Virus record (IMG/VR): IMGVR_UViG_3300016471_000834
Location: 23,766-87,765 of that record
Direction: 5' to 3' (one strand)
DNA: 64,000 nt
Origin: a virus
Lineage: Duplodnaviria > Caudoviricetes
Within the stretch, counting starts at the first letter, position 1. The number at the start of each line of letters is the position of its first letter. Shown here piece by piece: positions 1-64,000 of the stretch. Below the pieces are notes generated by a model. The model was given only the letters and a program-made list of their open reading frames with translations. It had not been told where the DNA came from and made no database searches. Made by a program: the position numbers and the translations under genes.

Positions 1-1352
1 GACGAGAACAGCCCCTTGATGGTATCCCAGAGCCCCAGGATTGAGGGCTTGATCATGTCGATGGCCTCGCCAAACGCGGCGAAAGCGGAGCCCCCCAGGC
101 CTGTGCCAAATGCCTTCACCAGGTCCCAGACATAGGTTGCCACCGACACGACCGTATCGATGAGGCTCGAGAACATGCTTTTGACGAACTCGAGCGGCCC
201 TTCCCCCTCCTCACGGAAGATGCGGAACACCGCATAGGCAGCGGCTCCGACGATGAGCAGGTTCTGTGCAAAGGCCGCCAGCGCAGCCGGCGCCAGGAAC
301 TCCAGGACAGCGGTGCCAATGGTGATAAGCCCGGAGATGATGGGTCCGAGAATTGCCGCGGCAGCTCCCACGCCCAGCAGCGCCGTACCGATCCCGGCAA
401 TGGTCATCACGAGCCGCACGACTTTGGCCTTGCCCTCATCGCCCAGGCCGTCCCACCAGCCCAGCAGTTGCTTCATGAGCGGGGCCAGGTATGCGTCGAA
501 GATGGCTCGAGCTGCCTGAATCTGATCGGTGACTCCCTTTACGATGGCCGGCGTTTGTGCGCTGATCCATTCGGTGATAGGGACCAACGTCGGCCCGAGT
601 TGGTCGTTGATCCCTTTCCCCACTGCCTTGAGGATGGCGGTGCCCGCGTCTTTCAGCGTGGACAGCCGTCCCACGAAGGTCTCAGAGAGCGCCTTGACCA
701 GGTCCCGGCCCCCGGTCATCTTTGCAATGTCCTTCTCGAGTCGCGCCTGCACAGCCGCAGCGAACGCAGCGGAGCCGGCCTCACCAGCGGCTTTGAAGTC
801 CTCGGTCTTGTAGGTAAGACCGAACTCCTTCAGACGCTCGAATCCACCTCCAGAGCTGGCGTCCAGCAGGGCCTCTACCGCGTCCGTGATGTTCTTGGTC
901 GGATTGAGGGCAGTCAACTGCCCCATCGTCTTGAGCAGGTGGACATTGGCGTCCACGTTTTGCCCGGACAACCTCAACAGGCGCTTCGACCCTTCGATCA
1001 GATCCCCCTCCTCAAAGGGGGTAGCCGCTGCGTATTGCGAGATGAGACTGAGCAGGTAAGCGCTACGTTCCTGGGAACCCAACAGGGTATCGAAAGTGAT
1101 ACGCTGGGCCTCGAGGTCCGCCGCAAGGCCGGAAGCCTTGAAGCCGAGGACGCCCATCATAGCGGAGAGAGGGGCCAGACCCAGGGCGATCTGGCCGAGA
1201 CCAGTGGCAACGGACTTTGCAGTAGCGCCGAGTTGCTTGAAGGTGTCCCGGAGCGAGGACACGCCCTGACGAGCTCGCGCCATTCCGACTTGAGCAGGCC
1301 CTGCATTGAAGTTGAGGACGGCTCCGAGGCCCCACTGCTGCAACAATCCCAT
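1..1352 (-). CDS. Tape measure protein, N-terminal part (runs off the left edge)
   Basis: Not in the ORF track. I translated it from ATG at 1352 (MGLLQQWGLGAVLNFNAGPAQVGMARARQGVSSLRDTFKQLG...FDTLLGSQERSAYLLSLISQYAAATPFEEGDL...). The frame stays open to the window edge, is Ala/Gly/Leu-rich and helical, carries the tape-measure-like 'F..LLGS...A.......YAA.TPFE' motif, and lies directly downstream of the tube and chaperone genes. Confidence 0.9.
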   Translation of the reverse strand, partial: MGLLQQWGLGAVLNFNAGPAQVGMARARQGVSSLRDTFKQLGATAKSVATGLGQIALGLAPLSAMMGVLGFKASGLAADLEAQRITFDTLLGSQERSAYLLSLISQYAAATPFEEGDLIEGSKRLLRLSGQNVDANVHLLKTMGQLTALNPTKNITDAVEALLDASSGGGFERLKEFGLTYKTEDFKAAGEAGSAAFAAAVQARLEKDIAKMTGGRDLVKALSETFVGRLSTLKDAGTAILKAVGKGINDQLGPTLVPITEWISAQTPAIVKGVTDQIQAARAIFDAYLAPLMKQLLGWWDGLGDEGKAKVVRLVMTIAGIGTALLGVGAAAAILGPIISGLITIGTAVLEFLAPAALAAFAQNLLIVGAAAYAVFRIFREEGEGPLEFVKSMFSSLIDTVVSVATYVWDLVKAFGTGLGGSAFAAFGEAIDMIKPSILGLWDTIKGLFS

Positions 1353-1549
1353 CAGCGACTCCTGCGGAGTTGTTCCGCCTCACGCTCAAAATCGTCGCGG
1401 AGGCGTTCGTAGAGGCGAAACGCCTCCTCCACTGAGAGCGTGCCGAATTGCTCAGGGCCTCCTAATCCGGGGAGGAAGCGGGCCAGCCCATAGAACAGAC
1501 TGTCCCACTGTTCCCCGTCCACTACTTCAAAAAGGCCTGCATAAAACCC
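1352..1549 (-). CDS. -1 frame extension of the tail assembly chaperone (G-T fusion, 'T' part)
   Basis: The -1 frame from the slippery site reads GFYAGLFEVVDGEQWDSLFYGLARFLPGLGGPEQFGTLSVEEAFRLYERLRDDFEREAEQLRRSR*. Its TGA (1352-1354) overlaps the tape measure ATG (TGATG). It has no start codon of its own. Confidence 0.8.
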   Translation of the reverse strand, partial: GFYAGLFEVVDGEQWDSLFYGLARFLPGLGGPEQFGTLSVEEAFRLYERLRDDFEREAEQLRRSR

Positions 1550-2415
1550 GGAGACCTCCAGTCTACGAGCGCCTCGTTGAGCTCACCGCAACTGGGGCAC
1601 TGAACATCCAGCCGGAGATCGAGTGTCGGCGTGATGCGTCCCAGCGCCTCGTTGCATAGGTTCAAGTCCTCCTCCATCCAGGTATCGATGATCCCGGGCG
1701 GAAGCTTCATAAACTTGCCGATGTCCACAGTATCTACCTGAACCACGGACGCCTCAATGAGCGCGGCCCCCAGGGCAACCGTGTTGTCCCATTCCTGCGC
1801 CGTCAGGGGCCACACCGACGTCATGAACGAAGGCGGCTTGAGCAGGACTGTCCGAACGGTTTCACCCTTGGGATATTCAAAGCCGTGGTGCAGGCCTACA
1901 CGAACCAGGGGAGGATTCGCCAAGCTCGCATCGGGAGGCAACGCCGACACCTTCAGCGTGTCGAACTTCACATTCACCTCCGGCCAGTCGATTCCGCAGA
2001 TCCCACAGCTCAACCCCTTCATCGCATAGCCGCCCGGCTTTGCGGCCCGATGATAGGCGATCATCAGGAAGAGGAAGTCCGCGAAGGTCAGCTCGGCCAC
2101 CTTCAGGGCTCTCTGCTTCATGTTCCTCTCGCCCGCTAGGTCATGCTGACCGAGCCGCGAGATGCTCATACCCAGCCAGTGTGCGAAGAGCTGGCCGGTC
2201 TTCTTGACGAGGCCCTGATCCTGCTTCAGCTCTCCACGTTTCTTGGCCAGTGCCACGGTCGCTCGCTCAAACACCACTTCGCGGCGACTGCCATCTGCCG
2301 TGAGAAAGCCGTGGGGGAGTTGCCCCTCCAGCTCTCCCAGGGTGGTTTCAACCAACTCGAACGATACCGATGTCTCGCCCGGCTGCAAACTCGGAATGCG
2401 CTCCGACTGTGCCAT
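1522..2415 (-). CDS. Tail assembly chaperone (G), with CGIC and CPSC zinc-ribbon-like motifs
   Basis: Sits between tube and tape measure, has a slippery site at its 3' end, and carries two CxxC pairs. Confidence 0.75.
   Translation of the reverse strand: MAQSERIPSLQPGETSVSFELVETTLGELEGQLPHGFLTADGSRREVVFERATVALAKKRGELKQDQGLVKKTGQLFAHWLGMSISRLGQHDLAGERNMKQRALKVAELTFADFLFLMIAYHRAAKPGGYAMKGLSCGICGIDWPEVNVKFDTLKVSALPPDASLANPPLVRVGLHHGFEYPKGETVRTVLLKPPSFMTSVWPLTAQEWDNTVALGAALIEASVVQVDTVDIGKFMKLPPGIIDTWMEEDLNLCNEALGRITPTLDLRLDVQCPSCGELNEALVDWRSPGFMQAFLK
1543..1549 (-). promoter_or_regulatory. Programmed -1 ribosomal frameshift site G GGT TTT
   Basis: Canonical X XXY YYZ heptamer in the correct phase (CCG GGT TTT ATG...), 7 codons before the chaperone stop. 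Confidence 0.8.
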
Positions 2416-2447
2416 TTGCCTGTCCTCTCCCTTGGGTTACGCAGAGA

Positions 2448-2891
2448 TCAGAGCTGAATCTCTGCCGAGTCCACGCTGATCGTGTACTTGGCGTTGCCCT
2501 GCTTGCCATCCTCTGCTTTGTTCATCGCCGGGAGGGTCTCCTTTTCGCAGATGCACCCGATGAGGGAAACAACACGAGCGGGAAGCCCCGCAGCGCTCAT
2601 AAACGTCATGAGCCCGCCCTGCACATACCCCGGAAGTGCCGCCTTGCAGGCGAGCAACCAGGTGTGCAGCGCAAGCTGACCGGGGTCATGGAGCGGCACC
2701 TCGATATCGAAGCTGAACGGCTTCGTCTCTCCGGTAGACCGCTTGGTGCGATCACTCATCTCGGCCATGATGACTTCAGTCACCATCTCGCCGGTGCTGA
2801 TGATGTACAGCAGCGGCACAGCGAACGCGCCAATAAACTCGAGCTTGAACTTATTGGTCATCACTGCGCCGGGAAGCACTTCGCCCTTCAT
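2448..2891 (-). CDS. Tail tube protein
   Basis: 147 aa, beta-rich pattern, immediately downstream of the sheath gene. Confidence 0.8.
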   Translation of the reverse strand: MKGEVLPGAVMTNKFKLEFIGAFAVPLLYIISTGEMVTEVIMAEMSDRTKRSTGETKPFSFDIEVPLHDPGQLALHTWLLACKAALPGYVQGGLMTFMSAAGLPARVVSLIGCICEKETLPAMNKAEDGKQGNAKYTISVDSAEIQL

Positions 2892-2914
2892 TTACGTCTC
2901 CTTCCTGGCATCGA

Positions 2915-5647
2915 TTAAGCCGCGCCCTGAACCGCCACGCCCTTGCTGCCCACCGACACGATCACCCGCTCCGCGGTGTTCACGATGTCGAACGCGATGT
3001 CGATGTGCATATTCCCCTTCTCGCGTTCGCTGACGGGGTTGTTGCTCGAGTCCACCTTGATCGACACCTGCTTGTCGAAGGTTGGCCCCTCAGAATCGTC
3101 AAACCAGCCAGCAACAAACCAGTCCTGGAACAGCGTCCGCAGCAGGTAGCGGGACTGTGCAAAGGTGCCATCGTTGATCGGCCTGAACTCGAGCTGATCC
3201 AGACCCGTCAGAAGCGTCTGCACCACATGACCGATGGCGAGCTCCTTGTGCTTCCACAGTCGACCCTGATAGCCGGGAATCCGGTCCCCTCGCACGGTAA
3301 TGACACTGCCTCGAGCACGAATCTCGATGAGCCCGTAGCTGTTCAGCGCCTCGTTGTTGAGCACCGTCTTGCCCGTTGGAAGGCTCTTGACGGTCGGGCT
3401 CAGTGTATAGTCGGGGCCGGCTGGCGCCAGATGAACGCCCTTGTTGACGACGGCAAGCGCCGCTTCCTTGCCCATGATGAGCCCGGTCAGGCTCGCCAAG
3501 TACAGCCCGGTTCCATAGGGATTGGTGATGTACCCGTAGCTGGGCCAGTGGATGGCGTGGGCGTCCTGAGCCTCCCCGATCTTGAGGTTCGTTTCATGCC
3601 AGGCGATGGCTCCCGATTCTGTCGTGGTCCCGCTCGGGATTTCAGTGTATGCCATCATCCCCTTCTGAAAGGCGTACTGCATGAGCTGCGCCTGAGCCGT
3701 CGCGTCCGTCACACCCGGCATGGCGAGCTTCAGCATGCCCGTGGGGTAGGGCAGAATGTTGTTGATCAGACTTGTGTTGCTGTCCAACTTTGCCACGTAG
3801 GTGCTCGCGGCGACGCCAGCAATGCCATCGTAGCCACCGGCCAGAGCCTGACGGTATTGAATGCGCCCGATCTTGCCAGCCACTCCGATCAGTGCCTCAG
3901 CATTCGTGAAGCCAACGACTGCATTCAGAGTCCCGTTTCCGATGGTGAGCGTAGCCGTGTTCCCGAAGTCCTGGGCGCTCGAGATCCGTAGTTTGTTGCT
4001 CTCTGCGGTAAAGACCACCACGACATCCGAAGCCACACCACTCACACGGGTCAGCTCAAGCCCGTTCAGATGATCCGCCAGCTGCTGAGCCGTCTGGGAG
4101 CTGGTGAGCGTCGATGTGAGCGTAATCGGAGATCTGCCTTGAGCCGTGAAAATGAGAGTCTGTCCGTTCGAGAGAGTCCAGGGGCCGGCAATGCTGCCAA
4201 GTCGCGTCGGAGCCGACGGGGGCACTACGAGTCCCGTCAGGTTAATCCCGGTCTGCAGCGTGATCGTGTCGTAGGTGTTCCCCACGATGAGGTACCGGTT
4301 CCGGACGTTCCCCTCGCTCGATGCCGCTGCGGGGTAGTAGTAGGCGCCGCCCTTCGACTGATGCAGGTTCGTCGGGAGAGGCCGGGCGTAGATGAAGAGC
4401 TTGTCACCGCTGACTGCGTTCACGCCACCGGCTCGAGCGGTGAAGCCTGGGAGCCAGGGGTGCTGTGCCGCATAGGCCATCCCCAGGGTGCCGTTGGGCA
4501 GTCCGACAACGGAATAGCCGCCCTCCTCCATGACCGCCGAAACGGTGAACGTGGTGGAGTTCGTGAACGTCAAGGTGATGAGGCATGGCCTGGGGTCGGA
4601 CCCCCAGGTGACATCATTCACGGTGTCAACGTAGGGCGTCCCCGTACCTGTGCGCGTCCACCGCAGCACCTGAAACTTGACCTGGTTCGTGGAGATCATC
4701 CCGTTCGGGGCCGGGATCTCCGCGAAATTCGCCGGTCGGGCGAGCATGTCAGCCGGGTCTCCGACGTAGCTGTCCGTGACCGAGATCTCGTAGTTGTCGG
4801 TGTCGTCCTCGATCGAAGACTTCCAGTACCTCTTCCCGCTGGAGTCGAGCGCCAGATTCTCCCAGCCCGAACGGGGGGCGTCCCCATCGCGGTACGGGTA
4901 GAAGGAGAAGTAGCTGTTAGGGTTCTCGCCACCATCCGAGATCTCCACCTCCAGCGCCTCCGCCATCCCGGTGATCTCGTTGGTATTCACGAGCTCCATG
5001 TTCCAACGGCCATCGCTGGGGTTGCTCAGACTCGAGTCGAACGTCCCGTCGATGGTGAACACGCCCTGAGCCGTGTTGGAGATGACCCGGTAGGCCGCCG
5101 CGGGGACGTCCTGGGGAAACTTCAGCATGGCCCCGACCCAGGCATTCGCCTTGGTGGTAAAGCCGAGGTTGACCGTGGTCGTGCTGGTAACGGCGCCGGC
5201 GCCGATGTCTCCAGCCATGACGGCGCGTCGACCACCCCAGCGCCCACCGTTGTGCGCGCTGATGGTACCCAGGTCGGCATAGACAATGTGGGGAGCCTGC
5301 TCCACGACCGACGTATCCACCTTCCGACCGCGAAGAGGCCTTGATGCCTTCACATCGGTGCCATCGGTGACACGCAGGATGTGCAACTCCCCGGCTCCCT
5401 CGCCAGCAGAGTAGTAGTGCTCGCAGCATAGGGGAGCTTGAGAGGAAGTGGTCAAGCCTCCATAGATCCGCCTGTACTGGCTGAGGCCGCTCTCGAGGCT
5501 GATGACCTTGTCGGTCGGGCCGCTGCGGAAAATACCCAGAATGACAGCACCCCCATAAGGGCCCTGCTCGATGGGTCGCGCTGCCGCCTTGCGCACTACC
5601 TGCGTACCCACTCCCTTGATGGCACCGAACACCCGCGTCTGACTCAT
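2915..5647 (-). CDS. Contractile tail sheath protein (large, 910 aa)
   Basis: Sheath-like N-terminus (G.F.SGP.D.VI......Y.R.YG) and C-terminal sheath domain (WPSYG...LTG...ALNSYGLI...RGDR...FRPIND...KVDSSNNP...HIDIAFDIVNTAERVIV). Confidence 0.92.
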   Translation of the reverse strand: MSQTRVFGAIKGVGTQVVRKAAARPIEQGPYGGAVILGIFRSGPTDKVISLESGLSQYRRIYGGLTTSSQAPLCCEHYYSAGEGAGELHILRVTDGTDVKASRPLRGRKVDTSVVEQAPHIVYADLGTISAHNGGRWGGRRAVMAGDIGAGAVTSTTTVNLGFTTKANAWVGAMLKFPQDVPAAAYRVISNTAQGVFTIDGTFDSSLSNPSDGRWNMELVNTNEITGMAEALEVEISDGGENPNSYFSFYPYRDGDAPRSGWENLALDSSGKRYWKSSIEDDTDNYEISVTDSYVGDPADMLARPANFAEIPAPNGMISTNQVKFQVLRWTRTGTGTPYVDTVNDVTWGSDPRPCLITLTFTNSTTFTVSAVMEEGGYSVVGLPNGTLGMAYAAQHPWLPGFTARAGGVNAVSGDKLFIYARPLPTNLHQSKGGAYYYPAAASSEGNVRNRYLIVGNTYDTITLQTGINLTGLVVPPSAPTRLGSIAGPWTLSNGQTLIFTAQGRSPITLTSTLTSSQTAQQLADHLNGLELTRVSGVASDVVVVFTAESNKLRISSAQDFGNTATLTIGNGTLNAVVGFTNAEALIGVAGKIGRIQYRQALAGGYDGIAGVAASTYVAKLDSNTSLINNILPYPTGMLKLAMPGVTDATAQAQLMQYAFQKGMMAYTEIPSGTTTESGAIAWHETNLKIGEAQDAHAIHWPSYGYITNPYGTGLYLASLTGLIMGKEAALAVVNKGVHLAPAGPDYTLSPTVKSLPTGKTVLNNEALNSYGLIEIRARGSVITVRGDRIPGYQGRLWKHKELAIGHVVQTLLTGLDQLEFRPINDGTFAQSRYLLRTLFQDWFVAGWFDDSEGPTFDKQVSIKVDSSNNPVSEREKGNMHIDIAFDIVNTAERVIVSVGSKGVAVQGAA

Positions 5648-6990
5648 GGCATCACCTCGTTGGTAAGAACTCCCCCCTCGCGCACGAGGTAGGTCGTGAT
5701 GAGATCTTGAACCGGGAAAACCCAGAATGTCAACAAAACTGTTGCTTGTTGCTCATATATACCCCCGCTATCGGGTGCTGTATCGTTGAATTCGTCAACC
5801 AGCACGACTTCAACGACTTCTCCCGACGCCGGGCTGAGCATTGCCCGGTATCCAGCAGAGGTGAACCACGCCCGCAAAGAATCGACCAGGCGACCAACAT
5901 CGGAACGCAGCTCTCCGATCACTCGCAGGTTCAGCCGGCGACGCACATGCGTGCGAGCTGGCATGACGAGGGCCGTTGGCGGGTCCGCATACAGGTCGCG
6001 GATGTAGATGTCCTCTCCGCCGTCGAGGGCATCCTCGATGGACTGGCCGAGCACCAGCACCGATGGCAGTTTGTCGACCTGTACAATATCCCGGTGCTGG
6101 GACACGACGATATGCGGAGCATACCGAAACTCGAGCCGATAGGCGTGTCCGGATGGGATGGGATCGTCAGGAGTCCATACGCCATCGGCGTAGACTCCTG
6201 ACAGCTCTGTCTCTTCCGCAGGGTCCGCGGTCTGGTCAAACGCAGCGTCCACCCCTGTGACATCGTAGGTCCACTCGTCGCCTGGTACCGCAATGGAAGC
6301 GAGCTCGCTCTCGGCGGTGGATTCGATGACCCCGGTGGCGCTGATGCTCGCCCGCAGGCTTGCCAGGACTGTGCGGACCAGGGCGTCATCGTAGGCATCG
6401 ATCTCGACGCATCCATACGCGAGCCGCGCCCCGTAAAAGGATGGAGTCACCTCTGGATCGTCCGTGGAGAGCTTGACCACGATCTGGATGATCCTGCTCG
6501 ATGCCGAGAGCCCGGCGATGTTGCTCTGCAGGAGCTGCCCGGTGGACCAATGATCATCGGTCGTAGCCACTGCCCAGGCCGTCCCGTTCCACCACCATTC
6601 GTCTGAGCCATCAAACACGCGGAAGCTCACTGCGCTGCCCGTTGGAGCCTCCCAATAGAGCTCGAGCGCCTTCCAGGCTCGAACAGCAGATGCCTCGAGC
6701 ACAGGAGTGCGAGCGGTGCGAGATCCCCCTGCAAAGTCATCGTCGATCACGTAGTGGCCGCTGACCTTTGGCAGCCTAGCTCGAGCCGTGAACATCATGC
6801 CTTTGCAGGCGTTGAAAAACATCCCTCCCAGCCCACTGCCCGCGGTATAGGAGGGGGACAGGAGCTCCCATAGCACATCTTCGGAGTCAGGGCCTCGCTC
6901 GAGATCGGGCACATCCTGGCCGCTGTACAGACGCAACGTCTTTTCATCCAGGAGCAGGTCGGCCACATGAATCTTGAGGACTCGAGCCAT
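5644..6990 (-). CDS. Putative tail terminator/neck protein with extra N-terminal domain
   Basis: Directly upstream of the sheath. The C-terminal half has the tail-completion-like pattern (LPSV..., L.L.V....R.D..RL...L...F). Assignment is mostly by synteny. Confidence 0.5.
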   Translation of the reverse strand: MARVLKIHVADLLLDEKTLRLYSGQDVPDLERGPDSEDVLWELLSPSYTAGSGLGGMFFNACKGMMFTARARLPKVSGHYVIDDDFAGGSRTARTPVLEASAVRAWKALELYWEAPTGSAVSFRVFDGSDEWWWNGTAWAVATTDDHWSTGQLLQSNIAGLSASSRIIQIVVKLSTDDPEVTPSFYGARLAYGCVEIDAYDDALVRTVLASLRASISATGVIESTAESELASIAVPGDEWTYDVTGVDAAFDQTADPAEETELSGVYADGVWTPDDPIPSGHAYRLEFRYAPHIVVSQHRDIVQVDKLPSVLVLGQSIEDALDGGEDIYIRDLYADPPTALVMPARTHVRRRLNLRVIGELRSDVGRLVDSLRAWFTSAGYRAMLSPASGEVVEVVLVDEFNDTAPDSGGIYEQQATVLLTFWVFPVQDLITTYLVREGGVLTNEVMP

Positions 6991-7712
6991 TACGCGGCCT
7001 CCCTGAATGCCTGCTCAACAGCGTTCGTCCAGCGCTCTTTGACGTAGCCCTGGAAGGTTGCATCTCGAAGCACGGCCTCGAGGAATGGTCGTCCAGGGAT
7101 GACCCAGATCCCGGGCTTGCCGCTGGCGCCACCCAGGCCGAAAAGCATGTCTGTTGCCGCCGCGTTCATGGCCTTGCGCTGTGCAGGCTTTCGCTCGCTG
7201 ATAGAGACCATCGCCCGCCCAACCTCCGCAAGAAGGCGCTCGCGCTCTTCAGGCTTGTTGCGCATGTCCATCGTGAAGCCATCATGGAGCCGCTGCGCGA
7301 TGGATACCTGCTCCTCCCCCACCTCTGTCTTGATGACGCCAACCCGTAGCTCAAACGGGTTCTGCAGCTTGTAGCTGATGGCCTTGATGAGGTTGCCGTG
7401 ATGGACGAGGGGCGTACTCGATCCCTTCAGAATGATCGTGATGGGCGAGTTCGGAGCATACTCCTTGGCTCGAATCTTTCGCACGGCCATCGCCCTGAAC
7501 TTCATCCCGATGGCTTCGTTTGCGTTCCGAACACGAGCCGTGAGGACTGGTCCAAAGACCGCCCAATTCAGTGCACGATCCATCCGGTCCCAATCCCCTG
7601 AGAGGACAACACCGCTTTCGCCAGAGCCGCCCCCGCCGCTGCCCGCCGCTCCACCGCTCGAGCCTCCAGTGCCCTTGATAAAGCGGCCTTTGCTGTCCCT
7701 CATCGCTGGCAC
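6990..7712 (-). CDS. Virion morphogenesis/neck protein (HK97 gp10 / Mu G-like)
   Basis: Motifs 'YAPNSP.TI..KGSSTPL...GNL..AISY' and 'IPGRPFL'; position among head-tail joining genes. Confidence 0.75.
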   Translation of the reverse strand: MPAMRDSKGRFIKGTGGSSGGAAGSGGGGSGESGVVLSGDWDRMDRALNWAVFGPVLTARVRNANEAIGMKFRAMAVRKIRAKEYAPNSPITIILKGSSTPLVHHGNLIKAISYKLQNPFELRVGVIKTEVGEEQVSIAQRLHDGFTMDMRNKPEERERLLAEVGRAMVSISERKPAQRKAMNAAATDMLFGLGGASGKPGIWVIPGRPFLEAVLRDATFQGYVKERWTNAVEQAFREAA

Positions 7713-8143
7713 TATAAGCCCTCCTTGACTGTGCGGCTTGGGGGCCGGGTCTTTGCAACGGCTGTGACCGTCTTATCCGCATGGAACTCCGCAGCGTCCG
7801 GCTTTGCCAGCTCGAGGTACCAGTTACAGGTCGTGATCAGTCCGGCCCGGTCTCGATAGCCGATCATAAAGTCGCCATCAGCTGGCGAATAGCCGAGTCG
7901 CGTCAGGTCTCGACGAAGGAACACCACATCGGCCTGGGCGTCCAAGCGGGCGCCTCCAGGGTACATGGCTCGACGGTTCTCGCTGATGACGTCGACCTGT
8001 GCTGGGATCTCCACAAGGTCACCTCGAGCGATGTATGTCGACGGCTCCCGGAGCAGATCATCGATGCGGGTGGATGACCTGGCGATGGGCCTGATGAGCA
8101 CTGTGCGCGGGTTGATCAGGCGAGCTCTCATGGCTTCTTGCAC
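7712..8143 (-). CDS. Putative head closure (stopper) protein
   Basis: ~140 aa beta-rich ORF between adaptor and gp10-like gene; assigned by synteny. Start may be the ATG near 8131. Confidence 0.55.
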   Translation of the reverse strand: MQEAMRARLINPRTVLIRPIARSSTRIDDLLREPSTYIARGDLVEIPAQVDVISENRRAMYPGGARLDAQADVVFLRRDLTRLGYSPADGDFMIGYRDRAGLITTCNWYLELAKPDAAEFHADKTVTAVAKTRPPSRTVKEGL

Positions 8144-8343
8144 CTCCGACGACTGTGCGGGGGCAATATGAGCGGGAGAACGTGTTGCGGCATGGGCCGC
8201 ATTTCGTACTCTCCATCAATCCCCTGGTTTCTCAGCTCTGCCATGATGGCTTCCGCCTCCACCCGGCTCGGTACCAGCAGCGGCTGGCCCGGCAGGAGTT
8301 GCCATCCGCGCACCCATCGTGGTATGGACGATCCTCGTGCCAC
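8128..8343 (-). CDS. Small hypothetical protein
   Basis: 3' part of track ORF 8128..8445 from GTG at 8343; fills the gap between adaptor and stopper. Confidence 0.35.
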   Translation of the reverse strand: MARGSSIPRWVRGWQLLPGQPLLVPSRVEAEAIMAELRNQGIDGEYEMRPMPQHVLPLILPPHSRRRCKKP

Positions 8344-8365
8344 AATGGCCTGGCACTGGTTGTGC

Positions 8366-9154
8366 TTACACCATTCGGAAGACCAGTCCACCGATTTCGT
8401 CGACACTGGCGACCCCCACAAAGGGCGGGCGCTTGTACTTGGCAATAATCTGGTCGACGATTCTGTCTCCCGTGAGGCCCCCGGACATGCCTATCTGCGC
8501 CACCATGTACCCACGCCCGTGGGTGTTTTCCTGCGCGATAAAATGGCGCCGCTTGTCTTCCTGCGCGTCCGCGTCACCCTCGTAGGGAGACAGGATCTCC
8601 ACGAGGCGAGCGATAGCTTTCAGAATGAGGCCCGGGGTTGTTCCATCCTCCTCGAGATAGCCCCAATCGGCCGTCACATGGACGTTCCGAGTGCCACGGG
8701 ACCATTTCGCAGTGGGGAACAGGCTACTCAGCGATGCGCCGCTTTGGCCTGTGAGCTCGATATACGGATCTTGGCGGGGGTCGTCGAACCCAGCAAACCC
8801 GACGCCATCATTGATTCGAAGATCGTCCACGTCGATCTCAGTGGCGTTATCACCCTCGCCCACCGTCACCGCCGTGACTCCTGTGCCTCCCTGGGCAGTG
8901 GATACAACAGGTAGCGGAAGCTCGAGCCGCCTTTTGCCAGTCCCGTCGATATCCAGTGTACCGTTGCGCTTGAGGAAGAATCGCCCGGTGGCCGCATGAA
9001 AAGTTTGCACAGCGTCCCGGAGTAGAACCTCAAGCCGAGCGTTTGAGGGGCTTGAAGTCCATTGCGGACCCAGGTAGTCCGACCGGAGGGCGCTGAGTGC
9101 GAGCTCTTTCGTGCTGCCAAAGTAGCGCCAAGTCTCGATCGCTTCAAGTGCCAT
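8366..9154 (-). CDS. Head-tail adaptor (connector) protein
   Basis: 'Y.......L......L......LE..L.DA...F...TGRFF', a beta insertion, then 'V.VTADWGY......TP..I..AIARLV', typical of gp6/gp15-like adaptors. Confidence 0.7.
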   Translation of the reverse strand: MALEAIETWRYFGSTKELALSALRSDYLGPQWTSSPSNARLEVLLRDAVQTFHAATGRFFLKRNGTLDIDGTGKRRLELPLPVVSTAQGGTGVTAVTVGEGDNATEIDVDDLRINDGVGFAGFDDPRQDPYIELTGQSGASLSSLFPTAKWSRGTRNVHVTADWGYLEEDGTTPGLILKAIARLVEILSPYEGDADAQEDKRRHFIAQENTHGRGYMVAQIGMSGGLTGDRIVDQIIAKYKRPPFVGVASVDEIGGLVFRMV

Positions 9155-9172
9155 ATGCCAACCCCTCAGAGT

Positions 9173-9205
9173 AAAAGGCCCGGCACCGCTCTCACGGCCC
9201 GGGCC
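9173..9205 (-). terminator. Rho-independent terminator after the head genes
   Basis: Minus strand GGCCCGG-GCCG-TGAGAG-CGGT-GCCGGGCC followed by TTTTACT. Confidence 0.65.
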
Positions 9206-9237
9206 AGTCCTGCCAACATGCCGGTCGCTGGGCCAAA

Positions 9238-10128
9238 TTACTGTACCAGCTCCTCAAGATCCAACTCAATCGCCAACCGCCCCTCCGCGAAGGCCGTCAC
9301 GCTGGCGATCACGAGGGAAAGGCTATCGCCGGGAGCGAAGGCATTGTTGGCGCTGGCCGCGCTCAATGCGGTCACAGCACCGATGGTCTTCGTGCCAGCG
9401 TAGGTGGCCGCGAGGCCACTGATCGCCGTGCTGCCGATCTTGAAGCTCAGAGCCGCCGTCTTGCTACCGGTCGTGATGGCCTTCTCGCAGATGACCCGGC
9501 CACCGGTGATACGGCCGTGGATCTTCGGCAGAGGCAGAGTGATGAACGGGTCGGCATTGGCCAGGTCCGCCGCGTCGAAGGAGCCCAGGCGAAGCGACTG
9601 GAACGGACGATAGAACGACTTCGAGCTGACCGGGTCCTTCAGATAGCTCGAGCCCACGCTCTTGTAGGACGGATCCAGCTCATAAGAGCGCCGGGTCCGA
9701 TCCAGGGTTAGTGTTACCGTCGAACTCGAACGCACGAACTTCGCGTCGCCGCAGATCTGGTAGCTGTAATCACCGATGGCCGACTCGAGCGCCGACTCCG
9801 AGATGATGGATGTGCTCCCAGTGGTGCCTGGCGTTCCGGTGATGACCTTGCTGAAGAGGCCGTTCACTTCTGGCACGTAGTAGATGACGACCGTGGCGCG
9901 AACTTCGTACCCATCGGCTAGAGTGCTGTTGTCGTAGGGCTTGAGATTGTTCTCGCCCGGAAAGTACTGCACCTTCCCATCGATCACCGCTTCACCGGGC
10001 TCAAGATCGAGCCTCAGCGCGTTCGAGGCCTGAGCCACGCTGGGGTGCAGCAGGTGAAGACCGAAGAGCCGATTGACGCCCATGACGCTGTGAGGTGTCA
10101 CAGACTCCTGCCTGTTGTCCAACCGCAT
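9238..10128 (-). CDS. Putative head decoration/virion structural protein
   Basis: 296 aa, Ser/Thr/Gly/Ala-rich beta pattern, inside the head operon; function inferred. Confidence 0.45.
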   Translation of the reverse strand: MRLDNRQESVTPHSVMGVNRLFGLHLLHPSVAQASNALRLDLEPGEAVIDGKVQYFPGENNLKPYDNSTLADGYEVRATVVIYYVPEVNGLFSKVITGTPGTTGSTSIISESALESAIGDYSYQICGDAKFVRSSSTVTLTLDRTRRSYELDPSYKSVGSSYLKDPVSSKSFYRPFQSLRLGSFDAADLANADPFITLPLPKIHGRITGGRVICEKAITTGSKTAALSFKIGSTAISGLAATYAGTKTIGAVTALSAASANNAFAPGDSLSLVIASVTAFAEGRLAIELDLEELVQ

Positions 10129-10154
10129 GAAAAACCTCCTGCACCTCGTGGGTG

Positions 10155-11096
10155 CTACTTCAGATGGGCCTGCACAGCGGCCACGAGATCATTCCAGCTC
10201 ATGCTCTTGGCGTTCTCCGGCAGAGGAATCCCGGCCTTCCGCGCTTCGGAGCGGAGCGACATCACGGACTTGGACGGACCCGCGATCAGGGCTCTCACCT
10301 TCTCGAGGGGGTCCGCAGAATCACCACCAGAGCCGGACTGGTGCAACGGCTCATCCTCCAGGTCGGCAGCGGAGAGGCCTTCGCCCGGGCTGCCTGAACG
10401 CTCAGGCAGGGAGGACACTTCGGGACGAGGTGACGGCGCTGGCTGGACAGGCTTGCCTGGTTCCTTCTCGGGCTCTTTCACCTTCACTTCTTCCTGACGC
10501 GGCTGCTCAACCACGGGGGGGGGAGCCTTCGCAGGAGGCGGTGTGGGTGCAGGAGCACGGGCAGATCCCAGGAGCACGTCCAGCACGTCCTCATCAGTCA
10601 ACAGCAGGAGCGCTGACACGATCGCGATAACTGTCGTTTTCCGCTGGGGTCGAGGTAGTCCCTCAACCCAGGCAGTGACTTCCGCAACGCGCTCAGCAGA
10701 TGACAACTCTCGAGGCGGCTCAGGGGTGGGAACCTGCAATGTCAGGCCCGATGGAACGAGCCCGGCAAGCAGTGGCCCCACATCGTTGGAAACGGTCTCA
10801 TAGATCGCCCGCGCTTCTGGCGAAAGCTCGGAGAGCATGGCACCAACTTCCATCAGCGACTTGCGGAGGACCCCTACCACGCGCATGGCCGTTTCACGAG
10901 GCTCATGAGCTGTGATGGGAATGCCTCCCGGCGCGTCGTGCCCGTGAGTCTCCACGCACTTCCAGGCAGGGTCCTGCCGAAGTGTAAGAGCAGAGGGGGA
11001 CGACAGAGCCACAGTTATTTCCGCACCGCGATGATATGTCTGCCCCTCAAAGACTCGGCTGTGCGCCGTCAGAGTCGCCTTTAGAATCCGTGCCAT
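10155..11096 (-). CDS. Pro/Glu-rich hypothetical protein with a short C-terminal helical (Rho-N/HeH-like) motif
   Basis: Follows the capsid gene; low-complexity linker, then 'VMSLRSEARKAGIPLPENAKSMSWNDLVAAV'. Confidence 0.55.
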   Translation of the reverse strand: MARILKATLTAHSRVFEGQTYHRGAEITVALSSPSALTLRQDPAWKCVETHGHDAPGGIPITAHEPRETAMRVVGVLRKSLMEVGAMLSELSPEARAIYETVSNDVGPLLAGLVPSGLTLQVPTPEPPRELSSAERVAEVTAWVEGLPRPQRKTTVIAIVSALLLLTDEDVLDVLLGSARAPAPTPPPAKAPPPVVEQPRQEEVKVKEPEKEPGKPVQPAPSPRPEVSSLPERSGSPGEGLSAADLEDEPLHQSGSGGDSADPLEKVRALIAGPSKSVMSLRSEARKAGIPLPENAKSMSWNDLVAAVQAHLK

Positions 11097-11151
11097 GCCT
11101 TCATCTCCTCGCCATAGTGCGCAGGCGTTACATCAGGCCGTCAGTCCGGGA

Positions 11152-12447
11152 TTAGAACTCCTCAACCGGGATGACCACGCCGTCCTGTAGAACCATCGCG
11201 TCGGGGTTGAAGAGAATGACGTCCATCTCCCAATAAACGTCGAAGCGAATCCGCTCGAACTCCTGCTCAAACTTCCGGTACACTCGGACGCCACCGTCCC
11301 CGGACCGGGTGCACATGACGAAGCAGATGTTCTTGGGGTTCGTCAGAATGATGGACGTGCAGTCCACCACGTCAAGCGTGTAGTCGCTCGCGGTCGTGCT
11401 GATGGTCGACTGGCCCAGGGTGCCCGACGCGGTCACGTACAGGTGGCTGGACTCTGCCGTCACGCTCAGCGTCTCGCTCTTGCCGGTGGCCACGCAGGTG
11501 AGCTTGACCTGGCGTCCGACGTGAGTGCTGTTGTACCCGCCGAAGAGCGTATCCACCTGGGCCTTGACCTTGCCGGAGCTGTTGGTCACGGCGTCCGCTG
11601 CGGACGTGCTCTTGTTCAGGGTGCTGAAGCCCTGGGTGTTCGGAAGCTGGGGCACCAGCAATGGCGCGATACCCTGGGGATTGTACCGAAGCCGCTGCTC
11701 GGTGAGGCCCCGCAGAGAGCCAGCGTTACCCTGAGCGGCGAATTCGTTGACCTCCCAGGTGAACTCCTGGTCGATTCCGGGGTGGACCATGAACCGCAGA
11801 TTCGGATCGTCGACATACTCGACCGGCATCTTCTGCTGGATGGCCTTCCACACGTTCCTGGCGTAGGTCTTCCCGTAGTCCGTGGTCCGCCGAATGGCCT
11901 TCGACCGGGCCTGAACCAGCACACCATCGGACCCAACCAGGAGGCGATTCTCCCTGGTGCTCAGATCGGTGATGGACTTGTCGCCCCGGATGATGACCTT
12001 ACCGAGCGAGTTGGCGAGCTTCCGAGCAAACAGGGTGACCACGGCCTGCTGGAAGTTCTGCGTCCCCGACGCCCGTGCCTCGCTGATGTCCTCGAGGGTC
12101 AGGTAGAAGGTGGACTGGTACTTCGTACAGGAATAGGCCCGACGATCCATGCTTGGGCTCGAGGTGATGGTCTTGCCGTCGTTCTCCTTGACGGCCTCCG
12201 CCACATCGCCGCTGATGTCTACGGTCGGAATCTCGCCAGACCGCTGCTCGCGCAGCCGATAGCTGACCTGGCTCAGCCACTGCACATTCGCCGTCGCCAG
12301 CACGACGAGAGATTCGATCTGGGGCCGGTTCATAAACTGACCGACCTGCACGGACGATGTCGTGATGACGCTCGGCTCCGCAGCCTTCAGCGCATCATGC
12401 CCGGCAAGCGTGGCTCCGGCGCTGTTCAAAAGCTCCTGGTTATTCAA
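11152..12447 (-). CDS. Major capsid protein (HK97 fold)
   Basis: 431 aa after scaffold. 'ITTSSVQVGQFMNRPQIESLV...', 'FARKLANSLGKVIIRGD...DGVL' and C-terminal 'IILTNPKNI...RVYRKFEQEFERIRFDVYWEMDV' match large-phage capsid proteins. Confidence 0.9.
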   Translation of the reverse strand: MNNQELLNSAGATLAGHDALKAAEPSVITTSSVQVGQFMNRPQIESLVVLATANVQWLSQVSYRLREQRSGEIPTVDISGDVAEAVKENDGKTITSSPSMDRRAYSCTKYQSTFYLTLEDISEARASGTQNFQQAVVTLFARKLANSLGKVIIRGDKSITDLSTRENRLLVGSDGVLVQARSKAIRRTTDYGKTYARNVWKAIQQKMPVEYVDDPNLRFMVHPGIDQEFTWEVNEFAAQGNAGSLRGLTEQRLRYNPQGIAPLLVPQLPNTQGFSTLNKSTSAADAVTNSSGKVKAQVDTLFGGYNSTHVGRQVKLTCVATGKSETLSVTAESSHLYVTASGTLGQSTISTTASDYTLDVVDCTSIILTNPKNICFVMCTRSGDGGVRVYRKFEQEFERIRFDVYWEMDVILFNPDAMVLQDGVVIPVEEF

Positions 12448-12485
12448 AATACAACCCTCCTACTGAATGAACGCCGACGCCACGA

Positions 12486-14198
12486 TTACCGAGTGGCCGT
12501 CAGACCGGTGAGGTCGAAAACGGACCCGGCGAAAATGTCATTGCCCTTGACCGCAGACTCTCCACCGCCACCACCCGGCAGTGAAACTGGGGGCCGCGGA
12601 GCCTCCCTGAGCTGCTTCAGTTCGGCGGTAACCTGATCGAGCTGAGCCTTCATCGCCTCCACGCCCTGGCCCCCCTGTCCATGGGTCTGAGCCTGATCGA
12701 TGGCGGCCTTGAGTGCGGCAAGCTGCTCGGGCTTTGCCGCCTTGAGGGCTGGCACGATGGTGTTTGTGTCCAGAGCCCCCATGAGCCCGCGCTGGAACAT
12801 TCCCAGGAGGTCTGGCGGAGTGCCATTCAGGTTCTGCCCAGAAAGCTGCCCTGCCAGAGCGTCCTGAATCATGGACGGCTGTGGCTCGCCCTGCACAGCG
12901 GCCTTCATGGTGGACTGGTAAACCTCAAGCCCCTTGGCCGCCAGTTCCGCGTCGGTCGCCTTGGGGTTCAGGGTCTTAAGAACTTCAATCGCACCCTTGG
13001 CGGCAGCCTGAGAATACTGGACTGCCTGCTCGGGGCTCATCGGCTGCTTCGCCATGTTAACACCCTCCGACGCCGATGGCGTCTGGTTGTAAGACTTGGC
13101 CGCAGGGGAACACTTCCCCTTGTCGGCTCCGGTCGCGGTTTCCCCTCCAATGCTCTCATCCTCAGAGGAAGAGGAAGTACCATCCACCGCCAACAGCTCA
13201 TCGAGAAGAGAGAGCACCATCTCGAGGCCAGTCTTCATATCGGCTCCCTTGGACTTCGCTTCATCGAGCTTCGCCCGGGTGGCCTTCGAAATCGTTCTGC
13301 CAGCCTTCATCACTTCCATCGAGGTGGAAGCGGACATCCGGCTGGATGCGCACATCGTTGCGCAGGTGAGGCAGGTGCTTGCACACGCCTTGGCCTCAGC
13401 GAGATCAGACCCTGCACAGGCCATTGCACAGGCTCGACAGGCCATCTCGCACATCACGAGGGCCATCGGAGCAAACGACGAACTCCTATTGCAGAGTTGA
13501 ATGCAAAGGGAACAGATGTCAACACATTCTTGGCAGGCGCGAATGCAAGCACCCATATCCGCGACGTTTGCCTGGTTCATGCAGGCGGAGATACACAACT
13601 GGCATGCTCCGATACACGCCTGGCAACAGGCAACGATGGAGGCCGTATCCATCGTCATCGCCTTGATAGCCTTCGCGGCAGCGGCCAAAGCCTTCCGCAC
13701 AGTCGCATTTTTGGCTGCAGCCAGCGGAGCAACGATAGACATCAGGTGACGATGGAACTGAGTGAGAGCAGCGTCTACTGCAGCGACTTTGTCGGGAACA
13801 GCCTCATCTTCGAGGATGTTCCGGATCACGTCCTGCAAAGCGTCTGTCGACCGCCAGAGGCCGTTGTTCAGCGTGTTGACGGCGAGAGCCGCATCAAAAG
13901 TGGTAGCGTCCACCGACTTCGTTGCACCTGCGAGGAACGCTTCACCGAGCGCGCCACCGCCGAACCACTCAGCCGGGCTGATCATCCGCTGGTACCAAGC
14001 GAGCTTCACGCCAGGAGTGAACGTGATGGGCGCGGAGGTATCGGACTTCGCCGTGACGGTCCTGCGGTTGGCGCCGGCCGGCACAAGAGAGACGAACGCC
14101 CGGTCTCCGTCCATCTGAGGATGGGACATGATGGTGAACATCGGCTTACCAGCCCCATCACGGGGGAGTTTGTCCAGCATTTCGGCGTTGTCAGGCAT
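12486..14198 (-). CDS. Capsid scaffolding protein with embedded Cys-rich four-helix-bundle (Csp/DUF326-like) domain
   Basis: Between protease and MCP. N-terminal 'FVSLVPAGANRR' motif (seen after XkdF-type proteases), helical Ala/Gln-rich C-terminus, and 20 Cys in CxxxC/CxxC spacing at about 13350-13630. Confidence 0.7.
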   Translation of the reverse strand: MPDNAEMLDKLPRDGAGKPMFTIMSHPQMDGDRAFVSLVPAGANRRTVTAKSDTSAPITFTPGVKLAWYQRMISPAEWFGGGALGEAFLAGATKSVDATTFDAALAVNTLNNGLWRSTDALQDVIRNILEDEAVPDKVAAVDAALTQFHRHLMSIVAPLAAAKNATVRKALAAAAKAIKAMTMDTASIVACCQACIGACQLCISACMNQANVADMGACIRACQECVDICSLCIQLCNRSSSFAPMALVMCEMACRACAMACAGSDLAEAKACASTCLTCATMCASSRMSASTSMEVMKAGRTISKATRAKLDEAKSKGADMKTGLEMVLSLLDELLAVDGTSSSSEDESIGGETATGADKGKCSPAAKSYNQTPSASEGVNMAKQPMSPEQAVQYSQAAAKGAIEVLKTLNPKATDAELAAKGLEVYQSTMKAAVQGEPQPSMIQDALAGQLSGQNLNGTPPDLLGMFQRGLMGALDTNTIVPALKAAKPEQLAALKAAIDQAQTHGQGGQGVEAMKAQLDQVTAELKQLREAPRPPVSLPGGGGGESAVKGNDIFAGSVFDLTGLTATR

Positions 14199-14766
14199 GT
14201 GCCTCTCCTCCGGTCCGTACAGTCACAAGGGTTTTGTTGACGAGGGTCTCGAAGGATACTGCCTCGAGCACACCGGAGTCAACCATGAGCCATTCGGGCG
14301 TGCCCGGCTGAATCTTCACGACCAGCACCCAGCAGCCAGGAAAAAAATTGGGGGAGGCGATCTCCGGAGTGTTCACGAAGCTCTGCACGACCTTCAACCC
14401 CTCTCGAGGCTGCTTGTCGTGAAAGGCGTCCAACTTCCGGCTGTGGACCAAGAAGTCCTCGGCCATCTTGATGAGGTCATCTTGCAGCATGACCTCCCCC
14501 TGGCTGTCGATTGGATCGAGCGCCAGTCGGGCAAGGTCAGGCTGTGCAGCTATGACCTGGCGATAAGCGTCGCGCTGTGTCAGCACAGTATTCGCGGTCA
14601 TCAGTGCTTCGACCTGGGTCCAGAAGTCCGAGAACGCCTTGGGATCGAACGGGAGGTATACTTCAGCGTAGATAAGTCCTTCCTTGAGGACACCGCCATC
14701 AGTGCCCTTCCGAACTCGAGCGATCTTGACTTGCGCTCTGCTCACGCGGTCGACAGCCTCAGCCAC
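14191..14766 (-). CDS. XkdF-like prohead serine protease
   Basis: 'LIYAEVYLP...D.QGE......I.KMA.DF......D.FHD......VV.SF......F.PG.WV..VK....W..V.SG.L.A.SF' pattern. Confidence 0.8.
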   Translation of the reverse strand: MAEAVDRVSRAQVKIARVRKGTDGGVLKEGLIYAEVYLPFDPKAFSDFWTQVEALMTANTVLTQRDAYRQVIAAQPDLARLALDPIDSQGEVMLQDDLIKMAEDFLVHSRKLDAFHDKQPREGLKVVQSFVNTPEIASPNFFPGCWVLVVKIQPGTPEWLMVDSGVLEAVSFETLVNKTLVTVRTGGEAHA

Positions 14767-14853
14767 CTACGATCCCTTTCAAAATGGATAGCGTAGTCCG
14801 GATTGCAAACGGTTCACCCACCAACATTAGCGATAGACTACGCACACACTCTA

Positions 14854-14883
14854 AGGATATGACTGCTTTCAACGAAGCGTCAA
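14854..14883 (-). promoter_or_regulatory. sigma70-like promoter upstream of protease/scaffold/capsid
   Basis: TTGACG-N18-TATCCT in a low-GC intergenic stretch. Confidence 0.45.
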
Positions 14884-14921
14884 TAAAATCCATGTAGGCT
14901 GTGCCTGTTTTCTGCACAGTC

Positions 14922-15878
14922 TTAGCGGATGAGGATCTGCGAGCGACAGAACATGTGCTGGGGGGGCATGATGACACCCATCGCAACGAGCTCAGGAGCG
15001 CTCAAGAGCGCTCCCGTCGCGTCCGTGATGTCGGAAACCTTGACCCAGGGGGCGATGGCCTTCCACTCCTCCGGGTCCTGGGCCTGAAGTAGACGATCGC
15101 GAAGGTCTATGGCGTGTTCGACTCGAAAGATGGTCCCGTTCAGCGCCTCGCACACGGGAGACGTGCGCTCGTCCATCGGGTTGACGTACTCGTACTCTTC
15201 CACCTCGATGTTGACCATCGTGGAGAGGGACCCGAACGTGCGCGCCCGGGTCGTGATGACGTGGCTGAACCCCTTCCAGTAGCTCTCACTCCGCTTGAAG
15301 ACGGCGTTCTTGAACATGCTGGCCAGCTTCTCGCCAGCTGCTTCAGCGCCATATCCCTTCTCGAGCACCATCTCGCGAAGCACATCGTCAATTACCCCCT
15401 GGGGAATGACGTCGCCGTAGTGCTTCCCGACCCAATAGATTCCATTCCGGTTCAACCCGGCGATAGCGTCGGCATCGGCCACCCCGAAGGACATGCTGAC
15501 GTTCGCCGCCGTGGACATCTCCTTGAGGCCCAGCTTGTACGAGCCCCGAAGCGCTGGCAGCAGCAGATCCTTGTCATCGTCGGTCAGTTGTATGCCAGCG
15601 GCTATCAGCGCTTCGCGTAGCGAAAGCATTTCCCCGGTAACGGCGGCAGCTCTCTCTGCGATGGTTCCAGGCCGATCCGAGATGGCAGCAATCTTCCTGA
15701 TGGCTGCTCCGATGAGGGGGCCGGCTGCCGTGGAGAACGCATCGATCAGCAGCTTACTCAGGCGAGATGTCAGGACGGTGTAGCTGGGGGGGGAGGCTTT
15801 GATCCCTGCGACTGCGCACATAAGTCCGTGCGCGTCATCAGCTGCCTGTACCAAAGGACTGTCCAGGTCAAAACACAC
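14922..15878 (-). CDS. Phage Mu F / SPP1 gp7-like minor head protein
   Basis: 'TRARTFGSLSTM....VEEYEYV.PMDERTSPVC..LNG..F...PPQHMFCRS' motif; GGAGG RBS before GTG. Confidence 0.85.
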   Translation of the reverse strand: MCFDLDSPLVQAADDAHGLMCAVAGIKASPPSYTVLTSRLSKLLIDAFSTAAGPLIGAAIRKIAAISDRPGTIAERAAAVTGEMLSLREALIAAGIQLTDDDKDLLLPALRGSYKLGLKEMSTAANVSMSFGVADADAIAGLNRNGIYWVGKHYGDVIPQGVIDDVLREMVLEKGYGAEAAGEKLASMFKNAVFKRSESYWKGFSHVITTRARTFGSLSTMVNIEVEEYEYVNPMDERTSPVCEALNGTIFRVEHAIDLRDRLLQAQDPEEWKAIAPWVKVSDITDATGALLSAPELVAMGVIMPPQHMFCRSQILIR

Positions 15879-15881
15879 AGG

Positions 15882-16295
15882 CTATTCCTCCGGAGCTGCA
15901 AGGGTCTCAACGAGGGCCGGAATAGGCTCGAGATCCACATGCACGAGGAATGGGACCATCAGTCCCTCAACTTCCTGGGCCGGGACATGAAGATACGCAC
16001 CCATGTCGATGTTAGGAGTGTAGGGAGTTCCATTCCCCTGGTCATCATAGCCTATGAGACTTAACTCAGCTCTCTTGCCATCCGCGCTGTATACAAGGCT
16101 CTCACACCTTGCGATGATGCGAAGCCCTCCAGCGGGAGTTGGACGGCGCCCCCAACGCCAGGGCTCCAACCGCAGATTGATCTCATGCCCCTTCGTAAAT
16201 GGCACCGCATCATTCTTGAGCCCGTCGACCCATAACCATCCTTCATCGGTTCTCAGCTCGAGCCATGTGCCAACCTGCACAACCTGCATTTTCAT
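15882..16295 (-). CDS. Hypothetical protein
   Basis: 137-aa ORF abutting the Mu F-like gene. Confidence 0.6.
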   Translation of the reverse strand: MKMQVVQVGTWLELRTDEGWLWVDGLKNDAVPFTKGHEINLRLEPWRWGRRPTPAGGLRIIARCESLVYSADGKRAELSLIGYDDQGNGTPYTPNIDMGAYLHVPAQEVEGLMVPFLVHVDLEPIPALVETLAAPEE

Positions 16296-16429
16296 CGGCT
16301 TTTCCCTGGAATGTGTAAACGATTTGACGGACTACCAGATCAGTCCTACATGGGAAAAATGCGGTACCATATCCTGTCGTCCGTCAGACAGCAGACTACA
16401 GCCACACAGGAACACGATAGCACACAGAA

Positions 16430-16621
16430 TTACTGTCCGCACCGTTCTTGCTCCAACCTCTCGGCATCATAATACCGGCTCTGCGCCCTGTACTGCTTGT
16501 GGATGACGAACTTCCGCCTCACGAGGCTCGAGACGGACTGAAGGTCGAAGGAGATCCCCACCATCCGGCCTGTCTCGAGTTCGAGGTACCCGAAAAACCA
16601 GTGCATCGATGTTTCCTTCAA
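16430..16621 (-). CDS. Small hypothetical protein
   Basis: ATGA-type overlap with the upstream regulator gene. Confidence 0.45.
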   Translation of the reverse strand: MKETSMHWFFGYLELETGRMVGISFDLQSVSSLVRRKFVIHKQYRAQSRYYDAERLEQERCGQ

Positions 16622-17391
16622 GCCGCCTGACGCATTCTGGCAACGATGGCGCGGCCTTCATCACTCAACGCATAGAAGATCCTGGGCGCTCCCCTTTCCG
16701 TCCCCTTGAATACCCTGCGTTGCACAGTCATGAGCCCCTGAACCTCGAGTCGAAGGAGCGCTTGCTTGATCGACTCCTTGCTCAAGGGGGTCCAATCCCC
16801 GTAGATGGCCCCGGCCAGCTCGAATCGGGTCTCAAGCCCATCAGCCAGCGCTTGCAGAATGCGCAGGCGCACGAGGGATAGGGTCTCGATCACAGGAGGC
16901 TGCACCGGATTGTCGGTGTATCGACTCTCCGGCTTCCCCTCGGCGAGAGTGCTCACCTTCCGGCCACAGGCCGGGCAGCTTGGGAGCGAAAAGATGGGGG
17001 CCCAGAAGTGGATCGGCATGAGCGTCGCGTGCTTATCCCCGTGCTGGCAGACTACCAACTTGAACAGTTTGGGGAGTGGCACATTGAAGCTCAATCCCAA
17101 CTTCTGGCATATGGCTGGAGATACCCGATCAGGGTCGTAACACTCTGGCCGCTTGCGGAAGAATGCTTCCAGCCACTCCGGATAGATCATGTGTGCGCGA
17201 TTCGGGCCAGCGTTGGGGCCGTTCCGATACTCGAGCCCCAGCTCGTTGCACCACCATGTGACCGTCTTTTCCTCAACGCCCATGGCTCGAGCAATCTGGC
17301 GAGCGGAATACATCCCCTGCATGGTGTACTGGTTCATCCCGTATTCGCGCCTGGCCCGGATCTTGAGCGCATTTTTGCTCCGCTGTCCCAA
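16618..17391 (-). CDS. Multi-HTH DNA-binding protein (HTH, CxxC, C-terminal winged helix); frame stays open upstream to an in-frame TAG at 17464
   Basis: 'YSARQIARAMGVEEKTVTWWC' HTH, 'CPACG' zinc knuckle, 'ILQALADG...ELA..IYG......SIKQALLRLE.QGLM....RIFYALSDEG' PadR-like winged helix. Confidence 0.7.
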   Translation of the reverse strand: MGQRSKNALKIRARREYGMNQYTMQGMYSARQIARAMGVEEKTVTWWCNELGLEYRNGPNAGPNRAHMIYPEWLEAFFRKRPECYDPDRVSPAICQKLGLSFNVPLPKLFKLVVCQHGDKHATLMPIHFWAPIFSLPSCPACGRKVSTLAEGKPESRYTDNPVQPPVIETLSLVRLRILQALADGLETRFELAGAIYGDWTPLSKESIKQALLRLEVQGLMTVQRRVFKGTERGAPRIFYALSDEGRAIVARMRQAA

Positions 17392-17463
17392 GCGCCTTCC
17401 CAGACGCTCGGCGGAGGTGACGCCGTAGTGCTCCCGGAATTCCTCCTCCTGCTCCGGGCGCCA

Positions 17464-17637
17464 CTACCGCTCTGTCAACGCCTTGGCCGGTACAAAGCCA
17501 GCCTGACAGCGGCCACAGCCCTGCCCCGCGCACGGCTTGTGCGGTCGAATACGGCCTGAGCCTTTGCACAGCGCACAATCGCCGCCTTTACCATTGCACT
17601 CCTTACACCACACCGGTCTCCAGGGTCCAACGCTCAT
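17464..17637 (-). CDS. Small DnaJ-type zinc-finger protein, in frame with 16618..17391
   Basis: Not in track. MSVGPWRPVVCKECNGKGGDCALCKGSGRIRPHKPCAGQGCGRCQAGFVPAKALTER*; strong GGAGGGAG RBS. Confidence 0.6.
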   Translation of the reverse strand: MSVGPWRPVWCKECNGKGGDCALCKGSGRIRPHKPCAGQGCGRCQAGFVPAKALTER

Positions 17638-17661
17638 TTCTCCCTCCGCTTCAGCATGCCA

Positions 17662-18120
17662 CTACGTGATGGTGAGTCTCGAGATCTCCGTTCCATCCCG
17701 CCGAGCGGCGACGATGGTGATGGGCGGGCGTTCTGCCTCTATGGGAGGGGGCTTCAGCTCGCTCTGATACAAACCATCGTCGACCGTTGGGAGCGCTCGG
17801 TAGACCGGGCCGTACACGATGGTTGCCTGCCCCTGTGCCCAGGTGACGCCCACCGTTGAAAGCCCCTGCTTCCATGCCTCATCCAGGAACGGCCCGACCT
17901 GTGTCAGGTCTCTGGTCGGAGCTGCCGCCAGCATGTCGCCCTCTACCATCGTCCGCACAGCGACCGGGCACGTCTGATGACACGGGCAAGAGCAGGTGAC
18001 GTACTCCTCGGAGTCCAGGGAATGGCTGCCGGTACACATCGTGTGCTGCTCAATCCACCAGTCTCCCTGATCCCCGGGGCTGGCGCATGGGTTCAACACT
18101 GTTTTGCCTACTTCACGCAC
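17662..18120 (-). CDS. Hypothetical Cys-containing protein
   Basis: 3' part of track ORF 17662..18315; GTG at 18120 preceded by GGAGG. Confidence 0.5.
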   Translation of the reverse strand: MREVGKTVLNPCASPGDQGDWWIEQHTMCTGSHSLDSEEYVTCSCPCHQTCPVAVRTMVEGDMLAAAPTRDLTQVGPFLDEAWKQGLSTVGVTWAQGQATIVYGPVYRALPTVDDGLYQSELKPPPIEAERPPITIVAARRDGTEISRLTIT

Positions 18121-18352
18121 AGCGACCTCCATGTAGAGCCCGGAACTTCGCCGTCTCCTCCCTGGAGACTCGAGCCGCCCAGGCTTCGGTTTCCTCATCG
18201 TATTGCTCGCCTCTTCGGGACCGGCACCGCCAGCACTGGCACCGGTCGCCGATGAGGCCGGAGACACAGTTGGCGGAAAAGGAGATTCGCACCTCCCCTG
18301 CTCGAACCATGTCATCTAACTCCGACAGAAGTTCGTCCAGCACATGACTCAT
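18113..18352 (-). CDS. Hypothetical protein (CxCxxC)
   Basis: 79 aa, coupled by overlaps on both sides. Confidence 0.55.
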   Translation of the reverse strand: MSHVLDELLSELDDMVRAGEVRISFSANCVSGLIGDRCQCWRCRSRRGEQYDEETEAWAARVSREETAKFRALHGGRCA

Positions 18353-18873
18353 CTGGTCACCACCGGGATCTCTTGAATCAGAACAGGCTTCGTCCGGTCT
18401 AGCACCAGAGCCTCCATCTCCCCTCGCCGCAGGAAGAGCGCTAGGATCTCCGTCTTCGGCACCTCGTACTGGTGAACCACGCGGACGTCCCGACGCAACG
18501 CGAACTCGGCGGCCTTGATGGGCGAGATGGTGTAGGCGATCCAGTCATCCTCGCCGGGCCGATGAGCGCGGAAGAGCGTCACCACGTCAGGCAAAGCGCG
18601 AAGCACATCGAGCTCACTCGGCTTCATGAGGCTGGTTTCTCGGTTGCGCCGCTTGGAACTGAATAGCCGCTTCCAGAGCGCCAGGTCGGACCATCCGGTA
18701 TAGCTCACCCACAACGTGCCCAAGGTGAACCAGTATGCGTAGTCGGTCAGGTCGTTGGCGTCCCGTGCAAAGCGCTCAATAGCCCTTGGCGTCGCCTCGT
18801 GCTTCAGGATTCCCTTGATGATCCTGGCGTCCCGCATGTTCGGGCGGAAGTCTGGCGAGATGTCCTGGTTCAT
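18349..18873 (-). CDS. Hypothetical protein
   Basis: 174 aa, ATGA overlaps. Confidence 0.65.
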   Translation of the reverse strand: MNQDISPDFRPNMRDARIIKGILKHEATPRAIERFARDANDLTDYAYWFTLGTLWVSYTGWSDLALWKRLFSSKRRNRETSLMKPSELDVLRALPDVVTLFRAHRPGEDDWIAYTISPIKAAEFALRRDVRVVHQYEVPKTEILALFLRRGEMEALVLDRTKPVLIQEIPVVTR

Positions 18874-19319
18874 GCTCCATCATCCTCCCGTGTACCTTTC
18901 AGCCGGGCGTACTCGATGAAGTTGGTCTGACTGATGACCTCAAAGGGCATCTCCGTTACGTTCTGCGGCTTGCCCTGGAAGAGCACCGTGATCTCCCGAA
19001 AGTGCTTGAGCGCTACCTTCACTTCGGCGTAAACCCCGCGCCCTATAACGCCGTCATCCGGCACCAACACGAGGAACCATGTGGAGGCCCGAATCTGATC
19101 CTGCCCGCGATCCTGCCATTCTCCCCAGCTATACTGTGGCGCGAATACTTGGGCGCCGTCGTAGAGGCACAGTATGGTACCGCTCCACCTAGAGAGCATC
19201 GTCCGTCGACATCTATTCGGTAAGCTCACGTAAACGCGATACCCGCTCATCGTACCCTCGTCGTGCTGTGGGAGGCCAGCCATGCCACACCTGGTCACAC
19301 AGTCAATCATCGATACCAA
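18870..19319 (-). CDS. Hypothetical protein
   Basis: 149 aa, operon-like packing. Confidence 0.55.
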   Translation of the reverse strand: MVSMIDCVTRCGMAGLPQHDEGTMSGYRVYVSLPNRCRRTMLSRWSGTILCLYDGAQVFAPQYSWGEWQDRGQDQIRASTWFLVLVPDDGVIGRGVYAEVKVALKHFREITVLFQGKPQNVTEMPFEVISQTNFIEYARLKGTREDDGA

Positions 19320-19559
19320 CTATACATCGTGCTCCCATTCGTAGGCTTCAAGCGCACTCTGAGGCGACACTGGACAGTGGTTGATCGTCGCTTCAACCCG
19401 CCCAGTGTCTGTACAGTAAACCGACATTACGGTTACATCCTGGGTACCTGCATCGTGGAGCCCGATCACAAGGCTGGGAAATGGCTGCAACGGCAGGTCC
19501 ACGTCCCGCTCCCATGTCACATCGGCCTCAATGTCGTGCCAGCACAAACGCACCTTCAT
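19320..19559 (-). CDS. Hypothetical protein
   Basis: ATG at 19559 overlaps the upstream stop. Confidence 0.5.
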   Translation of the reverse strand: MKVRLCWHDIEADVTWERDVDLPLQPFPSLVIGLHDAGTQDVTVMSVYCTDTGRVEATINHCPVSPQSALEAYEWEHDV

Positions 19560-19735
19560 CCCAACCTCACTGTATGAGGCGCAGCAGCCCCGCGCACGCA
19601 CGGAACACCCTGACGGAACGAGCTGTAGCGCACTCCAGCATCACAGGTGTTGTGGTCGATGCCGTTGAAGTGAGTGCAGCGATTCATTGCCCGATCAAGA
19701 TCGATGGCCTGCTTGCGCTCCTTGAAGGTGCTCAT
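19556..19735 (-). CDS. Small hypothetical protein (C.HFNGI...C.AGV.Y)
   Basis: 59 aa, not in track; ATGA overlaps at both ends. Confidence 0.5.
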   Translation of the reverse strand: MSTFKERKQAIDLDRAMNRCTHFNGIDHNTCDAGVRYSSFRQGVPCVRGAAAPHTVRLG

Positions 19736-19977
19736 GAGGTTCCCTTCCGCTTCACTCCCGTCCAGGGGAAGCCCTGCTGTATTGTTTCGATCTCCGGGTC
19801 ATGGCAGAGTTGCTCGAAGAGCTCGGCCACATGCTGGCTTGAGGTGGCCTCGAACACTGAGAACTGACATGCCTCGAGCACCAGCTCCTTCAGCCGGTCA
19901 TAGGTCAGTTCGTCCGTGAGTTCCTCCTCGGGGAGCGCCGTGGTGTTGCAGACATAGATGGCCGTTTGTCTTGTCAC
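19732..19977 (-). CDS. Hypothetical protein
   Basis: 81 aa, coupled overlaps. Confidence 0.55.
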   Translation of the reverse strand: MTRQTAIYVCNTTALPEEELTDELTYDRLKELVLEACQFSVFEATSSQHVAELFEQLCHDPEIETIQQGFPWTGVKRKGTS

Positions 19978-20417
19978 CGGGAACCCTCTTCAGACGTGTG
20001 GCCCAGGGCCGCGGCAGCTCGCTGCACAGCCATTCGGCGGCGAGCCTCCATGCAGCCGTCTCCCCCGGGTTCAAACGCCCGGCAGATGAGGGGCCGCTGG
20101 GCATAGATAGCGCACCGATTCCCGCGCAGCGCGATACAGCACTGGCGGTGATGGGACCACTTCATTCGCTGCCGTTCAGCGAGCTGGTCGAACACCGTCA
20201 AGTCTCGAGGCGTTGGGTCATCATCGTAGACCTGGACAAAGGTGAAGGCCCGGCAACAGTCTGCTGCACAGTCTCGACATAGATCAGTCGACGGATGTTC
20301 CTCATAGGCCTGATGGACAGCCTCGAGACATTCCGGATGCACATTCCCGTCTCGAGATGGGACGGATGTCGTCATCGTTTTCCAGCAATGCGCACACATA
20401 GGGCTTGAGTCGATCAC
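19974..20417 (-). CDS. YkgJ-family cysteine-cluster (CxxCxxxCC) protein
   Basis: 'CRDCAADCC...CIAL.GNRCAIYAQRPLICRAF' signature. Confidence 0.8.
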   Translation of the reverse strand: MIDSSPMCAHCWKTMTTSVPSRDGNVHPECLEAVHQAYEEHPSTDLCRDCAADCCRAFTFVQVYDDDPTPRDLTVFDQLAERQRMKWSHHRQCCIALRGNRCAIYAQRPLICRAFEPGGDGCMEARRRMAVQRAAAALGHTSEEGSR

Positions 20418-20734
20418 GCTACGCTCCCTCCCTGGGGACCGCCAAAGAGCAGTTCCTGCCGCGGGTCCACAGGCTCAGGCTGTTGGGCTTTGACAGCTCC
20501 CGTGGCTTGAGCCACGGGTATTGGCGCGAAAACTCGCCGATACCGATAGCTGTTCGCCCGGTCCCGCACGCCCATGAATTCGATCAGCGCCATGCCCAGG
20601 TCGGACTTGGCGCACACCAGATGCATGCGTCGGCGAGGTCCACCTTCGTAGTAAACGACTCCAACACGGATCTGCGTCTTGCACTGCATGCAACGCATGA
20701 GATGCATGCTAATTGCGAGCTGTTCGGTTCTCAT
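20414..20734 (-). CDS. Hypothetical protein (CxxC)
   Basis: 3' part of track ORF 20414..20917; ATG at 20734 overlaps the upstream stop. Confidence 0.5.
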   Translation of the reverse strand: MRTEQLAISMHLMRCMQCKTQIRVGVVYYEGGPRRRMHLVCAKSDLGMALIEFMGVRDRANSYRYRRVFAPIPVAQATGAVKAQQPEPVDPRQELLFGGPQGGSVA

Positions 20735-20982
20735 GACCCACCTTTCTCGGGCCAGCCTTTCCCGCCCGGTCCAAGGTCCAGGAAAACGAGGCCCACCCCG
20801 TTGGCGTCGTCGGGCTGCTCGAAGATGGAGACGGCCTCGACTTTGGCCCAGCGCCACTTGCCGTGGCCCCCTGCTCGATGCTCCACGCACTCGCCTTTTG
20901 CCTGTGCTTCCTGACACTCTTTCAGGCCGACGAGTCCTTTCTCGCCAAAGAATCTGAGCTGTAGTCTGCGTTTCATCCCCAT
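20731..20982 (-). CDS. Hypothetical protein
   Basis: 83 aa with RBS. Confidence 0.5.
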   Translation of the reverse strand: MGMKRRLQLRFFGEKGLVGLKECQEAQAKGECVEHRAGGHGKWRWAKVEAVSIFEQPDDANGVGLVFLDLGPGGKGWPEKGGS

Positions 20983-21032
20983 CTCCCTGCTACCCTCTGA
21001 ATAGCAATGCTACTTCAGAGATAGCGCCAGAA

Positions 21033-22730
21033 CTACTTCCCCCAGAGGTCCAACAGAGGTTGGGATGTCCCATCGCGGAACACATCTGCCACCAGCTCAT
21101 CCGCTCGAGGCTCGGTTCCTGCCCACTTATCGGGCCAGGTCTCAGCGGCGATGAGTTCCCGCACTCTCAATTCCTCCTCGGCATTCAGGATGTCGATACG
21201 AGGCCGCCCCAGCCGTTCCGCTGCGGTATTCACCTCGAGCTGAATGGCGAGCACCTGCTCGAGCGCCTCGAGCCTTGATGTGAGGACGATGGGTCCCATG
21301 CGATTTGGATTGGTGACCGGCTTGCCGTCCTTCCTGAATTCGAGTTCTGCCTTGCGGAGCCGGTTGCGTGGGAGTCGCAGCCAGACGTAGATCTCCCGGA
21401 GCCTGCGGAGCGGAGCCAGGTATGCCCACTGCTCGAGCTTGATCAGGTTCTCCAGGGCCACATCCTCCTGGACCAGAGGGCAGCCAATGCAGCCTGTACG
21501 CGCCGCCAGGTCGGCAGCCTCGTTCCCGTCCCGCCCCCCGTAGGCCTCAGCGACGAGACGGGTTGACCACCCACCGTATGGCTCGAGCGGGGCCCAGCCC
21601 CATAGCCATTCCCAGACGTGGCAGATCCGCCAGTGGTCCAGGGGTGCCAGGGTGTCGGCCACAGAGCCTGGAAGGTCCCGCTGAAACCACCCCTGCCCGC
21701 ATTCTGCACGGTCAGTCGTACAGGAGGCGTAGATCCGCTGATCGCGCACAGCGCTCTCACCTCTGCGCACGCCCGTGAGCACCAGGAGCTTGCGAGGGGA
21801 CTGGATGAGCTGCTGCTCTCGCTGTCGGAGCTCAATCTCGAGCTGAGGAACGGCGCCTCGAGCTGCTTCCTGTTGCGCTTCAAAGACATTCCGCCGATCG
21901 GCCTCGAGCTGGTTGTGCTCAACGGGGTCCATTCCCTCCTTTGGAGCTCGAGGCTTGAACTTCCGATTCATGAGCCGGCGCATGGAGCGTAGTCGACTAT
22001 CCAGGCCAGACCAGATCTCATCGTTGTCCATGACGTCATGGTCAAAACCCCGGTAGATTGTCCCCGTCGCCTCATCCTCGAGGATGAACTCGGCGCCAGC
22101 CTCCTCACCCACATCTGCCGTCAGCTTGGTGGGGCTCGAGCTCTTGCCCTTGCGGGGCACCATTCGCCCCAGGCCAGCGGCGCAGGCGACTTCCATGAGC
22201 GCTCGGCTCATGGGCTCGATCTTGATCTTCGGCGTACACCACCGCATGGTGGCGTTGTTGGAAGGGGGAACGCCCCGGCCCAGCATGTACACGAGGTAGC
22301 GGAGATCAAGCGGCGCACAGACCACCCGGTAGGAGAGCTCGCAGCTGAGTCCGTCTTCAGCCCATGCCTGTGCCAAGCATTCGATCTCCTCTCCCAGGGC
22401 CATCGCGTTCAGCGCGAGCGGCGTCAACTCCATGCGCGTGTCCGCGTAGCAGACCGTGATGGAGCGGGGGACCCGGATGGAACGGAGAATGGTCAGCACC
22501 TCCCCCTGGATTCCATCCACCTTATCCCCGGCCTGGACCTTCATCGCTGTCCAGATGGCCCAGAGGACGAAGGTAACAGCTGCGGTGCTATCCTTCCCTC
22601 CGCTGTACGCAATAGCCCAATGTGGATACCTCGATCCGTAGGTCTCCAGGTTGCGCAGGGTGAGCACGATCGAGTCGTGCATGTTCAGCCGGGGACCACT
22701 GTCAACAAGTCCGCCCTGTCGAGACATCAC
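21033..22730 (-). CDS. PAPS-reductase-fold PP-loop enzyme, DndC-like
   Basis: 'AYSGGKDS', 'YADTRME', 'RGVPP...RWCT.KIKIEPM', 'LTGVRRGES..RD', 'LAPL.HW....VW.WL', 'RTGCIGC' and C-terminal 'GP.....R...L..VL..Q' follow the DndC-type pattern. Confidence 0.8.
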   Translation of the reverse strand: MMSRQGGLVDSGPRLNMHDSIVLTLRNLETYGSRYPHWAIAYSGGKDSTAAVTFVLWAIWTAMKVQAGDKVDGIQGEVLTILRSIRVPRSITVCYADTRMELTPLALNAMALGEEIECLAQAWAEDGLSCELSYRVVCAPLDLRYLVYMLGRGVPPSNNATMRWCTPKIKIEPMSRALMEVACAAGLGRMVPRKGKSSSPTKLTADVGEEAGAEFILEDEATGTIYRGFDHDVMDNDEIWSGLDSRLRSMRRLMNRKFKPRAPKEGMDPVEHNQLEADRRNVFEAQQEAARGAVPQLEIELRQREQQLIQSPRKLLVLTGVRRGESAVRDQRIYASCTTDRAECGQGWFQRDLPGSVADTLAPLDHWRICHVWEWLWGWAPLEPYGGWSTRLVAEAYGGRDGNEAADLAARTGCIGCPLVQEDVALENLIKLEQWAYLAPLRRLREIYVWLRLPRNRLRKAELEFRKDGKPVTNPNRMGPIVLTSRLEALEQVLAIQLEVNTAAERLGRPRIDILNAEEELRVRELIAAETWPDKWAGTEPRADELVADVFRDGTSQPLLDLWGK

Positions 22731-23137
22731 GCCTCCTCATCATCATGCTGCTCCCGCACATGGGCCGGGGGTGGAGAAGAAGCCACCAGATTGATCCCGA
22801 AGCCATCGTGACCCGTGCCGTCCCTCATTCCCCTGGCTAGTCGCTCGAGCCATTCCGCCATCTTGTCGATGGCCGCGCCGGGGAAATCGAGCCATGGCGT
22901 CTCGATGAGCATGGTGGCTTTGCACATCGGCTCACGCACGCGGCCAGGCACCTGAACATCAAGAGTCAGATCGTTGTAGACGTAGGTTGTGAAGCCTTCC
23001 CGGTCCCCTGTATGCCTCACGATGTAAGTTGCCCGGAGCTGTGTCGGAGTATCGCCTTTGGCGATCTTCTCCGAAGGCTGCTCGAGACGACAGTCGCCGA
23101 CCGGTACCGGAATGACGGACTTCAGGCAGATTGACAT
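22727..23137 (-). CDS. Hypothetical protein
   Basis: 3' part of track ORF 22727..23173. Confidence 0.5.
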   Translation of the reverse strand: MSICLKSVIPVPVGDCRLEQPSEKIAKGDTPTQLRATYIVRHTGDREGFTTYVYNDLTLDVQVPGRVREPMCKATMLIETPWLDFPGAAIDKMAEWLERLARGMRDGTGHDGFGINLVASSPPPAHVREQHDDEEA

Positions 23138-23490
23138 CGTTCCCCCGCACTTGTGAGCTGACGCACAACCCATTTCCCACGGGTCCCAAACATCGGCTGT
23201 ACTGTGTCCCGCTCGTACAGTACCTCGTAGAAGCGGATCTCATCGCCGTGGATGCCGCTCGTGAGCTCATAGTCCGGAAGGCGGTGCTTGCTCCAATCCC
23301 AGGTCATAGATAGGAAGAGGGTCACCATGCAGCCGATCTCGGAGCCAGACCATCGGTCCTTTGCCGTCGCAAGGAGTTTCTCCAGGTCGAGCATCACGTT
23401 CTCTGGGTTCCCGTCGTGGCCGCGGTAAACGTGAAAGACAGTCCCAAACTCGTCACGGAATTGAATGTTCGCACGCGTTCCCATAAACAT
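23122..23490 (-). CDS. Hypothetical phage protein (MGTRANI...Y...DG.P)
   Basis: GAGG RBS before ATG at 23490; N-terminal motif typical of phage early proteins. Confidence 0.6.
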   Translation of the reverse strand: MFMGTRANIQFRDEFGTVFHVYRGHDGNPENVMLDLEKLLATAKDRWSGSEIGCMVTLFLSMTWDWSKHRLPDYELTSGIHGDEIRFYEVLYERDTVQPMFGTRGKWVVRQLTSAGERCQSA

Positions 23491-23607
23491 TTCCTCAATT
23501 TTATCAGACCGCCGCTCATGTTGCGGACGAACCGGCACAAGGGTCTTGATCTGCTCAACGACGCTCTGAAGGTGCACCGCTGAGACGTAGAAATTCTTCC
23601 ATGTTGC

Positions 23608-24174
23608 CTACTGGCACAATGACACCTTCTTCCCGGCGTCAGGAAAATGGTCGGGGCCAGGCTCAGGCTGAGCGCTGTCGCACTCCGAGCAGAAGCACAT
23701 GCGCCCCGAAGAGGACGCCGGACGCTGGTACGGCTGGAATTCGGGGCGATCCATGCGGGGGTCCGGCCCCTGGCCACGGACATGGGCAGCCATTGCCCGG
23801 TACCAGCGGGACTTCAAATGGTCGGGCTCAGCAGCCCCCTTCAGGCCGGCGCGGTCCTCGTACTTGATGGCGTTGCCCAGGCAAAAGGCAACGAAGCCCT
23901 CGTCGCCCAGCTCATCGCGGATGCGGTCGATAGTCTCCCGGCCTGTCGCCATGTAACGGACAGGAGCAGATTGAAATCCGACCGGATCGTCTTCGGCAGT
24001 CGCTGTTTCCTCCCGTTCCTCCAGTTTGTCCCAGTACCTCTCAAGCCCGTCGCGGCCCCCATTCGAAAACGCGTCAACCTCCTCTTCAGAGAGGCTGATA
24101 CACCATTCGCAGGACGGCGAGTTGAAGCAGGTGCAGTATCCCTGTCGTTTCTCTTCTTGAGTCAGATCGCTCAC
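23608..24174 (-). CDS. DUF3310-domain protein (T7 gp1.7-like)
   Basis: 'ETIDRIRD.LGDEGFVAFCLGNAIKY..RAG.KG....D..KS.WY' motif. Confidence 0.75.
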   Translation of the reverse strand: MSDLTQEEKRQGYCTCFNSPSCEWCISLSEEEVDAFSNGGRDGLERYWDKLEEREETATAEDDPVGFQSAPVRYMATGRETIDRIRDELGDEGFVAFCLGNAIKYEDRAGLKGAAEPDHLKSRWYRAMAAHVRGQGPDPRMDRPEFQPYQRPASSSGRMCFCSECDSAQPEPGPDHFPDAGKKVSLCQ

Positions 24175-24707
24175 AGGCTCCCCTCCTCAATCATCTGCAC
24201 GGTCATAGCAAGAATACTCTCAAGACTCCGCTGCTCAATGGCCCCCAATACTCCGGGCCGTTTTTTGTAGCCAGACGACCAGAGCATGATCGCCCCCGCA
24301 GGGTGGCCACGCCATGGCGCTCGAAGCCGATAGGTCATTGAATAGGACGGAATGCCGGTGAGCTCGCACAGTTTCCCCATATCCTCGGCATAACGCTCAA
24401 ACTTCATCGGAATGTCTTGGATCGCCGTGTAGTCCACTTGGTGGACAGTGGCCATCCGCGTCACTGCCTTCGTCTGGTGATCGACGAAGACTCCGCTCAC
24501 ACGCCATCCGTAAACTCCCTCAATGCGCTCCATCAATTCATCATGTCGGAACAGCCTGGCGTCCTCAATGTGAGGATTGGTCGCCTGAGTGTCTCGGATG
24601 ATCACGGGCCGGTCATTGACGATCCATGCCTGGAAGCCGTCTCCCAGGTCAGTCCACTCGAGCTTCATTGGTCTCTCCCTGTGCACTAGAGGTTTCTGGG
24701 TATTCAC
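24171..24707 (-). CDS. Hypothetical protein
   Basis: 178 aa, overlap-coupled. Confidence 0.55.
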   Translation of the reverse strand: MNTQKPLVHRERPMKLEWTDLGDGFQAWIVNDRPVIIRDTQATNPHIEDARLFRHDELMERIEGVYGWRVSGVFVDHQTKAVTRMATVHQVDYTAIQDIPMKFERYAEDMGKLCELTGIPSYSMTYRLRAPWRGHPAGAIMLWSSGYKKRPGVLGAIEQRSLESILAMTVQMIEEGSL

Positions 24708-24918
24708 GCTTCACAAAGTCCTCATAAGTATCGGCCTTCATCGTGACGGCTTCCTCATCGATATCCAGATGAAGAAACGCCTTGCAGTGCAGACAACTCC
24801 CTCCACCGTGGTTCATGCCCATCTGCATGAGGATAGACGGGGCAGCGTCCAGTGACACCTTGCACACCGGGCAGGTGAAGGGATAGCGATCCTTCAGTTC
24901 TTTGGTGAGTGGCGTCAT
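24649..24918 (-). CDS. Zinc-ribbon hypothetical protein
   Basis: CPVC...CLHC; ATG at 24918. Confidence 0.55.
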   Translation of the reverse strand: MTPLTKELKDRYPFTCPVCKVSLDAAPSILMQMGMNHGGGSCLHCKAFLHLDIDEEAVTMKADTYEDFVKREYPETSSAQGETNEARVD

Positions 24919-25154
24919 TGAGCAGTCTCCTGCTGAACTGGTGCCACGGCAGGCGGCGGGACGATACAGTCCGCCCATCCAGCGCAAGTGAACGTGGCGA
25001 TGACTCCACCAAAAGGCTTCGCCCGAACGGTGTACGGGAACTTCCCGCGACGGCCGGTGAGCTTGATCGACTCGATCTCGCGCGGCTCAGGCATTCCCTT
25101 GACCTGGATGCACATTCCCGGAACAAAGTTGGTGCATGCGTCTTGAACATTCAT
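24915..25154 (-). CDS. Hypothetical protein
   Basis: 79 aa, ATGA overlaps. Confidence 0.5.
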   Translation of the reverse strand: MNVQDACTNFVPGMCIQVKGMPEPREIESIKLTGRRGKFPYTVRAKPFGGVIATFTCAGWADCIVPPPAVAPVQQETAQ

Positions 25155-25750
25155 TCGGCGGCTCCTTCTTCAGTGCGAGCCCGGTAGACGATGGGCGTCG
25201 CGGCGTTTGGCTCATAGAGAGGATGCTTGGGCGTCCCGCCCTGGTTGACCTTCGTACAGTGGACGATTTCGACCACGCTGAGGAGCAGCGCCTCGACCTC
25301 GCGGGCCCGTCCGGCGAACTGTGGATGCGCCGCGTGCGTCCCCCACCCACAGATGACCATGCCGGCGACTCGGGCAGCCGAGAGGATGGCCTGGTCGTTG
25401 GCCTGTCCTTTCGGCTGCCCCACCTCGTACAGCTCCTTGGGGTCCGTGCTCCGCCACGCGAAGGCGTTCACGACGATAATCCCGCCGTGCCCCCAGGCTC
25501 GAGCCCATCGCGTGACCTTCTCCACGGTCGGATCAGTGTCCACCTCCGTTGCCGTGCTGGGGTTCAGCATGCATGCCACTAGGGGCGGTAGCTTCGGGTT
25601 CCAGCATCGCCATAGGAGGTAGCGATAGACCTTAAGATCGTCGAACACAGCGCCGGAGAGGATCCCCAACTTCAGGTCAATACACGTCTCTCGTCGGACA
25701 AATGCAGGGGCAATAAACTCAGGGAAGTGAAACCAACTTCCAACATTCAT
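25151..25750 (-). CDS. DUF1643-family protein
   Basis: 'YRYLLWRCW...MLNPSTA....DPT.......W..GG..VVN.FA.RST.PK.L...N...I......ICGWG...PKHPLY' signature. Confidence 0.9.
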   Translation of the reverse strand: MNVGSWFHFPEFIAPAFVRRETCIDLKLGILSGAVFDDLKVYRYLLWRCWNPKLPPLVACMLNPSTATEVDTDPTVEKVTRWARAWGHGGIIVVNAFAWRSTDPKELYEVGQPKGQANDQAILSAARVAGMVICGWGTHAAHPQFAGRAREVEALLLSVVEIVHCTKVNQGGTPKHPLYEPNAATPIVYRARTEEGAAE

Positions 25751-26634
25751 GCTCCGCTCCTATAATTTCGAACAATGACGCACTCCTCCGCGTCTCTACC
25801 GGTGCCGTCGTTATTGATCGACCTGGCTTCCTTGGAGCTGATGATCTCGAACTCCGAGAATCTCGCCCGAGTGGCCTTCGTATCGCTGTTGGTGAGCAGG
25901 AAGAGAACGCCCCGGTCATGCAGAATCTCGCATGTTCTGGCCAGCCTGTCCTGATCCTTGGGCCCGAAGCCGCCGCCCAGGTAGCCCGTGAAGGTCCCAT
26001 CATAGGGGGAGTCGATGAAGACCAGATCCCCGCGCTGTGCCTCGAGCGCCGCGTCTGCAAAGTCCCTGCAGGTGAGCTGTGCCCCTGCAAGAGCTTGTGC
26101 TGTTGCCCTCAGCTCGTCGGCACGCAAGGTGAACTGCGCCGGGTTGTGGCAGTAGCCGACGTTGTAGCCACCGTTTCGCCGCTCTCTGAAGAGACCGTTG
26201 AAGCAGAGGCGGATGATGAACAAGAGCAACGCCGCCTGGCGGGCAAGGGGCAGCTGCTCACGCATGGGGAACAGCAGGTGGCTGCCAGCAGGTTCAGGCC
26301 GATGGGCATTGAACTCCTTGACGGCCCGAAGATAGCCAGCCTCGGAAGTGTCCAGGGCCAGGTGCTCGAGTTCTCGGACGACAGCCTCCACATCAGCCTG
26401 GAGCCCGCGGTACAGGTTCATCAGGCGCTGGTTCAGGTCGTTCAGGCTCGAGCCTCCCGTGAGCCGGCCAGCAGACCACAGGTGGAAGAACAGCGCTCCG
26501 CCCCCCAAGCACGGCTCATAGTACCGGCCCCACGACTGCGGGAGCAGGGGCTCGAGCACAGGGAGCAGCTTCCGCTTTCCGCCTGCCCATTTCACGCATG
26601 GTGCTGCCTGCACGACCACAGGACCTCCGCTCAA
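25747..26634 (-). CDS. dam: Dam-family (D12 class) N6-adenine DNA methyltransferase
   Basis: 'KWAGGKRKL', 'YYEPCLGGGALFF', 'NDLN..L', 'FNGLFR', 'DLVFIDSPYD' (DPPY variant). Target sequence is not determinable. Confidence 0.88.
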   Translation of the reverse strand: MSGGPVVVQAAPCVKWAGGKRKLLPVLEPLLPQSWGRYYEPCLGGGALFFHLWSAGRLTGGSSLNDLNQRLMNLYRGLQADVEAVVRELEHLALDTSEAGYLRAVKEFNAHRPEPAGSHLLFPMREQLPLARQAALLLFIIRLCFNGLFRERRNGGYNVGYCHNPAQFTLRADELRATAQALAGAQLTCRDFADAALEAQRGDLVFIDSPYDGTFTGYLGGGFGPKDQDRLARTCEILHDRGVLFLLTNSDTKATRARFSEFEIISSKEARSINNDGTGRDAEECVIVRNYRSGA

Positions 26635-26879
26635 GCGTCGAACATCTCAGGCGTGAGGTGCTCACCGTAGTGCTGAAGCCATCCGAGCGCATTCTGATGC
26701 TGCACGGCGAGCTGAGCCACTCGAGCCTCGAGCTCCGGAGTCGCCTCCTCCCCCATCTGAGCCTTGGCTGCCTCGAGCTTCTCCTCGAGCTGCTGGGCAT
26801 GGATCGCAAACTGCTTGACCCCTTCACGAGGGTCCTTCCGACAACCGCAAATCATGACTACCTCCAGAAACGAGTTCAA
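26631..26879 (-). CDS. Hypothetical coiled-coil protein
   Basis: First gene behind the 26885-26913 promoter. Confidence 0.55.
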   Translation of the reverse strand: MNSFLEVVMICGCRKDPREGVKQFAIHAQQLEEKLEAAKAQMGEEATPELEARVAQLAVQHQNALGWLQHYGEHLTPEMFDA

Positions 26880-26884
26880 GAGTC

Positions 26885-26913
26885 AGGATAGCACTCTATT
26901 ATCATACTATCAA
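26885..26913 (-). promoter_or_regulatory. sigma70-like promoter
   Basis: TTGATA-N17-TATCCT in an AT-rich gap. Confidence 0.55.
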
Positions 26914-26993
26914 GCGTTTCTCATGTTTTGAGTCGAAAATTCGTATCTACCATCAGATAGGCGGTGTATCCGAGCCATGAGGCGAGCCTTTGA

Positions 26994-27110
26994 CTATGCA
27001 ATCTCTTCTGGGGTCGGCTCGGGATGGGTGGTTTGAATGTCCAGGGACTCCTGCTCGCGGATGTCGCGGGCGAGGACCTGCAGAAGCAGCTCGAGCTCGT
27101 CGAACGTCAT
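26994..27110 (-). CDS. Very small hypothetical protein (38 aa)
   Basis: AGGAG RBS before ATG at 27110. Confidence 0.35.
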   Translation of the reverse strand: MTFDELELLLQVLARDIREQESLDIQTTHPEPTPEEIA

Positions 27111-27223
27111 GGTAGCTCCTCGGGTGAAGGTTCTACCTGGTACAACGAGCGAGGGGACCAGAATTGCCGTGAGGGGAGGGGAATTGATACCGCTGGTATC
27201 AAAAAGCGGCAGACCTGGGTGCG

Positions 27224-27655
27224 TCAGGCGTTTCGGCGTCCGGCCTTGAGCACCCATTCGGGGGCGGTGTCGAGCTGCACAGCGGGCTTTCCCTCATAGG
27301 CTCGAGTTTCGCTCTCGGCCTGGACCTGGAGATCCACCGGGACGCTCATGCGCTGCGTCATGATCCGGCTCTGCTTGAGCCCGTCGTAGGCCCGTCGCCA
27401 TTCCCATGGCTGGTAGTCGAAGCGGGCCTCAATAGGCTTCTCGTCCAGAGGGTGCCCGCCGTAGAGTCGGCGAAAGTCATCATTGGGGAGAATGATGCGG
27501 ACGTCGTAGTCTCGAGGTTCCTCGTCCTCGAGCGCTCCGCCCACCAGAAAGACGTGAGCACCGTACCGAGCGGCCAAGCTGTTTGCATTGCGCCGGAAGC
27601 GTAGCCGGAAGGTATCGTAGGGCGGTTCGGGCCGGGTCGGCTGTTCGTCGTTCAT
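27224..27655 (-). CDS. Minimal nucleotidyltransferase-fold (Pol-beta superfamily) protein
   Basis: 'VFLVGGAL....PRDYDVRIIL' fits hG[GS]x(7-9)DhD; start overlaps upstream stop. Confidence 0.6.
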   Translation of the reverse strand: MNDEQPTRPEPPYDTFRLRFRRNANSLAARYGAHVFLVGGALEDEEPRDYDVRIILPNDDFRRLYGGHPLDEKPIEARFDYQPWEWRRAYDGLKQSRIMTQRMSVPVDLQVQAESETRAYEGKPAVQLDTAPEWVLKAGRRNA

Positions 27656-28224
27656 CAGCAACTCCTCAGCACACCGTCCGTGAGGAACCCGTGGTAGGAG
27701 GGAGTCAGGATCGATGGACTGGCCGTGAGCTTGGGGGCCTCTCCCGTCACAGTCCATCCGGTGCCGTGGACTTGACCGTTCGATCTGGCCCGCTCGTCCA
27801 CGCACCATGCGCCACCAGCGGGGAGTTGTACGACGACAGGAGGCCGCTTCCCCTCATGATCCCGGATGTACTCCGGCGAGAGGGACCAGCGCCCATCGAG
27901 CAAATATGGCGCGTACCACATCGCGCCAGCTGGGGCCTGTGCGAGATGACGAAACGTGCTCCCGTCGCGAGGGTCTCGGTACCACCGCCCGGAGCTGGTG
28001 CTCGTCGTATGGGGACTGAAGATGTGCCCGCAGTCGCACGTCGTGGGCACCCGGGGATCTCCATCCTCCGGGATGTCCGGAGCGCCTTCGGTGTCCACGT
28101 CATCCACATAGCTGGTCGCGTGGTGGTAGTCACCATGCACTGTGCATGGGCCTTTCTCGAAGCGACCGTAGCTATGCCATCTCCGGCCAGTCTCCTCGAG
28201 CATGAAGCAGACGTGCTCAGTCAT
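27655..28224 (-). CDS. Hypothetical protein with C-terminal DUF6527-like motif
   Basis: 'WTVTGEAPKLTASPSIL...YHGFLTDGVL' C-terminus. Confidence 0.6.
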   Translation of the reverse strand: MTEHVCFMLEETGRRWHSYGRFEKGPCTVHGDYHHATSYVDDVDTEGAPDIPEDGDPRVPTTCDCGHIFSPHTTSTSSGRWYRDPRDGSTFRHLAQAPAGAMWYAPYLLDGRWSLSPEYIRDHEGKRPPVVVQLPAGGAWCVDERARSNGQVHGTGWTVTGEAPKLTASPSILTPSYHGFLTDGVLRSC

Positions 28225-28475
28225 CACCCTCTCCTCCCGTGTTCCAAGCCGCGCTGGTACCACTGTGCAGCCTGCCAATCCACATCTCCGCCGCAAGAGA
28301 TGCACCTCGAGCGACTGTTGAGGCCCGGCCCCAGCCGGACGAAGACATGAGGCCCGGGACAGGCCTCGAGCCTCTGGGCGTTATCCTTGGCCTGCTTCCA
28401 GACGTCACCGATCTCGTCGCGGCTCAGGCCGGTGAACTTCGAGAGGATGCCAGCCGGGTCCCGCGTCGTGCTCAA
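28224..28475 (-). CDS. Hypothetical protein (CxxC)
   Basis: TTG start overlapping the upstream stop. Confidence 0.5.
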   Translation of the reverse strand: MSTTRDPAGILSKFTGLSRDEIGDVWKQAKDNAQRLEACPGPHVFVRLGPGLNSRSRCISCGGDVDWQAAQWYQRGLEHGRRG

Positions 28476-28702
28476 TGTCGGCTCCCCTTCATGCCTTCCT
28501 TGAGTTCGGCATCGGAGATGACCACCTGCCCCGTTACGTGCCCATGCAACTCCCGGTCTCGAGCCAGGAGGAACCGCACAGTCGCCTCTGCCTTTGCGTC
28601 CGGGCACAGGGTAGGATCGACATCATCCCCGTCCGGGGTCAGGAACTGGCGGAAGTCCCTCGGCCTGCCTTGCTGGCGGAGTTCCTTGAAGTTGACGGGC
28701 AC
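28472..28702 (-). CDS. Hypothetical protein
   Basis: GGAGG RBS before GTG. Confidence 0.5.
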   Translation of the reverse strand: MPVNFKELRQQGRPRDFRQFLTPDGDDVDPTLCPDAKAEATVRFLLARDRELHGHVTGQVVISDAELKEGMKGSRH

Positions 28703-28711
28703 AGGATACCT

Positions 28712-29040
28712 CCAGAAACACGAACGCCCAGGGGTTTATCAGGCCCCCGGGCGTCGCGTAGAACCTGTTTTGCCGCGTGGCCGCTTCTGCCCGGTAATCC
28801 GGCAGTCCACGCCCCGTTTCCTCGCTCCTCCCGGGGGGAGGGACTTCTCCGGGTATCTAAGGCAACTTTGGACACCGAGAGCATTGGCCCCCTGGAAGAT
28901 CTTTCCTCCAGGGAGCCGCCGCCGTCCGGCTATAGCGGGGGAGCGTTGAACCCAAAGCGGTAGAACCGAAGTCCGTAGCGCATACCCAGGGACCGCGTTG
29001 CACGCGACCTCCCCCTGTGGGATCTGGTGAGCAGCAACGT
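28712..29040 (-). ncRNA. Candidate structured RNA (ncRNA or long 5' leader)
   Basis: ORF-poor gap with at least six stem-loops, including a GGAC-UUCG-GUUC tetraloop (28963-28974). Confidence 0.35.
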
Positions 29041-29141
29041 GCTCTGCTATAGATGTACACCGAGCGCTGGATTTCTTACAACTATTTTCGTGAGGGACAA
29101 TCTTTTTCGCGGGGAGGATGACGGCAGGGTACAGAGGGGCC

Positions 29142-29456
29142 TCAGATGTTGCGGCGCGGACTGATGAGATAGCGCCGGGGCTGGGGCAGCTCGCGCACGG
29201 CGTAGGTCGGGACATCGATCTCGGACAGATTCTCGCTGTGGGGACGGAAGGGCAGCGGAGCCTCGATGCGGTACTCCTCGAAGCTGCGGATGGTCAGGTC
29301 CGGAACGAACGACGGAAGGTCCGGAGGGAGCGCATCCACATGGGTGTTGACGCTCGTACTGCCCGGCGAGAAGGCCATCAGAAGCAGCGCGGCAGCCATC
29401 GTCATGGCGCAGAGAATGATGCGGAACGACCGCGAAAAGGTGCTGGGCAAGGCCAT
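29142..29456 (-). CDS. Hypothetical protein with N-terminal hydrophobic segment
   Basis: GGAG RBS; 'IILCAMTMAAALLLMAF' signal/TM-like stretch. Confidence 0.5.
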   Translation of the reverse strand: MALPSTFSRSFRIILCAMTMAAALLLMAFSPGSTSVNTHVDALPPDLPSFVPDLTIRSFEEYRIEAPLPFRPHSENLSEIDVPTYAVRELPQPRRYLISPRRNI

Positions 29457-29571
29457 CGGAGACTCCTTCGAAGAGATGTGCTGAGTGTGCGCCGGATTGG
29501 CGCGGGACAAACCTATCCAGAGCATAACTGTCAGGGGTCGGACTCGTCAACGACTTTGCGGTGGCTCGAGC

Positions 29572-31953
29572 TCATGCATACCACTGCGGGTCTACCCCTT
29601 CCTCCTCCTGACGCTTCGCTTCCGCCTGAACCAGCTTACGGAACGCCATCAGGCCATCCAAAGCACCGGTGAGCGCCGTGGCAGCTCCCTGGACCTCTCC
29701 ATCCCCGAACCACTGGAGAACGTCAGCTGGCGTCATGGGAAGGACTCCCCCGAACCGAGCGGCGCTGTCCATGTTCGCCAGGTACAGGGCTCGAGCCGCC
29801 TCGGCTGTCTCCTCGCACATGACCACCTTGTACTCGTCCCAGGTTCCCGTGGTAGGGTGAACCTGGATGACGACGAACGCCTTTCCCGTTGGCTTTGCGT
29901 CCGGCCTCCACCAGACGTCTGCAGGCTCACCATCCGTGCCCAGCGTCCCCTTGATGTAGCCGTAGTTGGCCGTGAGGGGGGCAGACCCCTCGAAGCGCAC
30001 GGCGCCGGCCGGCACTTCGGTCACCAGCGTCAGCCCGTCGAGCACTGTTTCAGGCAGCTCGCCTTTGCGGGCAGCTCGAGCGGCGGCAGGCTTTGCGTCC
30101 TTCGGCTTTGCAGCCTGGGGCTGCTCCTGAGCTGCCGGGAGCGGCTTGGGCTTCCTGCCGGCTGCCGGGGCTTTGCCGGGGGTCGACGGGGTCGGCTGCT
30201 CGCCGGGCTGTCCTGCGCTGGCCCGAGCGGCAGTGGCTTGAGCCTTCAGCTGCATCTCCAGCTGGGTTCTAGCCTGCTCCTCAGCCTGAGCCGTTGCATT
30301 CTGGATGGCGTCGGTGATGGACCCGTTGGGGTCCATGCTCTTGTCGAGCATTTGCGTCACCAACTCGAGCGGCTTATCACCCCACTTTTCCTTGATGAGC
30401 GGGGTCTCGAGTCCGGTGAGCTCATTCCAGAGCCGGATGAGCTGGTTCGGGGAGGCACCACCTCCCTGCACAACCTGCCCGACCACCTGGGCCTGACGGT
30501 AGTTCACCGCGGCCAGAGACTTGAACCGCAGCGTCCAGTAGTTGACGCCCATCTCCGGCAGGAGCCGGGTATTGAGGGGTGTCTCCCATCGGAGTTGCCG
30601 AATTGGCCTGAATACCTGGTCCTCTGTCACGCTGAGCGCGGTGTCGGCGGTCTCTCGGTTGTAGCTCTCGGTGTCCCCGTAGAAGATGGGGGAGAGCCGG
30701 AACATCCGAGCCACCGCCTGCCTCGATGTAGCGATGAGCGAGTCCTTCCCATGGTAGATGGCCTCGGGGACCTCCCAGGTAATGTCCTCCATTGCCATCC
30801 GGGGGGCGGCATCCTTCGTACCGTTCAAGCTGTCCATGCTCGTGTCGGTCTCCGCCTCGAGGACGAGGACGCTGAAGCTCTGCCGCTCCCCTCGAATGGA
30901 GTCGGTTCCCTCGAGCTTCGCCATGAATTGCTTGAGCGAGGCCTGCTTCCAGGTACCCCCGGCGATCATGGCCACCTTCAGCCCGATGGGCGCCTTCGCA
31001 AACCAGCGCGGCATGAGTTCTGCCGCTGATCGCCCGGCGCGAATGTGCGGGGAGGCTCCGACCCAGGAAGGCACGCCGTAGCTCCCCTCTGGGAAGTAGT
31101 TCGCGAAGTGAAGTACCTCGGTTCCGTTCAGGTCAGATCCATCCTCAGCGGCAGGCCACGGATCATTCCTGAACGCGCCTGTGCGCCAGTTGATGTGGCG
31201 CGGGTCTCCGAACGCCTTGAACCAGCGGATGCCATTCGCCGTCACCTGACAGAAGGCCCGGAAACGCTTGTAGCGCTGCACAGCCACCAGCTTCCCCGTC
31301 GTCGGGTGCCTCACCGGGATCTGCACAGCGATGAGATCGGACGGCGTCCCGTGAAGCATGGTGGCGGCCTGAATGTGCTCGAAGGCGGCGATCTTCCCCA
31401 TGCTGTTTCTCAGCACCTCGATATAGCCGTCGCCAGTCACTTCCACGTCCAGGTCCACCCGATGCGTCAGGAGGGCGATTCCCATGCCCCCGTTCTCGTC
31501 GACGAAGCAGGTACTGAGAAACAGCTCGAGTTCGTTTTTCTCCTGGTCTGCCTCTGGGGGAGGCTTCAGCGGGTTGCCCTCCTCATCCTCTTTCGGGAAG
31601 AGTGGGATGAGCTCGTATCCGAGCCCCGTGATGTTGTTGGTCATGGCGGCGATGGCTGGGCCCAGAATGTCGCTGTGCTCGTAGTGCAGCACCAGGTCTG
31701 GCTTGCTGTACCGCTGCGCCTCAAGCGCGCCTCTCTCAAAGAGGGATTCCGCATTGGCAGCGGTCGTGCGCGAGACTCTGCTCGGCTCGATTTCAGGTAG
31801 CACATACTTCGGATCAACACCCTGGTCTTGTGACTGTGCAGACGCATCTTCACGTGGAATCTGAGGAATCTTCTCGCTATCGGGGGACTGCTCAAACCCC
31901 GCGAATGGAAGAACCAGACCAAACTTCTGAGCCACTTCAGGCCGATCGCTCAT
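29572..31953 (-). CDS. Portal protein with C-terminal inorganic-pyrophosphatase-like (InPase) domain
   Basis: Portal motifs 'AI....NNITGLGY', 'D.E.TGDGY.E..R...G.I...EHI.A', 'E.LHF..Y.P..SYGVP.W', 'MFRL.P..YG....YNR.TA'; follows TerL; C-terminal domain after an A/P/K linker. Confidence 0.9.
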   Translation of the reverse strand: MSDRPEVAQKFGLVLPFAGFEQSPDSEKIPQIPREDASAQSQDQGVDPKYVLPEIEPSRVSRTTAANAESLFERGALEAQRYSKPDLVLHYEHSDILGPAIAAMTNNITGLGYELIPLFPKEDEEGNPLKPPPEADQEKNELELFLSTCFVDENGGMGIALLTHRVDLDVEVTGDGYIEVLRNSMGKIAAFEHIQAATMLHGTPSDLIAVQIPVRHPTTGKLVAVQRYKRFRAFCQVTANGIRWFKAFGDPRHINWRTGAFRNDPWPAAEDGSDLNGTEVLHFANYFPEGSYGVPSWVGASPHIRAGRSAAELMPRWFAKAPIGLKVAMIAGGTWKQASLKQFMAKLEGTDSIRGERQSFSVLVLEAETDTSMDSLNGTKDAAPRMAMEDITWEVPEAIYHGKDSLIATSRQAVARMFRLSPIFYGDTESYNRETADTALSVTEDQVFRPIRQLRWETPLNTRLLPEMGVNYWTLRFKSLAAVNYRQAQVVGQVVQGGGASPNQLIRLWNELTGLETPLIKEKWGDKPLELVTQMLDKSMDPNGSITDAIQNATAQAEEQARTQLEMQLKAQATAARASAGQPGEQPTPSTPGKAPAAGRKPKPLPAAQEQPQAAKPKDAKPAAARAARKGELPETVLDGLTLVTEVPAGAVRFEGSAPLTANYGYIKGTLGTDGEPADVWWRPDAKPTGKAFVVIQVHPTTGTWDEYKVVMCEETAEAARALYLANMDSAARFGGVLPMTPADVLQWFGDGEVQGAATALTGALDGLMAFRKLVQAEAKRQEEEGVDPQWYA

Positions 31954-33743
31954 CGCTTCTCCTCCCTATGAAATCGATGCGGGAAGGGGGAGACCCGACT
32001 CGATGGGGGGTCTCCTATCGTCTTCCTACGCCTATCGTCTCGCTTCTCCATCCACCTCCGGATCTTCGTGAGCGCGATCCAGAGTGCCATCACCGTATCG
32101 TCGTGGGCCTCGGCTCCGATTCCGTGGAGCTCTCCGACCAATGTGTCCAGCTTACGCTTCTCCTCCTCGCTCGCCCAGCAGAAGGAGATGTGTCCAAGCT
32201 GAAAGAGCAGGGCGAGCCCCGGAATGCCCTCGTAAGCGTTGTGCTTCTTGCTGTCCGTCGTGAAGCCCACGATCGGCAGCTTTGCGTCCCGCTTCAGACC
32301 CCACTCGATGAGTCGACCCCCGGCATTATTCTCGACGACTACGAAGTCGGGCCGGATCAGGTCGTGCTCAGTGGTGACCCGCTCGCAAATGTCCAGCGGA
32401 GTCATGCCCCTCTTTCGGTATAACCGGATGACATCAATCTTGTCATCATACCTGAGCCCCAGCGTGATCCCCACGGTGTAATCGCTATCTCGCTCCCTCG
32501 CTTTGTGCTCGTCGTCCACAAACGCAAGGTCCCAGGCCGTCATCACCACCTGGTACAGCGCCCCAGGGGGGGCCATCCGTGCGATCTCCTCCGGGTTCCA
32601 GGAGCTCACCACTGTACCGAATGGGATTCTTGGCATGGGGCCGTAGGCGAATCCGCGACCACATCCCCGATTCATGGCAGCGGTGAGCCATTCATGCCTG
32701 AACGGACTGGTCTCGTCGTCGTAGGGGAGGTTCAGGTACTCCTGGGCGAAGGCGACGGGCCCCACAAGCCTCATCTGCTCGCGCAGCGCCTCGAGCGTCC
32801 ACTCCTCGGGCCACAGGGGGACAGTCCCATCTACGTCCGGCAGTCCGCCCTCATTGTACAGCGCCGCGTATCGCCGCTTGATCCAGCTCGTGAAGTTCCG
32901 TTCGTCCAGCAGTCGGGATAGGACCGAATCAGCGTGCAGAATGGTCCCGATGACGATGGTGAGGCACTTCCCCGCCTTGCCTCCGGTCCCGATGAGGGCC
33001 TTCAGGATCCACTTCTCGAGCTTGTCCCGCTGGAGCTTCGTGATGACGAGATCGTCGTTCTCCAGGTCATCCACAAGGATGAGGTTGGGCCGGATACCAG
33101 CCTTGACGTGTCCTCGCACACTCCCGTGCGAGTGTGCAGCCATGACCCGCACACCCGTGGTCGTTGTGAAGTCGTGGTCCGTCCAGGTCTGTGTGGACCG
33201 CTTCCGCTTCCCCTGGGGAGGTCTCGAGGCCGGCGTCAGATCCCCGTAGTCCTGATGGAGCAGTTGATTCATCTCGAGCTGGTCCCGGATATCCTTCACC
33301 CGCTCAACCGAGTTCCCCGCGGTGTCACCGGTGATGATGATGAAGGGAGGACGGCCCCTGAAGTGGGGCATGCGCTGCCACTCGTGAATCACCCACAGGG
33401 CAAGGCCGATGACCAGCGTGGTGCTCTTCCCGTGAGCTCGAGGCGCAGCATAGGCCGCCGCAACACGGTCTCGATTCTCACCGTCAGCCGCCTCCATTGG
33501 CTCGTGCCAGAGCATGGCGTGGGCATCCGCCCAGAGTTCTCTGTGCAGTCGCCCGGGAAGCTGGCTGAACATGCCGGGGAGGTAGCGATAGCACCAGGCG
33601 CCCATGTGCTCGGGCGCAGCTTTCGCCTGGATAGCCTCAAGGGTGAGGATATCCTCTATCAGCACGGCCCGCTCTTCGGCCTCCAGGTCGAAGTTCGAGA
33701 GGGCGAGCCCGCTTGGTGCCAGCTGCGTGCTCGACGTGCTCAT
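31950..33743 (-). CDS. Terminase large subunit
   Basis: Walker A 'APRAHGKST', Walker B 'LILVDDLE', 'IGTILH.DS.L', RNase-H-like 'AWDLA...DYTVG' and 'HDDTVMAL'. Confidence 0.93.
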   Translation of the reverse strand: MSTSSTQLAPSGLALSNFDLEAEERAVLIEDILTLEAIQAKAAPEHMGAWCYRYLPGMFSQLPGRLHRELWADAHAMLWHEPMEAADGENRDRVAAAYAAPRAHGKSTTLVIGLALWVIHEWQRMPHFRGRPPFIIITGDTAGNSVERVKDIRDQLEMNQLLHQDYGDLTPASRPPQGKRKRSTQTWTDHDFTTTTGVRVMAAHSHGSVRGHVKAGIRPNLILVDDLENDDLVITKLQRDKLEKWILKALIGTGGKAGKCLTIVIGTILHADSVLSRLLDERNFTSWIKRRYAALYNEGGLPDVDGTVPLWPEEWTLEALREQMRLVGPVAFAQEYLNLPYDDETSPFRHEWLTAAMNRGCGRGFAYGPMPRIPFGTVVSSWNPEEIARMAPPGALYQVVMTAWDLAFVDDEHKARERDSDYTVGITLGLRYDDKIDVIRLYRKRGMTPLDICERVTTEHDLIRPDFVVVENNAGGRLIEWGLKRDAKLPIVGFTTDSKKHNAYEGIPGLALLFQLGHISFCWASEEEKRKLDTLVGELHGIGAEAHDDTVMALWIALTKIRRWMEKRDDRRRKTIGDPPSSRVSPFPHRFHREEKR

Positions 33744-34384
33744 TACTTCCCTTCAGCTTTGCCCTGGATCACTCCCAGACCCAGAGCCGCCATTTTCCGC
33801 TCCGCTGCAGCTCGACGTTCAATCAACTCAGCTCGCGGGAGTTTTGCCAGCTTCTTGATCTGCTCCTCATCCTCTGGGGAGATGGCGGGCTTCTCCTCCC
33901 CCATGCCGATCGCACGACGCTCGATGCTGCTGGTCTGGTAGATGAGGCGGGACAGGGACTCAAGCTCGAAAGAACTAATCTTGGTACGCCCCCCATTCCC
34001 CTCAAGCTGAGTCAATCTCGCGTCGCACAGTCGCCGGATACGCTGTGCAGCCTTCAGGTCGGCGAGACGCGATTGAGTGAGATGCTTTGCAAAGTCAGTT
34101 CCAACCTCTATATCCCCCTCGAGAATGGCCTTCGATTGCGTCTGGGACCGAGTCTGGTCCCACTTGAGCGCCCGGTCCTTCCAGTGGTACTCTCGAAACC
34201 AATCATTCCAATGCCCAGGCGCATGTTTGGCGTCCTGGTGCCCTTCTGTTGTACGGTAGGCATTCCGTACACTCCGCTTTCCGGGCAGATTCCGATAAAC
34301 CAGAAACGCTTGGAAAGCGTCAGACGTTTCTCCCTCCAGAGGATTCACTGGATCTAAATTGTCAACTGCCATTCTGCCCCCCAA
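33743..34384 (-). CDS. Terminase small subunit-like protein (copy 1)
   Basis: Directly upstream of TerL; 'GET..AF.AF..YR.L...RS...AY...W..W...Y.W..RA..WD' N-terminal motif. Confidence 0.7.
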   Translation of the reverse strand: MGGRMAVDNLDPVNPLEGETSDAFQAFLVYRNLPGKRSVRNAYRTTEGHQDAKHAPGHWNDWFREYHWKDRALKWDQTRSQTQSKAILEGDIEVGTDFAKHLTQSRLADLKAAQRIRRLCDARLTQLEGNGGRTKISSFELESLSRLIYQTSSIERRAIGMGEEKPAISPEDEEQIKKLAKLPRAELIERRAAAERKMAALGLGVIQGKAEGK

Positions 34385-35021
34385 AACTCTTCAGCCGCTG
34401 GATGAGCAGCTTCCGGTACTCGCGCAGCTCTTCTACAGACATACTCTCGAGCTGTGCGGCGAGCAATACCCATCTATTATTTGGCGCATCCTTGGCGTAA
34501 ACGCCAGAAGTATCTTCCGGCTGGCCAACTTGCACAGTCAGCGAAGGCGGGGCGTCCATCTTGAGCAGACGACGCTCGAGTTCGAGCCCGGTGGTGAGGA
34601 AGCGAAGCGTCTGCTCAGGGTTCAAATCAGACACGTTATTTAGGCCAGTAACACCTTTCGACTGTATGGTGCGCACAACCTTGAGCTGACGCACAGCCGT
34701 CGTTTTGACCTCCTCGGCCATCTCTTGTAGTGCCACAGCGCTCAGGGTCTGGCGCACCCATACCCAATAGGCGTCCCGTCGAATCTCCCAACTCCACGTC
34801 GATGACCAGCCCGTCCATTGCCCACTCGGAAACTGCGCGCCCGGATGGCCTGCCTCCTGGTATGCCTTCAGGAGGGTGCCATCATGGCCCAGATCGCGAT
34901 ACCGCATAAAGGCGATGTATGCGTCCGCAGGCTCCCCAGGTCTTTGGTCCCATAGCGTTCTCGGTGTCGGCTGTACAGGAGGCGGATTCTTCGGGGGACG
35001 CTGCGATGTCCCCTTCCCCAT
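34362..35021 (-). CDS. Terminase small subunit-like protein (copy 2, paralog)
   Basis: Same N-terminal motif: 'WDQRPGEPADAYIAFMRYRDLG...AY...W..WS..W.W..R..AY'. Confidence 0.65.
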   Translation of the reverse strand: MGKGTSQRPPKNPPPVQPTPRTLWDQRPGEPADAYIAFMRYRDLGHDGTLLKAYQEAGHPGAQFPSGQWTGWSSTWSWEIRRDAYWVWVRQTLSAVALQEMAEEVKTTAVRQLKVVRTIQSKGVTGLNNVSDLNPEQTLRFLTTGLELERRLLKMDAPPSLTVQVGQPEDTSGVYAKDAPNNRWVLLAAQLESMSVEELREYRKLLIQRLKSFGGQNGS

Positions 35022-35024
35022 GAA

Positions 35025-35972
35025 CTACTCCTTCGACTTTGCAGAACTGCCACCCATGTACTCGCTGCACAGTCGCTCGAGTCCACGCCACCGCTTATCC
35101 GAGTCGAGCTCTCCCCTGGCCACCATCGCGTCCAGCGCTCGATTCATCTGCACAGCCGTTGCTGCTGGCACCTTCGTCACACCTGCCACGCTGCACAGTG
35201 GCACCCAACCCTTGTGCTTTGCGCTTCCATCATCTGCGGTGTAGCCGCTTTGCAGGTCAACTAGGTGCCGTTCAAACACGTCCAGCATGCACAGGAGGCT
35301 CACCGCGACGTTCCGCACACCGTTGGCAGCTCCTGCAGCCTCTATGCCGTCCATCAGACGCTGGTACTCCGCAAACCGGGCCAGGAGCACAGCGTCCCCG
35401 GTGATGGCCGACTTTGCAGCTTCGAACACGCTCAGCACCTTCTCGGCCTCATCCGGCAGGAAGAGGTATTGCACAGTCTGAAAGTCCAGGTTGGCCTCAC
35501 TCAGGCCCGTGATCTTGGGTTGCTCAATGAGTCCCAGGGCTTTGTCATCCAGACCGGAGTAGGCCCTCCAGTCCACGTCATCGATCTTCTCGAAGAGGCG
35601 CCGCAGAATCTCCGGGTCGTCCTCTCCCGTTATGGCGTTGTGCGAGAGCTGGATCGCCAGGCGCTGCGATGGGTCCAGGGGCTGACGGGTGACCTGCAGC
35701 TGGATAGTCTCGAGGCCGGCGACGATGGAGCCCTTCACTCTGTGATTCCCGCTCAACACCTCCCACTTCCAGACGCCATCTTCCCAGGTCTGGATCGGGT
35801 CCTCGGCAGTGTAGTGCCCCAGGGGTGCCGCAAACGGTATCTGGCTCAGGCAGCCGTCCCGCTTGATGTTCGCCACAAGGCGCTGGAACGTCTCGGGCTT
35901 CATGTACCGCGCATTCTCCTCCAGCAGCACACAGCGCCGGGGGTCAATCGTGATGATCTCGGTTTGCAACAT
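35025..35972 (-). CDS. ParB/Srx-like N-terminal domain protein
   Basis: 'NARYM....F..LV.NI.RDG.LSQ.P...EVLSGNHRV......GL.TI' ParB-like signature. Confidence 0.8.
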   Translation of the reverse strand: MLQTEIITIDPRRCVLLEENARYMKPETFQRLVANIKRDGCLSQIPFAAPLGHYTAEDPIQTWEDGVWKWEVLSGNHRVKGSIVAGLETIQLQVTRQPLDPSQRLAIQLSHNAITGEDDPEILRRLFEKIDDVDWRAYSGLDDKALGLIEQPKITGLSEANLDFQTVQYLFLPDEAEKVLSVFEAAKSAITGDAVLLARFAEYQRLMDGIEAAGAANGVRNVAVSLLCMLDVFERHLVDLQSGYTADDGSAKHKGWVPLCSVAGVTKVPAATAVQMNRALDAMVARGELDSDKRWRGLERLCSEYMGGSSAKSKE

Positions 35973-35989
35973 CGCTCACATCTCCACTT

Positions 35990-37378
35990 TCAGGCCTCGC
36001 TCGAGGCCCCGGTCTCGTACTTTCCATGCTTCTTACGCCACTGAGCGTAAGCCTCCGCCAAAGACCACTGTCCCGCCATCGCCCCGTAGACCAAAGAGTA
36101 GGCGAATGCGTCCTGTACATCACCCTTCCCCAGCTTCTTGCGGCTCAGGCGCTTCAGCACCCCGCGATACTTCATGCTCTCCATCCGGTTGCTGAACGCG
36201 GTCGTCACGAGGGAGCGGATGCGCCCGTTCGCAAGTCTCTCTACGATGAGCTGGACCTCCCTGCTCAGCGCTGCCATCAGCACCAGCTTTGACAGCCGGG
36301 GATAGCTCGTTGGCGCAACGGCAAAGTCCGTCAGCATGTAAGCCGTAGGCCCCTCCATCATGCTTTCGTAGGCCGCCGCCGTGTCTCCCCCAATCCTTAC
36401 CGCAAACACCCCAACCATGACCTCATCCACAAACACACCGTAGGCCGCGGTCGGCGTGCCTGGGATGATTCCCGGGTTCAGGTATGCCGCTCGCAGGCTC
36501 TCGAACACGGGCTGCTTCAGCTGCTTGACGTGGAGCACGCCTTTCTCTGGGAGCTGCATGCCCTCCTTCAATCGATTCAGCAATGCTGGCTCGAGCTGGC
36601 GCTGCCGGGTGACCAGACGCACGGGGCCACCGTTCGAATAGATGAAGATGGGCACGCCTCCCCCGTCCGTAAAGCAGATCCCTCGAAGGAAGCTTTCCCA
36701 CTCCTCGAGCCGCTCCTTCGTCCCGAAGAGCCAGTGTCGGCGCTCGGCCATCTTCCGAAAGAGTTCCATGACCCCGGACAGCTCAAGCATGGGGTAGCTG
36801 GGCCGGGGCCAGTCGAAGACGGCTTCGAGCGGCGCATAGAGCTTCTCGTAACCGCCTCCCCAGAATGGCGGGAAGCTCACCACCCCGGCATCCAGGGGAA
36901 TCCGGTCGATGTGCTCCATGATGTCACCGCAGAAGAAGGAGGCCAGCTTCAACGTGCTCTTCCGCACCTTCTCAGCGGTTGCCTTGTGGAGCGCCGGCCA
37001 CTGTGCTTTCCAGGCCTGCTGCATCCGCTTGTAGTAGGCGTTCTGCTTCCCCCAGCCCTCCAGCAGTCGGGTGGCGAGCATGATGGTCGCCACCGCGTCA
37101 ACCGGCTCCTTCAAGTAGGCCTCGAGCCATCCATACTGCTCCTTCACCTCCTCCTTGACACTGATCTCGTGCGGCGTCCCTGCCGCATACAGGCCCAGGG
37201 TGGACGTGTAGAGGCTCACATCGTTGCCATGGAGCCGCAGATCTGGCAGGTTGTCGCAGCACATCCGTTCGATCGTCAGATTCCCGGAGCAGCCCACATA
37301 GAGGTCCGTGATCTGCCACTCACGAATGTGCTGCAAGAGAATCGCTCTCATCGCGCTTGGAATAGAACCTTGAAACAT
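35990..37378 (-). CDS. Adenine-methyltransferase-like domain fused to a GNAT/Mom-like domain
   Basis: N-terminal 'DLYVGCSGNLTIE...LHGND' (SAM-binding-like) and 'SFPPF' (motif IV-like); C-terminal 'YGV...VG.F...YMLTDFAV...Y.RLSKLVL.AA...TTAF...SMKYRG' GNAT-like. Confidence 0.65.
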   Translation of the reverse strand: MFQGSIPSAMRAILLQHIREWQITDLYVGCSGNLTIERMCCDNLPDLRLHGNDVSLYTSTLGLYAAGTPHEISVKEEVKEQYGWLEAYLKEPVDAVATIMLATRLLEGWGKQNAYYKRMQQAWKAQWPALHKATAEKVRKSTLKLASFFCGDIMEHIDRIPLDAGVVSFPPFWGGGYEKLYAPLEAVFDWPRPSYPMLELSGVMELFRKMAERRHWLFGTKERLEEWESFLRGICFTDGGGVPIFIYSNGGPVRLVTRQRQLEPALLNRLKEGMQLPEKGVLHVKQLKQPVFESLRAAYLNPGIIPGTPTAAYGVFVDEVMVGVFAVRIGGDTAAAYESMMEGPTAYMLTDFAVAPTSYPRLSKLVLMAALSREVQLIVERLANGRIRSLVTTAFSNRMESMKYRGVLKRLSRKKLGKGDVQDAFAYSLVYGAMAGQWSLAEAYAQWRKKHGKYETGASSEA

Positions 37379-37503
37379 GGAGTCCTCCTATACCTCATAT
37401 AGATCGTAGCATGACTGGCAGACTCTGCTATAGCCGAATGAGCTTACTCGTCTGCGTTGTTGCTACTTAGGTGATAGGATGGGATTTCGCGGCGGGCGTG
37501 TGG

Positions 37504-37890
37504 TCAGGACTCAGGCGGATTGATGGGCTGAAGAGACCGAAGTTCAAATGATTCCATCCGATTCGACCCATCAGGCGAGGATATCAATCTGTGAATAACA
37601 ATTTTCACTCCACTATCCAGAAATCCCCTGAGCAGGTCAGCAGTGAAGGCATGGTATCCTATTCCCTCGAAGCTCTGGAGATGGACTCCTGACTTCAACT
37701 TGGCGCTCCAGATCGAGCTGTAGCCGATGAACACCACATCTGCTTCTGAACCGACCTTCAACCCATATTTATACTGCTCCCGGTGTCGATTCTCGAACGG
37801 GAACATCGACTCCCATTCCGTTCTAAACCGTTCTGGCTCAAGGTAGTCAGCAGCTGGAACCTGGATGAGTTCCTTGTAACTCCTGCTCAT
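37504..37890 (-). CDS. Hypothetical protein
   Basis: 128 aa, overlap with the SSB stop. Confidence 0.55.
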   Translation of the reverse strand: MSRSYKELIQVPAADYLEPERFRTEWESMFPFENRHREQYKYGLKVGSEADVVFIGYSSIWSAKLKSGVHLQSFEGIGYHAFTADLLRGFLDSGVKIVIHRLISSPDGSNRMESFELRSLQPINPPES

Positions 37891-38285
37891 CGCGCCTCCC
37901 CGTCGTGCATATCATCTGCCAGAGCGGGTTGCTGGCCGGGCCGAAGCAGTTGGATGGTATCAACCACCACTTCCGTTGACGAGCGATGTTCTCCCTCTGC
38001 CGTTGTCCAGGTTCGAGTGTGCAGACGACCCTCGAGGTAGATCGGGCGGCCCTTCTCGCAATACTGGCCGATGATCTCCGCCAGCTTTCCAAAGGCCACA
38101 GCCTTGTGCCACTCAACCTCCTCCTGACGCTCGCCTGACTTATCCAGGAAGGTTCGCGCCGTCGCCAGCGAGAACGCTGCCACAGGCCTGCCTTCGGGTG
38201 TGTACTTCAATTCCGGTGTCCGCCCCAGGTTGCCCATCAAAATGACCTTGTTGATACCCCTCATCGCGTTCTCCCTTCGTGCCAT
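37887..38285 (-). CDS. ssb: Single-stranded DNA-binding protein
   Basis: 'INKVILMGNLGRTPELKYT..G..VA.FSLAT...EWH..VAFGKLAEI...Y..KG..IYLEGRL.TR.W' canonical SSB. Start may be 38264. Confidence 0.95.
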   Translation of the reverse strand: MARRENAMRGINKVILMGNLGRTPELKYTPEGRPVAAFSLATARTFLDKSGERQEEVEWHKAVAFGKLAEIIGQYCEKGRPIYLEGRLHTRTWTTAEGEHRSSTEVVVDTIQLLRPGQQPALADDMHDGEAR

Positions 38286-38286
38286 A

Positions 38287-38739
38287 TCAGGCTCCCATCA
38301 TTCTCTCGGCAGCTACCTCTCGAGCAAAGTCCGCATCCGCCTTCTGCTTGTCCTGGATGCACTTGACCAGATCCGCCGATGTTGCGCTGATGTCCAGAAC
38401 AGGCACAACCCGCTTGCCCTTGCACTGCGGGCAGTCGATATCATAGGTCCCAGAGGTATACTCCTCGGCCAGGTCGGGATCGGCATCAAAGTCCGCGCTC
38501 GTCAGACCACCACAGTCGACCGATGGGTTGACGACCTTCCCCCGCCCCTCGCAAAGGTCGCACACCTCGAATCTCAAATGGACCTGCTTCACGACTTCCT
38601 CACCATCATCATTCTCGTAGGTGAAGTTCGCGGTCATGCTCTTCTCATTCACATCCGTGAACAGAGGCTCCGCCTCCATCGCACGAACACGACGGTCGTT
38701 GTAGTAGTTCATGTCCTCAATGTGCTGACGCCAGTTCAT
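38287..38739 (-). CDS. DnaJ-type zinc-finger hypothetical protein
   Basis: 'CDLCEGRG' and 'CPQCKG.RV' repeats. Confidence 0.65.
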   Translation of the reverse strand: MNWRQHIEDMNYYNDRRVRAMEAEPLFTDVNEKSMTANFTYENDDGEEVVKQVHLRFEVCDLCEGRGKVVNPSVDCGGLTSADFDADPDLAEEYTSGTYDIDCPQCKGKRVVPVLDISATSADLVKCIQDKQKADADFAREVAAERMMGA

Positions 38740-38836
38740 CTTGACCCCCTTCATCATGCGCTGTTGCCGTCCCGGCGAATACCCTTCGTGCCATCGAAGC
38801 ACCCGCCGTAACCATCTCATAAAGTAGGTTGATGGT

Positions 38837-38857
38837 GTAATAGTATCCTAACATATT
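38837..38857 (-). promoter_or_regulatory. Extended -10 promoter motif (copy A)
   Basis: Minus strand AATATGTTAGGATACTATTAC with upstream T-tract; 20/21 identical to the copy at 44112. Confidence 0.6.
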
Positions 38858-38932
38858 GACGCTGGATTGGAAGAAAAAAGCGGGAGTGTGCAGAAAAGTG
38901 GTTCATTTTCGCGGGTGTTGCTATCTGCACAG

Positions 38933-39316
38933 TCACTGTGCAGGATGGATCTTCCTGGTTCGGCCCTTTCTCCATCCCCCCTTCTGGAGATCCGGCCCGC
39001 GGCTCTTGCGCTCGAGGTACAGACGCCAGACATCTGCCGGCCCGAATGTAGAGGGGCCTGTCTCCTGCTCCGCATGGAGCTGTCCCTGGCGCTTCATCGC
39101 GATGACTCGCTGGCTGGTCACTCCCAGAACGCGGCCCACTTCCTGTGCCGTGAGGCTTGCCCTCATCTCTGGGCCTGCCAGCGCTTGCACCTCAGATTTT
39201 CCCTCCGAAGCATCTGCGCATCGCTTCTCCCATACGCCCAAGGGCTCCTGAAACAGCCTGGCCTCGCCTAACTTGCGGAGCCAGTAACCCAGCATGATCT
39301 TCTGCTCCATGCTCAT
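38933..39316 (-). CDS. Excisionase/MerR-type HTH DNA-binding protein
   Basis: 'LTAQEVGRVLGVTSQRVIAM.RQGQL......F...DV'. Confidence 0.7.
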   Translation of the reverse strand: MSMEQKIMLGYWLRKLGEARLFQEPLGVWEKRCADASEGKSEVQALAGPEMRASLTAQEVGRVLGVTSQRVIAMKRQGQLHAEQETGPSTFGPADVWRLYLERKSRGPDLQKGGWRKGRTRKIHPAQ

Positions 39317-40083
39317 GACTTCACCTGAGAGTCTACGGTTTCTACAATCAGCTCATGGGGAGCCGGAACCGGCGTGCCCCATGATATATCCCCACAGCGT
39401 GCAACTCGGATTTCCAGAAAGCGCTCAAGCCATGCCTGATTCAGATAGGCGGTCGCCATGACCTCAGCTTCGGCCTGGGTGTCAGTGCTCCCGATCTCCC
39501 TCTTGTGCCCTCCCAGGCCAATCGCATATACCCACCTGCCATTCACAGGCCGGACAGAGCAGAAGAGGTGCTCTGAGGACATGCTCATGATTCCCGCGTG
39601 GAAGGCCGATTCGCGCTCGAGCTGCACGGGAGCTGTCCAGGCGAATACGTCGAGATTGGGATCGCCTCGCCATTGGCGGACGTGGTCGTCCAACTGCTCT
39701 CCCTGCAGGCCCTGCAGCAACTCTGGGAACCCGTGAACATTTTCATAGGCGGCACAATCCAGCCGATCATCCTCGCTCACGGGATAACGGTCTCTGCTGA
39801 CGACCATCGCGCCTTCGGGCACGATCGGCACTCGAGCCATTGTGCGATACAGGTCATACTCCACATCGCGCCAGGTCCATTCCCTGGCCCAGACGTGCCA
39901 TTGTACCCCTGGGGCCTGAACGCCAGCCGGCACGGCAATCATCGTGATGAGACGGGACTTTCTCAGGTGTCGCGCCCCAGCCGTCGTGATAAACAGGTGC
40001 TCTTTCATTTCATGCTCCTCGCCCTCTCTCAAGGGCCATCGGTCGTTGCGTTCTACTTCTTGCCTTGTTCCATCTCCAGCCAT
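39313..40083 (-). CDS. Hypothetical protein
   Basis: Track ORF; start may be nearer 40008. Confidence 0.55.
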   Translation of the reverse strand: MAGDGTRQEVERNDRWPLREGEEHEMKEHLFITTAGARHLRKSRLITMIAVPAGVQAPGVQWHVWAREWTWRDVEYDLYRTMARVPIVPEGAMVVSRDRYPVSEDDRLDCAAYENVHGFPELLQGLQGEQLDDHVRQWRGDPNLDVFAWTAPVQLERESAFHAGIMSMSSEHLFCSVRPVNGRWVYAIGLGGHKREIGSTDTQAEAEVMATAYLNQAWLERFLEIRVARCGDISWGTPVPAPHELIVETVDSQVKS

Positions 40084-40253
40084 GCGTCTCGCTTCTCACG
40101 AGCTGCCTCGAGCGAGTTCGCCACGCAGCTGAATAACTTCCCCTCGGGCGTCCGATAATCGTATTGGTATCGAACCTTACCTCCGACATTGAACTGCTCA
40201 TGCCGCTCTGTTCCAGGAGGACACATTGAACAGCCTCTCACGTCCGTTTTCAT
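40053..40253 (-). CDS. DUF3873-like small protein
   Basis: 'E.F......YQYDYRTPEG.LFSCVA.SLE.AR.KRD.WL' motif. Confidence 0.65.
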   Translation of the reverse strand: MKTDVRGCSMCPPGTERHEQFNVGGKVRYQYDYRTPEGKLFSCVANSLEAAREKRDAWLEMEQGKK

Positions 40254-40262
40254 CGTTGACTC

Positions 40263-40568
40263 CTATGCTACTGGCTCTGTTTGCCATCCTTTGGTTCCGA
40301 CTGCGTTCAAGGCAAGCTCCCTGGCGAAGTAACTGATGACGGTGCCTCTGTTTCTCTTCGCCCAACGAGATTTCAATGCCCGCTCGAGCGCCTCTTTTCT
40401 CTTTTGAAGCGTCTCCAACCCCTCCGCATTGATATAGAGCCGCAACTCCTTCATGCAGCGCTTGCGGATTTCGGCATCACTCAGAAATCGACCGTGGTTC
40501 GTCGTGAGATCCAGGTTTAGCCCGTAGTTCATCATCTTCCCTTCACTGATTCGCAGGCACCCAGACAT
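40263..40568 (-). CDS. Hypothetical protein
   Basis: Basic, about 90-100 aa. Confidence 0.5.
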   Translation of the reverse strand: MSGCLRISEGKMMNYGLNLDLTTNHGRFLSDAEIRKRCMKELRLYINAEGLETLQKRKEALERALKSRWAKRNRGTVISYFARELALNAVGTKGWQTEPVA

Positions 40569-40680
40569 AGGCGCTCTGCTTCAGGTTGGCGGCCAGGGCC
40601 TGGGCACGGCTCATCGTTTTCGTCTGCACAGTGCGGCCCGTGGCCGCGTGAATCAGTTCGTACTTCATGCTGCTGCTTCC

Positions 40681-40974
40681 TCACTCACCAATGCGGAATT
40701 CACGATCTGGATTGCATTTGCCGACCAGACAGTCCCCGAAGACCTGCTGCTTGTAGATCCTCACGAGCCATCCCTTCTGCCCTCCTCGCAGTTCCACGCC
40801 CTTCTTGATCTCCTCCTGCCAACCCTGAACCATCGGCACGTTCCAGGCGTAGTTGCCAGACGTCGCAGGATTGCGGCCGGTGAAGAGTTCGACGCGGAGG
40901 CTGAACTTGGGATGGGTCTGGGTGACTTGAGACATCTGAGGCTCCTTCTTGCCGGCGCTCATTCTCATGAGCAC
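40681..40974 (-). CDS. Hypothetical protein
   Basis: First ORF behind the 40990 promoter. Confidence 0.55.
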   Translation of the reverse strand: MLMRMSAGKKEPQMSQVTQTHPKFSLRVELFTGRNPATSGNYAWNVPMVQGWQEEIKKGVELRGGQKGWLVRIYKQQVFGDCLVGKCNPDREFRIGE

Positions 40975-40989
40975 GTTGTTTATGGTGAT

Positions 40990-41018
40990 ACTATATTCAC
41001 CAATTCACAGTACGTCAA
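40990..41018 (-). promoter_or_regulatory. sigma70-like promoter
   Basis: TTGACG-N17-TATAGT. Confidence 0.7.
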
Positions 41019-41046
41019 GCGCATTTTTCGTATCCGACACAAATAA

Positions 41047-41403
41047 TCACGCTGGTTCGTATGCCCGGACGTCGTGACCGCCACAGGGGGCCTGAGCAGT
41101 CGTCACAGTCAGCTTTCCCTGCCTGTGCAGCCTCCGCAGGGTGCTCTCGCAGTGCTCCCTGACCACCTTGCGCCAGGGACCGTTCTGCTCACTGTACCAG
41201 TCGGCCACGTAGGCGGCGGTTATGACAGGTTCGGGCTTCTTAACCCCCTGCTCCCGGATCTGCCGCCATGCCTCATAGGTCCGGCGGATGCGGTCGAGGA
41301 CATCCTCTGCTGTGATTCGCTCAAGCCGCTCGGCCTTCAATCGTTCGTATACGCTGCTCACAAAGTACCTCTCATCCAATGTAGAGTTCGCCGTCCTTCT
41401 CAA
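41047..41403 (-). CDS. Hypothetical protein (winged-helix-like)
   Basis: 118 aa; '..VRE....TLRRLHRQGKL' helix-wing pattern. Confidence 0.5.
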   Translation of the reverse strand: MRRTANSTLDERYFVSSVYERLKAERLERITAEDVLDRIRRTYEAWRQIREQGVKKPEPVITAAYVADWYSEQNGPWRKVVREHCESTLRRLHRQGKLTVTTAQAPCGGHDVRAYEPA

Positions 41404-41929
41404 AGGCCATGACCTCAGCGGTTGGGCCAGCGTGGCTCATTAGCGCTTTCAGATGAGACTCAAGGTCCGTTTTTACCGCCTGCACATAGATCACGTCGTT
41501 GGGAGTCATCGGGACGCCGACGTAGACCATGCCGGGCTCTCGCAGCCGACGAAGTACGTCGACCACTGCGATTACACCGCTGGATCCCTTTGGAAGTGCC
41601 ATCTCATCCTCCTCGCTGTAATGCTCGTCCCTAATCTCTGGAAAGGAATACTCGAGCCCCCAATGAAACAGCTCGATGAATTCGTTGATGGTGTAGTACC
41701 GCTGTTCGTCCAGCAACCAAGTTCCCGGCAGCTCATCGAGCACTGTCACCGGCCCCTCATTCTGCTGAGTCGCATAGCACTCGGCCAATTCGCGCCAGGT
41801 CCGCCCATCGCTCCGAAGCAAGCCGTTGATGGCTCGAGCGGTGGGGCGGGCGTCGACTGCGACATCCTTCAGCAAGTCCGCTTTCAGTCCACCCCATGCC
41901 AGCACGTTTTCAATCACCGGGTCCAACAT
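41372..41929 (-). CDS. Hypothetical protein
   Basis: 3' part of track ORF 41372..42082 from ATG at 41929 with GAGG RBS. Confidence 0.5.
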   Translation of the reverse strand: MLDPVIENVLAWGGLKADLLKDVAVDARPTARAINGLLRSDGRTWRELAECYATQQNEGPVTVLDELPGTWLLDEQRYYTINEFIELFHWGLEYSFPEIRDEHYSEEDEMALPKGSSGVIAVVDVLRRLREPGMVYVGVPMTPNDVIYVQAVKTDLESHLKALMSHAGPTAEVMAFEKDGELYIG

Positions 41930-41943
41930 GAGTCCCTCCTGAC

Positions 41944-42246
41944 TCAATCCCACTTCCAACGGATCATCTTTGCCTGGCGCTCTAACGCCACTGCCTGCTC
42001 GAGATCCGCGTCTCTTGCACGTCGGTATCGTGTGCGATGGGCTTCTACTTCCTGCCGACCCCCTGTCGTCTGCGTCACCCACTGCACGAAGAGCACATGC
42101 CGATGGGTTCTTTGATCGGCGGCCAGCACCTCGTCAAAGGCCGTCGAGATGTAGGCGGCACTCACCGCCATCCAATCCAGCCTGTCCATGCTTGGAGCTG
42201 CACCAGTCTGCTCTGTGAAGGCCTGGACGAACTCTTGATACATCAT
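41944..42246 (-). CDS. Hypothetical protein
   Basis: 100 aa with RBS. Confidence 0.5.
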   Translation of the reverse strand: MMYQEFVQAFTEQTGAAPSMDRLDWMAVSAAYISTAFDEVLAADQRTHRHVLFVQWVTQTTGGRQEVEAHRTRYRRARDADLEQAVALERQAKMIRWKWD

Positions 42247-42270
42247 CTCCGGGCCCTCCTACTCAGCAGC

Positions 42271-42918
42271 CTACACGTCGCTCACGCGCACCATGTCGAT
42301 CTTTTCAACGATGGCCCAGCGATAGACCCGTCCCAGGTAGGTCCAGATAAAGGTGTCGCCGTCGATGATGTTGTCATTCACCTGCAGCTCGTCATAGAGC
42401 TTGCGATCCAGCTCTCGCAGGATGGCAGCTTCAAGGGTCTGGCCATCCTCACGCCAGCTGTCCAGCAAGAGGCGCGAATCCCGCGTCTCACGCTCCTCAC
42501 AGCCATCCTCGTAGGCATCTGCCGCTGGGAGGCCAATGATCCAAGCCCAGCGAGCCGAGACCCCCATGAAATCGTCTTGCTCAAACTCCACGTCGATCGT
42601 GAACTCCCTGGGAGCTGTGCCTCGAGCGGCCATCCTGAAGGCCATCATCTTCTCGTGGAGGCGCTTTGCTTCATCTCGAGACCGCACAGCCTCATCGGGC
42701 GTCACGCCCGTGGTGATGAAGTACTTCTCGTCCATAGTGAGCCGGGGCAGCCGCGTCTGGTATGTTCCACCCTTGGCAAACTCATCGAGCTCCTGCTGTG
42801 TGACATCCAGGTCCAATGTGTTGTTGCGCCGGCTGACCGGGGACCATCTCGTGATCTTCATCTCAAGCCTCCTTTTTCTCGCTCGACTCCAATGGCCCGC
42901 GGCCCCGCCCCGTTCCAT
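42271..42918 (-). CDS. Hypothetical protein
   Basis: First ORF behind the 42933 promoter. Confidence 0.6.
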   Translation of the reverse strand: MERGGAAGHWSRARKRRLEMKITRWSPVSRRNNTLDLDVTQQELDEFAKGGTYQTRLPRLTMDEKYFITTGVTPDEAVRSRDEAKRLHEKMMAFRMAARGTAPREFTIDVEFEQDDFMGVSARWAWIIGLPAADAYEDGCEERETRDSRLLLDSWREDGQTLEAAILRELDRKLYDELQVNDNIIDGDTFIWTYLGRVYRWAIVEKIDMVRVSDV

Positions 42919-42932
42919 TGTGTTAATGATTT

Positions 42933-42953
42933 GTAATAGTATTATGGCATAAG
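42933..42953 (-). promoter_or_regulatory. Extended -10 promoter motif (copy B)
   Basis: Minus strand CTTATGCCATAATACTATTAC; shares the ATACTATTAC tail with copies A and C. Confidence 0.55.
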
Positions 42954-43231
42954 TACCTGAAAAGTGAAGAGAAATAGCCTTTCATCATCACAAAGTTCTG
43001 CCATTTGTGGCACTCTATTTGCATCTGTGCATGGTCTCTGAGTGATTTCGACGGGAAGGGGTCTAATCCCCCCGTAGAAAGGCTATGCCCCCCTTTGATA
43101 GATGGGTCTGGATCAGATCTTTAAGGGGGTCCACCGATCTCCCCATACACGGCATTTGCGGGGGCGTTTCTGTCGATTTCGCTGGTGGGATGGCCCGGTT
43201 TGTGGGGGCTGTGGATACCCCCCCTCAACAC

Positions 43232-43260
43232 AAAAAGGCCCACGCCGAATGGCGTAGGCC
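43232..43260 (-). terminator. Rho-independent terminator
   Basis: GGCCTACGCC-ATTC-GGCGTGGGCC-TTTTTG on the minus strand, downstream of 43346..44050. Confidence 0.8.
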
Positions 43261-43345
43261 ACGTGCTGGAGGTATGAAGCCCGCTTAAAGCCGGGCGATA
43301 AAGGGGCCGGGGGGCCCGCAGACCCCCCGGGAGAGAGTGGATGGG

Positions 43346-44050
43346 TTACTCGCTGGCGGGAGCCTCTGACGACTCGCTGGCGGGCTCTGCGCTGTCCTGG
43401 GCATCAGTCTCCTGGGTCTCCTCATCCTGCCCCGGGAGCGCCGTCAGGTCCGCGTAGCCCTCGAACACGTGGGCGCCAGGGCGGCTCATCGCCACCGCCA
43501 GGGCCACCTTGCTGTAATCGGCGCCAGCGGCCTTGTACATCGCGCAGTTGGGATGGATGAAGTTGAACCGGGTCGCCCCGAACTCCCGCGGGCGGAGCAG
43601 CCGCTCGTCCAGATCTCCCTGGGAGAAGTGATTCACCATCTGCACCGCCATCGGGTGGTCCGGGTTGAATCCAGCGTGCGCCGCATTGAAGAGGACGGCC
43701 TTGAACTCCTCCTTGATGGGGCCGTAGAAGGTCCGGATCTTTCCCTTCTCGCCAGCCTTTGCGAAATAGAAGCCAGCGGTGCCAGGAGCGCCGAACATGT
43801 CCTTGACCTCCAGGGCCGGGAGGCGGAATTTAAGGGTGAGGGGCACGGGAGCCTCAAGAGAGGCATCGCCGCCATCCTTCTCGGCCTCCTCAACCAGGAG
43901 GTCCGCCTTGGCCTCCTCCTTGACTTCCACCTCGCTCTCCAGCTCCTGGGGATCGGCGACCTCCTCGACCACCGGCTGCTGCACGGCCTTCTCGAGAGAG
44001 GAAGTGTTGACGACATCCGAGACCACGACGTTGTTGTTGCGCTTGCCCAT
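43346..44050 (-). CDS. Acidic hypothetical protein in its own transcription unit
   Basis: ATG at 44050; Glu/Asp-rich termini; nearly all-G/C third positions; own promoter and terminator. Confidence 0.7.
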   Translation of the reverse strand: MGKRNNNVVVSDVVNTSSLEKAVQQPVVEEVADPQELESEVEVKEEAKADLLVEEAEKDGGDASLEAPVPLTLKFRLPALEVKDMFGAPGTAGFYFAKAGEKGKIRTFYGPIKEEFKAVLFNAAHAGFNPDHPMAVQMVNHFSQGDLDERLLRPREFGATRFNFIHPNCAMYKAAGADYSKVALAVAMSRPGAHVFEGYADLTALPGQDEETQETDAQDSAEPASESSEAPASE

Positions 44051-44111
44051 GACTAGTTCCTTTGCTAGTAGGAGTTTGGGCACCCCCTTGATTCACATTT
44101 GATTCAAGGAA

Positions 44112-44132
44112 GTAATAGTATCCTAGCATATT
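44112..44132 (-). promoter_or_regulatory. Extended -10 promoter motif (copy C)
   Basis: Minus strand AATATGCTAGGATACTATTAC with upstream T-tract. Confidence 0.6.
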
Positions 44133-44575
44133 ACCCTGAATAGAAAAGAAAAAAGAGTGTAACAGCACGATTTTTCAAAAGATTTTTCTGCACAAAATGA
44201 CACACTTGACTTGGTGCATAAAGCGACCCACCTGAAAAACCTGCCTTTAGTGGCACTATTCCGGTGATGACTCTAAGTCATTGAATGTAGTATCGATTCA
44301 CCTGCCTTTGTCGTCAATCCATATCTATTCTATTGCCTTTTATGGTAGTGGCGCTACGGACCTAAGTGGTTGTTTATTATGGCTTATCTCCTGCACATTG
44401 CGCTTTGAACTGCGCACCGAATGACACTCGCGGCATGTGACTGTGCAGATGGATTGCGAATTTGCGCCTGACTGTACTCCTGGGCGCTTCGCACGCACCG
44501 GTTCCCGCCTGACTGTACAGTGCCTTAGAGGTGTTCACAGGCATGGGTCCAGACCCCCCTGGGCGGCTCGTGACG

Positions 44576-44730
44576 CCCCGATCGGGAGGGGGGTCTTATG
44601 GCTCTTTGGTTGGGATCTCCCCCGTGCGCGTCGAAACAGCCCCATGCACAGTTGGAGCTGACAGATAGGACCGATTTATCTCCCGGGTGGTGGCTAAAAG
44701 CCCCGCATACCCCAGATCGGGAGGGGGGTG
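44576..44730. repeat. Short direct repeats in non-coding DNA
   Basis: GATCGGGAGGGGGGT at about 44580 and 44716; additionally GCCTGACTGTAC at about 44466 and 44507. Confidence 0.6.
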
Positions 44731-44910
44731 TTTATCCCCCCGTTAAGGGGAGTGTTAGATCGTGGCCTGGTGGGGCGCATGCAAGGGGTTACTCCGATTT
44801 TCGGGCTCGGGTGATAGCTATTTCGTTGCCATCTGTTTGCACAGCCAGCGCCGAATGAACCATCAGACGCAATGGATTTTGAAGGGGATTTCCACTCGTC
44901 GACTGTGCAA

Positions 44911-45402
44911 TCAGCGCTTCGCTCGTGGGGGGACGCTGAACAGGGACAGTTGGGGCGGCACTTCGATCTTCGGAGGTTCCTCCAACTTTGGTGCAGGTGG
45001 GGCCACGATCAGTTCGGGCACCTCAACGCTCAATCTTCGCTGGAACCACTCTGCGACCAGCCTTCGGTGGCAAAACTCCCCAGCATGGACGTTCTCAAAG
45101 CACAGCATGACGGCATCGCGTCCGATGTCTCTCAGCACCGCGTCTGGCCTGAGCTTTGCCAACACTCGAGCCTGAAACAGCTCGGTGTAGTAGGCGTTGG
45201 CGACCTCCTCCCCTTCATCCTCCTGCTTTTGCCGGGCCGCCTTCAACAGCCAGCCAGGGGGCGCGAGCTCGGTATAGTGTTTCGATGTCCAGGGCTGCAG
45301 CCACTTGGGCAATCCTAAGGAAATGGCGACAAGCCTCGGCTTCAAGTCCGGCATACGGCTCGTCGTCTGGTAGTTCGACGTTTGCAATCTCACATCCGCC
45401 AC
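44911..45402 (-). CDS. DUF488-family protein
   Basis: 'TSNY...ISLG.PKW...Y.ELAP..WLL...Y...VL.KL.P...LCFE....FCHRRLVAEW' signature. Confidence 0.8.
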   Translation of the reverse strand: MADVRLQTSNYQTTSRMPDLKPRLVAISLGLPKWLQPWTSKHYTELAPPGWLLKAARQKQEDEGEEVANAYYTELFQARVLAKLRPDAVLRDIGRDAVMLCFENVHAGEFCHRRLVAEWFQRRLSVEVPELIVAPPAPKLEEPPKIEVPPQLSLFSVPPRAKR

Positions 45403-45440
45403 TGTGTACCCTTTCTGTATGGTTAGAAGGTGGATAGGAT

Positions 45441-45449
45441 ATTATAACA
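45441..45449 (-). promoter_or_regulatory. Extended -10 element (TGtTATAAT)
   Basis: TGnTATAAT followed by ATCCTATCC, resembling the promoters at 50964 and 56462. Confidence 0.5.
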
Positions 45450-45508
45450 CTATCTCCGTATAGGTACAGTGTTATTGCTTGCTTTGCACAGTGATAGCGG
45501 TAATTGAG

Positions 45509-46096
45509 TTATGCGGCGAGAGCTGGTAGCCCTGCACAGCGGCGCGGTCCTGCCGCCGCTTCCCGCAGGGTGATGAGATGGTCGCTGTTGCAATCCAATA
45601 GATGGTTCGCTTTGTACTGGATCACCTGGCGAGCCTCGTCCATCAGGACAAAGTCTGGGCCACGCCCGATGGCAGCCGGCCAGAGCACTGCCGCATAATA
45701 GTCCTCGATCGTTGGCTCTGGTAGGGTTCGTAGCGCGGTCCTATACATGCCGAAGTACAGCTCGACATACGGGAGTTGATCCATCTGGGTCATGGATACC
45801 AGCCGAGCCTTCGTCAGGCCTGCCACGAGGTTTGAGTGCGAATAGCGAGCCTTCAACTCCTCAATGCCAACCTGGGTGAACTGGATGAGCCCAACCCCCA
45901 ACTTCCGTCTTATGGCTGGCGCCAGATCTTCCCAGCGCTTCCCCCCAGCGCAGATGTCTGGAGCACACGTCCCCGCAGTCTCGAACATGATAATCCCCAA
46001 CAGCCAGACCCACAGGTCTACAATGCGGGGGTCCATGCGCTGAGCTATCAGCTTCAGTTCGGCCAGCCATGCTTCACTGTACGGTCGGTTCGGCAT
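45509..46096 (-). CDS. Lysozyme-like (transglycosylase-fold) putative endolysin
   Basis: 'I.FET.GT', 'GLIQF', 'L..MT...QL.YV..YF', 'D.YAAVLWP.A.G', 'Y.AN..LD.N.D..IT..EA' pattern. Confidence 0.75.
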   Translation of the reverse strand: MPNRPYSEAWLAELKLIAQRMDPRIVDLWVWLLGIIMFETAGTCAPDICAGGKRWEDLAPAIRRKLGVGLIQFTQVGIEELKARYSHSNLVAGLTKARLVSMTQMDQLPYVELYFGMYRTALRTLPEPTIEDYYAAVLWPAAIGRGPDFVLMDEARQVIQYKANHLLDCNSDHLITLREAAAGPRRCAGLPALAA

Positions 46097-46460
46097 TGCA
46101 CTCCCCTTTCGTCAGGCACTTCAGCTCGCTGTGCGCGGCGTCTGCCAGCGCTCGTACAACATCGAGCTCCTGGGAGAGCTCACCATCTGCCTCCTGCTTC
46201 CGATCCAGCATGTACAGAACTCCAGCCAGCAGGAGTTGAAGGAGTCTGCCACCCAGGGCCGGGGCAGCAGCCGGGATTAGCGCCTCAAGCGCCGTATGGG
46301 CCTCGTGAGCAATCTCAGCCAGCTCGTCGAGCACTGGCGTCGGCTTTTCCGGGTGGGCCTTCTTGTACTCGGCAATGCCGGTCTCGATCACGCGTAGCAC
46401 GACAGCTACGGCGCGCTCGCTGGCCACAATGGGATTGGGCAGTTGATACTGGTTGGACAT
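46074..46460 (-). CDS. Helical hypothetical protein upstream of the lysin
   Basis: 3' part of track ORF 46074..46649; overlaps the lysin start. Confidence 0.55.
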   Translation of the reverse strand: MSNQYQLPNPIVASERAVAVVLRVIETGIAEYKKAHPEKPTPVLDELAEIAHEAHTALEALIPAAAPALGGRLLQLLLAGVLYMLDRKQEADGELSQELDVVRALADAAHSELKCLTKGECNAEPTVQ

Positions 46461-46673
46461 GGGCCACATCCTTGTGATAGAGAATAAAGTTTCTCGAAGG
46501 CACCATAACAAATAAAACTGGCAAGCGCTACTCCGAGGGGGTGTAGACGTAATGATCTCCTGGGCAGGATGGATTCGTCTCGTCATCGGGACAGGACACA
46601 TCTGAGAATGTGCTCGGCGTCTGTACGGTGAACGGGAGTTGGAAATCATAGTAGTCTGGTATCAAGTGCCTTC

Positions 46674-47033
46674 TTATGGATTCCGGCCCCAGAACATCCG
46701 ACTTTCGAGTTTCCATCCCAGCAGGAACATCTTCGGGTCAAGCTGACGCTTCCGACTGTACTCGGCGCTCTCAATCTCCCTGGTTTCCTCCGGTCTCGAT
46801 GGCTCATAGAGAACGTAGACCCAGCCATCCTTGATGTACAATGCCTCAATCCGGACAGGCACCCCACCACAGCACCAGGGCGGCGGGGTGCCGTCCCCAC
46901 AGCCATAGGGGCCACAGCCGCCCATTCTCATCTCTTTGGCCTCAAAAAGGGCAGCAACCCGATGTAGTCCCAGCGCCAACTCTGTCAGGATTCCGCCGAG
47001 AATCCCTCTCATCCGTATCAGCTTGTTGTTCAC
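46674..47033 (-). CDS. Hypothetical protein
   Basis: 119 aa with GGAGG RBS. Confidence 0.5.
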   Translation of the reverse strand: MNNKLIRMRGILGGILTELALGLHRVAALFEAKEMRMGGCGPYGCGDGTPPPWCCGGVPVRIEALYIKDGWVYVLYEPSRPEETREIESAEYSRKRQLDPKMFLLGWKLESRMFWGRNP

Positions 47034-47114
47034 GATCTTCCAGCCTCCTCCATGTGCCCCAATTCGCTATCAGGGCAACCAATACACCATCACCCAGCAG
47101 AGCAAATCCTATCG

Positions 47115-47870
47115 TCACATACCACTCGAAATGAGGAGGCAACGCGACTGGAGCTTCACCAACGCCTGATACTGCCCCTCGGGAATGCGCACAAGCTCTT
47201 CAGCCAAGTGGTCCGCAAACCACTCTGCCGTCACTTCGCGCTTGTCATCGATGCCCACCCGGTAGTGGACGTACCAGTTCTCAGGATCGGCCAACTCCCC
47301 CATGCTGTTCAGTTCCTGCGTGGCCTGCAAAACCTGCACGGGCTGCTCATCGCTGTTCAGGTAGAAGCCCGGCCACAGGCTCATGCTGCGCTGGATGAAG
47401 AGGCGCCTGGCGACTGCGTTGATCTCTCTGGCGCTCAGATTCTTGAGTTCCTCAGATACGACCTGACGAAGATCCTGCGCCGGACATACTCGCGTGCGTC
47501 CATCTCGAGTGCGCTCGAGCGCGATGCCATCGCGGGCGCACACCCATCCCTCCCAGAGATTCAGCAGCTCCTGTGCCCGCTCCTCACAGACCCGATAGAC
47601 GTGGAGATGGCCACCTTCCTCGAGCCGGTACAGGATTTCATAGGACAGGGTCCTTGCCCCATAGCCTTGATCTGGACTCCAAACGATATCCTCCACCCGA
47701 TCTCCAGGGTAGAAGGGCGGCTCGTCAATCACTTCCTCTCGCCGGGGCCGGATCGTGATGATGTTCCGAATTGGTACCAGCGTACCATCCGGCTGCCGAA
47801 AGAACACCGCCATGTGACTCTTCAACGCTCGTGCCATTTCAACCTCCATGTTTCGTTCTGCGTTTACCAC
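47115..47870 (-). CDS. Hypothetical protein
   Basis: 251 aa ORF. Confidence 0.6.
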   Translation of the reverse strand: MVNAERNMEVEMARALKSHMAVFFRQPDGTLVPIRNIITIRPRREEVIDEPPFYPGDRVEDIVWSPDQGYGARTLSYEILYRLEEGGHLHVYRVCEERAQELLNLWEGWVCARDGIALERTRDGRTRVCPAQDLRQVVSEELKNLSAREINAVARRLFIQRSMSLWPGFYLNSDEQPVQVLQATQELNSMGELADPENWYVHYRVGIDDKREVTAEWFADHLAEELVRIPEGQYQALVKLQSRCLLISSGM

Positions 47871-47964
47871 CTCAAGAGCACCGGCCCGAAGGCCATTGGG
47901 CTTCCACCAATCACCCGAATGCTAGCAATCACCCGGGCGGGTCTTGCGAGGACGGTGCTCCCGG

Positions 47965-48384
47965 TCATTGCTTGACCAGCGCCGGTGTCGTGGCCGCCAA
48001 CAACTTCTGCAGGTCCTCGATGCGCTGTTCCACCGTCTGAAGTTCCTGCCGCTTCCGAGCGATTTCCGGAGCCGTCATGCGCTGCCCGGAGCTGTAATGG
48101 CTTCTGGTCCTCACCTCCGTGGCCAGCCGATCCTGAGTCCCTCGAGCCTTCCTCAGCTCGGCCTTCAACTCGTCCTTGCTGGGCCCGCGCTCTGCGGTGT
48201 AGTTCATCTCTGCCCGACGTAGCAACTCGGCTGGCTCAAACCCTCGAACAGCTGCGAGGTGCAAGAGGTTCGTGATCAGGTCTGGGATCGCTTCGTCGAC
48301 CTCCAAACCATCGCCATATTCGGAGGACATGAAGACCTCGAGCGCCTGCTCAGCGCTGACTGCTCTCTCCTGGTTCGTGCTCAT
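47965..48384 (-). CDS. Hypothetical protein (D.I.NLLH.A motif, C-terminal coiled coil)
   Basis: 139 aa, ATGA overlap. Confidence 0.6.
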   Translation of the reverse strand: MSTNQERAVSAEQALEVFMSSEYGDGLEVDEAIPDLITNLLHLAAVRGFEPAELLRRAEMNYTAERGPSKDELKAELRKARGTQDRLATEVRTRSHYSSGQRMTAPEIARKRQELQTVEQRIEDLQKLLAATTPALVKQ

Positions 48385-48980
48385 CGACTTCCCTCCTCGT
48401 ACTTCTCACCGACCTTCAGAAACCGCCAGATACCAGCACCTTCTCTGGGCGGAACCACATCCTGAATGCGGCCACCAGCACACAGCCGCCCCTTCCATCC
48501 TGATGCTCCACCGTAAGGCTGCCAACGCTCAAAGGGGACGGGCCCGGCGACTGTGCAGACTCGATCATAGCCAGCGGCCTTCATCAGCCACATGCACATG
48601 GACGCTCCATGCTCGGAACCCAGCTTCCAGGGGTTCGACCGTGTGGGAGGGAAGACGATGTCCTCGAGCGGCACCCTCGTATGGTACTGGCGAATGATGA
48701 ACAACTTCTCCTCAGAAGACAGCTTGGAGCCATCCTCGAGACTCGCGCCGAATCCAAACACCCCGGCCATGATCAGAAACTCGATCCAGCCATAATAGCC
48801 AGCGGCATCAAGCCGCCGTTTCCTGATGTCCACAGCCCGCTGATAGCTGCCGTCCGGTCCCGGTATGAAGCCTTTGGCACCACAGTCCCAGCGTTCATGG
48901 AGTGCTGAGACCAGCAGTTCCTCTGTCGTGGCCGTTTCAAAGCGCTCGGCCTCTTGCGCATACTCCGCTGCATCGTACAT
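48381..48980 (-). CDS. Hypothetical protein
   Basis: 199 aa with RBS. Confidence 0.6.
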   Translation of the reverse strand: MYDAAEYAQEAERFETATTEELLVSALHERWDCGAKGFIPGPDGSYQRAVDIRKRRLDAAGYYGWIEFLIMAGVFGFGASLEDGSKLSSEEKLFIIRQYHTRVPLEDIVFPPTRSNPWKLGSEHGASMCMWLMKAAGYDRVCTVAGPVPFERWQPYGGASGWKGRLCAGGRIQDVVPPREGAGIWRFLKVGEKYEEGSR

Positions 48981-49096
48981 CGATTCCTCCCATCGTTGAT
49001 GCCAAGAGCTCCGCTTTCGCGCCGGGCTTCCACCGGCCAGAGAAGGCGTCAGGAACCCCCATTGATCCCGACGCCTCTCCGGGTCTTGCGGCAGGG

Positions 49097-50395
49097 TCAG
49101 GCCATCATCGAGCTGCGAGCCGGGGACCGTCGCACCGGCACGTAGCCTCTGTTCTCCCGAGCCGTCGCCATCGCTCGAGCGAACGCTCTGGATACCTTGA
49201 GCTCCATGTCCCGCTGATCAAAGTCGTCGGTCTCTTTCTGGGCTGCCAGCGTGCCAGCATCCAGGAGGCTCGCCACGGTGTAGCCGGGGGTCGTCGTGGG
49301 GTCGTGTAGCGCGTCTTTGGTGGCCTTCAACTGATCCTCGGTCAACCGCAGATCTTTCGGACCCGCAGCAAAGACCTGGTTCATGTATTCGAACATGTCC
49401 TCGATCTGCATGGAGAGAGCTTCGGTGTACTCCCGGATAACACCTGACGCGGCGACGTCGATGTTGGTCATGGCGTCTCGGAGGCCGCGATGAATCCGGT
49501 AGGGATCTCCGACATGATTCCAGGAGTACTCGCTCTTATCGTCCCAGGAGAACGCGCCGTTCGTACACTTCAGCCGGAACATGCCACCGCGCAGGCCCAG
49601 GCTCGAGCGGGCCGATCCAGAGTTCCAGAGTTCGACCATCTTGATCGGCTTGTCCAGGACGGGCTGCTCCATTGCCAACCGGATGAACATGCCATCCGTC
49701 GTACGCCGACACCACAGCACGAACATATTGCGGATGGTCTGGATCTTCAGCAGCTGCTCGATGACGACCAGATCATCAAACGGAGTGTAGCTCTGGGAGA
49801 CGACGGAATAGACCACGGGCCCCTCGGGAAGCTCGATGGTGCGGAACTTCAGCGGCTTCCTGAGATCGTAGTTCTTCGGGTCATGCATGAAGGTGTTCCA
49901 GGCTCCCATTGCCAGCATGGACCCCTCGCTCATCCCCTCCTGACGGGCCAGCCGAATAGCGGCCAGGTCACGTAACACAGCCAGCCCGCGCGACGGCAGA
50001 ACTTCATAACCCAGCTGGGCGAGCCCCGTCTTCGTGAAAAGCATGGCACTACTCGTGTTCACCGACCGTGTGATCGGGTCAAGGGGGCCGATCATCATCC
50101 GGCCTTCCGGGTTGAAACCAACGTGGTACTGGTTCGGGCTGCGCTCGATGTCTCGAGGCGCGTAATCCCGACTCCATCGAACCAGGCCGTCCCGGAGTTC
50201 CTCGAGGTGCATGGTACGCACCATGTTTCGGGGGGTCGCGAACGTTATGAAGGGCGGGATATAGATGTAATCCGTTCCCCCCACGATGGGGTTTCCAGCT
50301 CTGTCCACCAACGTCGACTGCTGACCAGTCGGCGACTGAACCCCACTGCGCACCACCATTCCACCATTCACTGCAAGCTGCGTTCTCGTTTCCAT
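49097..50395 (-). CDS. DUF932-family protein
   Basis: 'VVS.SYTPFDD..VI', 'V.L.NS.SARSSL.L.GG.FR..CTNGA...H.G' signature; ATG at 50395 with GGAG RBS. Confidence 0.75.
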   Translation of the reverse strand: METRTQLAVNGGMVVRSGVQSPTGQQSTLVDRAGNPIVGGTDYIYIPPFITFATPRNMVRTMHLEELRDGLVRWSRDYAPRDIERSPNQYHVGFNPEGRMMIGPLDPITRSVNTSSAMLFTKTGLAQLGYEVLPSRGLAVLRDLAAIRLARQEGMSEGSMLAMGAWNTFMHDPKNYDLRKPLKFRTIELPEGPVVYSVVSQSYTPFDDLVVIEQLLKIQTIRNMFVLWCRRTTDGMFIRLAMEQPVLDKPIKMVELWNSGSARSSLGLRGGMFRLKCTNGAFSWDDKSEYSWNHVGDPYRIHRGLRDAMTNIDVAASGVIREYTEALSMQIEDMFEYMNQVFAAGPKDLRLTEDQLKATKDALHDPTTTPGYTVASLLDAGTLAAQKETDDFDQRDMELKVSRAFARAMATARENRGYVPVRRSPARSSMMA

Positions 50396-50489
50396 CGCAT
50401 TCTCCCTACTGCAATGCCTGGGTGCCACCAGGCGTCTCTGCTGAGGAATGGGCCCCAGCTCCCTCGATAGCGCTGTCGTGCCACAGCGC

Positions 50490-50915
50490 TCAACTCTCCA
50501 GGCTCGACCAGTACAATGGCCGGCTGGAAACCAGGTTCGTGCCGTGCTTCGATGTCTTTGCCGTCCAAAAGCACAGATCTCTCTGCACATGCAACAGAGC
50601 ATAGAAGCCAAACTCGCGCTTCACCGGCAAGTCAACAGGGTCCATCCAAACGATCTCGTCATTCGATATGGAATCTAGGGACTCATCATAGTCAATCGTC
50701 ATCACCTCCGCTGAAAACACCATCGTATCGATCGCGTCATCCTTGGCCCAGGCCGCTTCAAACATCGCCTTTCGAGCCAACAGCGTCATCAGCCCGCCAT
50801 CTCCCAGGTCTATCACGATCTTGTCTACCTTAGACGTTGTGAACTCATCACTGTGCGATACACCCGACACGATCAAGCACTTCATCCCTACCTCCAATAC
50901 CGCAGATGCACTCAT
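50490..50915 (-). CDS. Hypothetical protein
   Basis: First ORF behind the 50964 promoter. Confidence 0.6.
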   Translation of the reverse strand: MSASAVLEVGMKCLIVSGVSHSDEFTTSKVDKIVIDLGDGGLMTLLARKAMFEAAWAKDDAIDTMVFSAEVMTIDYDESLDSISNDEIVWMDPVDLPVKREFGFYALLHVQRDLCFWTAKTSKHGTNLVSSRPLYWSSLES

Positions 50916-50963
50916 GGCGCGACCCCCGCGCCTGGGGAAAAGAAGTATCAGGAAGATGATAGG

Positions 50964-50992
50964 ATAATAGCATGGAATACCGAAGAATGCAA
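50964..50992 (-). promoter_or_regulatory. sigma70-like promoter
   Basis: TTGCAT-N17-TATTAT with TGn extension, followed by CCTATCATC. Confidence 0.7.
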
Positions 50993-51016
50993 GTTTTTTG
51001 CACTGGTAACGGAATT

Positions 51017-54000
51017 TTAACCAAACAACCCACTCTGCACAAGCTCCTTCTTTTTCCTGCCTGTCCCACGCTTCGCAGGTGCCGGAGATCTCATCGTCAC
51101 CTTAGACGTTGGTGCGGGAGCACCCATCAGGCTCCAGATGTCGAGTTGCTTCTCAACCATCTCCATCGTGCATTCCACATGGGAGATCTCCTGCTGGACT
51201 TCGACTGTCTCATCATCTGGGATGTCATCAAACTCAGACGCTGATAGGCCCTCTGTCGCAAGCTGGCTTGCAAGCTCCCGGTATTGCGCCAGGAGCCTCC
51301 TGTACTTGGTAGTGTGCTCCCACTTACTATCCCGTTCGGCCAGGATGGCGGCCCGCTTAGCCTCAAGGAGGCTGATATCTGACCGCTCCTGCCTGATCTG
51401 GTGCTCAATTCTGGCCAGCGCTGCGTCCAGGGACTGGAACGTTCCCTGAGCCGTGCTGCCGAAACTCGCCTTCCATATCCCGTAGCTCGCGAAGGGTGGA
51501 ACAAGCCGAAGACTGTGGCGGTCCCCCCATTCGCTCTGGATGATGACGTCAAAGCCCTTGTACCTGGCGAACGGTCGATCGAGACTAGAGATGCCCTTGT
51601 AGCTGCCGATTTCCTTCTGATCCTTTCGTTCTATCCGGTGCTCCTTCCATAACTCCTGCAGTTCATCCAGGGTATAGGCGTACTGCTTCATGGCCTCAAC
51701 CACTTGGCCCATCTGCTCCCATGCAGTCTTGGCCTCTGTATGTTGGGTATAACGAGGTGCGGGCGGGGTCATCATGTACGTGCTGACCACTGATCTCGGG
51801 TGTAATACCTCAGTCGAATGCTGGCTATCCCTCAGCAGAATCTGACGCTCGAGGTTGGCGATGTTTCCCTCGTGCCGAGTGATCTGTGACGGAATCCAGC
51901 CCAGTTCGTATTTCTGGTTGGCCTTCGAGCGCACCCACGCCTGACGCACCTTAGAAAGTTTCGTAAGCTCGTTCTGCACCCCCACGAACTCGAGTACTTT
52001 GGGATTACCGCTGGCCAGGGCCTGAATCTCGGAAGCCCTCAGAACCATTTCCCCGATGTCCCCGTCAATGCGCCGGATGGTCACGTCCCCATACATCACC
52101 TGCTCAATGACCCTCAGTTTCGACCGAATGAGCCCCCACATGTATGCGTCAAAGCTACCCTCGGTCAGATAGACGTATACGTAGACCTGGTCCCACTGGT
52201 TCCCCTGGCGGCGAATACGACCGTCGCGCTGCGTTTTCCCATCCGGGCGCCATGTGGGGTCCAGATGATGGAGGGCGATGAGCCGCTTCTGGACGTTTAC
52301 GCCAGTAGACATCACCTCTGTGGAGCCAACGAGCACCCGGATCTCACCGTCATTGATCCGCTGGTAGAGTCGTCGCTTTTCTTCTGGGCTCTTGTGCTCC
52401 TGGGCAAAAGCGATCTGCTCGAGCGGAATTCCTTCACCTATGAGGTACTGCCGGAAAATCCCGTACATGCTCCGTTGCGCCGTCAGTTCAGCGGCTGTCA
52501 ACTCCTCCTGCACAGCCACCAATACGTCATCAGTTGGCACATCTGCCTCGAGTTCTTCATCCTCTCTCTTCTTGGTCTCCTTGCCCTTCTCCGCCTTTGG
52601 AACGCCCAGGTCCAAGAACACGAGCTGGGTTCCGAACTCATCGGCTGTCTCGCGCCAGTGCAGGGCGACATTGCGCGCACAGTCCCGGAGTTTCGTTGGG
52701 CGGTCGGCTGGAACAGCAAGAGCCGGATTCCCATTCGTCAGACTGGCCCATCGTCCGTCGCTACAGACCGACAGCATGTTGTCGACTTCGGGCTTCACCT
52801 TCCCCTCACGGATTCGCGAGGCTCGAGCCGCCAGACCCTTGATGAAAGACTTCAGGTCATCACTGCCTGGGGTCTGGACAACGATCTCCTGCCCGGTTAC
52901 CAGGGTCGGAATCTTGAGCTTCAGGTCTTCAGGCTTCACCACGTGCCAGCTCTGTCGGAGCAGGTGAACCAGCTCAGGGAGGTTCCCAAACTCGAGCCGA
53001 CTCACCACCCGATAACCGTCACAGGATGGATCAAGTTCCACGCTCGAGTAGGGCCGGGTGAACAAGCCAAAGAAAGCGTCCGCGTGGCTCAGCTCCTTCT
53101 CCTCGAGCAACGCTTCCTGCAGGTAGCTGGCGAACACGTAGGCCTCTGCCAGGCTGTTGGCGATCGGTGTCGCGGTCGCCAACAGAAGCTTGCCCTTGGC
53201 CTTCCGCGTGAGCCATCGAACCTTGCAGAGGAAGTCCAGGGAGATCTGATTCTTGCCGGTCCGGATCCCGTTCACCCGGCCCATCTTCGTGATGAGTTGC
53301 AGGTTCTTCCAGACCTGCGCCTCATCGCCAGCAAAGAAGTCGAAGCCCAGTTCTTCGAACTGGATAGTCCAGCTCGAGTCTCGCTTCGTGCGCTCGTGCC
53401 TGTCCCGGATCTTCGCCTCGTAATCGTTCCTCATGCTGTAGAGCTGCTTCAGACTCCGATCGTTCTTGGGATCGTCGGAGGTGGCCTCGAGGTCTCGGAT
53501 CTCCTCCTCGAGCACATCGAGCTGCTCCTGCAGCACGGCCGCAAACGTCTCCTCGCTCGCCGGGAGCATCTTGAACTGCTGGTGGCTCATGATTACCACC
53601 CGGAAGCCACCAGTGGCTACCCGTGCAAGGAATGTGCCGCGCTCGGCTTTCGTCAAGTCGTCCTTGCCAGCGCACAGGACCTGATCGGCTCGGCCTGGGA
53701 ACAGACGGCGGTAGTCATCCACCCACTGGCTCACCAGGTGCTTGGGGACCGCGATGACCGCCTTCGTGATCATGCCCAGTTGGAGTTGCTTCTCGATGGA
53801 TGCGATGACACCGAAAGTTTTGCCGGCGCCGGTCGGCCAGCCGAAGAGGGGGTGGGACTTGCGATCCGAGAAAAGGACGCGAGCCACTCCATCCTTCTGG
53901 AAGTCCCGCAGGCTATATTCCTGGTTCATGCCTGGGAAGGTCAGGAAGGAGCCGTCGAATTTCCGGGGCCTCCAGCAGTTGTAGCGGTCGTTGTAGATCT

Positions 54001-56368
54001 CGCATAGGCGGGTGGCCCGCTCAGACTCGAGCCAGAGCCACTTCCGATACTCATCCTGGATATCGCTCAGCTTTTGCTGGGCCACTACGCTATCCGTGGT
54101 GTTCAGGACCCGCTTCTTCTTCCGGTCCTCCGTCTCGACCTCGTCATAGATCATCGGGGTCCGGCCATCAAGCCCGCACTGAAGCAGGCTGAAGGCGTCC
54201 ATCCGACTGGTTCCCCATTTGTGCTGAGACTCCTGGCACTCTCGAACATCGGCATCGGGACGCTCGAACGTCCATGCACAGCGCCCTACGTAGTAGGCAT
54301 TGCCGGTGTACGTCGGAACGAGGTGCCGGATGAACGCCGTGATGACGTCTGCCGGGATCCACTGAGCATTTAGAGCAATCTGAATGTCGGCCGGCGCCAG
54401 ATCGCTCGGCTGCACACCTTCGGCGCTCAATGCCTCAACGTTGCGCTGGAAGCACGGGTCATGCTCCGCAGCAGCTCGAGCCTCGCGCAGGCGCCGGCGC
54501 ACGTTCCCGCTCAGGTATTCATCCGCCATGAGCCATTCCCGGCTCACGGGTTCCTGAAAGATCCGGCCCCCCAGCACCCGGATTACTTCGTCATCAGGTA
54601 AACTGGTCGCCTCTGCTATCCACGCTACGTCCAGCTTTCCCAGCCGGTCCAGACAGAGGAACATCGCGTCATGGGGATCGGTGACGCGCACCTGCTCCGG
54701 AGTCGGCAGGAGCGTCCGGGCCCGGAAGATGGCTTCCTTCTCTCCCCTGGGCGTCTCGAGCGCCAGGAGAAAGGACAGAATAGCGGGGTGCTGCTTGAAT
54801 GCGCTCAGTGCCTTTCCGTCTATCGCCCTGCCGAACAGTATGACAGTGCGGTCATAGACCTCATTCAGTTCACGCTGCGCCTCTGCCAGGGTCTCATCAT
54901 CTCCCCGGTTCATCTGCACCGCGATCACACGCTTCGCAGCCAGATATACCTGGTACCAATGGGACTGCACATCCGTCCGTGGCTCGAATACGATGTCGGC
55001 GGCCTGGGCCGGGGGCGGCTGCGTTGCTGCCGTTCGGGCAGCGTCCTCAGCGGTCATGAGCGGATTGGGCCATGCGTTCTCAAACGCCTCCCGCATGAGC
55101 TGCGAAATCTCGACGCCAGGAGGAGCCTTAACCGTGTAGCGGCCCTCACGCTCTCTAAGATCTCGAGCCTCCCGGTCCTTTCCTGATCGGTTGTTGAAAT
55201 CCTTCTTGCCCTCCCATCCATCATTCTTCGGGGAGGACCAGCCACCGGCACCGTACATGGATCCGTTCAGGGTGGACTGTCCGAGCACGCACTCGGGATG
55301 TGCCATGAACCACTTCGAGATATAGGCCTGCCCCTCGTATTCCTCCTCAAGTTCTTTCATCTGGGAGTTTCCGTACCAACTCCCATTACTCACATTCTTC
55401 CAGACCTTTCGCTTCCCGGGAAAGGTCCCCTCTACAGTCTCTGTCCAGGTATCATCTCCCAGCCCGGTCCCCCGCCGCTTCCGAAGGAACAGCACGTCAG
55501 TGACGACGTCCGTTCCCGCGTTGGCCTTGAACGCGGTCTCAGGGAGCCGAAGCGCCAGAACCAGGTCTGCAACCTGCGCCCATGCCTTGCGACAAGCGGA
55601 TGCTCCCGTGGTGCCGTCCAGCGTGTATCGGCTCGTGATGACCACGGTGAAGCCTCCGGGTCTCGTCAGTTCCAACATCCTCGTGATGAAGTAGTTGTGG
55701 ATGGAGGCCGTCGCCGCCTTCACTTTCATGCCTGGGTCGGCCACATGCACCTTCCCGAAGGGCACGTTCGTCATGGTCAGGTCAAACCAGTCCGTCAGGG
55801 TCCGATCCCCATGACGCAAGCGATAAGTCCGCTCAAATCCGTCCTGAATGACCTCGAGCTCCGGATAGAGATACTTGCAGATGGCGGCGGTAACGCGGTC
55901 TAACTCCACAGCGGTCGGGCGGTCCATCTTCGTGCGGGCCCACTCTGGGGCCGCGCCGTAGAAGTGCCCGATCCCCGCTGATGGATCGAGATAGCGGATC
56001 TTCGGCAGCGCTGGCAGGCCCAGAAGCTCGAGGCCATACCAGATGGCCCGAACAACCTCAAGGCTGGTGTAGTGCGCATTGGGAGTGCTACTCAGGAGGC
56101 TGGTGGTTTCCTTCTCGTCGAGAAGCCCCTTCAACTCATCCCCCAGCTTTTCGTGATATCGCCATGTCTCTTTCGGAGCTGCCAGCTTCAATACCGCATG
56201 GTCCCCCCAACCGGTGTACCGGCTCAATACCTCCCGCTGCTCATCACGGACATGCTCAGGAGCAACCCCATGATCGCGCAGATACTTCAACAACTTCAGC
56301 GCTTCCACATTGTTTCTGAACCTTTGGGTGGCCCCACCGAGGTTCAGATCATTCGGCAGCACAAACAT
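51017..56368 (-). CDS. DarB-like N6-adenine methyltransferase / SNF2 helicase fusion (1783 aa)
   Basis: 'N.EAL.LLK....Q...L.RYTGWG', 'AHYT', 'LDPSAGIG.F', 'TNVPFG', 'HNYFI...L...RPGG' (MTase); 'PTGAGKT', 'DEAQ..KN', 'ATATPI.NSL.E', 'QLVFLD', 'TGVNVQ.RL..LHH', 'QRDGRI.RQGN' (SF2 helicase). Confidence 0.9.
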   Translation of the reverse strand: MFVLPNDLNLGGATQRFRNNVEALKLLKYLRDHGVAPEHVRDEQREVLSRYTGWGDHAVLKLAAPKETWRYHEKLGDELKGLLDEKETTSLLSSTPNAHYTSLEVVRAIWYGLELLGLPALPKIRYLDPSAGIGHFYGAAPEWARTKMDRPTAVELDRVTAAICKYLYPELEVIQDGFERTYRLRHGDRTLTDWFDLTMTNVPFGKVHVADPGMKVKAATASIHNYFITRMLELTRPGGFTVVITSRYTLDGTTGASACRKAWAQVADLVLALRLPETAFKANAGTDVVTDVLFLRKRRGTGLGDDTWTETVEGTFPGKRKVWKNVSNGSWYGNSQMKELEEEYEGQAYISKWFMAHPECVLGQSTLNGSMYGAGGWSSPKNDGWEGKKDFNNRSGKDREARDLREREGRYTVKAPPGVEISQLMREAFENAWPNPLMTAEDAARTAATQPPPAQAADIVFEPRTDVQSHWYQVYLAAKRVIAVQMNRGDDETLAEAQRELNEVYDRTVILFGRAIDGKALSAFKQHPAILSFLLALETPRGEKEAIFRARTLLPTPEQVRVTDPHDAMFLCLDRLGKLDVAWIAEATSLPDDEVIRVLGGRIFQEPVSREWLMADEYLSGNVRRRLREARAAAEHDPCFQRNVEALSAEGVQPSDLAPADIQIALNAQWIPADVITAFIRHLVPTYTGNAYYVGRCAWTFERPDADVRECQESQHKWGTSRMDAFSLLQCGLDGRTPMIYDEVETEDRKKKRVLNTTDSVVAQQKLSDIQDEYRKWLWLESERATRLCEIYNDRYNCWRPRKFDGSFLTFPGMNQEYSLRDFQKDGVARVLFSDRKSHPLFGWPTGAGKTFGVIASIEKQLQLGMITKAVIAVPKHLVSQWVDDYRRLFPGRADQVLCAGKDDLTKAERGTFLARVATGGFRVVIMSHQQFKMLPASEETFAAVLQEQLDVLEEEIRDLEATSDDPKNDRSLKQLYSMRNDYEAKIRDRHERTKRDSSWTIQFEELGFDFFAGDEAQVWKNLQLITKMGRVNGIRTGKNQISLDFLCKVRWLTRKAKGKLLLATATPIANSLAEAYVFASYLQEALLEEKELSHADAFFGLFTRPYSSVELDPSCDGYRVVSRLEFGNLPELVHLLRQSWHVVKPEDLKLKIPTLVTGQEIVVQTPGSDDLKSFIKGLAARASRIREGKVKPEVDNMLSVCSDGRWASLTNGNPALAVPADRPTKLRDCARNVALHWRETADEFGTQLVFLDLGVPKAEKGKETKKREDEELEADVPTDDVLVAVQEELTAAELTAQRSMYGIFRQYLIGEGIPLEQIAFAQEHKSPEEKRRLYQRINDGEIRVLVGSTEVMSTGVNVQKRLIALHHLDPTWRPDGKTQRDGRIRRQGNQWDQVYVYVYLTEGSFDAYMWGLIRSKLRVIEQVMYGDVTIRRIDGDIGEMVLRASEIQALASGNPKVLEFVGVQNELTKLSKVRQAWVRSKANQKYELGWIPSQITRHEGNIANLERQILLRDSQHSTEVLHPRSVVSTYMMTPPAPRYTQHTEAKTAWEQMGQVVEAMKQYAYTLDELQELWKEHRIERKDQKEIGSYKGISSLDRPFARYKGFDVIIQSEWGDRHSLRLVPPFASYGIWKASFGSTAQGTFQSLDAALARIEHQIRQERSDISLLEAKRAAILAERDSKWEHTTKYRRLLAQYRELASQLATEGLSASEFDDIPDDETVEVQQEISHVECTMEMVEKQLDIWSLMGAPAPTSKVTMRSPAPAKRGTGRKKKELVQSGLFG

Positions 56369-56461
56369 TCATGCCTCCGCACTTCCTGCAATCGCCTCGC
56401 CGTTGCGAGTCGCCGTCATCCGTGAGCCATACCATAGCACACATTAGGATGATAGGATAGT

Positions 56462-56489
56462 ATTATAGCATAAGTGTTCAAAATTGCAA
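56462..56489 (-). promoter_or_regulatory. sigma70-like promoter for the DarB-like gene
   Basis: TTGCAA-N16-TATAAT with TGn extension, followed by ACTATCCTATCATCC. Confidence 0.75.
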
Positions 56490-56519
56490 GATTTTTGCGT
56501 ATTTACACCGTCACAGCCT

Positions 56520-56963
56520 TCAGTCGTCACCCAGATCGAAGGCATTAATGGCTGGCGTGGACGATATCGGCGATGCTGGAGAGACCGGCTCCTGGTAGGC
56601 GAATGGCAGCGGTTCCTCCATCGGCATTTCAGGCTCATACCGATGGGCAGCCAATGCCGGAGGAACTGGTACGCCCCCATAGCCCATGTAGGCGCGTATG
56701 CGCTCGTACCAGCGCAACATATCTGGATCAAACGGCTTGGCTGTATAGTGCTCGACAAGCCGAATGAAGTCCTCTGGCCACTCAGGGATGGGGGCGACCG
56801 GGAAGGGGCCCGTTGCAAAGTGCTGATGCACCGGGTCAGCTTTGATACTGGATACCGGACGTCTCACTTTCGATTCCTCCACTCTGCTTCCACCATCTGG
56901 CGGCAGATGGGCGGGTACTTCTCCCACTTCATGCCGGCGCTTTTGGTCATACCGAGCGCCCAC
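56520..56963 (-). CDS. Pro-rich hypothetical protein (true start uncertain, probably about 56830)
   Basis: Track ORF; its 5' part overlaps the exonuclease gene. Confidence 0.4.
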   Translation of the reverse strand: MGARYDQKRRHEVGEVPAHLPPDGGSRVEESKVRRPVSSIKADPVHQHFATGPFPVAPIPEWPEDFIRLVEHYTAKPFDPDMLRWYERIRAYMGYGGVPVPPALAAHRYEPEMPMEEPLPFAYQEPVSPASPISSTPAINAFDLGDD

Positions 56964-57826
56964 TCAAGGTAGGAAGCCGGGGTGTCATGAAGCGACTCGC
57001 CAGCATGTTTACCGTATCCCCATCGAGTCTTCCCGTCTTCAGAATCCACCCGAAACATGCCCTGGAACATATCCCCGTCCCGGTCTTGAACCTCGAGCGC
57101 CCGCTGCTCGAGCTGCTTCAGTTCGCCCCAGAGAGGCGTCAGGCGGCGTTCATTCTGGGCAAGGTGCCTGATGACGGCCCGGGCCTTCAGGCAGTCCAGG
57201 GTGGCCTTGCTGCCCGGCGCTACAAGGGTCGCTTCCTCCTCTGTGACCTTGCACAGCAACTCATCAAATGCCGCTCTTAGGCTGTGACTCCGCCAGCGGG
57301 GATAGAGGTGCCGGGTAACCGCCATCATGTCCAGGACCGGGGGAATGCTCTCCAGCAACGGCGTGTTCCGGGTGCGCTTCCACGCCTCTTCGAACCATTG
57401 CACATCAAAGCGGAAGTTCCACCCGATGATCACGTCCGCCCACGCCATCACCTCGAGCATGCTATCAAGGCGCTCCTCGAAGCGCGGGGCCGCGTAGATA
57501 ACGTGCAGGTCCCGGTCGGTCAGGCCGCAGTGCTTGCTCGCCTCTGGACTGATCTGGCAGCCCGGATTGATCCAGAGCTGCCCCGCCTCCTCCTCCGCGT
57601 CTCCATCCCAGTTCTCGAAGGCATAGCCGAACTCGAAAGGCGTCCCTACCTGCCCAAAGCGGTCAGTGTCGTCCGCATCGAGGAAGGGGGTCTCAAGGTC
57701 TACAATCGCCATCTTCAGCCGCGCCCATGGTCGCCTATCCAGTGCCAGTGCTCTATCCATGTCTATCTCCCTATGGTTTGCGTCGCAGGTATTCCTCTGC
57801 GAGCCGTTTAACATGAGATCCTCCAT
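56864..57826 (-). CDS. DEDD(h) 3'-5' exonuclease (DnaQ/ExoX-like)
   Basis: 'IVDLETP', 'IGWNF.FD', 'H.L', and C-terminal 'GYGKH.G..L.D.P..YL.W' ExoX-type motif. Confidence 0.85.
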   Translation of the reverse strand: MEDLMLNGSQRNTCDANHREIDMDRALALDRRPWARLKMAIVDLETPFLDADDTDRFGQVGTPFEFGYAFENWDGDAEEEAGQLWINPGCQISPEASKHCGLTDRDLHVIYAAPRFEERLDSMLEVMAWADVIIGWNFRFDVQWFEEAWKRTRNTPLLESIPPVLDMMAVTRHLYPRWRSHSLRAAFDELLCKVTEEEATLVAPGSKATLDCLKARAVIRHLAQNERRLTPLWGELKQLEQRALEVQDRDGDMFQGMFRVDSEDGKTRWGYGKHAGESLHDTPASYLEWALGMTKSAGMKWEKYPPICRQMVEAEWRNRK

Positions 57827-59456
57827 CCACTGGGAGAACCTCCAACTGCTCCTTCTCAGGGTCCATGACGCCTTCGGCCTGCGAGCGCTTCACCCCCAAC
57901 ACATCGATCATCACCGGGTCCGAGCCCTCTTCACAATGCGGATAGTAGGCCCAGACCGCGCTGTCCTGGCCATCTCGAGCGAGGCGGCCTTCGTTCTGCT
58001 CATGGACCATCGGGGACCAGTCCAACTCTCCAAACACGCATGTCGAGCTGACCTGCTGCAACCCATCCAGGCCGGCGCCAGAGCGCAGGCTCATGATGAA
58101 CACTCTGGCCTCCCCTGCAATGAACTTCCCGCGTGCCTCATCCTTTTGCTTGGGGCTCTCAGAGCCCGTATAGAGGACTGGATTGAGGTCTTTCAGGCGG
58201 TCCATCCAGATCTTGTAGACCTCACGATGCCAGCCAAAGAGCACCACCTGATCATCTTCAGCCAACATTCGAACGAACTCGGCTACATACGGCGCCTTCG
58301 CGATCCCTGTCGCCTGCCGAACCATCATATCGAACTTGCCACCTGCCTGGAACTTGGCGGCTTTCTCTGCACCCTGGCTCAGAATGATCTGGGCGAGCTC
58401 GCGGGCGGAGGCGCCGACCTGATCGAGTGCCCGAATGTCGGCATCAATGGGGTAGGCGATCTTGTGGACGCCTGGCAGCTCTCTCCCGACGTCTTTCCGT
58501 GTCCGTCTCAGGAGCAGCCCCTGCTCGCGAAGAAAGGCACCCAGCACCTTGGGCTGCTTCACCCGATACTTCCCCTGTCCGAGCGACTCGCACCATTCTC
58601 GGTTGAATTCGTCCCTCGATCCCAATCCGTCTTCCTCGATCACGTCCAATACAGACCAGATCTCCCCTCCGTAGTTGTAGATGGGGGTAGCTGACAGCCC
58701 CAGGACGAATTCCGAATGGCGGGCGAGGTGTCGAGCTGCCCGGTATTTGAGGACAGGGCCTTCCGTCCCCTCTCCTGTCCGGAGTTCCTGGATCTCATCG
58801 AATACAATGAGCTTGTTCCAGCCGGCCAGCATATCGGCCCATCCATTCAGCTTGTGGTAGTTGATGATAAGCACGTCGGGTGGCCCATTCAGCCCTCGCA
58901 AATTGTCCAGGGCGTAAGGCTTCCCGGTCTTTACAATGTGAACCTTTAGATCCGGCAGGAAGCGTTTGACCTCTCGAGCCCACTGCATGGGAAGATGCGT
59001 CATCGTCACGACCAGAGTCGGCAGCGTGCGGGGGTCGGCCACCATCGTCAGAGCCGAAATCGTCTTTCCGAGCCCGACATCATCCCCCAGGAGCAACCGT
59101 CTTCTGGCCAGTCCAAGTTGCGCCGCGACCCCCTGATAGGATCTCGGGGGAAGCGCCATCGTATAGGTCGCAGGCGGCTGATAATCGGCGGACAGGATAT
59201 GCTCAAGTTGCTCTACACGCTCTCGATGGTTTTCAGCTCGCCGCTCGAGATACAGGAGATGGTCCCCCTCCATCGGATACCGCAACAGAAGCCATGACAG
59301 GTCTCGGCAGGTCTCGAGCGAGTCTTTGAGCACCATCGCCCCGTGAGAAGACTTGTCCACCTTGGGAAACAGGCGCTTGACCATCATCATTACGTGCGGT
59401 TCGCACCGCACAATCCAGCGCCCTTCCTTGTATTCGATGGTGCCGTAGGATCTCAC
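57771..59456 (-). CDS. SNF2-family (DEAD/DEAH-box) helicase
   Basis: 'LLGDDVGLGKT', 'FDEIQ', 'LSATP', 'LLRRTRKDV..ELP', 'GLDGLQ', 'QNEGRLARDGQ'. Confidence 0.9.
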   Translation of the reverse strand: MRSYGTIEYKEGRWIVRCEPHVMMMVKRLFPKVDKSSHGAMVLKDSLETCRDLSWLLLRYPMEGDHLLYLERRAENHRERVEQLEHILSADYQPPATYTMALPPRSYQGVAAQLGLARRRLLLGDDVGLGKTISALTMVADPRTLPTLVVTMTHLPMQWAREVKRFLPDLKVHIVKTGKPYALDNLRGLNGPPDVLIINYHKLNGWADMLAGWNKLIVFDEIQELRTGEGTEGPVLKYRAARHLARHSEFVLGLSATPIYNYGGEIWSVLDVIEEDGLGSRDEFNREWCESLGQGKYRVKQPKVLGAFLREQGLLLRRTRKDVGRELPGVHKIAYPIDADIRALDQVGASARELAQIILSQGAEKAAKFQAGGKFDMMVRQATGIAKAPYVAEFVRMLAEDDQVVLFGWHREVYKIWMDRLKDLNPVLYTGSESPKQKDEARGKFIAGEARVFIMSLRSGAGLDGLQQVSSTCVFGELDWSPMVHEQNEGRLARDGQDSAVWAYYPHCEEGSDPVMIDVLGVKRSQAEGVMDPEKEQLEVLPVDGGSHVKRLAEEYLRRKP

Positions 59457-59953
59457 ATGATCCCCCGTTTCAGCCAGGCCACCATGACATCCTTTCCGTT
59501 CATGGTGCTGGGAAGGCGATGCCCGCTCTTCGTGGTCGCCAGCAAGAGGGACTCGAGCGGCTTTCCATCAACGCTCGCCTCAAGATAGCGATGACACTGC
59601 CGGGTCACAGCCGCTTGGCTCCCGTCGATCTTGATCTCGAGCCCAACGAGTCCGACCATGAAGTCTATGCGGCCAGCAGGCCCATCCAGACCCTGCAGTT
59701 CCACCTCTCTTCGGACATCTGTCCAGCCCACACGAGCCAGAGCCTTCTCAATCGCGTTCTGCAACTCCAGCTCAGAACTACCGCCAAACTTGAAGGCGTT
59801 GAGCGCGCACCAGACGTTATGCACAGTCATCGGCGGGATGCAGTTCTCATTCTGCACCTGCCCGGGCAGGTACATACAGCGACTGCACAGCCTGGAAATG
59901 GTCAGGCCGCTCGAATCCAGCCAGTTCCCACAGTTCTCGCATGCTCCCCTCAT
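59453..59953 (-). CDS. PD-(D/E)xK nuclease-like protein
   Basis: 'E.ELQ..I...L', 'REV.L......RIDF', 'LEIK', 'Q..RY' pattern. Confidence 0.65.
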   Translation of the reverse strand: MRGACENCGNWLDSSGLTISRLCSRCMYLPGQVQNENCIPPMTVHNVWCALNAFKFGGSSELELQNAIEKALARVGWTDVRREVELQGLDGPAGRIDFMVGLVGLEIKIDGSQAAVTRQCHRYLEASVDGKPLESLLLATTKSGHRLPSTMNGKDVMVAWLKRGIM

Positions 59954-60927
59954 ATTCTCCCCTCAAACAGACCGATCTGATGGCCAGATTTCTCACTCAG
60001 ACGCCTCTGCTGCGTCTGATACCATGTGCGCATGTGCTTCCGTCGGTGCTCGAGGTCGCACGAAAAGAACTCAGGGTGTGCAGAGTCGAAGACTCCCCGC
60101 CGCTTGCGGATCTTCTGGGCCTCTTTTCTGGCCGCGTCGTCCCAGGCCATTGAGTCAATAGAGTGGACTCGCGAGCCGTAGCGCCACAAAAACGGCAGCA
60201 CATCCCCCTTGACTCCAAAGAGATGGAGGCGGGTCTCCGGTGGCAACTCCGCATGAAGCACGTCCAGTACCGGAAGGACGCCTTCTGGGCCGTGAATCTC
60301 CCGCCCGCACACTGACCCCACCCCAATCAATTCGGGGAGCTCCGAATAATCACGCCCATCCTCCTGCTCGTTTTCCGCCAGAGGCCGGCGTCGCCAGACA
60401 TCCGCCAGAGCTCGAGCACTCCACAGGTAATCTGCCGGTCGGCGCCCCTGAAGCGTCGGGAGTGGTCTGGTAAGCCAGTTGAAGCCCTCCCACCAATAGC
60501 TGGCCACGGCATCCAGCGTCTCCTCATATGTCTCAATGGTGAGGGCCATTCGTCGCTCTACCTCAAGCCTGTTGGGAGCGATCTCCTGCTCGCAGCAGAA
60601 ATCCATCGCAGCCCACCAAGCCCATGGGAATGGAAGGTCGCACGGACCCGGGGCCTCGTCATCTCCCCAGACTCGGGAGCTGTTCGTGGCGACCAGTTCG
60701 ACATGATCGTAGACGCTCCAGCGATACCCGCCGCGAAGCATTGCGCTGAATCCGGCACTATCGAGCGCAGCGTTGAGAAACCATGGGGCCATTCCAATCC
60801 GGTGAAAATCGCATTTCTTTGGGTCAAACAGGCTACCCATCGAAACGAGAATAGGCGCACCCAGCGAAGCTGCTTCGTGTGCCAGCTCATTCATGATAGA
60901 CCTGGGCAAACCCAACCTAATGATCAC
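59950..60927 (-). CDS. DpdA-like (tRNA-guanine transglycosylase fold) DNA deazapurine-insertion enzyme
   Basis: 'LDSAGFS', 'MD.CCE', 'P.LQG..P.DY', 'IGVGSVC.R', 'LH.FGVK', 'S.DSMAW..AAR' TGT-barrel motifs. Confidence 0.8.
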   Translation of the reverse strand: MIIRLGLPRSIMNELAHEAASLGAPILVSMGSLFDPKKCDFHRIGMAPWFLNAALDSAGFSAMLRGGYRWSVYDHVELVATNSSRVWGDDEAPGPCDLPFPWAWWAAMDFCCEQEIAPNRLEVERRMALTIETYEETLDAVASYWWEGFNWLTRPLPTLQGRRPADYLWSARALADVWRRRPLAENEQEDGRDYSELPELIGVGSVCGREIHGPEGVLPVLDVLHAELPPETRLHLFGVKGDVLPFLWRYGSRVHSIDSMAWDDAARKEAQKIRKRRGVFDSAHPEFFSCDLEHRRKHMRTWYQTQQRRLSEKSGHQIGLFEGRI

Positions 60928-61033
60928 TCTTCATCTTCCCCGTAACACAATAGCCGCTCTGCATACATCGTCCAGATGATGCAGCGGCTCCAGTCGTTCT
61001 GGCACTGTGGCATCTTGTGAATGATGGAGTTGG

Positions 61034-61342
61034 TCACTCATTTTCCGGCTCGGCTCCTGAACATCCCGGGCACTGGATCTCTGTCTCGTTGACAGCCCGC
61101 CAGCCAATCGCATGGGCCGCCGCAACGACGTCGGTATCGTCTCCTGGAACGACTTCCTCCTCAAGAAAGCCTTCGTCGCAGAAGCTGCATGTCAGCCGCA
61201 GAAAGGTCACGAGCGTTGTGTGCGGCATCAGGGCATAAACGCCATCATCTGTGGTCTGCATGATCACCTCAGAAGCTGCCCACTGGGCTGGCCGTTGGAG
61301 TTGGGTTTGGGGTCTGGCGGCTTGCCATAAACAGCAGAGCAC
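61034..61342 (-). CDS. Small zinc-binding hypothetical protein
   Basis: CSFC and CPGC pairs; start uncertain. Confidence 0.45.
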   Translation of the reverse strand: MLCCLWQAARPQTQLQRPAQWAASEVIMQTTDDGVYALMPHTTLVTFLRLTCSFCDEGFLEEEVVPGDDTDVVAAAHAIGWRAVNETEIQCPGCSGAEPENE

Positions 61343-61745
61343 CCATGATGGAGAGCAAGACCATCAACGCAATGAGATGGTACCTGGAAACCGTCGTAGT
61401 CTGCGCCTGGATGGACTGAAACATGGGGGGGATGTCTGGACGACGGGACTGCAGTGCCACTCGAGCGGCGGCTGCATGAGCAGATTTCTCAATCTGGTGT
61501 TCGAGCACCCGGCACTCTGCTCGGAGTCTGGTGCCTTCGTCATCTGTGCCCAGCACCACCAGTGGATTCAGCCCTGGCTCGTCCATAGCCTCGATCTGTA
61601 CAATACAGTTCGGCCATCTCATCTCGGCATACTCAAAAGCCGCATCCTCATTCTTGAACGTCAATTGAGCCAATTCAATGTCATCTTCATGGCCATCCAG
61701 AACCAGCATAAACCTGAATCTCGTAAATCTTGCAATGTTGTCCAT
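61269..61745 (-). CDS. Hypothetical protein with C-terminal TM segment
   Basis: 'YHLIALMVLLSIMGALLFMA' hydrophobic helix. Confidence 0.55.
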   Translation of the reverse strand: MDNIARFTRFRFMLVLDGHEDDIELAQLTFKNEDAAFEYAEMRWPNCIVQIEAMDEPGLNPLVVLGTDDEGTRLRAECRVLEHQIEKSAHAAAARVALQSRRPDIPPMFQSIQAQTTTVSRYHLIALMVLLSIMGALLFMASRQTPNPTPTASPVGSF

Positions 61746-61775
61746 TTCGTTCTCCTCGTGCCAGGAGCACGCCCA

Positions 61776-62549
61776 TCATTCCACAGCGATTTCCTTTACC
61801 GCACACGCCATGAGATCATCTCGAAGCCCATCCTCGAGCGCCCAAGCAAACAGCAGCTTTCCATCCTTCGCAGTTCCGCAGAACACCGCGTCGGCAGCTC
61901 GATACAAAGCACCGTCGTGGCCCTGCGCTGGGTCCGCATAGGTCACCAGCAGCCGAGGTTGAGCCTCGAGCCGCTCGTTACATTTTCTCGCAACCCAGAC
62001 GTCCCGGAGCGATGGGAGCGCCTGAACTGCATGACCCCGAATCACCCGGCGCAGGAACTGCGGAGTGAAATTCGGAGCCACATCTGGGGTCAGATCATCA
62101 GCTCGCCAGCACCGGACCAAGGTCAGCACCTCACATTGGTGCAGATCCGCGCCTCGAGCCCGGAGAGCTTCCACCACGATATGGTTTGATGGGATGAGGC
62201 TGAACATCATCATCCCAGCAACCCCAGCGGGCCCCGGTTGAAGACCGTCTATGTCCGCCAGGTACACCAGGATCTTCTTGTTGGGCGGCACCGGCCATCG
62301 CCGAAGATAATGCCGACGCCGAACGATATCTGAGTACAGCCGCACATCCGTGGCGTTGTAGGCCCCGCCTCGATTATTGTCCACGACTCGAATTGCCATC
62401 CGCTGGACGGCCCAGCGACGCGATTTGGCCATCCACCACAGAGGGATCTGCCCGGCGAGATAGCGCACCTTGACGTAAGTGGTGTCTCTCCTTGATACCT
62501 GCCACGGATACAATCGTCTCAAAAATCTCTTCAGGCCAGGTGTCAGCAT
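61776..62549 (-). CDS. Mom-like GNAT-fold DNA-modification protein
   Basis: 'CEVLTLVRCW..D....N...FL...I' and 'LLVTYADPAQGHDGALYRAA...FCG' resemble the Mom-family 'SYAD...GH.G.IY.A' motif. Confidence 0.7.
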   Translation of the reverse strand: MLTPGLKRFLRRLYPWQVSRRDTTYVKVRYLAGQIPLWWMAKSRRWAVQRMAIRVVDNNRGGAYNATDVRLYSDIVRRRHYLRRWPVPPNKKILVYLADIDGLQPGPAGVAGMMMFSLIPSNHIVVEALRARGADLHQCEVLTLVRCWRADDLTPDVAPNFTPQFLRRVIRGHAVQALPSLRDVWVARKCNERLEAQPRLLVTYADPAQGHDGALYRAADAVFCGTAKDGKLLFAWALEDGLRDDLMACAVKEIAVE

Positions 62550-62556
62550 GTCCCCC

Positions 62557-63795
62557 TCAAATCGTCCAGATCGTCGTTTGATGTGCTTCGCTACGCTTGG
62601 CTCGAGGAGACGACTTCCGAGCGGTTTTCTGCTCTCGCTCCCGAATCAGAGCCGCATACCGGCTCATAACCGCCCCGCCTTCTGTGTACCGCACCGGCCA
62701 CCCCATGATGGTCCCGACCTCCTGACGCACAGCGGCTATCTGTTCTGCCTCGCGCTCGGTAGGCATGACCTTGGGCCAGCCCTGGCGCCCGCCATCGTTC
62801 TCGAACAGCAGGTGCTCAGGAATAAGCGCCTCCGCAGCCTCGCGCCTGCGGGCGCGTTCCTTGGCCACTGAAATCTCCTGCTGGAGGTCCGCGGGGAGGA
62901 TGTCTCGAGCGATGTCCGAAAGCCAGCGCTTCCCCTGGAAGCTGAATGTGCTCACCAGCTCAAGGCGGCATTGAGCAACGATGGCCGGGTGGTTCCGCTG
63001 ATCCCGACAGGCAGCCTCCAGATCCGACTGGGCAGCCATGATACATGCACAGCAGCTATACCTCGAGGCTCCATAGACGCCATAGGCCTGCGGCAGCTCG
63101 TAGCCATGAGCTGCGTGAATGGCAAAGACATCAGGCGTCGACACCGTGACGATGGCATTCCAGTCTACGGACCCAATTGGCAATGCTGGCGTCTTGCCAG
63201 ACTCGCTTGAGTACATCTTGACCACCGGGGCCTTCGCTCTCCCGGTTTCCTTGCCGTTGGATTCGTCCCGGCGAATCCCCAGGACACAGACCACTGGCCT
63301 CGTCTGGTAGGTCTGCCTGATCCAGCGCTGAATCGGGGCCGTCTTCAGCTCGCTGGTACAGAACCTCATGCTCGGCGTCGACCATGGCAACAGCGTCTTC
63401 ACGAGCTCGAGCTCGCAATACCTTCTGACGTTGCTCTCCTGACGCTGCTGCCAGCGCTCGAGCAGGCCTCCGCTTGAGCGCCCGACCACCGTAAGCGGTA
63501 CGTTCAGATCCGTAGCCAGTTTGGAACACTGTTCCCTGGCGTCGTGCCAGGTCATAATGACGGGGCCGTTCAGGTCTGCATAGATGAGCCGGAACTCACC
63601 CCTGTGCCCGCGATTCCGGCAGTATTCCCGCACGGCGCGGGCCGCCAGGGAGCTGTCTTTGCCACCCGACACGCACACCAGCACTGAGGCCCCCGCATCG
63701 ATGAGCGCGTCCACGGCTGGGTCCGTTGAGACGTATTCATCCAGGTTTTTCAGGTCCGGCTGTGCGACAGGTCTGGCAAACAGCTCACTCTGCAC
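62557..63795 (-). CDS. PAPS-reductase-fold PP-loop enzyme (second copy)
   Basis: 'VSGGKDS', 'IYADL', 'RFCTSELKT.PI', 'LGIRRDES', 'YG.SR.SCCACI'; GTG at 63795 after AGGAGG. Confidence 0.82.
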   Translation of the reverse strand: MQSELFARPVAQPDLKNLDEYVSTDPAVDALIDAGASVLVCVSGGKDSSLAARAVREYCRNRGHRGEFRLIYADLNGPVIMTWHDAREQCSKLATDLNVPLTVVGRSSGGLLERWQQRQESNVRRYCELELVKTLLPWSTPSMRFCTSELKTAPIQRWIRQTYQTRPVVCVLGIRRDESNGKETGRAKAPVVKMYSSESGKTPALPIGSVDWNAIVTVSTPDVFAIHAAHGYELPQAYGVYGASRYSCCACIMAAQSDLEAACRDQRNHPAIVAQCRLELVSTFSFQGKRWLSDIARDILPADLQQEISVAKERARRREAAEALIPEHLLFENDGGRQGWPKVMPTEREAEQIAAVRQEVGTIMGWPVRYTEGGAVMSRYAALIREREQKTARKSSPRAKRSEAHQTTIWTI

Positions 63796-64000
63796 TGGTA
63801 TGCTCCTCCTGCACCGGTTCCGTTGCCATCTCCTCGACGGGCTCTGCTGGGAGTCGCTCGCGGGCGCGGGCCACCTCTTCACGCAGAAGTGCCGCTTGGC
63901 GCTCGAGCCGATCGGCATCGGCCAGCTTCACCGCGGCCCCCTGCTCAAAGGTGATGACTTCCCGGCCCTTCTCACGAAAGGCCATCCGCTCTGCCTCTTC
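63785..64000 (-). CDS. Hypothetical protein (probably partial at the right edge)
   Basis: Open frame from near the window edge ending at 63785. Confidence 0.4.
   Translation of the reverse strand, partial: EEAERMAFREKGREVITFEQGAAVKLADADRLERQAALLREEVARARERLPAEPVEEMATEPVQEEHTSAE

Follow-up and report, generated by a model that had tools for sequence, protein, structure and literature searches.

To our knowledge, no bacterial proteins other than the copper storage proteins (Csps) hold tens of Cu(I) ions within a helical bundle. We know of only two physiological roles shown for them: they deliver copper to pMMO in one case and to the spore-coat oxidase CotA in the other. The cytosolic Csp3s include classical forms (BsCsp3/YhjQ, 5FIG and 6WKT; MtCsp3, 5ARM/5ARN; SlCsp3/Ccsp, 6EI0), which are stand-alone proteins of ~105 residues with a four-helix topology, and non-classical forms (RkCsp3, 6ZIF; NmCsp3, 3LMF), which lack the His motif of the classical proteins and the equivalent of MtCsp3 Cys111 (PMC10155185). 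The exported methanotroph proteins Csp1 and Csp2 (MtCsp1, 5FJD; TIGR04401) share the fold and its Cys-lined core. The Cu(I) capacity of Csps tracks the number of Cys residues, and Csp3 thiols withstand air oxidation (PMC5171941). The His motif is dispensable for fast Cu(I) uptake in classical Csp3s, and RkCsp3 lacks it yet binds 17 Cu(I) (PMC10155185). Both MtCsp3 and BsCsp3 have been assayed for rescue of copper-sensitive E. coli ΔcopA (PMC5171941, PMC6747150).

The DNA considered here (the window) is a 64,000-nt stretch of a Caudoviricetes record assembled from a metagenome. The source phage is uncultured and comes from fresh water, and its TerL is 25-29% identical to those of cultured phages of mixed hosts. 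One gene of the window encodes a probable scaffolding protein, P0001, with 21 Cys, 20 of which lie within 93 residues. An earlier note on this DNA had placed a block of about 95 residues with 20 Cys at 13350-13630, and these coordinates are exact, since the 20 Cys map to positions 13628..13350 of the window. The spacings between successive Cys (1,3,4,3,4 / 12 / 4,3,4,3,4 / 14 / 4,3,4 / 11 / 4,3,4) form four a/d-register ladders of 6, 6, 4, and 4 Cys, one per helix. Residues 181-300 contain 12 Met and no His.

Judged by profile and alignment scores, the Cys block is a true homologue of the cytosolic Csp3s. It scores 54.4 bits against a custom profile built from 91 cellular Csp3s and aligns without gaps over positions 4-106 of 109. 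Shuffles that preserve the composition of the block score -19±4 bits on this profile, those that keep the Cys in place score 5±6 bits, and those that keep both the Cys and the motif used to fish the set score 23±6 bits, so that the real block stands at z = 5.3. Because composition-preserving shuffles score so far below the block, and because ~50 relatives of the host protein have only 0-2 Cys over their full length, the Cys pattern is far beyond chance. A phmmer search of the PDB matched 21 distinct sequences, all of them solved Csp3, Csp1, or Ccsp chains, DUF326-type structural-genomics proteins, or fusions built on one of the latter. The best match, to 5FIG, has an E-value of 7.5e-11 and is gapless over positions 7-105 of both sequences; the Csp1 and Ccsp alignments are likewise colinear and gapless.

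Curated profiles respond less clearly. The whole of P0001 has no DUF326 match in Pfam at E<=1. The isolated domain reaches 16.2-17.1 bits with DUF326 (PF03860) in hmmscan, under the gathering threshold of 20.4, and a six-frame search gives 17.4 bits for one repeat and 22.9 bits, above threshold, when neighboring repeats are summed. The Csp1 model of NCBIfam, TIGR04401, gives 20.1 bits against a cut-off of 100. The profile relationship to Csp/DUF326 proposed by the earlier note is thus clear with the custom Csp3 profile and marginal or below threshold with the Pfam and NCBIfam models. Among cellular sequences, the best matches (33-39% identity) are in Bacillales; the best in a sample of 401 Pseudomonadota genomes has 35% identity, and no donor closer than 39% was found among the cellular genomes searched. 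An ESM Atlas search with the domain returned only Csp clusters (0.76), which serves as a lead only, and the same search with the whole of P0001 gave no usable match.

Structure prediction points to the same family. An AlphaFold2 (AF2) model of the bundle, made with alignment A3, has a pLDDT of 93.7 and a pTM of 0.86, and in this model helix 4 continues into a conserved helix of the scaffold. In Foldseek, the best 42 matches are all Csp-type chains, and the model superimposes on Cu(I)-BsCsp3 (6WKT) with TM scores of 0.83/0.93 and an rmsd of 1.1 Å. The model has the four helices and Cys-lined core of a Csp, with the orientation of the side chains read from the register alone. A homotetramer is predicted as well: its ipSAE is 0.82, against 0.02 for the best of three controls. 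In calibration, 20 of 30 solved pairs passed the mark that it passes, as did 1 of 23 single chains. The tetramer runs agree in at least 81% of contacts with partner pLDDT of at least 82, and the confident interface residues lie on helices 1-3, with none on helix 4. The module is thus predicted to form a Csp-type tetramer, a result that may reflect likeness to, or memory of, solved Csp tetramers. Neither prediction is independent of the homology call, because a Csp3 alignment was used and the solved structures are similar. In sequence, fold, and predicted tetramer, the block bears out the reading of the earlier note as a Csp/DUF326-like four-helix bundle.

Compared with classical Csp3s, the block has the same length and topology, aligns without gaps at 31-39% identity, keeps 15-16 conserved core Cys, and shares the motifs C-I-R...E-C-x-D-I-C and R-x-S-x-F. 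Like them, it is cytosolic and lacks a signal peptide, and it is predicted to form a tetramer. Unlike them, it lies inside a 570-residue phage protein, lacks the three His and the Cys that follows, has four extra Cys, and has a surface with more Ala (21% vs 13% in cellular Csp3s) and much lower charge (D+E+K+R 10% vs 28%). With the non-classical Csp3s, it shares not only the loss of the His motif and of the MtCsp3 Cys111 equivalent but also additional sulfur ligands on helix 2, toward its hydrophobic end (PMC10155185). However, the block keeps the mouth Cys of helices 1 and 2 that are missing from RkCsp3, lacks His in the helix 1-loop-helix 2 region, and is nearer to BsCsp3 in both sequence and fold (Foldseek TM 0.83 to 6WKT vs 0.53 to 6ZIF). 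It differs from Csp1 in its low TIGR04401 score, in having 20 rather than 13 Cys, and in lacking a Tat signal, as befits an internal domain.

A closer look at the ligand columns indicates how much of the copper site is retained. Of the 20 Cys, 15 occupy columns with a Cys share of 90% or more across 59 cellular Csp3s, and another occupies a column with a share of 49%. No core ligand column has been lost, and four Cys have been gained in core register. One of these, C222, stands at the sole non-Cys core ligand site, where an Asp/Asn otherwise binds Cu13 (roles of the sites after PMC10155185 and PMC5171941), and C232 and C236 prolong the a/d ladder toward the hydrophobic end. By their register, the extra four Cys should extend the thiolate lining. 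The mouth of the bundle is different. The H-x3-H-x-H motif and following Cys that mark classical Csp3s in the helix 3-loop-helix 4 region are absent: the three His columns (98%, 90%, and 98% His in the 59 Csp3s) hold S264, L266, and E268, and a mouth column that is 98% Cys holds A269. The earlier impression that Csp His ligands are largely absent therefore extends to all three His of the motif.

The gene for P0001 lies on the minus strand after genes for a MuF-like protein and an XkdF-type protease and before a capsid-like gene (Table 1), an order, supported by Pfam and PHROG matches, in which P0001 occupies the position of a scaffold gene. These are the neighbors that had been named earlier. 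A GGAGGAG Shine-Dalgarno sequence precedes the ATG by 7 nt, and the start of the gene overlaps the stop of the protease gene by 8 nt, coupling the two translationally. Phage scaffolds and XkdF-type protease-scaffold fusions (phrog_3017, phrog_17741) likewise lie between a prohead protease and a major capsid gene, and P0001 resembles the proteins of these two groups in being helical, rich in Ala, Gln, and Lys, and endowed with a K-A-G-R-x-[IL]-S helix. Residues 283-323 of P0001 match phrog_3017. In the host-protein family (alignment A1, 35 members), 22 of the 35 match the non-protease part of phrog_3017 (best 1e-11) and 16 match phrog_17741, whose function is unknown. The family lacks both a Pfam entry and a PDB match, so its identity as a scaffold is drawn from the order of the genes, the helical composition, and a weak similarity to PHROGs, which together make it probable. 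The label of scaffold used by the earlier note fits the gene position and is probable to the same degree. The idea that the N terminus of P0001 copies the last strands of the protease was rejected (hhalign probability 0.4%). A single-sequence AF2 model of full-length P0001 is poor (pLDDT 45.6) and was used for secondary structure only.

Table 1. Features of the P0001 locus, in window coordinates
Feature	Position	Strand	Remarks
MuF-like minor head protein	14922..15878	-	
XkdF-type (Peptidase_S78_2) prohead protease	14191..14766	-	Pfam E 4.6e-7; phrog_15223 E 6.7e-17
Probable scaffolding protein P0001, 570 aa	12486..14198	-	Between protease and capsid genes
Conserved N-terminal domain of scaffold-like family, aa 1-170	13689..14198	-	Alignment A1, identity to P0003
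122-codon (366-nt) in-frame insertion, aa 176-297, one repeat copy counted	13309..13674	-	A1, repeat analysis
Left direct repeat GAAGGCT, 7 nt	13668..13674	-	Repeat analysis
Right direct repeat GAAGGCT, 7 nt	13302..13308	-	Repeat analysis
Predicted four-helix bundle, aa 185-299	13302..13646	-	AF2 model helices 5-27, 32-57, 63-82, 87-119
Cys-lined core, 20 Cys, aa 191-283	13350..13628	-	Cys count and column analysis
Conserved K-A-G-R-x-I-S family helix, directly after insertion	13251..13310	-	A1
Low-complexity linker, aa 340-385	13044..13181	-	Contains lone outlying Cys363 (13110..13112)
Conserved C-terminal half of scaffold-like family, aa 386-570	12489..13043	-	A1, identity to P0003
Major capsid-like protein	11152..12447	-	phrog_1623 E 4.3e-21; weak Phage_capsid match

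Within this family, the alignment presents the block as a clean in-frame insertion. Its columns are filled only in P0001 among the 35 members of A1, and the inserted unit contains a whole csp3-like coding sequence. Conserved phage domains flank the Csp domain (aa ~183-290) on both sides. Residues 1-163 are 67% identical to the nearest relative, P0003, with S37, V39, G42, A43, N44, and F101 invariant in A1; the C-terminal half is 44% identical, with A403, Q440, and Q451 invariant. By comparison with P0003 and the A1 consensus, excision of the unit would leave the K-A-G-R motif of the family intact. The 7-nt direct repeat that flanks the unit is only suggestive as a trace of insertion, because a shared word of at least 7 nt occurs in 8% of shuffles.

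The reading favored here, and considered rather more probable than its competitors combined, is that a phage scaffold has captured a csp3-type gene whose product forms a tetramerizing, Cu(I)-binding bundle and acts as a copper sink. A complete cytosolic csp3-type gene would have been captured in frame in the central linker of the scaffold, before the K-A-G-R-x-I-S helix. The N and C termini of the bundle lie opposite its mouth, so it can sit in the linker with the mouth exposed. The module would fold as a Cys-lined four-helix bundle, keep the thiolates from which Csp3 cores make their three Cu4 clusters, add four Cys in a/d core register, and dispense with the expendable mouth His motif. In the reducing cytosol it would most likely still take up ~15-20 Cu(I) per chain, and it may tetramerize like all characterized Csps, in this way also tying scaffold chains into tetramers. 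At the abundance of a scaffold late in infection, the module would therefore be a high-capacity Cu(I) sink. During head maturation by the XkdF-type protease, it would share the fate of the scaffold, whether removal or retention.

Alternatively, the bundle may serve only as a structural module for oligomerization or spacing, with metal binding of no relevance to the phage. Recruitment of this kind is conceivable because Csps are stable, constitutive tetramers in both the apo and Cu(I) forms (PMC10155185). The predicted tetramer favors it, as does the remodeled surface, whose low charge and high Ala content suggest new packing contacts. It also gains from the absence of any other copper gene, including HMA and multicopper oxidase genes, in the phage record. 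Well-studied phage scaffolds such as that of P22 work as dimers and tetramers. However, a structural role alone needs no 20 Cys, and it does not call for core ligand columns to stay intact while four Cys are gained, which makes this explanation unlikely.

Lower still in probability is another metal or redox device, whether for Zn(II), Ag(I), Cd, Hg, or an iron-sulfur-like cluster, as a disulfide sensor, or as head cargo entering the next host. What speaks for it is a zinc ribbon in the adjoining linker of P0003. The linker Cys363 of P0001 aligns with the first knuckle of this ribbon as a one-Cys remnant, which suggests that the clade hosted Cys-metal modules before; Zn_Ribbon_1 of Pfam matches one A1 member (E 1.7e-5). 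Nevertheless, the conserved ligand geometry is specific to Cu(I) thiolate clusters. Scaffolds normally exit or are degraded before DNA is packaged, which weighs against head cargo. The resistance of Csp3 thiols to air oxidation (PMC5171941) speaks against a redox sensor.

The fused arrangement of Csp and scaffold was found nowhere else in the databases searched. Unlike P0001, ~50 other representatives of the family lack the Cys-rich block, one of them carrying a zinc ribbon instead, so the survey of phage scaffolds that had been proposed earlier turned up no second fused form in these collections. Word-index searches returned only the cluster of P0001 itself and the Csp-less P0003 with the whole protein, and the same cluster alone with the domain. 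INPHARED gave no tblastn matches to whole P0001, the capsid protein, or the family member P0012. Pattern scans of IMG/VR with P0001 and alignments A1 and A2 revealed no further fused form, pattern A2 had no match in GTDB genome contigs, and A2 together with a degenerate N-N-G-L-W-R-S-T-D pattern picked out 10 loci in JGI metagenome contigs, none of them related. Domain matches in INPHARED to 'Acinetobacter phage MD-2021a' were rejected as phage Csps, because the contigs in question are pieces of bacterial chromosome that also encode CueR, a P-type ATPase, and a copper chaperone.

Other viral records do carry Csp3-type bundles as separate genes. A strict Csp motif scan of IMG/VR gave 0 matches, and a loose 7-Cys pattern gave 120 loci, a survey swamped by chance matches because only 2 of the 120 are real Csp3s, both stand-alone. 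The Csp3-like genes on IMG/VR records (loci L255-L257, L145, and L214) differ from P0001 in encoding separate, unfused proteins of 107-146 residues, most of which keep the His motif. One of them, L257, is on a 100-kb contig and has two auxiliary genes of NAD salvage, NAMPT and NadM/Nudix, next to it.

Given that no insertion-bearing relative was found to show retention under selection, the insertion could be recent and neutral. It might be a neutral or mildly harmful hitch-hiker, or mark a defective genome variant, with no adaptive function. In keeping with this, P0001 is a singleton with no second lineage in the collections searched, a database contains an allele of the gene truncated by a 1-nt deletion, and contigs from a second sample break inside and beside the gene. 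Against this stand a frame that is intact over 570 codons and a sequence that is identical in two freshwater samples (depths ~3-12). Moreover, the GC/GC3 of the insert (0.58/0.67) is close to that of its flanks (0.61/0.70-0.72), which rules out recent import from a donor of low GC; the 39% ceiling on donor identity points the same way. A hitch-hiker is accordingly improbable, and the captured, copper-binding module remains the preferred reading.

Finally, the locus is hardly likely to be an assembly chimera joining a bacterial csp3 to a phage gene, despite the metagenomic origin of the record and the slightly lower GC3 of the Cys block, since contigs from the second sample (12921-13443 and 13497-14900) span the right and left junctions without a single difference, an 80,123-nt Logan contig of the source sample from an independent assembler is identical over 12400-14900, and the insertion keeps the reading frame and restores the family motif at its boundary. 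The earlier note had named a chimera as the outcome that would undo its reading, and the bridged junctions dispose of it. The lower depth of the second-sample contig 12921-13443 carries no interpretable signal. In runs X3 and X4, coverage of the gene is partial and lies outside 13324-14160, and so has no bearing on whether the insertion is present there.

A broader idea, speculative and distinctly doubtful, is that the procapsids of some phages are copper-loaded or copper-scavenging compartments, with Csp bundles added on several occasions to the proteins that occupy the inside of the procapsid. If so, hundreds of copies per particle would provide thousands of Cu(I) sites. Such a particle could shield assembly and phage iron-sulfur enzymes from copper, or ferry copper into or out of the infected cell, and would be the viral counterpart of metal storage by encapsulin or ferritin.

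For the Csp family itself, the block represents a natural His-free, 20-Cys, low-charge variant, of use for working out how Cu(I) moves into and out of such bundles. The apparent tolerance of a scaffold linker for a folded insert of 122 residues is of interest for engineering cargo into capsids. With a Csp3 module in a phage scaffold, this family would be tied to virus assembly for the first time. Scaffolds would likewise have their first example with a metal-storage domain, none having been reported for a known scaffold in the open literature searched. Protists, macrophages, and water treatment all use copper stress. If the module binds copper, its buffering capacity late in infection would exceed the usual copper content of the cell, by a rough estimate that takes ~15-20 sites for each chain and the copy numbers usual for scaffolds. 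Such buffering would bear on how phages survive copper stress and on copper-dependent hosts.

P0001, the 570-aa product of the ORF that carries the cysteine-rich block, is taken as a scaffolding protein from gene order, coupling to a protease, helical composition, and weak similarity to phrog_3017 (non-protease part; 22 of the 35 sequences in the P0001 family alignment) and phrog_17741 (16 of 35). No Pfam entry or solved relative was found for this host family. The window corresponds to bases 23766-87765 of a linear IMG/VR virus record of 87,765 bp (86% complete by CheckV) from a freshwater metagenome; its G+C content is ∼60%, and its minus strand carries nearly all genes. The P0001 ORF has GGAGGAG 7 nt ahead of its ATG and overlaps the end of the protease gene, stop codon included, by 8 nt. 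Farther down come genes for a head-tail adaptor, a neck protein, and a sheath-like protein. A 565-aa protein at 21033-22730 matches phrog_12882 (PAPS reductase-like, E 5.8e-145); should it prove to be an iron-sulfur enzyme, the phage would have a protein sensitive to copper.

Coordinates of P0001, its neighbors, and the repeat flanking the cysteine-rich insertion
Feature	Position	Strand	Remarks
P0001, probable scaffolding protein	12486..14198	-	570 aa, 21 Cys
MuF-like protein	14922..15878	-	same-strand neighbor of P0001
XkdF/Peptidase_S78_2 protease	14191..14766	-	adjoins P0001 ORF
Capsid-like protein	11152..12447	-	same-strand neighbor of P0001
Direct repeat GAAGGCT, 7 nt	13668..13674 and 13302..13308		flanks 366-nt, 122-codon unit

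The earlier note described a 20-Cys block resembling the copper storage proteins (Csps), and its coordinates, sequence, and cysteine count are correct: all but one of the Cys residues of P0001 lie within aa 191-283 (13628..13350), in four ladders of strict 3/4 spacing. The proposed match to a Csp/DUF326 profile is borne out by a custom Csp3 profile and by PDB sequences; scores against curated models are marginal or below their cut-offs. A Pfam search with whole P0001 gives no match at E<=1; DUF326 scores the isolated segment at 16-17 bits and reaches 22.9 bits when repeats are summed in a six-frame search (cut-off 20.4), and the Csp1 model TIGR04401 scores the block at 20 bits, below its cut-off of 100. 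In a phmmer search of all PDB sequences, aa 181-300 match 21 distinct sequences, all colinear: Csp3, Csp1, and Ccsp chains of known structure, structural-genomics proteins of DUF326 type, and engineered fusions derived from one of the latter. The top match is Bacillus subtilis Csp3 (5FIG; E 7.5e-11), gapless across 7-105 of both.

For an independent profile, cellular genes were fished by the common motif C-I-R-x3-E-C-x-D-I-C, yielding a Bacillales-biased set of at least 120 loci; nearly all of the encoded proteins are ∼108-112 aa long and contain 16-20 Cys. Identity between the phage segment and these Csp3s is 32-39% across ∼100 aa, and a profile from 91 of them scores the segment at 54.4 bits, gapless across positions 4-106 of 109. 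Full shuffles of the segment score -19±4 bits, shuffles with every Cys fixed 5±6 bits (maximum 26), and shuffles fixing both Cys and the fishing motif 23±6 bits (maximum 39; z = 5.3 for the real segment). The Cys pattern alone therefore does not account for the match.

Structure prediction likewise returns the Csp-type four-helix bundle that had been proposed. Given 59 aligned cellular Csp3s, AlphaFold2 models the module as four helices (pLDDT 93.7, pTM 0.86); because that alignment itself consists of Csp3s, the model shows fold compatibility rather than independent proof. A Foldseek search of the PDB gives Cu(I)-BsCsp3 (6WKT) as the first match (TM 0.83/0.93, rmsd 1.1 Å), and the top-ranked matches down to rank 42 are exclusively Csp-type chains. 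All characterized Csps are tetrameric, copper bound or not (PMC10155185, PMC5171941). Four copies of the module are predicted to associate with an ipSAE of 0.82 (0.82, 0.77, and 0.83 in separate runs) versus 0.02 in the highest-scoring of three controls, a pass that may show likeness only, because Csp tetramers have already been solved. In calibration, 20 of 30 pairs with solved structures reach the ipSAE mark, as does 1 of 23 single chains. Agreement between runs covers at least 81% of contacts, with partner pLDDT of at least 82. The confident named contacts in the predicted complex fall on helices 1-3 and none on helix 4, which continues into the conserved helix of the scaffold, a modeled geometry that suits a bundle held within a linker.

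The ligand set is consistent with retained Cu(I) binding. Fifteen block Cys occupy columns that are at least 90% Cys among cellular Csp3s, C192 occupies a 49% column, and every column contributing to the central Csp3 clusters is kept. Four Cys are extra to the Csp3 columns: C191, C222, C232, and C236. C222 replaces the Asp/Asn of most Csp3s, which ligates Cu13 and is the sole non-Cys core ligand (PMC5171941, PMC10155185). C232 and C236 extend the helix 2 a/d ladder toward the hydrophobic end; in the non-classical RkCsp3, Met60 and Cys71 form an extra site there (PMC10155185). The Csp His ligands, previously noted as largely absent, are missing altogether: no His occurs within residues 181-300; S264, L266, and E268 stand where the helix 3-loop-helix 4 motif has its three near-invariant His, and A269 takes the place of the next Cys. 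This loss is not disqualifying, because RkCsp3 binds 17 Cu(I) without the His motif and without three mouth Cys, and the motif is dispensable for fast Cu(I) uptake or removal in classical Csp3s (PMC10155185). Cu(I) capacity in Csps follows Cys number (PMC5171941). Judged by sequence, the phage module is a hybrid: its core and its helix 1/2 mouth Cys are classical, it has no His, and its thiolate lining is extended.

A word-index search with P0001 returns only its own cluster and its nearest relative, P0003 (452 aa, ENA metagenome), which shares 67% identity with P0001 across aa 1-163 and 44% across aa 374-536. P0003 is without the Cys block; its linker instead holds a zinc ribbon (aa 226-250; C-P-x-C...C-x-x-C after a K-A-G-R helix; Pfam Zn_Ribbon_1, E 1.7e-5). 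In P0001, the lone Cys363 (13110-13112) lies in a K-C-S-P-A remnant aligned to the first knuckle of that ribbon. Members of this clade have therefore carried two different Cys-metal modules in the linker. Exhaustive phmmer with P0003 over 1.84 billion representatives gives 93 matches, of which ∼50 are true relatives (300-490 aa, each with 0-2 Cys), and the Cys-rich low scorers align to the zinc ribbon only. Across the 35-sequence alignment, the block columns are occupied in P0001 alone, between the conserved N-domain and the K-A-G-R-x-I-S helix.

With the 366-nt unit removed, P0001 would have the family motif uninterrupted, as in P0003, and the flanking repeat is suggestive only, because 8% of shuffles also yield a shared 7-mer. 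The Met codons with which the unit begins align to the start of cellular Csp3s and its end falls a few residues past their C-termini, which fits capture of a whole csp3-type gene. G+C/GC3 is 0.58/0.67 in the insert versus 0.61/0.70-0.72 in the flanks and the closest cellular Csp3 among the matches listed is 39% identical, arguing against recent acquisition from a donor of low G+C.

The survey of phage scaffolds that had been proposed turned up the fused form nowhere outside P0001 in INPHARED, IMG/VR, GTDB genomes, JGI metagenome contigs, and protein collections; the architecture was encountered in this phage alone, in two samples from a single study. Stand-alone Csp3-like genes occur on a few viral contigs (loci L145, L214, and L255-L257). 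The divergent gene at L257:5953-6393 (146 aa, acidic tail; IMG/VR contig of 100,284 bp) adjoins NAMPT and NadM/Nudix NAD-salvage genes and looks like a true accessory copper-storage gene of a phage. The sole INPHARED domain matches are mislabeled bacterial contigs; CAKLQH020000032.1 ('Acinetobacter phage MD-2021a'), for example, is a bacterial chromosome contig on which a stand-alone DUF326 gene is accompanied by xseA, a tRNA, CueR, a P-type ATPase, and a copper chaperone. No account of phage Csp or DUF326 proteins, or of scaffolds that bind metal, was found in the open literature searched.

Several side observations bear on possible variation at the locus. P0002, the database representative of the P0001 cluster (430 aa, 60,502-bp contig), ends ...E-V-T-S-P-P, the ending expected if one T were lost from the T-run at 12918-12923 (codons 426-427, GTT TAC on the minus strand); the change truncates the conserved C-terminal half and may reflect either variation in the population or an error in sequencing. 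Contigs from a second sample also break at this site (12913/12921). The second-sample contig 12921-13443, covering the C-terminal part of the Cys block and the linker, has a word depth of 3.1 versus 6.9-8.9 in flanking contigs, which hints at population heterogeneity, although contig depth is not interpretable for it. In a 2023 soil metagenome (depth about 2), a 151-nt contig matches 13222-13311 with 9 differences and diverges exactly at the right boundary of the insertion, and other contigs from this metagenome match 12887-13037 perfectly; where P0001 has the Cys block, a close soil relative may have another sequence.

It is rather likely, from sequence and modeling, that the predicted module has kept the ability to bind many Cu(I) ions and forms tetramers, in which case an abundant late scaffold would act as both a copper sink and an oligomerization hub. 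A purely structural role is a live alternative. The module surface is remodeled relative to cellular Csp3s (D+E+K+R 10% versus 28%, Ala 21% versus 13%; 13302-13646), as if adapted for packing against other protein, and no other copper genes were found in the phage record; however, the gain of core Cys favors retained metal chemistry. Less probably, the module may serve with other metals, in a redox role, or as delivered cargo, and the insertion may be neutral and recent. An assembly chimera is effectively excluded, as an independent 80,123-nt Logan contig from the source run matches 12400-14900 exactly and second-sample contigs (12921-13443 and 13497-14900) span the right and left junctions with 0 differences. 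The Csp module in a probable phage scaffold is a real, well-supported, and unusual domain architecture: the Csp family is known, and what is new is its setting inside a phage scaffold-like protein.
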